From Octopus vulgaris (Eukaryota), in NCBI GenBank assembly GCA_951406725.2, contig OX597817.1, positions 121,458,001 to 121,522,000 on the forward strand: DNA of 64,000 nucleotides. The letters run 5' to 3'. The first letter of the stretch is position 1. The number at the start of each line of letters is the position of its first letter. Below are positions 1 through 64,000 of this stretch, one piece after another. The position numbers and the translations under genes were made by a program. A model generated the notes under the pieces. It made no database searches. It saw nothing but the letters and a program-made list of their open reading frames with translations, and was not told the origin of the DNA.

Positions 1-100
1 AAACGTATAAAGTGAAAAAAAAATCCAAACGTTGATTTGACATCCCATTGATATGTCAGTGTCTGTGTATTTGTGGATAATTGTATTTGAAATGGTTCAT

Positions 101-101
101 G

Positions 102-186
<85 letters not shown>

Positions 187-360
187 AGAAGAAGAAGAAG
201 AAGAAGAAGAAGAAGAAGAAGAAGAAGAAGAAGAAGAAGAAGAAGAAGAAGAAGAAGAAGAAGAAGAAGAAGAAGAAGAAGAAGAAGAAGAAGAAGAAGA
301 AGAAGAAGAAGAAGAAGAAGAAGAAGCATTGTTCTGAAATACAGTTTCTCTAATATCAAT

Positions 361-408
<48 letters not shown>
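101..408. repeat. Compound microsatellite (GATA)n-(GA)n-(GAA)n, then (TA)n
   Basis: Read directly from the sequence: GATA/GA 101-182, GAA to 326, TA 365-408. Confidence 0.97.
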
Positions 409-412
<4 letters not shown>

Positions 413-491
413 ACCGGTATAAGATTTGCGCATGCGTATTCTGTATTCTGTATTGCATAATTATCTCAAACTTCACACTACGTGGGCAATA

Positions 492-577
492 GTGGCGAGC
501 TGGTTGAATCGTTACCGCGTCGGACAGAAATTATTAGCACAACTTTTTGTGGTTCTTTACGTTCAGAGTTAAAATTT
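492..577 (+). mobile_element. Degenerate 5' fragment of tRNA-derived SINE family A
   Basis: gtggcgagctggttgaatcgttacc...ttacgttcagagttaaaattt aligns by eye to the head of the intact copies at 34262-34494 and 61146-61378. Confidence 0.7.
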
Positions 578-2832
578 GAGACTATTACTAGTTCTACCTG
601 CATGCCAAGTATGTAAATTAAGAAACAAATAAGCTACTCTGAAGTTAGATCTTTTTGAGAAAAGTATTCTGAACAGCTGTTGACAGTATTTGTTTCTATT
701 ATCACCAAATGAAAAAAACAAAAAAAAGGCAATTACTTATTAGTTTAATGTGATGAAGTTAAAGCTAATTTGAATCTACGTATTATACTTCTAGAACAAG
801 ACACAGGTGGAAAAGAAGGTTATCGAATGTAACAATATTAGAGGGTGTAATTTTGAAATCCGGGAAGTTGTATGATGTGGGAATTGCCTAAAAATTAAAG
901 TTAAAAAAATTAAAGCAATCTCAAGCACTTGAAATAGTTAAGTACGATGACGATTATATTATGAATAAATATATTGAACTTTCGAAACTTAAAAACATGA
1001 TAGATACATACGGGATTCGAAACTGCCTAAATGTCAGTGCCTTAGATTCTGCAAATGCGGAAATATGTGGTGTGCAACAATGAATATATAATTCGGGAAA
1101 ACACTTTATCTATACTAAAATCTATTCTTGCATTCACTGAAATTCAGACTTGAACTTGATATAAAATCATAAACAATTATAATTGTTGTTATTTCTACTG
1201 CTTTCAAAACATCTAAAGCACTCAATGAATGCATATTTAGATATATGGTCAAACCTTGTCAATGTTTCTGAGGACTACAAACATTTAATAAATTGCTTAA
1301 TGAGATATTTGGCAAGGTGAGACAATAAGAGTTTACGATAAGTCAAATATATTGAATAGGTTTCGGTGGAGAAAATGCAACAACATTATTCAAAAGAAGA
1401 AAATGACATTATAGTAAGACGATACATCATCCCTAAAGTAAATATTAAATAGCTTGAGCAATGGACATTTAAGAAGAATCGATACATTCAAATGTTCTAA
1501 TGCTAGATGCATTTCAAATAAGGAATGTTAGCATTACTTGTCAACACTAATTGGACACAACTCAATAATTGTTTTATGGAGAATACCAATTTATTCTTCG
1601 TTTAAGAGCCTGAAATAGTAGTAGCAGTTGTGATTTCTTTTATGCGTTTCAACCATGAGGCTGGGAACATGTTGGAGCACTACTATTGTTTAACTTCACA
1701 TACGCGCTGAGACTGAAAAGCGAAAGGTGTTCCTTCAATTGTGGTTATCTAAGCTTTGTTTTGATTTCACACTATGTGTTCCTAGGACCATCATCTAAAT
1801 GAGTATTTCTATGTTTGAAAAGAGAGTTGGGTACCATCTGAAGGAGATGAAGCTATTATATCCACCATATTTAGCGATCACATGCAGTAGCACTCGTTAG
1901 CTCGTTTTTTGATGCACTTAACATACTATCGCAGCAGGTTAGCTTAATGGGAAGTAATTTGATAATTTCATTAACAGATTACAAATGTGGGTCAACACGA
2001 CAGAAAAGACAACAAAAAATACAAAACACTAATTAACACCAATTAATTAAGAATTAGACTGAACTAAGTCGATCAGACTTCCTATTTTCAAGATTCACTA
2101 TTAATTAGCTTAATTGCTAGTAAAACGATGTTAGTATATTCTTTCTAAATTGTATTGTTCTGTTGCCAATTTGTTATTACTACAAGTCAACTTGATATAT
2201 TCTTCACTAAATATACTGTTTAGTTTGTAGAACTGACAATTCCACACAAGATGGAAACGACTAGAAATATTCTTAGATATTCTTTTTAAATATTCCCATC
2301 TTACTTCTTCGTTGTTTTGGCGTCATTCCAATCAGGTAACAACATACATTTTCACTGTACTTCTATTTTCTTCACACTCCCACGTAATTTTTTTCATCAT
2401 CATCTCTCTCTCTTTCTCTTTCTCTCTCTCGCTCAACTTTCTGTTCCTCACACACGACCACACGCACCTCTTTCCTCTAACACTCATACACATACATAAC
2501 CTGTATTTACCCATCTGTTACATATAACATATACTTAATCATACTGCTACAGAACAGAGTGAAGCACAGTTTGACAAATGAATCGACAACCTAGATAAAT
2601 GTGATCACCAAATTGGACAACTAATTTGAGAAACATGTCTTTTGGGACAAAGCGTTTGTATTTTAATTAAGGTTTTCTAGAATATGTGCTGAGTAAATAT
2701 AAGTCGGATTGCAGAGGGAAAATGACATATGAGATTTTACTATTAAATTTAGAGTAAAATTTAATATTTATTTTCCACAAACTGATCTTGTATATTTTCC
2801 AATTTGACGAATCAATATTAATAGTGTTATAA

Positions 2833-2904
2833 CACACACGCACTCACTCACGAGTACACACATACGCACACACACACTCTCTCTCTCACACGCTCACACA
2901 CACG

Positions 2905-2969
<65 letters not shown>
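2833..2969. repeat. (CA)n microsatellite
   Basis: Read directly from the sequence. Confidence 0.95.
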
Positions 2970-2971
<2 letters not shown>

Positions 2972-5444
2972 AAATACGTAAAATCTTTACATATTCACTA
3001 TGTAAATATTTCCAGTTGTTGCATACATTTCAAACTTAGAGCTTAAAGTCTTTGAAGTCGTACGATTAGGGTGATATAATCTGTTGTGGTTGCTACACTG
3101 AGTGGTAAGAAAAAGCCAATGAACGATTTCTCTTATTTAATCATCGTTATCGTCAACAGTTTCAGAAGATGGGTTATCCAACATTAGTAATACCTTTGTC
3201 TCATTAGCAGAAACTTTGAGGATATGCTTCTGCTATTTAAGAACAACAGGAACGTGACAAGAACTAGATATTTTCTTTTTTTTTTTTAAATAATGAGAAT
3301 AATGTACTGGTAATAGGTTGTACCATGTCTTTCAAATTATATTGACACGCTGATCACCCATTCTTTAAATTTAGACGTTGCCTACCTTATCGTCTGCATA
3401 CGTGGAATAATACTCTGAAATACATACCTTGTATATTTAGGGACCTTGTGTACAAGAGTCATTCTTAAAGAACAAGCTCACCGGCTTTTTTAACAAGATT
3501 GCTGGCTAATCGTAGAACTAGCGCCTGTTCTGACATTGTTTTTCTATATAACGTTGGCGTAGAGATTAGTTACTGCTATCTCTAGCCGTCGAGTGTCCAT
3601 CATGGACGATACCAAGAATGGTCGAAATTGCGTGAGCTGGTGGTCTCGACGCTAGAGATGGTGGGAATTTATCTCCCCGCAAGCCATATAAACAAGAATG
3701 CATTTTACATCAAATGCCAATATGAAAGTTTCTCACAGTATCTACCGCAGTTCAACAGGACATTAACGTTTTAATGGGCATAATTATCACCCTTAAAAAT
3801 CTCAGCTACTCCGGTTACTAGCTGTCTATAAAAACTAATTTCAATGGGACATTAAGAGTGCTTTAAACTTGGTTCGTTTAAAGTCGCCCTGAATTATTCC
3901 ATTTCCACATTTCGAGCACTGCTTCATTCACTTTAAGAAATTTGATTATTCATTGCATTCCGAATTTTAAATCGTTTTCACATTACAGATCGTTGAAGAA
4001 TAAACCAATTTCAACAATGCACTTTCAAGATTTCCATATTTTGCCATTTTCAATCGCTTTCTTACACTAAGATGATGGCTTAGGATTTGCATCAATATCA
4101 TATTTTAAAGAAAATGTAAAGAGTTAGGTCTTCGAAACTATTTCGATTTTAACATTAGCTTTCACAAAATATCATTACTGAAGCAGCAATCAATAAGTTC
4201 CAAGTAAACTCAATGTTTTTACTTACGTTTAGGATCACATGCATTTTATTTAGATTAATATTTTACTTTGAAGCCATGGGGAAGAATGCAATAAAACAGA
4301 TGCCTAATAAATATCAACGAAAAATGTAAGAAAAAGTGCCACTAGATTATTTCACAGTAACCTGACGAAGAAATATTATAAAGAACAGAATTATTATAAG
4401 AAAAAGAATTTCAGAAAAAATATTTTTAGCGAATTTATTCATATAAAACTTCTCAATATGAAAAATGGGTGCATGAGGCCAACTAAAATAGAGAAGTTTT
4501 ATACACGCAACGGGGGGAATCTAGTTAACTAAGAGAAGCATGGAGACGAGGAGTGAATAAATTCGAATTCTAGACGAATTAAGACATTAGGAGCGAGAGT
4601 AGAATTAGGAGACAAACAGGATATTTCTAAGACAGGCAGTAAAATTGTATGTATGCATATGTGTCTGTGTATATAAATGCGTGTGTGTATGTATATAAAT
4701 GAGTGTACACACACGCAAACATGCTATGAGGTGAACCCAAGCATCTTAACCATTAATGTTTCCGTAAGATAAATTTTAGTAGATACTCAAGATAAGACTT
4801 AAATCTTTCTCTTGTTTAAACAATCTTACCGTTGGTGGTAAATGAAAGACTGGTGGGACGGGGTCATTTCAACTTTTCTTATGGTTTAATCAGTAATCGG
4901 TTACTTTATACATTATTGCTACCGCATAACTGTTTTTATAGCTTCTCGTATCACTCTTATATGTAAATCAGTCAGACTGAATTGTATATTTGATACGTTT
5001 CCGTCTGTTAGTTCTGTTACATATATTACTGACATACCAATAGTATTTAGCCGTTACTGCGTTCATAAATTAAATAAATTTACTATATATAAAAAACAGA
5101 CTTAAATGCCATATTTATAGAATGTCTCAATGGACAGTAATATACCGACAGACTGGACAAGTTTATATAAAATGTTGTTGCAGTTTCATCCTCATAATAT
5201 ATGGTAGAACGTATGTCACGTCTACAAGACGTGTGCGTTCGTGTTCCAATGGTAGCCTTTGATATTTTCTACCCCAAAGGGCTTTTCAGCCCAGTATTTA
5301 CAAGATATTATTTATAGTTGTACATATGCTACGAGATGCAGTTCTACACTCACACACATGCTCGTGTACAAATACATACATACATACATACACACACATA
5401 TATGCATATTCGAGAGCAGAATTAAAGAGAATCAGTTTATCAAT

Positions 5445-5500
<56 letters not shown>

Positions 5501-5559
5501 TATGTGCATTTCTGTGTGTGTGTGCGTGTGCTGATTTCTTCAGAGTGGTGGGTTTCGTT

Positions 5560-6330
5560 TCACCTCACCTTTGTGTTTTCCCCTTGGTTGTTGGCTGATT
5601 TGGTGTATAAGTGAGTTTGACACTGTTACCCTCATCTATAACTCGTGCCTGGACGTTGTTTCATTCGGTATTGTGGAGAGGAGAATGTCTGGCTCATTTT
5701 TGAAGACATCCACGACCACCTTGCATAAGTTGCTTAGTTTTTGTGGCAGAATATTGAAGACTGTGGGCCTTTGACCCAAGGCTGTTGCAGTAACTGTTAT
5801 TAACTAGTTGGAGTGGACGGTACCTTTGGTACAATACAATGACGTCCAGTTCTGTCATTTTATTTAACACTCGATGGCGAAACTATGTACTAGTACTTCA
5901 AGAATTTTCCATATGTGAATTATTACACACCTGTCGCGTCTTCGCTTCAGGGAGTAAAGTCGTAATATTATTAGTCTCTCCCCGTAGTTCATCAGCTGCA
6001 CTATTACAATCATTTTATATAATGACGGTGGAGCGCTGCAAGCTCTGCTGTTAGTTTGGCGTTATGTGGCGACCATAACTGAGAGCAGTAATCCAGGCGG
6101 CTCAGAGCAAATTTCCTTCACATGGTCAGCATGAGGTCTTTGACTCTGGTCTTGAAGGACCTTAGTATCCACCTGCCAGTTGTCGGAACTATGCTACCAT
6201 CTTATATAATGTGCATCATTATACATACTCATCTACAAGTCTCTCACTGCCTTTGGGTCCTGTATATGCAGGCTGTGGTGCGTTTTTGACCTGAGAAAGT
6301 CACAGTGGAATCTTTGCCGGCGAACAAAAC
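5560..6330 (-). mobile_element. CR1/L2-clade LINE remnant, C-terminal RT region and 3' end
   Basis: Minus-strand translation across frameshifts gives WILRSFKTR..MLT..LSRLDYCSQLWSPH, RTGRHCIVPKVP and YCNSLG..FNILPQ.L.NL..VDVFK..D..LS.IP.E, which are typical CR1 ORF2 C-terminal motifs. Confidence 0.8.
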
Positions 6331-6383
6331 CTGTTTTTCTATTTTCTTATATAAATTTCGTACCACTTTTGATATTTTTTTCT

Positions 6384-6625
6384 CATGATGGTGCGGACGA
6401 AATAGATATTTCATCTACTATCTTCTCTACAAATTTTAAGATTTTTGCTTATATATACAAACGATCTCATAACATTGAAGTTATCTAAAGTAAGTGCTTA
6501 CGAAACAGATGTTAAAAAGTTACGAAAGCAATGGCAACGTAAAATAAAATATGGACTAGCTTAGGATGTGAAGGATGTGAAAACGTGTAAGCTGTCGACA
6601 ACCAGCGGATGAAAGTCAACACTCT
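6384..6625 (+). mobile_element. Possible highly decayed mariner 5' fragment
   Basis: Weak resemblance to the mariner N-terminal HTH region (FLYEFK..HN; LED.E..R..AVDN); many disruptions. Confidence 0.25.
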
Positions 6626-6699
6626 TCATTGAGGATTCGAGAATTTGTGGAGGATTTGTAAAGTTCCAAGACCATTCCGCCCAAACGGTGCTTCAATAA

Positions 6700-7015
6700 G
6701 GATTGTTTGGGGATGTTGAACGAAACACCCATGTTTCCAGAGGTGAATTATTCAAATTCCAAAGATTTTCTCTCAACACATGGCTATGATGCTCTCCCAC
6801 TACTCCTGCTTATGATCAGAGATGCATATATTGTTAGCCATTAAGGAACATGCTCAACTAGTTGAGGTCAAACCACTGACAAGCAAATCTATGGTATTGG
6901 GCAGAATATTTGCTGAAGCCCATCTTTTACACCAAGACAAAGCATGTACATGATAACACTTCCAATCAGTTAAGATCAGAAGCTATGAGAGCCAGTGCCT
7001 GGTACTGCACCAATA
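6700..7015 (+). mobile_element. Unclassified interspersed repeat ending in (TAT)n
   Basis: GC-richer block ending in attattattc; recognised from memory as a common octopus repeat. It is single-copy in this window, so this is unverified. Confidence 0.4.
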
Positions 7016-7050
7016 TTATTATTCTTATTGTTTTGATTCTCGTTGTTGTA

Positions 7051-8043
7051 TTAGGTCGTCAAGTATGAAATTTGTAGAAAAGAAAAAAGTTTACTGATGT
7101 TTTATAAATACAAGAAATAGTTTTAGTCATCAAAGTATGCACCCATATTGTCAATACACTTTTGCCATTTCAACCGTGGCTTGTCCAGCCCGGAACTGTA
7201 AAATCCTGGCAATCTAGAGTCAATAAAATCTTGGAAGACCAGTTTCCTGTTTTACAGCATCGTCGGAATTAATTTCTTTTCCTATTAAAAAGTTATCCTA
7301 ATTCTGGAAGAAGTGGTAGTCTGTGGGGGCAAGATTAGGCGAGTAAGGGGGATGATAGAGAACTTCCAACTCCAACTCCTGTAGTTTCGCCAATGTAATT
7401 TTTTGTGATGTGTGGTCTGGCTTTGTCTTGCAATAAAATAAGAGTGGATCAGTTGACTAAACTAGGCTGTTCTTTTGTAAGTTTCTGCATCATTTGGTTC
7501 AGTTGGCTGCAGTGTACTTCGGCCGTGATTGATGAGCCGGGTTGAATGGAATCATAATATATCACACCTGCGCCAGACCACCAAACACATACTGTCAGCT
7601 TCTTTTGATGAATTTTGCTTTTTAAACCGTGTTTTGGTGGCTCGTCGTTGCCCAACCATTGTGATGAACGTTTACGGTTGTTGTATTGGATCTATTTCTC
7701 ATCACATGCTACAATTCGATTACAAAATTATTCCTTTTAGTGACGAGAAAGTAGCATAATGCAGGCTTCCAAAACGTTGCTGTTTCTGATTTTCATTGAG
7801 TTTATGTGGAACCCGCTTATCCAACTTTTTCACTTTACCGATTTGAACTAGGTGAGTCAATATCGTTTGCTTGCTAACACCAAACAACAACGATAATTCA
7901 CGAGCACTTTGAGATGGATCTAACTCGACGGTGGCTTCAGGTTCTTCATTATCTACCTTTATTTCTGGTCGACCGCATTGCTCATTTGTGAGGTCAAAAT
8001 TACCAGAACGAAATTTTGCAAACCAATTTGATACTGTCTGCTG
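7051..8043 (-). mobile_element. Mariner (DD34D) transposon, 5'-truncated, pseudogenised transposase
   Basis: TA then TIR ttaggtcgtcaagtatgaaattt at 7051. Peptides QQTVSNWFAKFRSG, KVKKLDKRVPHKL, KKLTVCVWW, HPPYSPNLAPTDYHFF and WQKCID..GAYFDD* (stop at 7123-7125). Frameshifted. Confidence 0.92.
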
Positions 8044-8099
8044 TATAATAACATTATAATGAAATACTACCTCCACCAGTAACAACAATACCAGCAACC

Positions 8100-9960
8100 G
8101 TAACAACAACTACAACGATAGTAACACCTGTAGCACCTGACACTCTGTCTCCTATAACTCCAACAACAAATCATACGACATGACGAGGATCTAACCCCAT
8201 AGTCTTACTCTTCAACGAATGGGTATGCATCCCACCACAGACTGACAATGAGACAGAAGTAAAGATTTCCTTAGCTAGAAATAAACTCCGACACATCTTA
8301 GATATAACAAAACCGCTAAGAAATATAATGAAGAGGAGATCCACCAACTCAATTCATCTTCTTCCAAAGGCTTACAAAAATTGAAACAGCGAAGTAGGTA
8401 CAGAGAATTAGTGTGCTTCCCTACGGACAAGTCTGGCAGTCTGTCGATAGACAGCCCACAGAAACATGTCCAGACCATGCAACAACACATCAGTAGCATG
8501 AGTAGAGTTGCACCACAGGAACATGAACCAGTGGAAAAATTTCTCAGTGCAAACATGGGAATGTAGTGCAACCTACTCCAACCCAAGAAACGGAGCGCAC
8601 AAAATTTCCAAGCATTCAACAACGATGTTCGTACGCTATACGGGCTACGTAAGGACCATAGAACTTACGTAAACCCTGTTATGGGGCCAGTTTTCAGAGC
8701 GAATATCTCTACCAATTATAGGTTGTCCTACTTCCTCTCATAGGTGTTACAACTACTCATTGAAATGTCCTCGAATGTTGTGGGAGCACGGAGGATATCC
8801 TCAGTAGAATCAGTAGTTGCAACCACTCCAACGATCTTGCAAGTTGTGTAGTGAGTAGTATGAATGTAGTTTCACTCTACCCATCTATAGACGTAGATTT
8901 TGCCGTGGGAAAATGCATTGAAATTATCTGTGAGAGTGAAGTAGAGTTCCGTGAAATCAACACGTGGGAACTGAGCCTTCTTCTTAAACTAAGCTTTGAC
9001 TAAGTAGTGAGACAACATGAGTTTAGTAGATTCTGCCCCACTAGGTCACAGAGGAGAAGACCACCGACCATCACCTCGGCAGTGAAGAAAAGCACCACAG
9101 GGCGCTGGAATTGTTGGACCATACAGACCCAGGACACAACAATGAGGTGAAAAGAATGATTGCACATGCAATAGGGGAGCTAGAAAGAAGTTAGCATTAT
9201 ATGTAATGAAAGCAGTGGTACCTGCCCTAGATACAGAGGTAAAGATTGAAATATGATACGGAGAGTTTATGACAAAGCAAACAGGATGAACACATGGTAC
9301 AAGGCCGACAAATAATAAGGACTGAGTTATGTAGAGGCCATAGTCTATGGAGAACTAATCCGAAGATTTAGCAAAACTCTGAAAGAGACCAAACTCAACA
9401 TTAAGATTGTTGAAAAACCAGGGAGAGCCATCAGATCACAGATATGTAGGACTTACCCCTTTGAGAATACCATATGCACCGATGAGAACTGCATGGTCTG
9501 TGAGATTAACCCAGGCATTGACTGTAAAACTATAAATGTAGACTGCAGCATGAGGTGCATAGAGGGTGCATGACATATATTGATGAAACATCTAGAAATG
9601 CTGCGGAAGGATTAAATGAACATTTGAGACAATGTGACGACGAAAAATAGTCTTCCATACTCTAGCAACATGCCAAACACCAACACGGAGACACACTGGG
9701 TCGACTTGACATCCGCATTTTATCTAAGCACCCGAAGGACCTAACATAAAAAAAAATACAGGCGTATGTCTTAATAAATGAAACATCCCGCGTCATAAAT
9801 AGGAGATACACATAGGTGGTAGTAATACTCCAGCACCTTCAGTTTATACATATCCAGGTAGAGTCGTTAGGTGACTATTATGTAGGTGGCTATTATATAT
9901 GCTTATACACACCGATACACACAACAAAGAACGCAGCTCGGATAACGGACAGAGTCAGCA
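8100..9960 (+). mobile_element. Penelope-like retroelement remnant (RT plus GIY-YIG endonuclease), internally deleted
   Basis: Peptides GLQKLKQR..LVCFPTDKSG, LYGLRKDH..N.RLSYFLS and SMNVVSLYPSID (RT). Also CTDENCMVC..CKT.NV....C..YIDETSRN...LNEH (GIY-YIG with the upstream Cys motif). Many stops. Confidence 0.85.
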
Positions 9961-10219
9961 ACTATTGAAGAAGCAACGAGAATTTTAGATAAAAAGAAGT
10001 AAATAAGTGGAATTGAACCGGTGATTGTGTTAATTAAAAAAGCATTAAAACAGAATATGCTCCAATACACGAATTCACATAAAGAATCTTGCAAACCAAA
10101 TACAAAACTGAAATAATAATTATTATTTGCTTTTAATTTACATGTTTCTTACAATCTGGCCTATTCGCATCTATCTTTCTGTCAGTTTGAATTGTGAAAT
10201 TCCAGAGGAGTGAGATGTT

Positions 10220-10244
10220 ATCATCATCATCATCATCATCATCA

Positions 10245-10312
<68 letters not shown>
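10220..10312. repeat. (TCA)n-(TTA)n microsatellite at the 3' junction of a Dong/R4 LINE
   Basis: Read directly from the sequence. Confidence 0.95.
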
Positions 10313-10745
10313 TATCCTTCTTCATATTTTCTTACATTTCTCGTCGAGTGTTTTCCGTACACCTAGGGTAGAGAAACTCATTGTATGCATTCCCAGATTA
10401 CACACGCAAATTCACAGGTAAAATATGTATTTAAAAAAGTTAATGAATAAATAAATTCATGAATGGATGTTGTTTTCACAGCGATAATGCTCTTCTCAGT
10501 ACAGGAGTCGTTCCAGTTAACAGGAGATTTTTGCACTTCCTGTAGGGATGGTAAACCTGGTATCATTTTTCAAATAGGTTTCAGTACTTCTTTTTTAAAT
10601 CATTCCTAAAGATCCTACAATCACTGGTATTGTAGTCGCCTTGAGATGCCACATTTTTTCAATTTCTATTAGCAAGTCTTTATATTTATTGATCTTGTCA
10701 AATTCTTTCGCCGCTATATTGTGATCGCAAGGAAGGCTCACGTTA
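10313..10745 (-). mobile_element. R4/Dong-clade LINE 3' end (restriction-like endonuclease plus 3' UTR), 5'-truncated
   Basis: Peptides VSLPCDHNIAAKEFDKINKYKDLLIEIEKMWHLKATTIPVIVGSLGMI and IPGLPSLQEVQK. The 3' end runs into (TAA)n, the known Dong target. Confidence 0.88.
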
Positions 10746-11289
10746 TATGAACCTGGGTCATTCGGTGGACTACTCAGTATTTGCACATTAACTTCAGGAG
10801 TAGGAATACGTTTGGTTATACAATCGAAAGCTGAAGTACAAGAAGGGTGGAGAGTCAGCCATATATAAACAAGCGTCCAAATAGTTGCAAAAGTGACAAC
10901 CTAGAAAACGGAATATCAAGAGTTAACTCATTCAATATATTTTTAAAGTTTCAGAAGTGTGTCCTAACGGTGAATATTTGAATAGTGAGAACATGTGTAC
11001 CTAATCCTCGATGATTTTATCTACGGTAAGTTTGTGAAAAGATGTAATTAAAGTTTAATTACAATTAACATACAGGCAATTCCCTTTATCTTTTCTTTTC
11101 AATCATCCTAACGATTACCTGTCCAAACTGTGAGGCTGAATGCGATCCAGATGTATTTTGAATGAGTATAACAGTCTTTACTCGAGTGATTAGAATAGGG
11201 ATATCTATTTTCATGGCTTGACGATGCAGTAAAGTGCAGGCTAAGTGTGACGGTATTTTATGTCTCTTTTTTGCAGGAACAGTTCAAAG

Positions 11290-12108
11290 TTTGGGTGAAC
11301 AGGCAACGGTGCTATAGAGCATAAGGTTTAAAGCTGTAGTTGACAAAATTTTAGATGACATGTGGTACCGGAAGCTACCTTAATTATGAAAAAGAGTTAC
11401 CTGTATCATGATGATTTGCGCCAAAACGTGATTGCTGGCCAATGCTCTGTCAACATTATAAACGCTGTAGAACATGATATGGACATCATGAAATCCAAGC
11501 TCTCCCAAACCATGATGGATTTGGGGGGGGGGGTGTCACTAGTGAAGGTGACGTCATACCGCTCCACATCTTTGAAGAGGGCCTGAGGCTCGATTCAGAC
11601 GACCATATGAAGCTGCTGGAGACTGTGGTCAAACTCTAGCTGACAAGAGTTGGTACTGGAAGGCCGTATGAGTGACAGAAGGATTTGGTTCATTGCCACA
11701 CCCCCAGAAAGACAAGTGATCATCGGAGAATTTCTACGTATTCATCAGCCCCATTTTCTGGCCTTTAAATACCCCCAATCTTAATCCCAACGATTTTTTA
11801 TGAGCGGGTGCGGTTGATAAAGATTCTAACCGCTATGTCTACAACAGCGAGGTTGAACTGGTGACCAAGATCAAAGAGGCGTTTGAAAATCTTCCCAGGG
11901 ACACAGTAAAGAACACCTGCACCAGGTTCTGGGGTCGTTTTGAGGCCGTTGTTGAAACTGAGTGCAGCTACTTTAAGTAACCTGTTATCTACCAACTTTA
12001 ATCTAGGTAATATTGTTCTGATTTTTAAAGTACTTTTAGTTTTGTATAAGATATTGTTTTTCCTTTCCCTTTAATGCAAATTATTAAATTTATCCCGAAC
12101 AACCTGTA
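11290..12108 (+). mobile_element. maT/DD37D-type Tc1/mariner remnant
   Basis: Peptides VTSEGDVIPLHIFEEGLRL, GRPY..Q.D...CHT, FWP.N.PNLNP.D and KNTCTRF.GRFEAVVE. Right TIR aaatttatcccgaacaacctg followed by TA at 12107. Left end unclear. Confidence 0.82.
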
Positions 12109-12299
12109 CATTGAATACATTATTCGATATGAAAAACGCTAGGAAATATTTCGCAAAACATATTTTTATGACAGTTTAATTTCACGGATTAAGAAATTAC
12201 ATCTGCGTTTGTGGTTGATAATTTACGATTAATTTCTTGAAACCAGTTGCAAAAGTTAAAGTTATATATGTCTCAAATGTGGTGAATGAGGAAGCGAAG

Positions 12300-12720
12300 A
12301 GTCCAAAATAGATACGAACAAGAAAATAGCTTACAACCAGCATTAGAAGATTTTCGCCTGTTGAGCTCTCGATTAAAAGACCGTCTCTTATCTACTTTGC
12401 AAGAATCAGTGTTAAACTACTATTTAAACACATCGTAAAAATATCTATCGATAAGAAAGCTACTGACACCCAAATTTCCTCCTGACTCAGAACACTGAAG
12501 AAATATGATAAAAATATCAAAATCTTACTTTGTCCCTCAATAAAATACCCTGCTCTTGCATTGTAAGCAAAAAGGATTTCATGACTGAAATTAGTTTTGT
12601 TATAGCTCGGAATATTGTTCAAAGACAACTTCTTGATATTCGTAGGATAATTTGTAAAGGGTATAGTGATGCAATTACAAGTTTTGCTGTAGAGGACACA
12701 GAACATTCATGAATAATACA
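12300..12720 (+). mobile_element. hAT (Charlie/SPIN/GTF2IRD2-like) transposase N-terminal remnant
   Basis: KFPPDSE..R..I and MTEISFVIARNIV resemble the FPP.S..R and TEASF..AWNIA motifs of this group. Confidence 0.5.
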
Positions 12721-13799
12721 TAGCCGTAAACGTATTTTAGAAATTGCTGCTGCAATCACGTGCAGACTAATGTGAAAACCTGTGTAGCTTACAGTTTAAC
12801 ATTAGACAAGTCTTCATTCATTCAATATATCTTTTTAAATAGACGATCGAAATTTAGCAGGAATTCCTGGATTTCATAAATTTAAAGGAAACCGACAGAA
12901 AGTGTTGACATAAAAAGTTTGAGAGCTATAGATATTTCTGTGTCACTGACCATCGTCAGCAAAACATACTCAGACTTGAACTTGCGAGATCAGTCTTCCA
13001 ATATTTTTATATATAGAAAAAGTGTTACGCAGGTTTTGATCAGTAATAATTTGCATGAACGAGAATAAAATATTATTTAAAAGCAATAAATCACGGAGGA
13101 GGAATGAAATGAATTCAGGTAAATAATGTAAGAGTTGTTATAATGGATGGTATTCGCATAGAAGTTATGAGATTAACTGAAATATCTGTCTTAGCTGGAG
13201 AAGAAAAGAACCTTGAGGTAATTGTCAGTGGCTCTACGAGAAGATAATGCCAAATAATGAATTGATTTCACTGAATAAATTTGCATAGATATGGGAAAAT
13301 ATGATCTTCCATAAAATACACGAAGAGAGCCACGGTTATGTTTAGTTCTAAGGTCTAATATGTCTAAAACATTTACGAAATTTGTTACACTGGCAACCAA
13401 ATATATGAGTCACTCCTCCACAACTACAAGCATTCATTAAAATAAATTTTTAGGTTGATTGAAAATTCAGAGTTTGTCCATTGCCCTTTAGGAAATTAAA
13501 TTTTCATCAACGCTAATAATTTATTTTTCTCCCGTTTATATTATTTCAATTAAAAAAGATTTAAATTTCGAGACCAAAAGTGAGATAGATTGCACTTAAA
13601 CACATGTAAACACAAACACACACGTATACTTCCACATAAACATATGTATATTGGAAACCATTTTTGTTTATTTTGACACAACATTACCGTTTCTCAACAA
13701 TATCAAATTTTTCAAGGAAATCAAAATGCAACCCTAACATGGTTAGCATGGACAAATATCTTGAATCCAAGATCCTCTTAGTGTAAAACATAGAATAGT

Positions 13800-13830
<31 letters not shown>

Positions 13831-14499
13831 ATAACAACAAAATAAAAAAGAGATATTTCGAGATTGAAATGTATACTAGAATAGCAGTAGAGTGGATATA
13901 AGTATAAGCAACAGAAATTTACTTTCTCTTTCAATGTCACACTCCTTTTTTCTCTAAAACACATTCTCACTCTTGTATTTCTTAAATATCTATGTACATA
14001 AAAAAAAAGTTTGTTTCTTCTCTCGAATGTCAAACGGTTGAACTTGTAAATTTATAAACTACTTCAGGAAGGCCAATTCATTACCAAAGAATTAGCGATA
14101 TTAGTTATTTTATATCGTGTCCAGTCTTTAATTAGAGAATTGACTACCAAAATTGCTATTAGTATATAATACACAATGTGTTATATGTAAAAAAAAACAT
14201 TTTTTGTGGTATACACATTAAAAAAGTGTATATACCACAGAAAAAGAAAAAGTTTTCTTCCTTGGATTGCATGGCTCGCAACGTCCTCTAAACGAATGTA
14301 AATTTCAGAAGGACCATTTAATTACAATTAAAAAACAAAATCTTGAAGTTGAAAAAATATTGTTTTATCCTTTTCAAAAATGCACGTTTTTATAAATTCT
14401 CATGCATCTTTCTCTCAGCAATAAACTACATCCCTTTTATATGTGTGCATTAAAATCTAAACTATACTATCATTTCCTTGACCGCCCCACTATCATTAC

Positions 14500-15870
14500 G
14501 TAAATTATATTTCTGTCAAAATCATAACTTAAAACCAAAACTATATGAGACGCTCAAATTAGTTTGCTGTCATTTCAACTCCTTAATTGAACATATGAAA
14601 AGGAAGCCAAGTTGTTGCTTAATCAGTGAACTGCTTTATCATATATAATGAATAGAATTTCTAAACTGAATGGAAGCATATTATTTTGGGACGCAACTGG
14701 TGGTGCTGCAAACACATGTCTCATAAATCTATTACTGAAGCAAATTTGCCAGCCAAATAAAATTTCTCAGCGGTAGTTTGTTCTGGCATAGCCATTACAT
14801 TGTTGCATGAAAATCGTATATTTCATTCTACATTCATACTTTGGATTTAGTCATTTATAATGAAACTCTTTGTAAAATTACAAAACAATTTAGCATGGGA
14901 AAAGTTATTTAAAGATATAAAATGATAGCCTGAAGTGTACGTGCAATAAAAAATGCTTTAGAATTACTGAGCAGAACTCCACAAGAAGTAATCAACTAGA
15001 TTTTGATAGGACGTGTAACTGTTATGATATCGGTAACTTTTCACCAGATTATGCCAGTTATAACTAAGCGAACAAGGGCTGATGATATACCAGTATGCCT
15101 TAAATCATCTTTTTGGAGCGCAATGTAGAAACTTTGAAGCTTACACATGGTCAAAAATTTATGCTGATTGTAATTCAGATTTATTTGCTCCATTCTACAG
15201 CTTAGTGAGGAAGACGTTCCTACAAACTCTAAAACTTATTGTATCTATAATCAGCGTAGTGCACCTAAAAGTTAATGAATTAATAAGAGTAAGTATTTAA
15301 TAATTTTGCTTATTGCCACAAAGACTTAAATTTCTTGTGTTTAAGAAAGCAATATTAGCACCAAAAAGTGATAAATTTATCAACGAAAATCTTGAGAGAT
15401 TTTGCGGGAGATGATTAAATTTATTAATTAATTGATAAGCTTATCGATAAGAGTGAAGATGTTGACTATCTAATGGAATTTCTAAATTCTTTGGAACCTC
15501 CAAGATTGATTGGTTAGCAAGTACAATTTAAAATTAGAGCTACTACAGTAGTAGTACCAGACTGCAATGGTACCAGACTGGTAATATAATCATTAAAACT
15601 TCGGGTCACTGAAACACAAACTCAAAGTGGTCATAGTAAAGGTGAAGATACATCTATATCCAGAACACTACATACAATTTCCGGTAAGATTATGCCTTAT
15701 CACATCAATCAACAAATCACAGGGGCAAGCATTGAAATTTACTAGCATAGAATTGCATGAAGATGGCTTCTCTCATGCTCATCTCTGTGTACGATGCATT
15801 AGAGTAGGAACAGCTAACAATCTTTATCTATACTCTCCTTTGGAAAAAATGCCATGTTGAATAAAAACGG
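14500..15870 (+). mobile_element. Helitron remnant, PIF1-family helicase domain
   Basis: ILFWDATGGAANTCLINLLL (decayed Walker A), AVVCSGIAITLL..R.FHSTF and QFPVRLCLITSINKSQGQAL...FSHAHL.V...RVG match PIF1 helicase motifs I, Ia, V and VI. Confidence 0.87.
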
Positions 15871-16339
15871 CATTTGTAATTTCAAATTTGATATTAATCT
15901 AATTGATGAAATGTTTGTCAAATTCTTTCTCTCCAGTTTTGGTCTACGAATTGAAAAATTTGAAAAAAAAGTGTTTTTCTTCATATCAGTTTATTCGACT
16001 AATCTTTCACCCCTTCGAAACTCTCTCTCTCTCTCTCTCACTCTCTCTCTCGCTCCATATCTATCTTTCTGCCTGTCACCATCATCATCATTTATACAGG
16101 CGGAAAGGCAGTGCCAATGACCCTTAGAGCTCCTCTTGGACTGGTGGCCAGGAAGTAAATATGTATGTTCAAAGTGAAAACAGAGCGCAAATGCTTGAAC
16201 CAGAGTGAACTCTTCTAAAGGCACCCGAAGTTCCACGTGGTAGCATTAAAACAGGTATTAAATAATTGATGGAAAATAAAATCATAATTGGAAGACCCCC
16301 CCCACCAATCTTCTGCTTTGGCTTCGTACTTTTTTTTTG

Positions 16340-16410
16340 TCCCCGAAAAGATGAAAGGCAAAGTTGCCCCCAGTTGGATTTAAACTCAAAGCAAAGAGAG
16401 TCCGAACAAG
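16340..16410 (-). mobile_element. SINE family A fragment
   Basis: ccgaaaagatgaaaggcaaagttg..tttaaactcaaagc matches the family A central block. Confidence 0.65.
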
Positions 16411-16484
16411 TATACATATATGATATGATATTATATATATGACTTTGTTGTGCAGTACTTCTTCCCTGTTCGTCGATTTTTGCG

Positions 16485-16780
16485 ATGGCTGAAACGAAGG
16501 AAAGCGTGCTTCCGTGAAATTCTTTTTTACTGGAGAAAACGGCGACTGAAACAGTTGTCGTGTTTCGAATAGCTTACAAGGACGCTGCCATGAGCAAAAT
16601 AAGTTTACGAGTGGTTTCCAGGCTTTAGGAATGATCACTTGTCGCTTGATGATCAACCGCGTTCAGGGCATCGATCTCCCGAACAAATGACAGCACTACG
16701 AAAATTCATGAACTGATAGTGGCGGACCGTCACTGAACAATTGACGAATTTGTTGATATGACTTGAGTGTCCCGGAGCCA
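16485..16780 (+). mobile_element. Mariner transposase N-terminal (HTH) fragment
   Basis: MAETKE.RASVKF..LEKTATET....AYKDAAMSK..VYEWF..FRN...SLDDQPRSG..KIHELIVADR..TIDE. Confidence 0.82.
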
Positions 16781-16785
16781 CCTTC

Positions 16786-16834
<49 letters not shown>

Positions 16835-16883
16835 TGGGGATGATGATGATGATAATGATGATGATAATAATAATAATAATAAT

Positions 16884-17097
16884 CGTTCTACTGTAAGCGC
16901 AAGACCTGAAATTTTGGGGGAGGAGGTAAGTCGATCACATTGACCCCGGTGTTCGACTGGCACTTATTTTATTGCCTCCGAATGGATGAAAGGCAAAGTC
17001 AGACCCAGCGGAATTTGAACTCAGATTGTAATGATGGACGAAATAGCAACGAGCATTTCGCACGGGCGTGTAAGCGATTCTGCCAGCTCACTGCCTT

Positions 17098-17098
<1 letters not shown>
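16884..17098 (-). mobile_element. tRNA-derived SINE family A, full length
   Basis: Minus-strand head aaggcagtgagctggcagaatcg (A box), gagttcaaattcc (B box) and central ctttgcctttcatcc block. Confidence 0.88.
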
Positions 17099-17180
<82 letters not shown>

Positions 17181-17189
17181 CAACAACGT

Positions 17190-17400
17190 TTTCTACGAAA
17201 GGCACGAAGCCTGAAATTTCGGGAAGGGCATAGTCGATTACATCGAGCCCCAGTACTTAACTGGTACTTAATTTAGCGAACTCGAAACGATGAAAGCAAA
17301 GACGCCTCGACGGAATTTGAACTCAGAACGTAGCGGCAGACGAAATATCGTTAAGCATTTTGCCTGGCGAGTTAACGATTCTGCCAACTGGCCGCTTTTC
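17190..17400 (-). mobile_element. tRNA-derived SINE family A, full length
   Basis: Same head, B box and central block as the neighbouring copy. Confidence 0.88.
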
Positions 17401-17437
<37 letters not shown>

Positions 17438-17451
17438 TGATGATGATGATG

Positions 17452-17509
<58 letters not shown>

Positions 17510-17571
17510 TGATAATAATAATAATGATGATAATAATAATAATAATGATGATAATAATAATGATAATAATG

Positions 17572-19990
<2,419 letters not shown>

Positions 19991-20150
19991 ACAACAATAA
20001 TAAAAACGATTCCGGCACTTATTTCATCAACCGAAAGTATGAATAAATCAGTTAAGTGACCATCGTAAACGCAATTGGTTTGTCGCTCTCGCATAAACGA
20101 GTTTTGTATAGGGAATACAGAGGAATCGATAACTGACCAATAAAATTTAT

Positions 20151-20905
20151 GGATCTTTTCCTTTTGAACGGCACTTTTCAACACAATTTCTAGTTAACTA
20201 AACACTTTTAAACTTCGTATACTGGTAGAATGTGTTTATAAAACATCATTTTTTTCTTGGCTTTATTGAGAAAATTCTATAGGTTGTAAGATATTTCGTC
20301 TGAAATTTCGAGCATTTCGGCAATACCCTTTCCCCACCCCTAGCCCTAACCCCCTAACCCTAACCCTAACTCTAACCCTAACCCTAACTAACCCTAACTC
20401 TCACCCTAAATCTAAAATAGATTGAAATGCAATAGATCGATACTAGGGCCATAATTATGGGTGACAATTTCATACGACACCGCTACGGAAAATGGGATTT
20501 TTTCTAGCGGTGTCAAATGAAAATGTCATCCATAATTATGGCCCTAGTATCGATCTTTTGCATTTCAATCTATTTTAGATTTAAGGTTAGGGTTAGTTAG
20601 GGTTAGGGGTTGGGGAAGGGTATCTTTTTTTCTTCACAAATGTAAATAAACCCAATCTGTTTCTTAAAGGAGGGACATATTCATACAGCACGGAATGTTG
20701 TTTACCTAAATGGATTGCAGCGATTGGTTAAAATTGCCGAAATGCTCGAAATTTCAGACGAAATATCTTACAACCTATAGAATTTTCTCAATAAAGCCAA
20801 GAGAAAATGATGTTTTATAAACACATTCTACCAGTATACGAAGTTTAAAAGTGTTTAGTTAACTAGAAATTATGTTACAAAGTGCCGTTCAAAAGGAAAA
20901 GATCC
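20151..20905. mobile_element. Non-autonomous foldback DNA transposon (MITE-like) with 8-bp TSD and internal telomeric repeats
   Basis: Termini GGATC...GATCC. TSD aaatttat at 20143-20150 and 20906-20913. Arm 20151-20324 is the near-perfect reverse complement of 20733-20905, and there is an inner palindrome at 20323-20623. Confidence 0.92.
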
Positions 20906-21689
20906 AAATTTATTAATCCGTGCATAAAATATAGTTCGTCTCAAATCGAGATTAGATAGAAAATTCCAGTAAGATGGCAGGTGCTATGCAACTCCATTTT
21001 GAAAGCAACAAATGATGCTTCTAATAGGATTATCAAATCTGTAAATAGAAAGAATGTAAAAGGTAGGCGTGTACTACAACTGTTTCAAAAGCATATCGGG
21101 TATACTTTACGCAACATTATGAATGTCTTATAGCTTCCCGGTGCACGTTTTAATTTGGTACATACGGCTGTTGAGTTTAAATAGTTCACTGCAATGGTGA
21201 ATACACGCGCGCGCACACACACTAACACTTACTTGATGTGTCTTTTGTCATGTTCCATAGCTTATGTGATCAAAATTGCGTAGAATGTATTTCAGAATTA
21301 ATGTTTGGAATTATATTACTCGTGAAACAGAGAACAATTCTGCAACTAGAAAGGGACTGAACCGGAGTTTTATTTTCTTTTTCGGATATAGTTTACTGTG
21401 GGGTAGATTATATGCGATAATGTAACACTATTCATAGTGTTTTTTTTTAAAGAACGTTTTACGATATTCACAGTTTTTCACAGCTTTTGAAAATAAAAGA
21501 GCAATTTTAAGGTCCAGGAGAAAGCTTTTGAAACATAGAAAAGAATTCAATAAAAAACAACATATCCTGTTATTTGTTGAAAAAGAAAATGTTTATAATC
21601 ATAGATCAAGTATCTATAAATTTTAAGTAATGTCTATTGTTATGATCGGTATCATCGTTATAGAATAGTGGTGTCTATATGAAATGCAA

Positions 21690-21810
21690 TATTCCATTTC
21701 GTTCCTTCACGTTCTGAGGTCAAAGCTCACTCGGTATCAGCTTACTTTTAATCCTTTCGGCAGCAATAAAATATATATTAGCAACATAAATGATAACAGA
21801 GTCGATTCAA
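21690..21810 (+). mobile_element. Degenerate SINE family A fragment
   Basis: cacgttctgaggtcaaa...cttacttttaatcctttcgg..aataaaat resembles the B box and central block. Confidence 0.5.
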
Positions 21811-22119
21811 TTTGTATATAACCATCAAATTCTTCTCATTGTCATACATGTATCCTATCACTTTTGTAGTTTCTTCAGCTGTTAATATTGATGTTAAGGA
21901 AATGGATGCCGTTAGGGTTTTATTACCAATTTTTATGGCTGGTTTTGTTGTTGTACATGATGTTACCTTTAAGATCTTACTCTAAGATATGCTTTGGTCA
22001 TCATGTTTAAAGAAAGAAACCAATTTAACTAGATTTCTTCGCAACACATGCTAATTAAAGCCGTCATATATTACGTGCATATAACATTCGACATTTAAAA
22101 CGTATTTGCTGTCTCCAAC

Positions 22120-22336
22120 CAAACGCACACATGCACAAACACATACTAATACACACACACGCACAAACACCAATGCTTATGTAGTTATACATGCATATGT
22201 GCATATATATATGAATGTATATGTATACATGCATATACATATATATATATATATGTGTGTGTGTGTATACATATATATACACATATATACATGTATACAC
22301 ACACACATATATATATATACATTTATATATATATGC

Positions 22337-22370
<34 letters not shown>

Positions 22371-22489
22371 GTATATATACGTATATATATATACATATAT
22401 ATATATGTATACATATATATATTTATATATATACGTATACATATATATTTATATATATATACGTATATATATATATTTATATATATACG

Positions 22490-22521
<32 letters not shown>

Positions 22522-22760
22522 CGTATACATATATATATATACATATACATACATATATACTTATACATACATAGATATGTATGCATACGTATACATGCAT
22601 GTATATATACGTATACATACATATACATTCATATAGACACGTACACACACACACATATATATATATTTATATACGTATAGATACACATTTGTATACATAC
22701 ATATATAGTGATATACGTATACAAGCATACATATACATATTTACATATCCATGCATATAA
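22120..22760. repeat. Long complex (TA)/(CA)/(TACG) low-complexity tract
   Basis: Read directly from the sequence; source of the Y/I/H-rich ORFs. Confidence 0.96.
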
Positions 22761-23173
22761 CATCACTGCTAACTGCGTCACGCCAAGCTAGCGGAATAAA
22801 GCTCATAAAAATAATATCGTTAAGTTTTCCTGCAGTAATATATTACGTAGCGTAAATTCTGGTTGTTATCTGCCTTCCATGTAGCAACTGGCGTGCTTCA
22901 AAAGGTTAATAAACTTTAGGATTTTCTTATCAGTGTATTGGGATTTCTACCAGATTTATCAAAATGTGTTGCAACATTTATGTCATTTATATGTGAAACT
23001 ATACAATAATATATGCAATTGTACACGTGTTGCTTGCTTTTTATTTTAACATTTGCGGATGAGATGAAAATATCAAACAAAATGTAAATAGACACCACCG
23101 CATTAGAGATAAAAGAAACTACTGCTTATGCGTAAGCTTAATTTCAGAAATACCTCACACATGTAGGTATACA

Positions 23174-23216
<43 letters not shown>

Positions 23217-25570
23217 ATGGGCGCTGTGTCTGGTTGCCAGCATTTATGTTTATATGCCAGTAAACCTTGTTGTTCCAATCCATGCATTTTAGACTTAGTA
23301 TCTCGTCAATAGCATTGAAATATTTTCCATATTTATATCACAATAAAACATAACCATATCATAATAGATTTCAGCTGCTTCCTTTGGAGTTCACGTATTT
23401 CATTCAGAATGAAACTTTGTGGTAAAATTTAGAAAGCGTAAAACCAAAAGCCTGGCTTTGATGGCTGTAGGAGTTGTAGTAATAGTAATTATTGTACTTG
23501 TGGTAATAGTAGTAGTAACAATGACTGTAGTAGTGGGAGTTTGTTTTTTAATGGAAGTGGTCTTGGTCTGGTTGAATTGAGGGTATCTATTAAACGCAGG
23601 TAGTGCCCTCTGTATGAGTATGTGGACTTAGCAATGATGGATTTGGTTAGATCTCTGGTAGTGATTTGGGGAAAGAATGCAGTGGAGTAATTTTCTACTG
23701 CCACAGCCTCAGGGGTTGAAACTAAGTCTTCAAGTTTGGAAAGAGTACTGCCACTACTAGAAAAGCTAAATTATATTTCTGTATTATATTTACTAAAGAT
23801 AAAGGAGGCCAACCATAAGAAGTTACCTTATTTGCCCGAGGTTGTATTCAGTGTTAAGATTTGAAACGTATATCTATAAGATGGTTTTCCAACATAGTTT
23901 TGATTTGTCTATCGATGATATCGTAAATTGTCATAGTAACTATCACGGTTACTCCTTATTGGGTACAATACCTTAAGGATTAAAACTTAAACATATCCAT
24001 TTAAAAATACAACAGGAACTGATATATAGGCCAGAAAGTGTTGAGATGTTCACCCATTTCTCCCAATCACTCTCTCAATCACTTTCTTTACCACGTTGGG
24101 TAAGAGTATATTTCAAGGCTCACATTTCTTGGAGCGATATTTTAGGTACCTCCTTAGTTGCAATAATGCCTATGTGCCTTTTACTGAACAATGTATTTGT
24201 AATACAGCTAGGACTTGCCTTTGAATGATATCTCCCTCATGTAACTTTGCTATATTAGCAGACATATTACATTATATATAATCTATGATACATAGATCAT
24301 ACACATATGAATCTAGAATTTTGGAAAATACAAACTATGCCATTCTTTATCTTTCCAGTTCCATCAATTGGTTATTCTTTCGTATGTATACACACATTCA
24401 CATACCGTGTGAATGGAAATGTACTCTACCTAACTAAAACATGTCATTAATTTGATATGTGCATTGGATAGTAGTTCCTTGCTTATAAGAAAATAACATA
24501 TCTATTTTGTAACTTTATGAACTGGCTTGTATTTTAATATATAAAACAAAGTTTATTCCTCAAGAGTCTTGGCTGATTCCTTTCTTGTATGAACACTTGC
24601 AATTTCAATATTCATGAAATGGCGATTAGAGTATTAAAAAGTTCAAATAGTAGACACAGAATGTACTTTAGCTGTATTGCCAAAATAGATTTTTTTTTTC
24701 TGAATTTCAAAGAGTAAATTATACAAAAATAATATAAAATTAGCGAAACAAATGTCTTGAATCACAATTCCTTCATGTTTACATATTACGTGGATGAATG
24801 ATTTATATAGTTAAACTTGTGTAGTTCTTTTGTACCAAAATTACTTGGTATCCTAGAGCATTATAACTTCAGGTTGGCCAATATATTGCGAGCGGTAGTT
24901 GGCAGTAGGAAAACCGTAGATGCCATCGTGTATGTATGTATGTATTTATGTATGTATGTATGCATGTATGTATGTATGCATGTATGTATATATCTGTCTG
25001 TCTAACTGTCTATCCGTCTAATAATCGAGAGTACAATAAGCAATCTAAAGGTCGAGTGTTCGGTCCTTATCCGGGGGATGTTTCATCTTAATGGCAGTGC
25101 TTCAGCATGGCCACGATCTCTGATTGAAACCGGTAAGAGAATAACATACTAAAAGAGAGAATTTCAAGGTAAAAATGAGCGAATATCTTCGGTAAGCATT
25201 TTTGAAATCTTATTGTGAATTGTAGATTCTGCGGTAAAGCTACGTTTTTCTCTGCATAATTAGTAAAAATGAAATTGAATCACTTAGTTTCAATCATCAT
25301 TACCGCTTCATTCAAATTCGGTAACTAATTTCCTTGATGATAATAAGAACAGTTTCATGCTGATATTACAAATTTGGATAGAACTCAATTCATCTGTCCT
25401 AATTTACACAAGATTCCTTGAAATATATAGCGCCATATATCACGGTTGTCAGTTATTACATGCGCATGGCTGTGTGGTTGAATAGTATAGCTATGGACAA
25501 GTATTTGTGACGGACTGTTGTTCACATTACTTCATATAAAGAACAGGGTATTTTTTATTTGTGTAAAGTA

Positions 25571-25980
25571 GGCGTAGGAGTGGCTTTGAGGTAAGTAACT
25601 TGTTTACCGACCACATGGTTCCGGGTTCAGTCCCACTGCGTGGCACCTTGGGCAAGTGTCTTCTACTATAGCCTCGGGCCGACTAAAGCCTTGTGAGTGG
25701 ATTTGGTTGATGGAAACTGAACGAAGCCCGTCGTATATATGTATATATATATGTCTGTGTGTGTATATATGTTTGTGCGTCTGTATCTGTCCTCCCAACA
25801 TCGCTTCACAACCGATGCTGGTGTGTTTACGTCCCCGTAATTTAGCGGTTCGGGAAAAGACCGATAGAATAAGTAGTAGGCTTACAAAGAATAAGTCCTG
25901 GGGTCGATTTGCTCGACTAAAGGCGGTACTACACCATGGCCTCAGTCAAATGACTGAAACAAGTAAAAATGTAAAAGAGT
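25571..25980 (+). mobile_element. tRNA-derived SINE family B (CORE-like), full length
   Basis: A-box-like tggctttgagg and B box ggttcagtccc. ggcaccttgggcaagtg..gcctc resembles the CORE domain. Internal TA/TG tract and gtaaaagag tail. Close copies at 44178 and 52638. Confidence 0.9.
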
Positions 25981-26092
25981 ATTTGAATGGCCAGATTTTT
26001 TCTGCTTGAGCATTTCAATACAAGAGTAATATCTCAAGCATTTTTATTCTCTTGAACAGAATCAGGAGATATTTTGAGGTGTGCAGATATTG

Positions 26093-26285
26093 GTTTCAAA
26101 TTTTGGAGGAGAGAGTAAATCGATTACATCGACCCTAGTGTTCAACTGGTACAAATGTTATCAATTCCGAAAGGATGAAAGGTAAAGTCGATCCCAGAAG
26201 CATTTGAACACAGAGTGTAAAAACAGACAAAATGCCGCTAAGCATTTCGCCCGGCTTGCTAACAATTCTGTCAGTATGTCGCCCT
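26093..26285 (-). mobile_element. SINE family A
   Basis: ggtttcaaattttgg...cgattacatcgaccc...gaaaggatgaaagg...gctaacaattctg. Confidence 0.85.
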
Positions 26286-26795
26286 AATTAAAATATTAAT
26301 ACGATATCAGGGTTGCAATGAATTATTATCAATGATTCATGGATTAGTGAATAATCATGCCTAAGTTTAATCTCCTAGGACGTAACTCATTTTGAATCAA
26401 CGTCAGAATGTGTTCAACTAATGGTAAGAGTTGATGTAAATTTTACTTGCAGATTTGTAAATTTCACTTGCAGGCTTTGCAGATTTAGGAAGGGAAATTG
26501 TTTTCTCGAAATTTTGCAATCTGAGGTCATTTGTCTTTGTAGATAGAATCATATTTGACTTCCTCCAAACACACGGAGAAAGTTTAGTGTTTCTTAACGC
26601 GAATGCGGATATGAAGGAGTGGTTCATGAATTTGTTTTTTCTTTTTTATATGTTTATTGCGATAATATCAACAACTCTGCCGGGTCTAGAGAATGCATCT
26701 AGGAACTATTCCATTGTATTAACCTTCATGTGATCCTGAGATTGACTGCCATCGGAAATTTAATATTGTTCTTGCATTATGTAATATAGATATAC

Positions 26796-26796
<1 letters not shown>

Positions 26797-26877
<81 letters not shown>

Positions 26878-26892
26878 ATGTATGTGTGTATG

Positions 26893-26930
<38 letters not shown>

Positions 26931-26956
26931 CATCTAGATATACATTCATATATACA

Positions 26957-26996
<40 letters not shown>

Positions 26997-27175
26997 TATA
27001 CACACGTATACATATATATATTGACATATACATGTATATACATATACATACACATACACAAATATTTCTATATCTAATGGTTTTTCATGTATATAGACAT
27101 CTTAATGTCCCTCTTTCTCTCTCTATATCTATCTCTATACATACATATGTGTATATATATGCATATATATATATT

Positions 27176-27223
<48 letters not shown>

Positions 27224-27250
27224 GAATGAGTGAGATAGAGAGAGAGAGAT
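26797..27250. repeat. (TCTA)n, (TA)n and (GA)n compound microsatellite
   Basis: Read directly from the sequence. Confidence 0.95.
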
Positions 27251-28366
27251 AGACAAGAACTTTGAAAAGGGGAAATATGTAGAAAGTGAAAAATCAACAG
27301 CATTAATACCGTGTGAAGTTAACATACATCAAAGTCACTATAGAGAATAATTAACATATAATCAGCTTTTGTGAAGTTGTCGATTATTTTCCTCAATAAT
27401 AATGAGCAAGCTAAATCTCCTTCAACATTATACAGCAGAGTGCTGACAAGGAGGATTTGTTGAGTACTAAATTCCACCTCATTCATCAATTTCTATATTA
27501 ATTTTGGACCTTTTGGACTTGCCTAACCTTTAAAGTGTCTTTCTCATGCCTAAGACCGCTGAGCACGACATGCATAAATAATGTGCTATTAGTAATATAA
27601 TCGCAAGAACCAGTTTGCTACAATAAAAAAATTACTGAACTATTTCACTCTGATTTTCCTCTTACTTCGGTCGATTAAAGACGAAGGAAATAATCCCGAG
27701 AAGCAATTTCTAGCCAGATATAGAAATATCGTGCCAACATACGTAATAAGTTAACGAACATATCTAGTGAATGAAGTAAAATAATTGATTAGCATTGAAG
27801 TAAATAATTTACAAAACGGCATTATCGCCTGTAAGAGGATTTTATACCTAAAAATAGTAAGGAATCAGTTGTAAGAAGTCTTACTTTATTCCTTGTCGGT
27901 GTAATTTGCAATTTTCAGCTGTGCAACTTCTGCAACTTCTTAATAACGAAAGTGTTCAGAAAAAAGTATTCTTAACAACGAACTAATTTCACAACGAAAT
28001 GAACAATAAAACAGATATTACTATTGATCTGGAACGTATGCTAGAGTTTCTTGAGAAAGTTATCTTTTTTTCTAAAAGAAGTTATTAACTGGTGAAATTT
28101 ATTTCATTTCGAATATTCTTTGGAATTTTTCGTTTTAATTAGAATCTCACGAATCTTTCATTGAAACCTGTATGCAAACAAACTATATCTGAAAAGATAT
28201 ATATGACCTAAAGGAGAACAGCACCAAACTGGAGCTTCTTTCTTTCACTTCATCATCTCTGAATCGACATATTGCATTTTCTATCAGAGATTGTTGCAAT
28301 CTGAATATCCTATTTACAAGTGTCACCTTCCAGCGATTGATGATGCAATTTCCATACTGTTGTATA

Positions 28367-28403
<37 letters not shown>

Positions 28404-30828
28404 AATGATTGCAATAGTCATATACAATACGTACAAACATGCACGATACCGAATAAAAGACAAGCCATTTGATTCAGAGATCAGATTTTTCTATCCCCAA
28501 TTATTTGTTTATCTATAGAAATATGCGGAACTTTTTAAAATTTTCACGCTATAGAAAGTTTTAGGGAATATGAAAGTATACAACTTTGAGCACGTTTCAG
28601 TATATAAGTCAGTAAAAGTTATCTGGAACATCTACATATCCTTATAAAATAAATACTGACCAAATAATGTATATAATAGGCATAATTATAGAATTCTGTT
28701 GCATGAAATGACCGGCGTTGTTTGCGTAAATATTAACCGGTCACCTGCTTTCAGGTTGACATTTGTAATTAATCTTCGTTATACAAGATGAAAGATTGTT
28801 CATGTTCAAGTGCAAGCTTCCAAATTTATTGACACGAAATATTACATGATGATTTTGAAGACGCTATGATGTCTGTAAATATTTTGCTATCAGGATCAGA
28901 CATAAGGAATATACGTTAGCTATTTAGCAACAATGTAATAGAATCAAAATCAAACGGTAGAATACAATGTATACGAAATTTGATTTTATGTCTTTTCTGA
29001 AACATGAAACATTTTCCTATAAACTTATAATAAAACAGTGTGTATGTAGACAAATTCATAGCAACCGATGTGTGAAAATAGTATTTGTGTATCTCAAGTT
29101 AAATTTGTATTCTAAATTATAAATAAAAATTGTTTTCATGACATCTTGGACAACAATTCTGATTAGAAAAGAAACACATAGAGAACATTAGATTCCATTT
29201 AGTTCTCCGACTGCGCAAGGAAATAAATGGCAGTCAAGTCTCCTTTAAATCGTGTCCCATCATTAAAATATGGACACACTCAAGACTGCTGTGTACGCTA
29301 GTTGGCAACAACAAAAAAATGGCATCTTCATGGTTTAAATGTATAACATATCTATCTGATTAGTGTTGCCAAGCGGCTGAACATCACTACCGACAACAAA
29401 AACAATAACAATATATCTGCACATATTAATCCAGAACGATGATGCGCATCATAGAGAACGTTTCATTCCATTTAGGCATCCATTTTAATCTTTAAACGAT
29501 GGGAAAAGCAAAAAATATCTTTTTTTTTCGCTCTAAATAAATAAAAAAAATGATAACTTAGGCCTTGCACAATAAAATTTACTATCCATTCGTTGTGAGT
29601 ATAACTTCATTTGAGATATCTGTGCAATCTAGATTATAATTATCCTCTTCCTCCTCCTCCTCCTCCTCATCATCATCATCATCTACCTCATCTGATAGTA
29701 AAGGAAACCAAAACAAAAACCCTTTATCTCTGTATAAATCTTTCATTTGCGACTTGATTTCTCTGTGATAAGAGCCACTTATATTTATGCACATTTGATA
29801 AAGTATACGCTCTATGAAAATTTTTTGAATCAGTATTTGATACTGCCTGCTGTTCTCTAATGAAACAACAAGTGATGATGTCCGCGTTTTGGGGGTTAAA
29901 ACGATAATTTGTAATATCTATTAAACGGCAATGTAGAAGGGAGAGCTAAATGAATAAGTATAGCACCATTGTAAATACTCTTCAATTATTCGCGGCTCCT
30001 TTCTTTTCAGAGATCAAACTTGGCGCAGGAAATTTTGCATTTCAACTCATGGAGGTACAATAGATACGACTTGTTTATTAGTGGAAGCTGGCAATAGATG
30101 TATCAATAATACCAAAGTAACTGTACAGTATTAGACACCATGTAATATACTTCCTTGCAAAATTTCATATTTAACCTTATGACAAGAAATCAATATACAA
30201 AATGGGATCATAAATATTTAACTGAAAACTAAAACACTTCATCACTTTTTATATAGTTTTTGTGACTGTTTAAACGCAATTGTAATCACACATATACGGA
30301 TTTACACACCATGTGCATTCATATAAATACACATGAAATCACAACTACTTATACACGTCCACATCTTTTGGTATAGTCTCATCTTATGTCGAATTATACA
30401 TTACCACAGAAAACGTATCACATAACGCCATTATATTAATACTCTACGAAACTACTAATTTGTTATACGTTGAAGGTGGTTGAATATATTAAATATTCTG
30501 AACTAATTTAAAATTGAAACGACAGCTTAAACATTTAGAAATGTATAAATATCGAAGTATAGCTTATATGTTGCCATTCGATATATTAGAAACAGTATCC
30601 AAATCTATCTAAAATAATGCAAAAATATGTAATGTGAGTATTTTGTATAACGTAGTCCTAAAATAGCAATCTTTGAGCAAATAATAGCTAAACCTTTTTC
30701 GAATTTAAACAAGGGCTGAAACAACAACAACACTAAAAACTTACAAGATTTAGATGTTCAGTTATCAGCACAAACATAATAGCCAACAACCATAAAGATT
30801 TCTATACACAGAAGACATATATTTATTT

Positions 30829-31164
30829 TCATTGTGGGCAACTGGCAACATTCGGGTCACATGCAGCTCTTCATAACTTTTTTGTTTGGCTCGCATAATG
30901 TCGTGAATATGTAAAAAACTTTTCTCTCTAAAATATGCAGATAATTTATTCTTTTATTGAATTATTATATGAAAGCCTGCCTTGAATTTACTTAAAGAAC
31001 ACTTTTGTGATTTGCTTAATAAAATACACGTACTTTATATATTAGATTAAGCTGTATTACATATGATGTTTCTTAAAGTATAAATTTAATTGTGCGATCC
31101 AATTTATGATGAGTAATATCTCTTGTGGTACGCTGCTAGAAAGAAGCATGGCTGCCCACGTTTG
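30829..31164. mobile_element. Possible decayed hAT-type MITE
   Basis: Ends gtgggcaac and gctgcccac are inverted and resemble Charlie-type TIRs. No clear TSD. Confidence 0.3.
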
Positions 31165-31706
31165 GAGTGCTACATATCAAAAGAAATAAAACTAAAGACT
31201 AATGCAACCCAAAGACTTATACAGCGACCGAGACTTTCTTTCTCCAAACGTGTGTGTATTTGTCGGGACAAAAAATATTCAACAAGTAAAGCGGTGGATG
31301 ACAAGTTTGAGAATCTTCAGTTTCCTTCTTTAAACATTACATAACCAGAAGCAAAGCCAGTAATTATGGTGGCTTAATTTCGTCCTAAGAAATGTCATTC
31401 AAATGAAACTAATGGATTTTAATTCTGAACGGTTTGTATTGTAACTATCGCATATTCAATTAAAGTACAAATAATTATAGGTCGTCAAATCGTGAATGAT
31501 AATTTACTCATTAGCAAGCAATTTAGGAAAAGATACGGGATTTAGTGAAGAAAATATGCAAAGCTGCATTTCAGTCATATTGCGTATTGTGTTTGTATTT
31601 CTCTTAATTTCTCGTATCCAACCCCACACATATGTACATAATAACTTGATGGACATATGACAAGTCAGCCGACACCAAAAATCTCTAGTGAGGCTTCTTT
31701 ATCAAT

Positions 31707-31751
31707 GTACTTGAAGAGACCCAGACTGATGGGTCGAAACATATGCTGTAC
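31707..31751 (+). ncRNA. Degenerate minimal type I hammerhead ribozyme motif (Penelope-type)
   Basis: gtac-TTGAAGA-gaccca(gactga)tgggtc-GAAA-c(atat)g-CT-gtac. Stems I-III pair, with two core deviations (C3>U, U16.1>C). Confidence 0.5.
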
Positions 31752-32483
31752 CTAATAAGAGTCTAATACGAAATCTATCTCCTACTATTAATTAATGCTG
31801 CTCAGCATTACACAATATTCACAAATTAATGCAAAATAAAATAGCTAAATTCACATGGTTTCATCTATGACTCATACGATGCAAAATGAAAAGAAAATAT
31901 AAGAAAAGAACTTTGAGATTGAAATATAATATATAAAAGTATATAAAAAGGAAGTCTCTGATTTGATTAAAATTCTGGTTCTTCGAATTTGTATTCAAGT
32001 TTATTTACACAATAACGCAATGCTTAATATATGTACCTTACATATTGCTTTGTTATACATACATACATTCATACATACATACATACATAATACATACATA
32101 CATGTGCATATATACATGTATATGTGTGTACATATGTATGGAAATAAATGTAAGTATACATACACCCATACGTATAAAGACACGCACATAGATATATACA
32201 CACATTATTCATATACATACACATTATACACACATATTGTGCGTTATTGGATACTTGGAAACAAAGCTAAATAAATATAGGGATGAATTTCTTGTGCTAA
32301 TGTCACTGAAGCATCATCTGGGTTCAGAGTTACATCAACAAAATGTCAATGTGTGCTACTTTAAAAAAAATGCATATAGAACAAACGCCATCTAGCTTTT
32401 CAAAATCCAGGATCTTGAGAGGTTTCTTGAGAAGGTTATGGCCGGATTAGACCTCAGAACGCAAATAGCAAGGAGAAATAGTA

Positions 32484-33773
32484 CGAGGGACGTTCAATAA
32501 GTAATGCCTCTGACCCACTTGCAGTTGTTTGATCTAGCTGAAATTTTGCATGTGCAATTATTTATATCTCTATAGAGTAAGTGGCAAATTACAGCTCTGA
32601 ATTAATTGTGGTTTCTGATTTACAGGTGTTTGAACCGAGTCAAGTATGAAATGGAGCCTGTTGAGTGTCGAGTAGTGATCCGGTTTTTGTATTTGAAAGG
32701 ACGCACACCACGGGAGACTTTTGATGAAATGAAAGTAACTTATGGTGATGATGCCCCATCATATGACCTTGTAAAACGCTGGCATCGTGAATTCAAACAT
32801 GGTCGGAACTCTGTGGAAACAGCTCCCAGATCTGGTCGCCCCCTTCTGCCATTGATGAGGCATCTGTCCGTCAAGTTGAGGCTGCCATTTTGGAAGATCG
32901 ACGCATAATTATTCGCCAAATAGCCCATGAGGTCAAGATTAGTACCGGGTCTGTGGAAACTATCATTCATGACCATTTGCATATGCAAAAGGTGTCTGCC
33001 AGATGGATTCCCAGGTTGCTCACGCCTTTCCAGAAGCAAGAACGCGTCGAGTGCTCGATGGTGAATTTGGAGATGTGCCAAGAAGATGAGTCAAAATTTT
33101 TCAAAAGACTGATTACACATGATGAAACCTGGGTCCATCACGATGATCCAGAGACCAAAGCCCAGTCAATGCAGTGGAAGCACCGTGACTCACCCCCTCC
33201 AAAGAAGGCAAGGGCGCAGCCCTCCGCTGGCAAGGTCATGCTCACAGTCTTCTGGGACCAGGACGGAGTAGTGATGACAGATTTCCTGGCAAAGGGTACC
33301 ACAATTGCAGGAGCCTATTATGCTTCCTTTTGAGGAAATTAAGAGAAGTTATCAAAATCAAGAGGCGGGGCAAGATCAGCAAAGGCATCCTCCTCCTGCA
33401 GGATAATGCTCCGGTCCACAACTCGCTTGTCGCCAGATCAGAAGCACAGGCGTATGGCTATGAACTCCTCCCCATCCCTCCTACTTTCCTGACCTTGCAC
33501 CCTCTGATTTTCCCCTCTTCCCAATCATGAAGTTGTTTTTGAAAGGAAAGCGTTTCCCAGATGATGCAGCCTTGATTTCTGAAGTCACGTTGAGGTTGGA
33601 GGACCAAGCTGGGTTCTTCTACAAAAACGGTCTCCAGAGCCGCATCAAACGATGGGAGAAATGCGTAACTCTGGGTGGTTCCTATGTAGAAAAAGACTAA
33701 TAACTGTGCCAAGTTTCGTTGCTCTACTGCTATGGGAAATGGGTTAGGGACATTACTTATTGAACGCCCCTCG
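32484..33773 (+). mobile_element. Full-length mariner (irritans-like, DD34D) with TIRs and TA TSD
   Basis: TA at 32482 and 33774. TIRs of about 37 bp: cgagggacgttcaataagtaatgcc versus reverse-complement cgaggggcgttcaataagtaatgtc. Length 1290 bp. Confidence 0.96.
32651..33700 (+). pseudogene. Mariner transposase pseudogene (three frameshifts)
   Basis: MEPVECRVVIRFLYLKG..PRSGRP / KVSARWIPRLL..THDETWVH..GKVMLTVFWD / LLQDNAPVH / PDLAPSDF..RWEKCV..GSYVEKD*. Confidence 0.93.
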
Positions 33774-34261
33774 TAAGTATCGATGTTCTTATTTTCATCA
33801 ACTCAGTATCTCGTAGTACCACATTTTTTTTATTGGTCCCGTAATGATGAAATGCATAAGTGAACTCAGTGGAATGTAATTTTAGGAATAGGCACTACGA
33901 GGCATTCTGTTCGTAGCTCCAACGACTTAAAATGATTTCGTCACCTTACCAGAATTTATATACACAACCATTATTTCAAATAAACAGTGGGAAACATGTA
34001 AGCTTAATCGTGCGGGCGACTATTCGCAGCAACACTGAGTGTTCACCCCCAGTTTTCCGGCAGCGAGACATTTTGGACGGTAATTGTTGGTTAGTCATTA
34101 CCAACTGGAAATTTACAGATTTACTTCATTTTTGATGAGAAGATTGGCAAAGGAGTGTGCTAGTCAATGTAGAACAAGTATCACAGATGGCTTCATTAAA
34201 AAGAAACAAACAAAAAAGCAGAATATAAGGGGTTTTTCATTTTTCTAACAGACTAATACCT

Positions 34262-34494
34262 ATTTCTTTACTACCCACAAGGGGCTAAACACAGAGGGAA
34301 CAAACAAGGACAGACACGCGGATTAAGTCGATTACATCGACCCCAGTGCGTAACTGGTACTTATTTAATTGACCCCGAAAGGATGAAAGGCAAAGTCGAC
34401 CTCGGCGGAATTTGAACTCAGAACGAAACGGCAGACGAGATACCGCCAAGCATTTCGCCCAGCATGCTAACCATTCTGCCAGCTCACCGCCTTT
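34262..34494 (-). mobile_element. tRNA-derived SINE family A, young full-length copy with perfect 16-bp TSD
   Basis: TSD taacagactaatacct at 34246-34261 and 34495-34510. A and B boxes present. Central gcctttcatcctttcggggtcaattaaataagtacc resembles the Deu/Nin SINE domain. Confidence 0.95.
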
Positions 34495-34849
34495 TAACAG
34501 ACTAATACCTCATTCACAAATGAATATCGACAAAAGTGATCCTCAACGTACACACATACGCACAAACGCAAACACGCACAAATACACAAAATAACACACA
34601 CATATATGCACATATATATGTGCATGTGTATCTATGTATATATAAATGTATGTACGCATGTAAGTATCTTAGTATGCGTGTTACTGTCGACTAAATTCTA
34701 ATTAAAGTTGATTGTCAGCTTGAAGACATCGTAGAAGACACCAAAAATGTAACTTCTGCGGTATCTGTTTTGAACATGTTTCTCGTACAAAACCTTTAAT
34801 CACATACATCAGCGCGACATAATTTTAATATCTGAAACGACTACGTCCT

Positions 34850-35031
34850 GGTTTCAAATTTTGGCTGAAGGTCAGTAAATTTCGAGAAGGGTAAGTCGAT
34901 TACGTCGACCCAGTGCTCAAATGGTACTTATTTTATCGACCGGCGGAATTTGAACTCAGGGCGTACAGAAGGACGAAATGTTGCGAAGCATTGTGTCCGG
35001 CTTCATAACACTTCTGCTAGTTCGCTGCCTT
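34850..35031 (-). mobile_element. SINE family A, internally deleted
   Basis: Matches family A but lacks the ccgaaaggatgaaaggcaaagtcgac block, a deletion between tcgacc repeats. Confidence 0.85.
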
Positions 35032-35696
35032 AAGGTACTTAAGTATTAAAAAAAAAACAAAGAATTTCAAAGTTATATGTAACGCATTGCTGAAGTTCAT
35101 CTCATTGTGTGGAGAAAACTAAGTACCTACTCAAAGTGTGGCATTGAATTTCTATAAAATTAACATAGTAGTCGCAAATATGTTCCAGAATAGACGTTTC
35201 GTTTCACTGAAAAAAAATTAAATGAAAACAAAAAACGACAAATGAAAAAAACCCGATTTAATAATGGAAAATATCTTATCAACTAAGTGTTAAAATCTTA
35301 GAGAAAATGATAGGTTGATATATTTAAACATAAATCTATTTCATTACTGAATAGGTATCCCTGACAAGTTTGCAAACGACTTGTAACAGGAATGTAAATC
35401 AAGAAAGCTTACAGAAAAGTAAACATAATGAATTATTTCGTTTTGCTCTACGTATTCCGTCAAGAAACACGCTAACTATAGATGTTCACACTTAAGGTGA
35501 CTGCTCAAAATGTTTCTCTTATGAAACCCCGTTTAGGTTTGAAATATTTAACTCTTTAGTTTAAATTGATGTTTTATTTTAATATTTCGAAAACAATTTC
35601 GCAGAATATTTTTATAATTGACGAAACATTCGGGCAACATTATATAAATAGAATTTTATTCTTGTATATGTTCATTATTATATAATATTTCTACTG

Positions 35697-35898
35697 AAAG
35701 CACACGTTCTCAAATTTGGGAGAAAGGATTAACTCGATAACATCGACCCCAGTGCGTAACTGGTACTTATTTAATCGACTTCGAATGGATGAAAGGCAAA
35801 GTCAATCTCAGCGGAATTTGAACTCAGAACGTAGCAGCTGACGAAAAGCCGTTAAGTATTTCGCCCGGGGTGCTAACGATTCTGCAGCTCACCGCCTT
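35697..35898 (-). mobile_element. SINE family A
   Basis: Aligns to 34262-34494. Confidence 0.88.
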
Positions 35899-36124
35899 TA
35901 TTTTTATATAATAATATAATTTTAATCTTTTATGCTTATTATTATATATTAACACTATATAATATTCTCAACATTTCAGTAAATCCAACCACATATTTTA
36001 AATATATATTGAGTATCAAATGAAAACTATCTTTTAACATAATGACATATGTAGTGACCTATTGCAATCCCTAACTGTTTCAATAGACAATCAAACAAAT
36101 AAATAAATAATTAGTAAAACTTAA

Positions 36125-36270
36125 GAGGCAGTGAACTGGCACAATCGTCATGGCTTCAGTCTGGCATTATTTATCTAATGTCCCTTTACTTTCTAAAAGT
36201 CGACGTCGCGGTTCATTCTTTCGGGGTGGATAAAATAAAGTACCAGCCAAGTATTGGTGTCGAATTTTAT
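36125..36270 (+). mobile_element. SINE family A, degenerate
   Basis: ggcagtgaactggcacaatcg...ttcattctttcggggtggataaaataaagtaccag. Confidence 0.7.
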
Positions 36271-38430
36271 TCCTCTAACGCAATTCCAGTGTGAATTGAA
36301 TTATAAAAGAAGATAAAACATGTTCATATCCGACATTACTTTGTCGATTGTCATTGATCAATAAAGTCGGCGGTAAAACCTCCTCTTGATGCATGAAAAA
36401 AATAAAATACTTCAGATTTTTCTTTATATGTATAGTTGTTTCTTAGTTATTACAGGAAATCATATTATCAATGTTCATCCGGCATTAACGATCTATCAGA
36501 AAATATGTTTATCATTTTTAACGTTCGACTATATGGAATGGTCAATGTTTTAGATAAAAACCGATGATTTTCAAATCAATTTAAAATAATATTTTCTTTC
36601 TTATGTGTCTAAAAATACTGCGTTGTTTACATCCAAGTTGACTAATATATCTTGGACCAAAGTAATTTTGACTGTGATATTTTCAACGTTTTCAGACATA
36701 ATGTTTCTAATTTTAGTTCCTTTTTAAAACAGATATTTAGCTGCAATTGTCTAGCGGCCACCTACGGGTCCTACTTTGACCTGGGAAGGTTACATTTACG
36801 CACATATGGAATCATAGTTCTGCTGCATTTATTTCTGTGCAAATAATAAAATGCGAAGTATGCAACCAGTCTAAACTCAGAAGTTTAAAAGTTGTCTCAG
36901 TAACTAATCTTAACATATAACTTTCAAGTTTAGAGTTTTAAAATGCCAATACGTAATACAAAACATTTAGACTACCATTCATATTATAAGTCACACAGAA
37001 CAATTTGAAACCTGCAAAGGACTAAGCACTACGCCAATTTTGTCTGTTTCTGATTTTAATTTGAGACTACAATTCACAACCGCTATTTAGTGTAACCTTC
37101 AAAGACTTTGAACATAAACTACTACTTATTTTGATTATTGTGTCTAACGGTGACTGAAGCAATGATTATCTCCAACGTGGAAAGGTTTTACAATGTATTA
37201 TCGATTCTACAAATCTTTAGTGATCGAAAATTGATATTCTTTGTTGCACTAAATCGAATGGAAAAACAGTCAATAATGTCTCGAAAGTTATAGAATCCGA
37301 CTAAAGTTTCGCAAGAAGTTTCACAAAATGGCAGTGCATAAGTATTGTATTAGCAACAAAACAATTGCAACATATTAAACATGCGTTCAAATCATTAGCA
37401 AAGATTAAGTTTTCAGTTGCTATTCACAAAGCGTCATTCGATGAGAATTCAAACGCATCTGTGTGCAAATACAAATTTAAAAGTTCGTCTTATTGACTGG
37501 AAACACTAATCCAATATGCTTTCATAGTCACTTTTTACACAGACACATGACCACACAATTTGAAAGGTGAGGATAATAGATTATATAAACCACCAATATT
37601 GAATTGATACTCAGAAAGCCGAGGGACATTTCTGACGTCTCTATACCATTTGTGTCACTCTAACACACTAAGTTGCTTGGTTTCATATGAAGTTGCACTA
37701 GTTTATGTTAGAACTGGAATATTTTATTCTATTGCATGATTCCGTACAACTTCTGTTTATTTACGCGAACAAGTTAATATACAATATGTTGAGAAACTTA
37801 CGTGCACACATATGTATTCATAAAAAAAAGTATGAATACGCCATATATACATATCTGTAGACACAAACACGCACAAACACATATATCTCCATTTCTCAAT
37901 ACATACCCTTAGTAGAGAGTAGAACTATAACCTAGAACAATTACCAATCCCCAATATTTAACTTCTCTCTAACAATATGGATGAAAATATATCGCTCGAG
38001 GCGGTACAAATCCCATTTCCAATAATTTAATTTCATTCGAACAGGTTCACTTAAATCTATTGAGTAGAGTTAAGTATTGCCACGACACATTCTTATATAC
38101 ACACACACCATAACAATAACTTTCTACCATAATTTCTACACCTAATTTCAATAAAGTTACTTTTCAAAGGAGGTTATCATCTTAAGCGCATACAACATTC
38201 CAAGATAACACAGACTTATACAAAACACAGGTTTGTTTTGCCCCGAGATTCATGAAGATCCAAGCCTGGGGCGAAATTATGAGTAGGCTGTCAACATTTG
38301 ATATAATAGACACATCTGCCCACATTACCCAGCCTATTAAGCTCTATATCAAATATTGTTTTAACCGCAGAAAACGTATTAACATATTTTACAACTTATA
38401 TATTACAATATATATACACATAAATGTGTG

Positions 38431-38483
<53 letters not shown>

Positions 38484-38544
38484 AGAAAGAGAGAGGGAAG
38501 TAGAGTGAAAGAGAGAAGGGGAACGATGTAAGAATAGCTTAAAT

Positions 38545-38735
38545 CGTATATACATATGTGTGTGTGTACATGAATGTGTGCTTGTGTTTGTCCCCCCAAG
38601 ATCACTTGATAACCGATGCTGGTATTTTTAGATCCTCTTAACCTAGGTTCGGCAAAAGAGACCGATAGAATAAGCAATAGGCTTACAATGAATAACTCCT
38701 GGGGTCGATTTGCTCAACAAAAGGCGGTGCTCCAC
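38545..38735 (+). mobile_element. SINE family B 3' half, ending at a mariner
   Basis: gtccccccaagatcacttgataaccgatgctgg...ggggtcgatttgctc..aaggcggtgctcca. Confidence 0.85.
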
Positions 38736-38741
38736 TAAATT

Positions 38742-40024
38742 TTAGGTCATCCCATAAATAATGCGGATTTTCAATTGCATGGAATAAAAGTCGGAGGGGG
38801 ACGGGATAGACTATCTGCATCATCTTGCTATAAAAGCAGGTAGTAATTTTACCTAACCTTATTCTTAATGCAAGTTTTGAAGTGTGCAGTTCGATTTTAA
38901 CAGTTATTTTTCTAGGCCATAATGGAAATGACAAAAGGTATATATTCGGTATATTTAGCTTTGTGAGTCCAATAAAGGCAACAACACACCGGAAAGTGCG
39001 AGGAATAATTGTGCAGTATATGAGGATCGTAAAATAAATGTAAGTCAATGTCAACGGTGGTTCCAGACATTCCGATTCGGAAACTGCAGCCTAGAAGATG
39101 AACCACGTCCTGGGAGATCTGCAGAGCGTGATGAGGACGTCCTGCAACCCCGGTGGAAGAATATCCCATCGTAACTTTTGAGGAATTAGCAGAGAAACTT
39201 GGATTTGGTCATTCATCTGTTCATCGACACCTGCGTGCCATCAGAAAAGTCAGCAAATTGGGTCATTGGGCGCGTCACAAAATTTCCGAGTCTAATCGCG
39301 CACACAGAGTCAATATGTGCTCTTCTTTGCTGTCACGTATCATGAATGAACATATTTTGGACCGAATAGTGAATGGTGACAAGAAATAGATTCTCTATAA
39401 AAATGTCAAGCGCCGAAGATAGTGGGTAACGAAAGGAGAAACACCAGTACCCCAGTCTAAAGGAAGTCTTCACCCACGTATGGTGTTGTAATCTGTTTGG
39501 TGGGATATGAAAGGTTTAGTGCACTTTGGACTTTTAAACCCAAACCAAATGATAACAAAGGAGATCCACTGCGAGGAACTTCAGTGGCTTAAGTTAGCAC
39601 TATAAGGAAAACGGCCATCTCTGGTTTCAAGACGAATGGTGTTCTTCCATCATGATAATGCTCGGCTACATACAGTGAAGATGACATTCTAAAGGCTGGA
39701 GCAGTTTGAATGGGCAACGATGCTCCACCCAACATATTCACCGGACATTGCTCCATCTGATTATCATTTATACCGCATTCTTCAAAATTATTTGGACAGA
39801 AAAAATATGAATTCTATAGAAGAGGTCAGAACAGTATTGCAGAAGTATTTTTCATCACGGACATGTGAATTTTGAAGGAGGGGCCTTGCAAGGCTACCAG
39901 ATAGATGGAAGAACATTGTAGAAAGTGAAGCAGCGTATACTTCAGATTAAAAATAACTTTGTTTATCTTAATTTTGAAAAATAAAAGCAGTTCGAAAAGC
40001 CGCATTATTTATGGAATGACCCAA
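38742..40024 (+). mobile_element. Full-length mariner (DD34D) with TIRs
   Basis: Left TIR ttaggtcatcccataaataatgcgga; right TIR reverse-complement ttgggtcattccataaataatgcggc. TA at 40025, while the left TA is mutated. Length 1283 bp. Confidence 0.95.
38922..39950 (+). pseudogene. Mariner transposase pseudogene (343 codons, multiple in-frame stops)
   Basis: QRWF..FR.G..SLEDEPRPGR, KVSKLGHW, LDRIVNGDKK, SVWWD, HHDNARLH, HPTYSPDIAPSDYHL and LPDRWKNIVES. Confidence 0.93.
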
Positions 40025-40249
40025 TATACTATTTCCATACCCAGTTGAAGTTCATCGTCGCATCTGTTGAATCTTTCGTTCACGTTTGCAGAGACATTCT
40101 TCAATGACGGTAATTCTTTAAAATGATGAAATTCGCGTTTAAAATTATTATGATGGAACTATAAAAGTTGATTTAATAAGTAAAAGAATAAAATTTTTGC
40201 ACTTGGTAAGTGTTATATTGTTTCCTTGAAATAGAAAATTAATTTAACT

Positions 40250-41390
40250 GAATTTCTTAACAATGCCTGTCAACTAAATTGCATCAGGTTATATTCTTTT
40301 TAAATGTTGGCTGCGATCAACCTCAGATTTTATTTTCAAGAAACAGTGCGACATTCATATAATTTGGTCAAACGAGTCAAGCATGAACACTTTCAGAGCC
40401 AACAAACTTTTGTTGGTAACTTATATATTGCTCATTATTGTCCTGGCACTAGCATCGAATCATTGTATCATTTTTGGCACCTTTGAATTTATCTTATTAT
40501 AACACTTAATATTATACTTGATGATGAATGAAGATTGTACTTCAACATTTTCAAACAAGATATCACCTAGGTACTGCACAATGAATACACGAGACGTTTG
40601 GCACTCACTTCTTTAAATAAGTAAAAAGAAAAGCAATGGAAAAATGTAACTTATCATTAAATAGTGACGTTATCTGTAGCGCATGAAACAATACCGGTCA
40701 AGGTTATGTTATTTTTTACAAAATATGATTTCACAGCGGTAAATACTGACAATACTTCTGTATCTATAAACAGATTTAAAGCCAATAACAGTTCTTCGCG
40801 CAATGAACTGTTTTCATCAAAATACAATACATATGTTAATCAATAACGCGTTATTATCTGCAATGGTAGTCCCTTCAGCCGCATAGAAAATACAAAGTTT
40901 TAGAGAAAAGCAATAAGGTTAGTTTTAACATTAATGGCTATTTCATCAATAAGTTGTCTTAATAAAATATAGCAAATAGATAAATGATTTTATAATTTTA
41001 GATCGATCTCGGCGCATATGGATTGTTTTTTCATATAGGGTATTATAAAAATTTAGGTAGTGCTGTGTATAATTTTTACAACTCAATGCAATTAGTTGTC
41101 ACATTCGATAAGCTGGAATTAATCCATATTCGTTTTGTTTCATAGCTGATGCATTTTCTGTGGAACCTTCCATACAATTCGTGAAAATATTCAACAGGCA
41201 TCTCTTTACCTTTTTAATGCTGAGTAGCAAGTTGTTCCTACAACATGGTTTGTATCATTGCTTCGTCAGAAAATATCCTTTGGCACAGTAAATACATTAG
41301 GAGCGGTTTTTGATACGTTGAATAAAAATTTCCTCTTCAAACCCCCTGGCAGAAAGCCACGAGCATGTTTCCTTTTTACTGACAAATAGA
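40250..41390 (-). mobile_element. hAT (Buster/SCAND3/ZBED-like) transposase remnant
   Basis: Minus-strand peptides LLCQRIFSDEAM, TTIADNNAL, LTYVLYFDENSSLREELLLALNLFIDT, SVFTAVKSYFVKNNITLTGIVSCATDN and VPNVSCIHC. Confidence 0.78.
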
Positions 41391-41543
41391 AGATATATTG
41401 CAGCATAAAATAAAAAAAAAAAAAACAGCTCATCAAAGTAACTCATACATCATACTGACTCTCACAAGAAACTTTCGTTGAAGTAATAAGAAAGTGTAAA
41501 ATAGATAAGATTGCTTGCGAAAGACACATGTATATCACTTTTT

Positions 41544-41546
<3 letters not shown>

Positions 41547-41596
<50 letters not shown>

Positions 41597-41835
41597 AGTA
41601 TATATTCATGTGGTATACGTGTAAGTTTATATGTATGTTGAATGCGCACTTTTAAACATAAGGTATATATAAGTATATGCATGCATATACGTATGCATAT
41701 AAACATATACACACACTGCTTCCATTCATATATATATATATATATGTTTACAAAATTTGTACCTCAATTTTTAATCTTCGGATTTTGTTATATATGCTAA
41801 GCCACTGGTTTTAATTGATTTATATCAATTTCTAC

Positions 41836-41893
<58 letters not shown>

Positions 41894-41952
41894 AATATTA
41901 GGCAAGTCTTTCATTGTTTGATTTGCCTAATAGTGGTTTTGTCTCTAATTTA

Positions 41953-42010
<58 letters not shown>

Positions 42011-42100
42011 TAATCCAAACGGGAAAACAGAAAAAACAACAACACGTGGAACAATTACAGTATTATTATTATTAGGCGCTCAGGAAAATGGAAGAAGGAG

Positions 42101-42137
<37 letters not shown>

Positions 42138-42228
42138 CACTTCCCGAGCATTATTCTAATACATCTGTTTGATGTCTACACCTGTCATCGTCTTTTTTTG
42201 TGAATTCTCCCTATATATATATATATAT
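41547..42228. repeat. (TA)n tracts interleaved with short unique modules
   Basis: TA tracts at about 41547, 41728, 41839, 41958, 42103 and 42213, separating short non-identical modules (four of 67-96 bp from 41746 onward). Confidence 0.85.
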
Positions 42229-42849
42229 GTTTGTGTGTGTGTTTGTATGTGCGCACAATACATTTGTACAGAAAAATACTCCCTGAATGCGGCATTTCTA
42301 CGGTTACATTTGATAATACATATTCGTCTTACTGACATAGTAAGCGTTTGATGTTATTCGATCGAATACACTCGAACCACCCCCTTCCAGAGAGAGATGT
42401 GATATATAGTTTCTGCTGTCTGTAACAAGAATTCAAGTAAAATCTTATAAATTCCTTTCAATAACAGTGTAAAAGTTAAACAGATGTAAAGCAAACTGAA
42501 CGTTCTTGAGGTAATAAAGATACTCTTGAGCTGATTTTGGAATGGTATCTTTTCCATTAAAATTTCGGCTAAGTAATTGATAAGGGTGGTTCAGACATAT
42601 ATTAAAATTGACATTCTTGGAACCAATGTCGCTTTGGAAGGACCTTAGTAGAATCTAAAATCGAATCCATATGAAAATATTAAAGAAGCATGCAAATGCT
42701 TATATGAAGAGCCATTATTGCCATATCTCTCGCGAATTTAAGTTACTAAATTCATTGTTTCATTACTTTGTCCTGGTTGTTTGGCAATGGTTTAGAGTGT
42801 TCAAACTGTCATAGAAACCCCCACTCTGGTGACGTATAAGGAGTTATGA

Positions 42850-43100
42850 ACTAAAAGCAGAGGAGCAGATAATGAAGAGAAGAGAACGGAAGTGATGCAG
42901 TTCGCGTTAGTTGCAATTGACATATATGAGGCATATGATGCCGTGCCTAAGATGGATTCGAGTGAAGTTGGGAAGATAGTCTATGAAGTGGTACGGTAGC
43001 GCAAACGATTATCTTTTACTGAAACCTTTATTAGAGGATAGTATTGTAGAAACAGCGTCTGTGAACGTAAGTGCACCTGTAAAAGCGAGGATTTTTTTTT
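42850..43100 (+). mobile_element. Possible ancient non-LTR RT fragment
   Basis: VAIDIYEAYDAVPK resembles the RT motif F.DLEKA(Y/F)D.VPR. Single motif only. Confidence 0.3.
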
Positions 43101-43693
43101 AGACAAGCTGTGTAAAGTATAGGAGTGCGAGTTGCATATTGTATAGAAAGAAATAAAACAAATTTAGTTTAGACTTAAATTTGAGGAGCAAAGAAATAAT
43201 GGCACACTGAACTTTGATAAATAACAAGTAAAACGTTCGGATCCCCGGACGCTAATGATAATCTAAAGTCGGCAAAAGTTGTATGAATAAGTGAAATGTC
43301 AAGTTTCTAAATTCTGTATGTGTTTCGAGAAAAGCTCAGAAGGTCGGAACCTTTCATATAAAGACCTCCAGAAATCAAAAAGTATTTTCTTAGTCTTTAG
43401 TTTATGAAAATATGGATACCGAACAATGGCAGGTCTTAGATTTCTCTCACTCGTTCTATTTTTCTCTCTCTCTCTCTCTCTCACATTCTCTCCCTCCCCT
43501 ACCTCCCCTCCCCTACTTCCCCTCCCCTACCCCCTCACACACATGCACGCACGCACGCACGCACACACACTCACACACATACTCACTTTCTGCGATATCT
43601 TCTCTTCAAATAATTTACATTAATTTATCTGCCATTCTGTGTCACTTTTCCTCGTAACATCTCTCAGGGACAAAAATCGAAAAAATTCCTTAC

Positions 43694-44135
43694 CTGCTTC
43701 CCTGTGAAGGACTGCTTCAATCACAAGGAAATGTCTTCCAACGGCATATTTCCACTTTACCAATAAATGCAATTTCTGTCGATAAAATATTTACTAGTCT
43801 CTCAAGATTTTCTTTTTTTTTCCCATCTATCTGACTTTCTATATACATGCATGAATAATACAATTTTCTGCTCAATTCCACAGAAACAGCAATACCGACC
43901 AATTCTCTCTCAGAAGAAAATAGGGAGAGACTAGCTTCATCCCAGTGCAAACAACTTTCTAGTGTCGCAAGTCACTCAGACAGCACTTGCTGAGCAATCG
44001 CAGCAAAAGTAAATACATCAACCAAACTGCTCCAAAACGAATGCGGGTCGGTAGGGAACTGCTTTACAGACACTAACTTCTCGAAGACATTTCATATCAG
44101 ACAGAAGAGCAGGGCTTGCATATATCAAGAAAGAC
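43694..44135 (-). other. Candidate 442-nt non-coding spliced exon
   Basis: Acceptor gtttcttttccag|G at 44136/44135 and donor CAG|gtaagg at 43694/43693. Non-repetitive interior with no through-reading frame. Confidence 0.4.
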
Positions 44136-44177
44136 CTGGAAAAGAAACACTCTGCATATTTCATAAATGTTATATAT

Positions 44178-44578
44178 ACTCTCTTTTACTTGTTTCAGTC
44201 ATTTGACTGTGGCGATGCTGGAGCACCGCCTTTAGTCGAGCAAATCGACCTCAGGACTTACTCTTTGTAAGCCTAGTACTTATTCTATCGGTCTCTTTTG
44301 CCGAACCGCTAAGTTACGGGGACCTAAACACACCAGCATCGGTTGTCAAGCGATGGTGGGGGTACAGACACAGGCACACAAACATATACACACACATACA
44401 CAAATATATACATATACACAACGGGCTTTCAGTTTCCGTTGACCAAATCCACTCACAAGGCTTTGGTCGGCCCAAAGCTATAGTAGAAGATACTTGCCCA
44501 AGGTTCCACGCAGTGGGACTGAACCCGGAACCATGTGGTACGTAAGCAAGCTACTCACCACACAGCCACTCCTACGCC
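44178..44578 (-). mobile_element. SINE family B, full length
   Basis: Reverse complement of 25571-25980 at high identity. Confidence 0.92.
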
Positions 44579-44619
44579 TATGCATGGGTAGATTTCCCAT
44601 AAATTACAAAAAGAAAAGA

Positions 44620-45390
44620 AATTAACATGAAATGTAGCATCTCTTGAAATCATGGCCACTGCATCACATCACATCTTGAAGGCTATACTTTTGAAATCCA
44701 ACAGCAGGAGATAACTATAAAATATTTCATGAACAAACGGGCATGACAGTAAAGCACTTAAAGGGCCAAGAGTTAACCTCATGTAGCGATTATGTCACTC
44801 TTTCAAGGAGGACGTTAAACATGCAACTGACAGTTGTCCAAAAATGGCATGGAGTACTACCTCCTAATGAGATATGATTTTGTTGCTAAAACAATATACA
44901 ATGCTATCTGCAGAAAAGACTGCCCTGGGATAAATATTAACAACTCTACCAAGGATTACACATATATATCAGTACAAGGCCTAAGTGCAAACATAACATA
45001 CCTGATATAGGTATTTAGACTGGAATGAACATCTCTTCTAAAAATCAACTAAAAAAAGAATGTGGGCAACTGCTTCGAGATCTGCAACGCCTATACCTGC
45101 ATTATAAATTTGCATTTATGCCAGTAATCATTGGTGCACTCAATTACATTAGTAGATACCTGAGCTACAATCTGGATAAGCTAGGACTTTGAAGCAAATA
45201 AATAGAGCAGTTACCACAAGCCTTAGAGAGACAACCACCAAGTTGAAAAATAAAAATAAGCAAGACTTTCTTAAAGATTGATATGTAAATAAATATCGTT
45301 GTCATTATCCAAACACCAGTGGTGGAGCTGTTGTTTCTTTGTTTGAAACTAACTTACTCATTCCAGTAGGAATACTAATAAAAGAAAATA
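44620..45390 (+). mobile_element. Decayed RLE-type LINE (R4-like) 3' portion
   Basis: SHLEGYTFEIQQQEITIKY, SCPKM, LQRLY.HYKFAFMPVIIGALNYI..L..NLDKLG and KTFLK. Confidence 0.7.
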
Positions 45391-45449
45391 AAAGATACAT
45401 ACAAACACTCACACATACACATACCCGCGTTTGTTGAAGGAAAAGAACA

Positions 45450-45800
45450 CTAAGTAGTTGTCAAGTTTGACTACAAAGGTTGCATACTCGGCTTTTCTTG
45501 ATCTTTGAATCTCTAGAGATATCTGTGACTTCAGAAAATATCTGATTTGTTCAGGAATTTGAGTGTCGCGTCAGGATGCAGCATTGCAACACGAAATTGA
45601 ATTAAGTAGTTGTTTATTGTGTTTGCGCATTGACATCCTGTCTTTCACATGGTGGGACAGGGGCCCTTTACAACGACCAAGTGAACACTCTCCTTATCCT
45701 TCATGAGAGATTTTTAAGATATATTCTGTAGAGCTACGGATTCATGCGGTTTCCAGAAACTGGTTTTGATGTATCGAAAGTGTTGATCATAGATGCAATA
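45450..45800 (+). mobile_element. Possible decayed Ty3/gypsy RT fragment
   Basis: Weak motifs in the expected order across frames: LSSLTTKVAY, SRDIC.F, LFR....SG.SIA, IDILSF, EH and YGF..FPE. Confidence 0.35.
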
Positions 45801-48332
45801 CTGTAGAAGGGCTGAATATCTTATATGAATGAATTATCAGGATTATGAAAAGCATGCTACGTAATGAACTTGTGTAATGAAAGCACCCCATAAGAAACAT
45901 GGGATAGGTTTTAAGTACAGAGTTAATTTCTGAAAGCCTTTACAGTAAGCGAGACCAATTGATATGTTATTCTCTGTATGTTAAGTTAATGGACATGCTC
46001 AGCTATGCATATCAGACTTGGCAGCTTAGCTAAATCATAGTTTCTGTGCGCTTCGAATAGCTACAGATTTCACATGTCCCAATGGACCGAAGATTGGCAT
46101 ACTTTCTCGAATATAAAAATAATAAGTAAGACGTGAAACTAGTCGCATCGACCCCACTATTTCTGCTCACAACAGATTGAGACTTATAGTTTAAATAATT
46201 TAATTTTCATTGTAAGGTTAAAATTGTATGTTATTAAATAAGTAAACTATTTCTAATGATACAAGATTGCTGTGTCATTCACTATTCTGTAACAAATACA
46301 CTCACGCCATAGTGCTGTGTGTGCGTCGGTGATTCTGTAAGCATATATGTAAATATATGTATTTCCTTATTTATAGATGTATGTGTATACGAGACATGCG
46401 GTAAAGAAGTGTTATTACTCGTAATGTAATGGGTTGTTAATATAATACATGAAGGCGAATATTTAAAAGCTGCAGCATCGATATATATTCGATTCACTTT
46501 CTGAGTTTTAATTAAATTCTTACCACGAACTAGAAGCTGATTACGAGTAATATATTATTAGAAATTTATAAGTAAATAAAAATCACCGACATTTTCTGTT
46601 TTCCTACGTAGTGATGGAAAATATAAAGTTATTAATTAAAAAAAACAGTAGAAATGTATTTTAAAAAATCAATAAAAATTAAGTTTATGCATGCCTGAAG
46701 ATAAAATACATTGATTTATTCGGTAGTTTCCGATAAGTATTTAAAAACCATATATTCAAGTGATCGCTAGCAATTGCGACAAGTGAACATATAATCATCT
46801 GTTACGTTTGGGAATATTTATTGAGGACAAAACAATTGTAGTCAGCGAAGTGATTGCTTCAGTTTCAGGGCGACATTCACTTACTAGAAAAATCCTGTTA
46901 TTTTGACGCCTTTTCTGACAGGTGGACGTATCTGATTCATACCTTGTAATTTTGTAGCCAACGTGATTGGTGTAAGCTAGTATTTGTCACTAAATTTGCT
47001 CGGAGCAATGTATCAACTGATGACGGATGAAGCAATAATTCCATCTAGTCAAATAAAGTCTATAGACGCGTAATTGAGCAAACTAACTAGCTATAAAACT
47101 TACCAGAGTTTCCATCGACTAAATTGTATTTTATATTTCTTTTTATCTGTTTATTTTCTTGCTTTGCCTGTCTTTTCGTTTAGTACATTCAGAAAGAAAA
47201 TTGTATATTTAACAAAACAACATATTTGCTTCATTTAGAGTTACAAATAGCGCCATAATACGATCAATAGTCTTGACTGCTGATTGGTCTATGGTTACTC
47301 TCGTTTTGGATTTGTTGCATTAGTTGTATGACGGTTGCCATTGTTTATGCTATGTCTCTACTCGAAATACTTGGATATAATTTGTATGATTAGAAATTAA
47401 GTAGCTAATTCTATTTAATCTTCGCTATCATTCACCTCCACTATCATCCTTGCCTCTAATTGTTTGTAATGCATATGTTCTCTTTTTAGACATTTGAAAC
47501 AAGACAGCATGTGATTATCTGCTAAATAAATTCATTGTCTTGAGAGACTAGTTTATTTAATATTTTTCAACATATTGCTATGTAGTGATTTAACATTTTT
47601 TATATCATATATTGAATGTTTTGATAAATACATACAGTGGTGTCATACTTGTTTTATGGATTAAGTTATAAAATTGTATTTCTTAACTAATAATAAAAAT
47701 ATGAATCACTAAGTTAATTTATACCTGTAACTGAACAGCATTGCTGATCGCTAAACATTCCCCTCGCTTCGAGCAAGTATCATATATTTCCTATTATATA
47801 CAGAAATATTCAAAGACAGTTTACAGTATAAATTTCCATAACTTGATATGAACAAAATATTATGCATATTCTTGTTAATACATAATGAAACACCAGAAAG
47901 ATTAGGTGATATTTCTGCTTGTCAAAAACAGTTTTAAAACTGAAAACCTTGAAAATATGCAATTGGATTCGGAGGGAATTGTTTCACATTTAATATTATT
48001 CACGTTTCACTCTCTTTTCTGCTTCTTTGTAACGTTCCATTTAGTTAACCTTAGTTTCCATATTACATTGGTGGATATATACATTAGTATTTATTGTTTA
48101 TATAAATCAGAGGGTGAAAACGCAAATCCAGTTAAACTTTAGTGCACGGTATTAAATTTGTGAGATTGATGTTTACTTCCTATTATTTATAATAATCTTT
48201 GATATGTAGCTTATAGGAAGGTCCAGATCTTGTTAAAATTAAGTATTCTATATTGCTGTTTCTTGTTTCTCTCATCCGAAGATACGCTTTTCAATATCCT
48301 ATACCATCGGTAAAGTCCATAGACAATATATT

Positions 48333-48547
48333 GGTTTCAAATTTTGGCACAAGGCCAGCAAGTTCGGGTAAGGGGTTAAATTCGTTACATCGACCCCAGT
48401 GATCAACTGGTCCTCATTTTATCAACCCCGAAATGATGAAAGGCAAAATCAACCTCGGCGGAATTTGAACTCAGAACGTAAAGACGGACGAAATGCCGCT
48501 AAGCATTTTGTCCGGCATGCTATCGAGTCTGCCAGTTCACCGCCTTA
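48333..48547 (-). mobile_element. SINE family A with diverged 17-bp TSD
   Basis: TSD tccatagacaatatatt (48316-48332) versus tccacagacgatttatt (48548-48564). Confidence 0.9.
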
Positions 48548-50111
48548 TCCACAGACGATTTATTACATCAAAGTTAAGTCTTTCAATCATATGTGTGCAC
48601 CATTGTCCTACAGGAATAGCAAAACAGAGGAGAGAAATATCACTAGTTTACCTACCAATTTGGGTGCGTTGAGTTATAAAGTATAAGCATATGCCTTATA
48701 GTGACTTGCGAACAAATATGATATAATAGATTGTACCAAATTTTCGCTAATTGAGTCTTTGTGGTCACAAAGATTCCCTCTCATCCCTCCACTCCTTGAC
48801 CTGTGACAACTGGAGGCAGGGGGAAATTGTCGGATGGTACCGACTTTAGGCTGAGTAAACTGCAGCAACGTAAAATAAAGAAAACAAAATGCATTTCATA
48901 TTTCGAATAACAGTTGGCATACATTTATATATCTTCACTTTGTGAAGACCTAAAAGAAATGCAGTTTAACTAATCGACAAATCATCTCCATGTGTCTGGA
49001 AGAAATCACACAGCATTAATACCGTCGTGTAATAATTTTACCAAATAGCGTGATATTATCCAACAAATTATGTTACTTTTAAATTGTCTCTAAAATTATT
49101 CTACGTGTCACGTCATATATTCAAGTGTTTTAATACCCTTAACGATGAAACGAAATTGAAGCCATAATCGAAATTTAACATAAGGTAACAAGTTCGAGCA
49201 TAAAGCATTATACACTCTTAACTATGTAACGATCTTGCAGTCATAATCAACATTTTTACCATGTTTGAACAGTGTCAGATAAACCTATAAATTTAAGCAT
49301 CAGAATAGAAATAAGAACATATATAAAAGGTGAAATTTTGACAGTTTCCACTCAAGTATATTAACTGAAGAAAGATTTTACAGTAATCATCATGAAAATG
49401 AAACGATCATGGCTAGTTTAACATTATTTACGAGCTGCATACTCGCACAATAATTGTTCTTAGAGACAATATTTTCCGAGATAAGCTTAACACATAAAGG
49501 CAACTAGTTCAAAAATTTTCAAAAAACGTCTTAAGATCTTTTATCGGATGAAAAGTAGAAGTTTATGCAAATATCAATGCATAAATACCACTTGTTAATT
49601 CAACAGTAAAAACAGGCTAACTAATTGCTCATCTAAAAATGCGGCCATTAAATATGATTGCAAATTGTAAATAGTGAAATCTGCATGTAATTAATAATAT
49701 TTGCATTAAAATTAGATATCAGAACGGAAGCGATGTGAGACTCAGATCAATCGATAAATATGAAGACAAAATTGTTTCGAAATTCTTTTTGGCAATTCTT
49801 TCGTAGGAATGTAAGAAAATGCTTTTGCTGTTCTGGCATTTGATGTAGCTATTACATATTTCAGTATAAAACTGTAATATGAAAATATAATAATAAAAAT
49901 ATGAGTGCAAAGCCGTATATAATACACAAGTAATGTTCTATATTTTACGGAGAGTAAAATCTTACTCTGCAAATTGTTTCCGTTTCCTATTCCGAGCGTT
50001 TTGTTTTCATTTTGCTCAACATGTATTTACTATTAGCATTGTTGCTGAAGCTAGGACCTTTGGATATGCAACGTGCACCATTTTTGTGCTAATATGAATC
50101 GCTTCAATGGT

Positions 50112-50330
50112 AGTGCGATGGCAAAATTGTTACTGCATTGAAAAAAATGCTTTGAGGCATTTCTTCCGACTTAATGCTTCGAGTTCAAATAACGTCTGCT
50201 GGGTCGACTTTGTCTTTCCTCCTTTTGCGGTCGATAAAATATATACCAGTATAGTACTGAGGTCGATGAAATCGAATTAACCGCTTCCCAGAAATTACTG
50301 GCCTTCTGCCAATCTTTGTTTTTTGAAACA
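50112..50330 (+). mobile_element. SINE family A, degenerate
   Basis: gagttcaaat...gggtcgactttgtctttcctccttttgcggtcgataaaatatataccag. Confidence 0.8.
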
Positions 50331-50668
50331 ATATGCATCTCTCCTTTCTTGGTAACATTTTGAAATTTTCCATTGAACTCTTTCAGAAACGGTGCGCAAT
50401 TTTTAATACAATTTTTTTTACTTGACTACTTTTACTTAAGACTTCAAGAGCCATTGTATACAACTGAGGAAAATGAGTATATTTCAGAATTTCCCGCTTA
50501 TAAATGTTCCGTTCTTTTGCTGCAAGCAGTTCAGTATCTGCTCTAGAAGACTAAACAATATACTATGAATCTGGACGTAAGCTACATGGTAGAATGCAAA
50601 TGATTAATTGCACACTACCAATCCTTTCTTAGTCTTCCAAATCTAGTAAAGGCTACCAATTTTTGTAA

Positions 50669-50800
50669 AGGCTGAGAATTGTCAGAATCATTAGAGCATC
50701 GAACCTTATAGTGTTCATTCCGACTCTGCATTTTGAAGTCAAATCCCGTCAAGGTCAACATTACCGTTGATACTCCCGGGTCGATATATAAAGAACCAGT
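50669..50800 (+). mobile_element. SINE family A, very degenerate
   Basis: gtcagaatcattagagcatc...aagtcaaatcccgtcaaggtcaac...gggtcgat. Confidence 0.55.
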
Positions 50801-51667
50801 CCACTCTAGAGTTGTGTGTGTGTTTGTCTAGATTGTACCTGTTGTAATCACATTCATACAGCTTGATCATTATGTTCAGGATACACGTGAGTGTAGAATA
50901 CTTAGCCGTTTATATGTTTATATTTGACGAAGCAACTGGTAACACTGCTGAGATATGTGTTTGGATAACATTTTAAGTGACCGCCCCTATTCTTTTAGAA
51001 TTTCTTTTTTCAACACTCATTTCTAACGTACATATACATAATATCAGAGTAATTCAGTTCAGGGAACTATACTGATGTTGGTGATCAATAACTATTAGCA
51101 TCACTGATTTATATGAGTTAACGTTTAGCACATGACTTCGAACAAACTCACGTACACAAACTTTTGCAACCAAATTAATGTAAATAAAACGTTTGTTCTT
51201 ACAGCCATGTTAAGAAACAAATCTATATGCTTTTGATAACATTCTTATCAATATTTAAATCTTTTTAATATAAAAATAAAAAAACAAACACTAGTACAAA
51301 TAAATGAAGGATAACAGTAATATATTTACAGTTTAAAAAGAAAATAACAGCCAAAATGCAAAACATTAGAAAGTACTGTGCATCATACTATTACTGACGG
51401 TATAGCTTGAATCAACAACGTATTTTTTCATAACATTCTGAAGTTTTAATCTAATTAATAGAAATCAAGTATCTATCAAAGAATGGTTGATTATCTCAAC
51501 AGCTTTCACTGTCATTTGAATTTATCATTGCTACAGGACAGCTGGAGTTCAAGTGATATGAAAATAACCAAAGCTTATAATACACAAGATTTTATTGCAT
51601 TTATATCACTGCATTTATATTTTACTGCACTTCTAGATTGTCTAGTGTTATCTTTCATCCAAAGAAC

Positions 51668-51678
51668 TATTATCATCA

Positions 51679-51742
<64 letters not shown>
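51668..51742. repeat. (TAT)n microsatellite
   Basis: Read directly from the sequence. Confidence 0.95.
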
Positions 51743-51743
<1 letters not shown>

Positions 51744-52494
51744 TAACAGTTACCATTTTTACTATGATTAAGTTAAGTTATGACTTGTCGATGCTAAGTG
51801 GATTATATTATAATCTTACGTAATATCAATATAATGGTTAGTTTAATTGAGGTTAAAAATTACAACAGTAAAAATTCGAAGAAAGAAAAAATCATATATC
51901 TCTTGAAAGTATACTAAGATATCACGCCAACGCTATCATTGTATTCTTATATCGTGAGAAGATAAACAGACGAATCATTTAGCTCAAAACGTCGGTTGAA
52001 CTGGAACCCCACACGTTTCATAATTTCCAAATGTGTCTTCCTTTTTTATGAAATGTTTTGCAAACGTGAATCACAACGGCTTCCATAAGAAATATTTAAT
52101 AATATCTGTTAAATTATCATCTTTTCTAGGGGCACATACAGATATGGGCTTGTCCCTTCTTCACTGTTGAAAATATTCCAGTCTGTCAAGAAGACTAATG
52201 CAAAAGTATTTCGTATCAAACTGAAGGTCGTATACAACTTTTATATCCTATTTTTCTTCATCTAACCTTTTTCGTTTATAATGTTATTGCATCTCTGTCA
52301 AACAATCGATTATTCTGTTCTGTCGCTTAATCTTCGTACTTCTAGCATTTTATTCACGGTGCTGTTAACGGATGCCATTATCCGATATATATATATATAC
52401 ATACAAACATGTATATACATACATATATACATATATATATATATACATACATATATATACATACACATATATACATATATATATATACATATAT

Positions 52495-52535
<41 letters not shown>

Positions 52536-52589
52536 CATATACATATACATATATATATATATATACATACATGCGGATATATATACACA

Positions 52590-52636
<47 letters not shown>

Positions 52637-52637
52637 G

Positions 52638-53030
52638 GGCGTAGGAGTGGCTGTGTGGTAAGTAGTTTGCTTACCGACCACATGGTTTAGGGTTCAGTCT
52701 CACTACGTGGCACCTTGGGCAAGTGTCTTCTACTATCGCCTCGGGTCGACCAAAGACTTGTGAGTGGATTTGGTTGACGGAAACTGAAAGAAGCCCGTCG
52801 TATATATGTATATATATATGTATGTGTGTGTATGTGTTTGTGTGTCTGTGTTTGTCCTCCCAACATCGCTTGACAACCGATGCTGGTGGGTTTACGTCCC
52901 CGTAACTAGCGGTTCGGCAAAAGAGACCGATCGAATAAGTCCTGGGGTCGATATCCTCGACTAAAGGTGGTGCTCCAGCATGGCCACAGTCAAATGACTG
53001 AAACAAGTAAAAGAGTAAAGAGTAAAGAGT
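52638..53030 (+). mobile_element. SINE family B embedded in TA/CA microsatellite (52385-53165)
   Basis: Aligns to 25571-25980, with a short deletion between the two gaataagt repeats. Confidence 0.92.
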
Positions 53031-53079
53031 ATACGTATGTATATATCTACACATGCATATATAATGCATACTTACATAT

Positions 53080-53161
<82 letters not shown>

Positions 53162-55429
53162 ACACAAAACTGAATACACATACATTAGGTATGTGTGTTA
53201 GTTCGTGAGTCGGCTACATTTCAAGCGCTAGAGAACATACTCTCAATGAGTCTGGTGTTAGAAACACCTGAAAGTAAGTGATATGCAAGCGAGACAATTC
53301 ACATCACGGCACTTTTCGGGGCGATAGACATTGATGTTTTCTTATTGTTGTGGGTTTTTTTAATGCGGTATATCGAACAAGGCCTGCTGGAAGCCATATC
53401 GCCGACTATGATGTGAAAATAAGATGGAAGAGTCATGACTAGAGCGAACGTTTTTCGGTCAGGTTCATTTAGAGGAACTGATTTTTAAAAGTTGTATGAA
53501 CTTTAAAAGTAAAGCGTATTTATATTAGTTTATTTCTGTCAGTCTATAAATATTTTAATTAAATGGCGTGTTATGTTTAGTATATATTCATATTTGAATT
53601 CATGTCCTGCAGTCTTCATCTATCTAAATTTCTTTAAATAAATTCATTTTGATTGGCTTATATACAACAATATAAATTTTGATTCAAAATATCTATCTGG
53701 AAATATTTATGTCAAGCAATATTTTATATAAATAGAACACCAGAGATCAAAAGATATTGATTGCATTGTACCTATAGACGAAAGCAAATAACCTAACATA
53801 CGCAGTGTGATAGTAAACATTTATTTTCATTTTAGATATTGATGAAAGTTTAGAACAAAATGTACGCTTAGATTCCCTGCAGAAAATTGCGTAGATTTGT
53901 CGATATCATAGAATTAGTTACAAAAGCATATAAAACAGGATAGATTTATTCCCTTCACAATGTTGAGATTGAAATTTCAGCTTTAAAGAATACAATATGA
54001 CGTTCAAAAAGGAAACTGCATCAGTTTTAATAGGAAGTGGTTTATGCAAGGGCCAAAAATTCGATATTGTTTTACATTTTTTTCTGTACTTGTTTAAGAG
54101 TATGTCGGTTGTCTTAGTCAACATGTTGTTGTCCTTGCAATCAAAATCGCCGATGGTTTAAATATAGCTGATAGGGTTGTAGTTAACGCCTTCGTGTACA
54201 CTCATTAATGAGTGCACACGAAGCAGCAATGAGATCGTATAAGTCAGGAATGTTTCATTGTGTTGCATAGCTTGTCCTTTGAGATATTGTTAACTGGTAT
54301 ATATGTCAAGAAAATTCGCCTTCGAAAGCATTACGCATACTTCATCTAAAGCGTTAAAAAGAGTGTAGTAAGGTAATTAACGATTTAGAGAAATAAAAAT
54401 TAATCCTGATGAGGTACGACATAACACACCATTGGTAAAAATAACGAGCAGATGAAATAACTGATTTTTCTATATAGCAAAAGTAGTGCAGTATATATCT
54501 TCAACGTTACGTTTTAGTGTTTATTGCAAATAAATTAAAACATAGTCACTTGGTGAAATAAAATGAAGATGGCACATGGATTGCCTTCAAAGAACTCGAC
54601 TAATTTATGTTAACAGTTTTGCTTAAACTCTAAAAATCTATTATCAACATATATAGTCTTGAAACTTGATTTTCTCTTCGGGGCCGGGGGGGGGGGGGGG
54701 TTTGCAGTGTGTTAGTACCAACTAGAAATCGTAAGTTAGGGTAGAGGAGGAGTATTTGGAGTTGAAACTTTTCCCACATTGTTGCTGCCTCACACAAATC
54801 ATTCAAAAAAAGGCAAGGTATATTTTAAAAAATACCATAGCCTCTATCATACTCTGACTATATTAGCAGCAAAAGAACGAAGAGAACTTGCATCAGACTG
54901 CAGTCGAATACATAATGTGCACTCACAGTTGCTTAGTGCTGTGACAGCTATCAGAAATAATGGATTTTTAAAAAATAACACACGGTAAAATATCAAATAC
55001 ATAAACGGAAGTGGAATGAGATTGTCTATTGGGACGTGGGTGAAAGAAAATGGTTTGAAGTAGAATCAAAAACAGGTCACGTATTTAGATCACGGGCAGA
55101 TTATCCTTCACTTTACGCCGCTTTCTAAATCATGAAAAATATGGTAATGTTAATTTAGTATTTTCCATTTGAGGCAGGATATTATTATATTATACATTGA
55201 TATAACACTTTATATAATGCTTGATGATACTTCCAGCTCATTCATCAAGTTTAAAGCTATTGTATTCGTATATTAACTCTGCTACTATTTGCTTTCTGTT
55301 CTCTTCGTATATGGCTCAGACAATGTGATAAGATAAAAGAAAATATATTCTCCACGTAAACATTTGATGCATATATTTCCATCTAATATATTTAAATGAA
55401 AAGAGTTTCAACACACATACGCACACACA

Positions 55430-55479
<50 letters not shown>

Positions 55480-55900
55480 AAAGTACTTATGAAAATAATG
55501 TACGCAAAAAAGAAAATTAGCTTTGCAACCACTTTGGGTTCGATTTTACTGAGTGCGTGCGTTGGTTAAATGCCACGTATAGCTTCGAGCTGGCCAATCT
55601 GATATGAGAAGTATCTATTAAATGAAAACTGGACAGAATCCTCTCTGTGTATATTCACGCTCTCACAGACACATACACACACACATACACGCACACACGC
55701 AAGCACATACATACGCACGCATATATAGTTTGTTTATTCTTTTATTAGTTGCAGACCCAGCGCTACACACAAGCTGGTGCACCATCTATACAATTGATAC
55801 CGTTTCCTATCAATTAATATTCCACTACCATTCCTTGCTTTTCATGCCGTGACGTCAGTCTATCTGGCGTCACTGATATTAAAGTATCAAAATATATCTA

Positions 55901-55961
55901 GAGTAAATAAATTTCTCTCCATATAGTAAATAAATTTCTCTCCATATAAATTTCTCTCCAT
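55901..55961. repeat. Short tandem repeat, about 23-bp unit
   Basis: agtaaataaatttctctccatat twice, plus a partial third copy. Confidence 0.85.
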
Positions 55962-57507
55962 AAGTTCTTCGACAATATTTTGAAAATCTGTGGTGATTGG
56001 TATAGTTCGGGTATTGGTAGAGCCCCTCATAACGAAGGGTGGCGTTATCCTCCTCAGGGATTTTCCATGTCTATATTACTGTATAGCATTCCAGTTTTCA
56101 TTCCGGGGAATAGAACTTTAGTGCTACCAAGCGCTCTCAGTATCTCAGCTGCTGCATTGAAGCAGACTTGTCATTGTAACATCAGTGGGCTCTTTCTAGA
56201 TTTGCTTTGGTGACCATAGTGACAAGGGACAAATGTTCTGCAAAAGCAGTGTTGTTTGCGACTCACTTGTACTAAATGATCACAGAATCTATCTTACCAG
56301 ACTTATTTGCTATCATGCTAATGTGTACATAAAACGATACTTTACTTTTATTGAATATAACTGTCGAAATGCAATCCACCTAGGTCATTTCTTTTCTGGT
56401 TGAGGAACGGCTGTGGCACGATAGCTTGAAATTTTCCATCCATCCATCCACACACGCTCGCGCGCGTACCCACACACATATACAGACAGACAGACATAGG
56501 CACATTATGACTGAAGGGGTTAAGAAATACGCGCTTCACAATCGGCTAGTCACAGTTTTGTTTCCACCGTATGGCACCTTGGGAAGCTATAGAAAATAGT
56601 TTTATTTTCTATAGCTTCCAATCAATCCATATTTTCTCAATGAAATTGGACTGGCATAAACTGTGTAGAAGCTCGTCGGTTGGATTTTACTTGTAATTTC
56701 AAGGTCCAACCCCGCCCAGCTGATTTCACTCGATTTCATTAAGAATAGAGAGGCCTGAGAAATGCTCACCCAGTTATACTCTAACACAATGATCACAACT
56801 TTAGTTGACTGAATATATGAATACTCATAGTCAGGATGGAATAAGTACCAGCCTTTAAAAGAATAATACGTACTGGGAATACGTATTCTCACATTACCTC
56901 ATACCATCCTTGTTACATCTGCTTTACGTTTACGTTTATAAGTTGTCATTCCTTAAAGTTTAAACAAATTTTCTCCAATGTATCAAATATTTTGTCAATC
57001 TTCATGTCGGAGGATGGTAAAACCGGCATTTCATCAGAGCAAATACTTTGCCATGTTTTCGCGTTTTCAGCTTTCTTATTATCGAAGTCTACTTTACATT
57101 AATTTTTCTGTGGTCAATACAGTAAAGACTAGTAAAGAACTGTCATCAATATAATCCAATTCTCTTCTTTCCTCAAATTTATGGTCGTGTGCCTATGTTA
57201 GAAATCAATATTTGTTGCATGATAATATCAAGCTTAAAGGATGATTGAAAAAAGGATAGGAGTTATGAAGTTTTCTATTTCTCACAAAGCATGTGATATC
57301 AGGGAAAGTTTCATCGTATATCGAAGCTATATCGTAATCGGAAATCTTCAGTGTTTTTCTTTTTCCCCAATATAACTTGTGTAAACATTCTATCAATAAG
57401 TAGGCTAAGTCCTTATAATGTACATTGGCTAACTCGCTCTCTCGCTTTTACTCACTATAATCTCTCTCTCGTTCTCTCTTTCTATCTGTGTGTGTGTGTG
57501 TGTTCAC

Positions 57508-57720
57508 AAGGCGGCCAGCTGGCAGAATCGTTAGTACGCCGGATTAAATACCTAACGCCATTTCTTCCAGCTTTACGTGCCTGTTTCAAATCCTCCCGAA
57601 GTCAATTTCGCCTTTCATCCTCTTGTGGTTGATAAAATAAGTACCGGTTGAATACTTAAGGTGAATTCGGTCAACGTCCCTTGCCCCAAGATTTCAGACT
57701 TTGTTGTTTGTAGTAGAAAC
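57508..57720 (+). mobile_element. SINE family A
   Basis: aaggcggccagctggcagaatcgttagtacgccgg...gcctttcatcct..gataaaataagtacc. Confidence 0.85.
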
Positions 57721-58232
57721 AATGTATGTGTACGTAGGTTACTCATACACATACACACACGCGTGCGCACACAGACACGCACACATACAATCATGCATGT
57801 ATGTAACCATTCGCTTTTGATTAATTATTTCTCTACGCCGAGTTTAACAATTTCTTTAGCTTTTAGACCGCAAATGCATATCTGAAATAAGAAAAAGGTA
57901 TTAAAACCCTGCCATAGATGTCGCTAGTCCTCATAGTTTTTGTTAAAGACGTTCATACAAAACTGGAATATCTTTTTATTTCTTGTATTAAATGCTTTCT
58001 ACATAACTCAGTATAAACAACGACAGGCAGGAAATGGGCTAGAAGTTGGAAAGGTAGATTAATTATTTTGAAGACAAATTTAAGAGCTAACAAACAATAT
58101 ACGTTCATAATTTAAAGTGTAAATGAAAACGTTAAGTACTAATAGTTTACTGAACCAGAAAGTGAATATCTAGATAAATTATTGTGCTTGCATTCACCTT
58201 GCACTTTTAAATCACACACACACACACATACA

Positions 58233-58292
<60 letters not shown>

Positions 58293-59366
58293 TATGTTTT
58301 AAACATAAAAGAATTATCTAAACCAGGTATCTCGAACATGCAAATGCGATACTACCTCATTCGTTGAAACCAGGTTTCCAAGTAAGGGCTATTGCAGCAC
58401 ACTATACTATAGAAAAAGAAATAAAATTATCATAGAAAACACCCCAGTTGACAGCACTACTGTCCTTTTTAGAATAGAAAAATCAAGGCTAACTTTAGAA
58501 CGTAAATTAATAGCCAAAACGAAATAAAAAAAATCAATACACATTTATTACACATTATCGTTAAACCATAAAAATCTACCAGGAGTTAACCTTTGATCAA
58601 TTTGAAATTTGGCTTGAAGATTTTTATCTGTGTAATAGAATTCCTATGGTGCTTTGCAACCAACTGCAGTGTTCATTAACAACGCGTCAATGCTACTTTC
58701 ATTTCATCTAACTGATGAATCCGATAATATCTTGAAACGTTATTGTATTCAGGAATAATCAATTATTACTAAGTATAAAAGACTAAGAAAATATGACAAC
58801 TCCCTAATAAAACGATTAAACTCAAACATATTCATGTGTTTCCCATGTTTGAAAGAAAAACTATTTCTTATTTAGACAGCGAGATACGCAGAACATACGT
58901 ACACAAACACCCATATTTACATGTAAAGGTTGATAAATAATGCAATGTATTGAATGATGTGCACAAATATTTCCTGATGAAATGTAATTAGCTTCTTAGA
59001 TTGCGGAAGAAAACAAAGACGTATCGGCAATTATGCGTCTTCAAATGAAAGGAGAGATAATCTTCAGAAATTAATTTAATAGAAAAGAATTTTCATGTTG
59101 GTGGGAAAATTCGATCATTTTTGAGGCAAAGAATTAGAGCTACAGACATGTTTCGGTGTTACTTGACCTCATTAACTAAATATATCCAATACAAAACCTG
59201 CTAGATAGTGGAGGAAACAAATTCTGAAGTTGCAAAATGTTACAAATATACTGGGCAGTTGAAATTTACATATTCATCATTAAAATCGGATAAGGGAGGT
59301 AACTTATGCGGACCAATATACATTTAGATACTTTATTGGTGAATGTGTGTGTAAGTGTGTGTGTGT

Positions 59367-59522
59367 ATCATCATCATCATCATCATCATCATCGTTTAAC
59401 GTCCGTTTTCCATGCTAGCATGGGTTGGACGGTTCAACTGGGGTCTGGGAAGCCAGGAGGCTGCGCCAGGACCAGTCTGATCTGGTAGTGTTTCTACAGC
59501 TGGATGCCCTTCTTAACGCCAA
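59367..59522 (-). mobile_element. 3' end of an RTE-associated SINE/LINE with (GAT)n tail (family D)
   Basis: Minus strand reads cccatgctagcatggaaaacggacgttaaac(gat)n, an RTE-type 3' terminus. Confidence 0.7.
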
Positions 59523-59556
<34 letters not shown>

Positions 59557-59574
59557 TATATACATATAAAATAT

Positions 59575-59655
<81 letters not shown>

Positions 59656-59685
59656 CATATATACATACATATGTGTGTGTGTGAA

Positions 59686-59945
59686 GGTGGATGGCTTAAT
59701 AGTTAAGGTGTTGCACTCACGATTGCGAGATCGTGGGTTCGATTCTCAGACCGGGCGTTGCGTTTTGTTCTTGTGTAAAGCATTTCATTTCACATTGCTC
59801 TACAGTCGTTTCAGCATCTTACAACTGGCACGCGCCGCACTTGTACAGGTAATGTCTATCTGATTGAGGTAGTGAGCTTATATCTACACAAATTTTTGAT
59901 CACTATAAACAAATCATCTGTGTGGTTGTTCGGTGAGAAATTGTT
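59686..59945 (+). mobile_element. tRNA-derived SINE family C
   Basis: tRNA-like head ggatggcttaatagttaagg...gggttcgattct followed by ttgttcttgtgtaaagcatttcatttcacattgctc. Confidence 0.7.
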
Positions 59946-59952
59946 TTATGTA

Positions 59953-60092
59953 AGGAAAATAAGACAAGGTAGAAAATGCTAAAATGATTTTATCATGAAG
60001 AACATTTTAGTACCGGTTCTAGTACCAGTTTTTAGTAAAATGTTTTTCATGATAAAATTATTTTAGCATTTTCTATCTTGTCTTATTTTCCT
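59953..60092. repeat. 140-bp hairpin element flanked by TA
   Basis: Arm aggaaaataagacaaggtagaaaatgctaaaatgattttatcatgaagaacatttta has a near-perfect reverse complement. TA at 59951 and 60093. Confidence 0.88.
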
Positions 60093-60097
60093 TATAC

Positions 60098-60132
<35 letters not shown>

Positions 60133-61145
60133 TATGTATGTATATGTTTTCTGTGTTTGTGTGTATGTGTGCGTGTGTGTGTGTGTATGCACACATACAT
60201 GTAAGTTCTCTGGCTATACTGTATATCATGAGATCGATTTCCAACAAAGAAATGTCATACATTCTATACTAAACACATATATTTACAGTAAAATATGGTT
60301 TGTAATTTGGCATAGAATTACAATATGAATGCTTTGGGTATTCATATAACAATGTATTTTAAATGTAAAATAATATGCAAAATCGGCACTATTAATTGAT
60401 TTACATACCATTGTATTTTGGAACAATATATATTGCTCTCTTAAATTTACAAATTAGTTGAAAATATTGAGCTGAATGGCAAACAAATAGATTAATGTAC
60501 AAACCAATTTGTGGCTCTTAGTTACGTTGTTGTGCGTTCTTAGTTCATATCCTGTGGGCTTAGTTTTCTGTTTCACTGATCCATGATCAGAAAATAACAT
60601 CGATTTATTCTACTGAGCTGTCAGGCTGAGTAAAAAGTGAGCAACATGTTTCAATAATGCGGGAATTTTATTCGTCAAAGTAAGTACCCTTAAAATCAAC
60701 TCATTTTTGCCAACGAGTAACAAGTTTGTTTATTCCTGTAACATATAATTCTGGAGTTCTGGGGTTGATGAACTCTTTCGACGCACTTTCAGCATAGGTT
60801 TGATTTTTTGAACTCCTACGCTCGCAGGAAACCATCAAGGTGCTTGAATGATTGGTGGTTGGTAGAAGAAAGGGCTGGGAAATAAGCTGAGTGGGAAAGA
60901 ACTTCATGGCCAAGTTTCCTCAACTTCTGGAGTGCCATTAGTGAAACGTGTGGTCGAACATTGTCACATTGACTGATTAGTCCTCTTTTGTTGAGCAGTA
61001 TGGGACGGAGGAGTAGTAGTTTTTCGTTCATTTTGGCAATTTCATGACAATATGTTACTGCAGTACTGTTTTTGCCGGGTCTTAAGAAGTTATAGTGGAT
61101 GATCCCAGCAGTTCATCACCAAACAGTCACCATAACCTTCTTTCT

Positions 61146-61378
61146 TATTTCTTTATTGCCCACAAGGGGCTAAACATAGAGGGAACAAACAAGGACAGAC
61201 GATGGGATTAAGTTGATTACATCGACCCCAGTGCGTAACTGGTACTTATTTAATCGACTCCGAAAGGATGAAAGGCAAAGTCGACCTCGGCGGAATTTGA
61301 ACTCAGAACGTAGCCGCAGACGAAATACTGCTAAGCATTTCGTCCGGGGTGCTAACGTTTCTGCCAGCTCGCCGCCTT
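61146..61378 (-). mobile_element. tRNA-derived SINE family A, full length (3' part of the chimeric retrocopy)
   Basis: Closely similar to 34262-34494, including the 3' end cttgtgggcaataaagaaata. Confidence 0.95.
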
Positions 61379-61528
61379 ACTCGGACGGGGCCCCGGAACG
61401 ATGGGATCCCGCGGCCGCAATGTGCGTTTGAGGTGTCGATGTTCACTGAGTACTGTAATTCGCATCAGTTCACGCGGATAGCCGCGCTCTTCATCGACGG
61501 ACGAGCCGAGTGATCCCCCGACCAGTCG
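61379..61528 (-). pseudogene. 5.8S rRNA retrocopy, near full length (5' part of the chimeric retrocopy)
   Basis: Minus strand reads cgactggtcgggGGATCACTCGGCTCGtccGTCGATGAAGAgCGC...GAATTaCAG..GAACATCGAcacctcaAACGCACATTGCGGC...ccggggcc. These are the conserved 5.8S motifs in the correct order over 150 nt, with no flanking ITS, 18S or 28S sequence. Confidence 0.93.
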
Positions 61529-62041
61529 CCATAAACTTCTTTCTGAAGCGCTCAGATTTAGGGAAGGTTTTCGGTGCTTCATTTTGGTACAGCCACTGCG
61601 AAGAACATTTTTTTATTATTGTACAGAATCCACTTTTCATCACAAGTTATAATACGGTCGAGAAATGGATTGGTCTGGTTGCGAAGAAGAAGCGACGAGC
61701 AAATTTCATATCTGCGCATTTTCTAATGTTCATTCAAATCATGCGGTACCCATTTTTTTATTTTCCGATCGCATGCAAGTAGTTACAGGCAATTTTCTGG
61801 CTAACTTGAAGTTCATTTGCTAGTTTTCGAGTGATTTTACGTAGATCTTTCTCAATGTGGGTCTTTAAATGACCGTTATCGATGACAGATGGCAGTCTAC
61901 TATGCTCACGATGTTCAAGGCTCAGGTCGCCACTGCGAAATCGTTTAAATCAATTTCGAGCTGAACACTCACTGGTCATTTCCTTAACAAACGTTTTGTT
62001 GATATTGCGAGCAGTTTCAGATGCTTTACATCCTTTTCGAA

Positions 62042-62203
62042 CGGGCTTCTTTCAGTTTCCCTCTACCAAATCCACTCGTTAGGTGCTACGTAGCGGGACT
62101 GAACTTGGAAAAATGTGGTTGAGAAATAAACTTCTTACCACACAACCACGCCTGCGCCTAAAACACACACGCACACACACAGACACAGACACACAGACAC
62201 ACA

Positions 62204-62256
<53 letters not shown>

Positions 62257-62670
62257 TTACTTCTGTCAATGGATTGCCACCGTGTTGGAAGCACCGCCGT
62301 GAAAGTTTAGTCAAGGAAATCGACCCCAGTACTGAAAGTTGGTGCTTATTCTATCGGTCTTTTTTACAGAAGCACTAAGCTACGGGAACAAAAATACACT
62401 AACATCAGTCGCTAAACGGTGGAGGGAAGATAAACATAAAAACACAGTTCATTCATACATCCATTCATTCATACGCAGGCACGCGCGCGCGCCCACACAC
62501 ACACATACACACATACCATGGAGCTTTATTCAAACTCTCTACAGAGTTCGGTCATTAGTCAGATCGGTGCGATAATAGAAATTGCCCAGGATGTCGTGCA
62601 GTAGGACGGGACTCGAAGTGCTCGAATGGAAAGCGAGCACTTCTCTACTTGTGCAGCCATGCCTGCTCAG
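62042..62670 (-). mobile_element. Two degenerate family B SINEs separated by (CA)n
   Basis: 62042-62159 is a head fragment (ttaccacacaaccacgcctgcgcct on the plus strand), followed by (CA)n at 62163-62253 and a diverged copy at 62255-62670. Confidence 0.75.
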
Positions 62671-63099
62671 TACAGTTAAATCTATACTTGACACGGAATA
62701 AAGGGAAATAATCGAAATACTGGACTGAAAGTATGAATTTATTTTATTTTAGAGAACATTTAGTTTTGGAACCACCAATAGGGCAAAGTGAGTATTAGCG
62801 GTTTCTCTCATAAACACTTCTCGTGTCTAATACAGAATTTATGAATTTTGAATTCTAAGCAATATGAATAGAGATATAAACTAAAATTACATTAACATCA
62901 CTCTATGAATATCTAGGCACGTAGCAACAGAAATTCTTCCCTTCGAGTCAATGAAAGAATTTTTAAGTCTTCGTTCGGGGTGCAAATCCCTCTACTACTA
63001 TCATTTTCAACAGAAGAAGAACACGTGATAATGTGGTCCTAGATACCCATAAGAAATGGGTGGTTATTAAGAAAATGGATAATTATAAAAGAAATGGAT

Positions 63100-63280
63100 G
63101 GTTATAAATTTGTTGTGCGGAGAGGGCTCATCGATTACATTGACCCAAAAGCTAATCCGTTATTTTATAGATCACTCCCCTCCAAAAGAAAGTCGAATGT
63201 GGAAGAATTATATCTCAGAACAGGGATAACGCCCATAAGTTTTGTCTGGCGTGCTTGCGTTACTGCCAGCTCGTTGCCAT
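63100..63280 (-). mobile_element. SINE family A, degenerate
   Basis: cgattacattgaccc...ctcagaac...ctgccagctcgttgcc. Confidence 0.65.
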
Positions 63281-64000
63281 AACAAAAGAAAAAAAAATTA
63301 ATTTTAATTAATTAAATGCTGACAATATTATTCCCTTAACGATTTTTATGTCCCAATAGAGAAAAGCGAGGAGAATATGAATACGAATTAGAATAAATAT
63401 AAAGTATTCTCTTTAGAACAGTTTATAATAATTACACTCTAGTAATGCTGTATTTCAACAAGAAAAATCTGCTTTTTATTACAATGACGTATCTTATTCT
63501 CTAGAAAATCGAACGCACACTTGTTTTCGGTAAGAAGAAGGAACTGTAATAGACTACGTAATCATTACGATGACAATTCCATTTATCTAAATGATGCAAC
63601 TAAGTTATTAACTCTACGAAAACTCTACTTTATTTTCAGAAATACGTCAATTTATTTATTGGGAATGATATTAAATACCAACGAGTGAACGGGAATTAAA
63701 ATAAAAATAAAAAAAGAACAAAGCATGAAGGAAGTATTTTATAGATAAGGACAGTAAAGTAGAGAACTTTCATTTCAGCATCACACCAAATCCATCCACA
63801 TATTTGCATTTGTATGATAGCTAATATAATAACTCTCCTAAACAATTATATTAGCTGCAGCGCTTTGTGTAAAGACATTTAGGAAGTTTTACATACAATA
63901 TAACAGTATCGATATCGGAAATTTCAAGTTAATGAAAGTGAATTAAAATAATATCAAATAAATTGTATTCCATTATCTAAGAAGTTAATTCCCGAACGTT

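Follow-up and report, generated by a model that had tools for sequence, protein, structure and literature searches.

A 5.8S rRNA-SINE fusion in Octopus vulgaris and its many counterparts in the genome, probably formed by template jumping of a LINE reverse transcriptase

A chimeric 5.8S rRNA-SINE retrocopy in a decayed mariner element

The window, i.e. the whole 64-kb stretch of Octopus vulgaris DNA that we analysed, is part of contig C4 of a 2.8-Gb assembly. The only Rfam match at gathering score in these 64 kb was to the 5.8S rRNA model RF00002, at 61529-61370 on the minus strand (83.4 bits, E 3.4e-19, cut-off 42). The covariance model thus confirmed the identity that a sequence-only reading of the window had assigned to this segment. 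The reference for 5.8S was the genome's own rDNA array (contig C20, period of about 18.3 kb), numbered from the first A of the region; position 1 of the Rfam model corresponds to reference position 2 and the end of the model to position 160. The locus and its internal control comprise the following features.

61530..61949, minus strand: upstream part of a decayed mariner-type transposase, the target of the insertion (Transposase_1 profile 5-32 in 61530-61646)
61523..61544, minus strand: 5' copy of a 22-bp target-site duplication, its last 3 nt common to rRNA positions 6-8
61382..61525, minus strand: 5.8S rRNA retrocopy (rDNA reference 6-149, 95% identical, no ITS, C128 allele)
61379..61381, minus strand: 3-nt linker between rRNA and SINE (AGT)
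61146..61378, minus strand: complete 233-nt family A SINE, intact from its first base
61124..61145, minus strand: 3' copy of the 22-bp target-site duplication, from direct repeat comparison
60819..61123, minus strand: downstream part of the decayed mariner-type transposase (Transposase_1 profile 40-75)
34246..34510, minus strand: solo family A SINE with its duplication, internal control (SINE 34261-34493)

Comparison with the genome's rDNA showed that the 5.8S copy carries neither ITS1 nor ITS2, as had been claimed, so that by the spacer criterion it is not a DNA-level rDNA fragment. The sequence-only reading had placed its 5' end at about the mature end. This is correct as to the neighbourhood but not as to the first base: the copy starts some 5 nt into the Rfam model and lacks about 4-5 nt relative to it, and the three bases previously counted as the first of the rRNA belong to the target duplication. 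The 3 nt at the end of this duplication, which equal rRNA positions 6-8 as well, form a microhomology. At the other end, the copy stops 11 nt before the end of the model (the earlier estimate was about 10 nt) and 9 nt before the commonest end of the sister copies described below (158). The rRNA was also thought to join the SINE without a spacer, but AGT (61381-61379) lies between them; these bases may be untemplated or may represent rRNA 150-151 after a 1-nt insertion, and this linker says nothing about a tail. The SINE at 61378-61146 is complete, in agreement with the first description.

A single target-site duplication encloses both parts, as proposed, though its length is 22 bp and not 16 bp. 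The repeats (61544-61523 and 61145-61124) are identical at 20 of 22 positions and can be extended without gaps to 27 nt at 85%. Once the insert and one repeat are taken out, the mariner reading RKKVMVTVW is restored, as predicted, and Pfam Transposase_1 matched collinearly on either side of the insert (profile 5-32, E 1.5e-4; profile 40-75, E 1.2e-4), both matches being below the curated cut-off. The earlier proposal of a single target-primed insertion of an RNA-derived 5.8S copy together with a SINE is supported. The segment 61496-61580 is matched, with one difference, by a 93-nt contig from an independent public run; this contig spans the 5' junction only, not the rRNA-SINE junction. No empty site turned up in the contigs, which are of a kind that gives this result no weight. 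The 5' junction is therefore not an assembly error, and the misassembly that the sequence-only reading had considered is ruled out there. Taken alone, the chimeric locus is dead and shows nothing that points to a function. The window contains another mariner-type transposase fragment, separate from this one, at 32791-33330 (Transposase_1, E 6e-19).

The solo SINE (34261-34493) is 90% identical to the chimeric copy, and its duplication, at 34246-34261 and 34495-34510, is identical at 16 of 16 positions, exactly as first noted. In the head of the family A SINE, a search for a tRNA signal gave 0 genes with ARAGORN and 0 Rfam matches at E<=5; A- and B-box-like motifs are visible there by eye only, and the searches thus did not confirm the name tRNA-SINE. 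Family A may resemble the octopus SINEs of Ohshima and Okada 1994. It amounted to 40 matches in 244 kb; extrapolation from the 4 solo copies among these gives a rough figure of about 50,000 family A copies in the genome. Tandem arrays of family A were found in L022, L026, L032, L033, L049 and L120, where later units start at consensus position 51, which suggests that the SINE itself contains a preferred target, or that re-priming took place.

5.8S-SINE fusions across the genome

Searches of the genome by DNA sequence (one), Rfam (one) and pattern (four), with all loci fetched, yielded at least 110 distinct 5.8S loci. There were 71 loci without ITS on both sides, of which L094 was dropped as a tandem duplicate. 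Among the 70 that were left, 51 had a SINE head on the same strand within 60 nt, and none had an antisense head only; the chance expectation of an adjoining SINE head is about 0.003 per locus. The heads belonged to family A (41 loci), B (3), C (3), C2 (2) and D (2). The SINE library was cut from the same loci, so that one C2 and the E and G rows include self-matches. The remaining ITS-free loci comprised 10 with a retroelement tail or inner part and 9 without a library match. None of the 26 ITS-bearing 5.8S loci for which the fetched sequence includes the end had a SINE head.

5.8S and SINE have been joined independently at least 54 times in this genome. The sequence-only reading had favoured a one-off chimera, an idea that we rejected because there are dozens of fusions of this kind. 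Most of the family A heads (37/41) start at position 1-2. For annotation, it matters that most dispersed '5.8S genes' in the assembly are retrocopies.

Several features of the rDNA were observed along the way. The rRNA genes are GC-rich and much expanded (L111-L112, C20), with an 18S of about 2.6 kb and a 28S of about 4.9 kb. Partial rDNA copies are also dispersed in large numbers over contigs other than C20, and L186, L206 and L208 contain 18S or 28S 5' fragments as short tandem repeats at dispersed sites.

Ends of the captured RNAs, linkers and other donors

The 3' ends of the 5.8S parts form two clusters, one at 146-159 with its mode at 158 (7 loci) and the other at 57-67 (9 loci). They are followed by linkers of 0 to more than 50 nt that match neither rDNA nor SINE. 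When the donor ended at or beyond 144, the first five bases of the linker were T-rich in 18 cases and A-rich in 4; when it ended before 144, they were T-rich in 4 and A-rich in 17 (Fisher p=5e-5 for the split, the cut-off of 144 having been picked after looking at the data). The split persisted at cut-offs of 110 and 150, and within family A after removal of 4 mis-parsed loci (p<=0.002). The flanks of solo SINEs, used as a control, displayed no such split (10 T, 7 A). Since the make-up of the linker depends on the end of the donor, it is hard to ascribe to the enzyme or to the target, and it fits RNA tails. We conclude that near-full-length donors were probably U-tailed and internal fragments A-tailed, the base composition pointing to intermediates of rRNA surveillance or decay. 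The exceptions to this rule are 4 long copies with A-rich and 4 short copies with T-rich linkers. U6 and 5S chimeras also have a few extra bases at their junctions, so the enzyme may have added part of each linker. Independent short-read contigs contain the linkers of L079 and L108 as well, together with two further junctions. Regarding precedents for such tails, 5.8S receives 1-6 U in C. elegans (PMC7472701), and human 18S and 28S fragments get heteropolymeric A-rich tails in an account that, in the text available, makes no mention of 5.8S (PMC1474067).

At their 5' side, the 5.8S parts start at 5-10 in 48/70 loci and at 1-4 in only 4. Starts at 1-4 were found in 15/17 copies of 5S, a set chosen for high score and therefore biased to full length. 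As to the inward starts of 5.8S, the mature 5' end may be further in than in the model, or the donors may have been trimmed. Starts at 5-10 also occur in the two tripartite units described below, where the upstream neighbour is another RNA.

Other RNAs are captured as well. For U6, 30 of 48 loci were fetched and 6 set aside as likely genes; a SINE head was present in 7 of the other 24, and a tail or inner part in 15. Most high-scoring U6 copies (L131-L160) are chimeric, joined to a SINE head, a short hairpin tail or the tail of an RTE-like LINE, and a cluster of five U6 gene copies is located on C1 near 139.42 Mb. Dispersed 5S gave 725 pattern matches genome-wide, and in all 17 copies examined the 5S was followed, as judged by eye, by a SINE head (5) or a tail (12). 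Several dispersed 5S copies (among L223, L230 and L251-L265) keep the pre-5S 3' trailer of the gene, and L228/L229 is a head-to-tail 5S-5S pair. For the large rRNAs, for which 5' ends only were considered, a junction with a retroelement was found in 2/46 loci for 18S (fetched from 70 matches) and in 1/14 for 28S (from 29 matches). The pathway therefore takes abundant small RNAs in general, probably nuclear ones. The capture of U6 and 5S also means that the SINE particle need not associate with ribosomes, an association that the sequence-only reading had inferred; the trailer-bearing 5S copies and the rarity of 18S and 28S 5' ends bear on the same point.

Two units contain three RNAs. L083 (C5 near 35,959,300; 1064-1533) consists of a full 5S, 5.8S 12-97, an A-rich linker and a full SINE within one 15/16 duplication. 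L044 (C7 near 9,559,300; 906-1418, minus strand) consists of U6, 5.8S 8-148 and a full SINE within one 14/16 duplication, and was inserted into a family D SINE.

As to the partner that supplies the enzyme, no LINE with a family A tail was found among the fetched loci: the RTE-like tail in L164 differs, and the L199 stretch falls short of the 3' end of its LINE. One type of tail in other chimeras is the 3' UTR of a LINE that encodes a reverse transcriptase and whose motifs suggest that it is RTE-like.

Formation of the fusions and relation to known chimeras

We consider it likely that the fusion in the window was made by a LINE reverse transcriptase that jumped end-to-end from SINE RNA onto the 3' end of a 5.8S RNA, itself probably U- or A-tailed. 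One target site was cut and, as the enclosing repeat shows, duplicated around both parts. Reverse transcription would be primed at the 3' tail of the SINE and run to its first base. There, the enzyme would take the 3' end of an abundant small RNA, in this case 5.8S, instead of the upstream target DNA, with a few bases sometimes added. The donors would be of two kinds, 5.8S of nearly full length with a U-rich tail and internal fragments with an A-rich one, a pattern that is apparent in the linkers and that tailing would account for. A second jump, to U6 or 5S, can follow, as the two tripartite units show, and at the window locus the end of the cDNA joined the target through the 3-nt microhomology. 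Target-primed copying followed by a jump to a free RNA 3' end would explain the intact heads, the strict orientation, the tails, the extra bases and the double events. A non-LTR reverse transcriptase, that of R2, copies several templates end to end in vitro and adds 1-5 untemplated bases (PMC8594491).

On a broader reading, about which our confidence is evenly divided, the genome would be a fossil tail-sequencing library of rRNA quality control, in which serial LINE jumps froze dozens of 5.8S decay intermediates, uridylated near full length and adenylated if cut internally (hot spot 57-67). If this is true, the fusions provide in vivo evidence for end-to-end jumping over RtcB ligation in SINE chimeras. 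They would also document, for a mollusc, two routes of rRNA surveillance in the germ line and an rDNA allele that is now extinct.

We considered the possibility that RtcB or another ligase joins 5.8S, or a fragment of it, to SINE RNA before retrotransposition via the SINE tail, a choice that the sequence-only reading had left open. Ligation predicts the same single duplication and has been shown for human U6/L1 (PMC6789731); U6 is a frequent donor in the octopus genome too, and the 5.8S starts at 5-10 in 48/70 loci could be cleaved ends that accept ligation in the tripartite cases. Yet, RtcB depends on a cyclic phosphate and a 5'-OH, and its ligation drops sharply when the donor carries a 3'-OH or the acceptor a 5'-triphosphate (PMC6789731). 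The acceptors in octopus are full-length SINE heads (37/41 starting at 1-2), which are expected to bear a 5'-triphosphate and thus to impair RtcB. Tailed RNAs end in a 3'-OH, which impairs it as well. In addition, the tripartite units would need two ligations, and the extra bases at the junctions vary. The evidence now leans to jumping, and because we infer the end chemistry of donors and acceptors, we keep prior ligation as an unlikely explanation that still deserves some weight. A host polymerase could also have patched the 5' gap left after synthesis of the SINE cDNA, using 5.8S-templated DNA or free cDNA. The microhomology and the extra bases at junctions would suit such RNA-templated repair, but the strict same-strand orientation (antisense in 0/70), the use of tailed donor 3' ends and the near-complete copying to the donor 5' end do not, and we regard it as highly improbable.

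Two separate insertions, i.e. of a 5.8S pseudogene or rDNA fragment and later of a SINE at its tail, or in the reverse order, might be expected where SINEs are as dense as family A is here and A/T-rich tails are plausible targets. We looked for duplications in the 31 family A loci that have a SINE 3' end. A duplication (score >=9) surrounded the whole unit in 19/31 loci and the SINE alone in 0/31 (0.5% in shuffled pairs), which led us to reject nested insertion. A wider search of all 54 head- or tail-joined loci gave 20/54 at score >=10 versus 3.7%. The 12/31 loci with no convincing whole-unit duplication, which are old, tandem or low-complexity sites, leave some room for two insertions. Mean divergence was 6% in the rRNA parts and 7% in the SINE parts; equal ages predict that the two co-vary, and the correlation was weak and non-significant (rho 0.24, p 0.14, n=39), an outcome that speaks against equal ages or at best does not favour them. 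With no antisense cases, no SINE head in the 26 ITS-bearing copies and an empty site that restores the mariner frame in the window, two insertions are very unlikely. An rDNA fragment as such was also rejected, there being no spacer and the starts clustering at 5-10 in 48/70 loci. A self-propagating SINE family with a 5.8S-derived head, finally, could account for the seven copies that end at 158 and continue into T-rich linkers, similar in two of them (L025 and L026), and for C128, common to 23/32 copies while T is found in all 17 present rDNA-like loci. Against it, the junctions are distinct in 54/54 loci and the copies ending at 158 have different partners. No private variants are shared: apart from C128, the variants common to copies represent CpG decay, and only 6 pairs among the 54 copies share two non-CpG variants, no pair sharing more. 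As C128 occurs with different partners, it is best read as an older rDNA allele, since replaced, that retrocopies would have preserved. Furthermore, 5.8S is a pol I product without an internal promoter. Type 2 pol III promoters are internal and that of the SINE would start downstream of the rRNA part, so the fusion cannot copy this part. The sequence-only reading had doubted such a family; the differing junctions and the lack of shared private variants led us to reject it, and we give it a very low probability.

There is debate over whether small RNA-retroelement fusions arise by template jumping or by prior ligation, and most tests have concerned human U6/L1. The octopus fusions number more than 50 independent events, and their full-length acceptors, tailed donors and double jumps make them a natural test set that favours jumping and that names the exact RNA ends to look for. 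They also show how candidate SINE heads are tried out. Donors that lack a promoter, like 5.8S, remain isolated events, while those that carry an internal one, like 5S, could give rise to families.

A chimera with 5.8S as donor was not found in the open-access main texts searched. The excerpts of PMC5322556 describe a screen for tailless retrocopies that included 5.8S, and mention, among pol I rRNAs, only a few cases of 18S and 28S. U6-SINE and U6-LINE chimeras are known in platypus (Mon-1, L2) and Anolis (AnolisSINE2, L1, L2, RTE; Doucet et al. 2015, PMC4476161), and fusions of L1 with 5S or 28S in primates (bioRxiv 10.1101/2025.02.02.635956). U6-SINE chimeras being already known, what is new within this class of chimeric retrocopies is 5.8S as donor and the pattern of tails.

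The chimeras described in PMC4476161 resemble the octopus fusions in having the small RNA 5' and the retroelement 3' in the same orientation within one target duplication. Their donors are often slightly 5'-truncated, as here, and they formed with stringent LINEs and their SINEs. In octopus, by contrast, the donor is 5.8S, a pol I processing product, in at least 54 events; the acceptor SINE is nearly always complete, and the donor ends fall into two classes with different tails. The U6/L1 chimeras made by RtcB (Moldovan et al. 2019, PMC6789731) have the same final architecture, but their acceptor is a 5'-truncated L1 with a 5'-OH and their donor bears a cyclic phosphate, whereas in octopus the SINE is full-length and the donor seems tailed. 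In the 28S/, 5S/ and tRNA/LINE-1 chimeras of bioRxiv 10.1101/2025.02.02.635956, rRNA pieces are co-inserted and the 28S is mostly in sense orientation, as in octopus; these comprise 18 human 28S loci with L1 as partner, and '5.8S' occurs 0 times in the text consulted. The tripartite WEIRD-MgSINE-MGL of Magnaporthe and B2-U6-L1 of mouse (Gogvadze et al. 2007, PMC2104539) likewise combine three RNAs within one duplication and have been interpreted as two template jumps; the octopus units are 5S-5.8S-SINE and U6-5.8S-SINE, each jump occurring at a template end. SINE28 (Longo et al. 2015, PMC4994717) has an rRNA-derived 5' part like the octopus copies, but is an amplified family with one structure, whereas the octopus fusions are unrelated single events. 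The same distinction applies to the 5S-headed SINE3/Deu-SINEs (as cited in PMC4758252), which also have an rRNA-derived 5' part and form amplified families.
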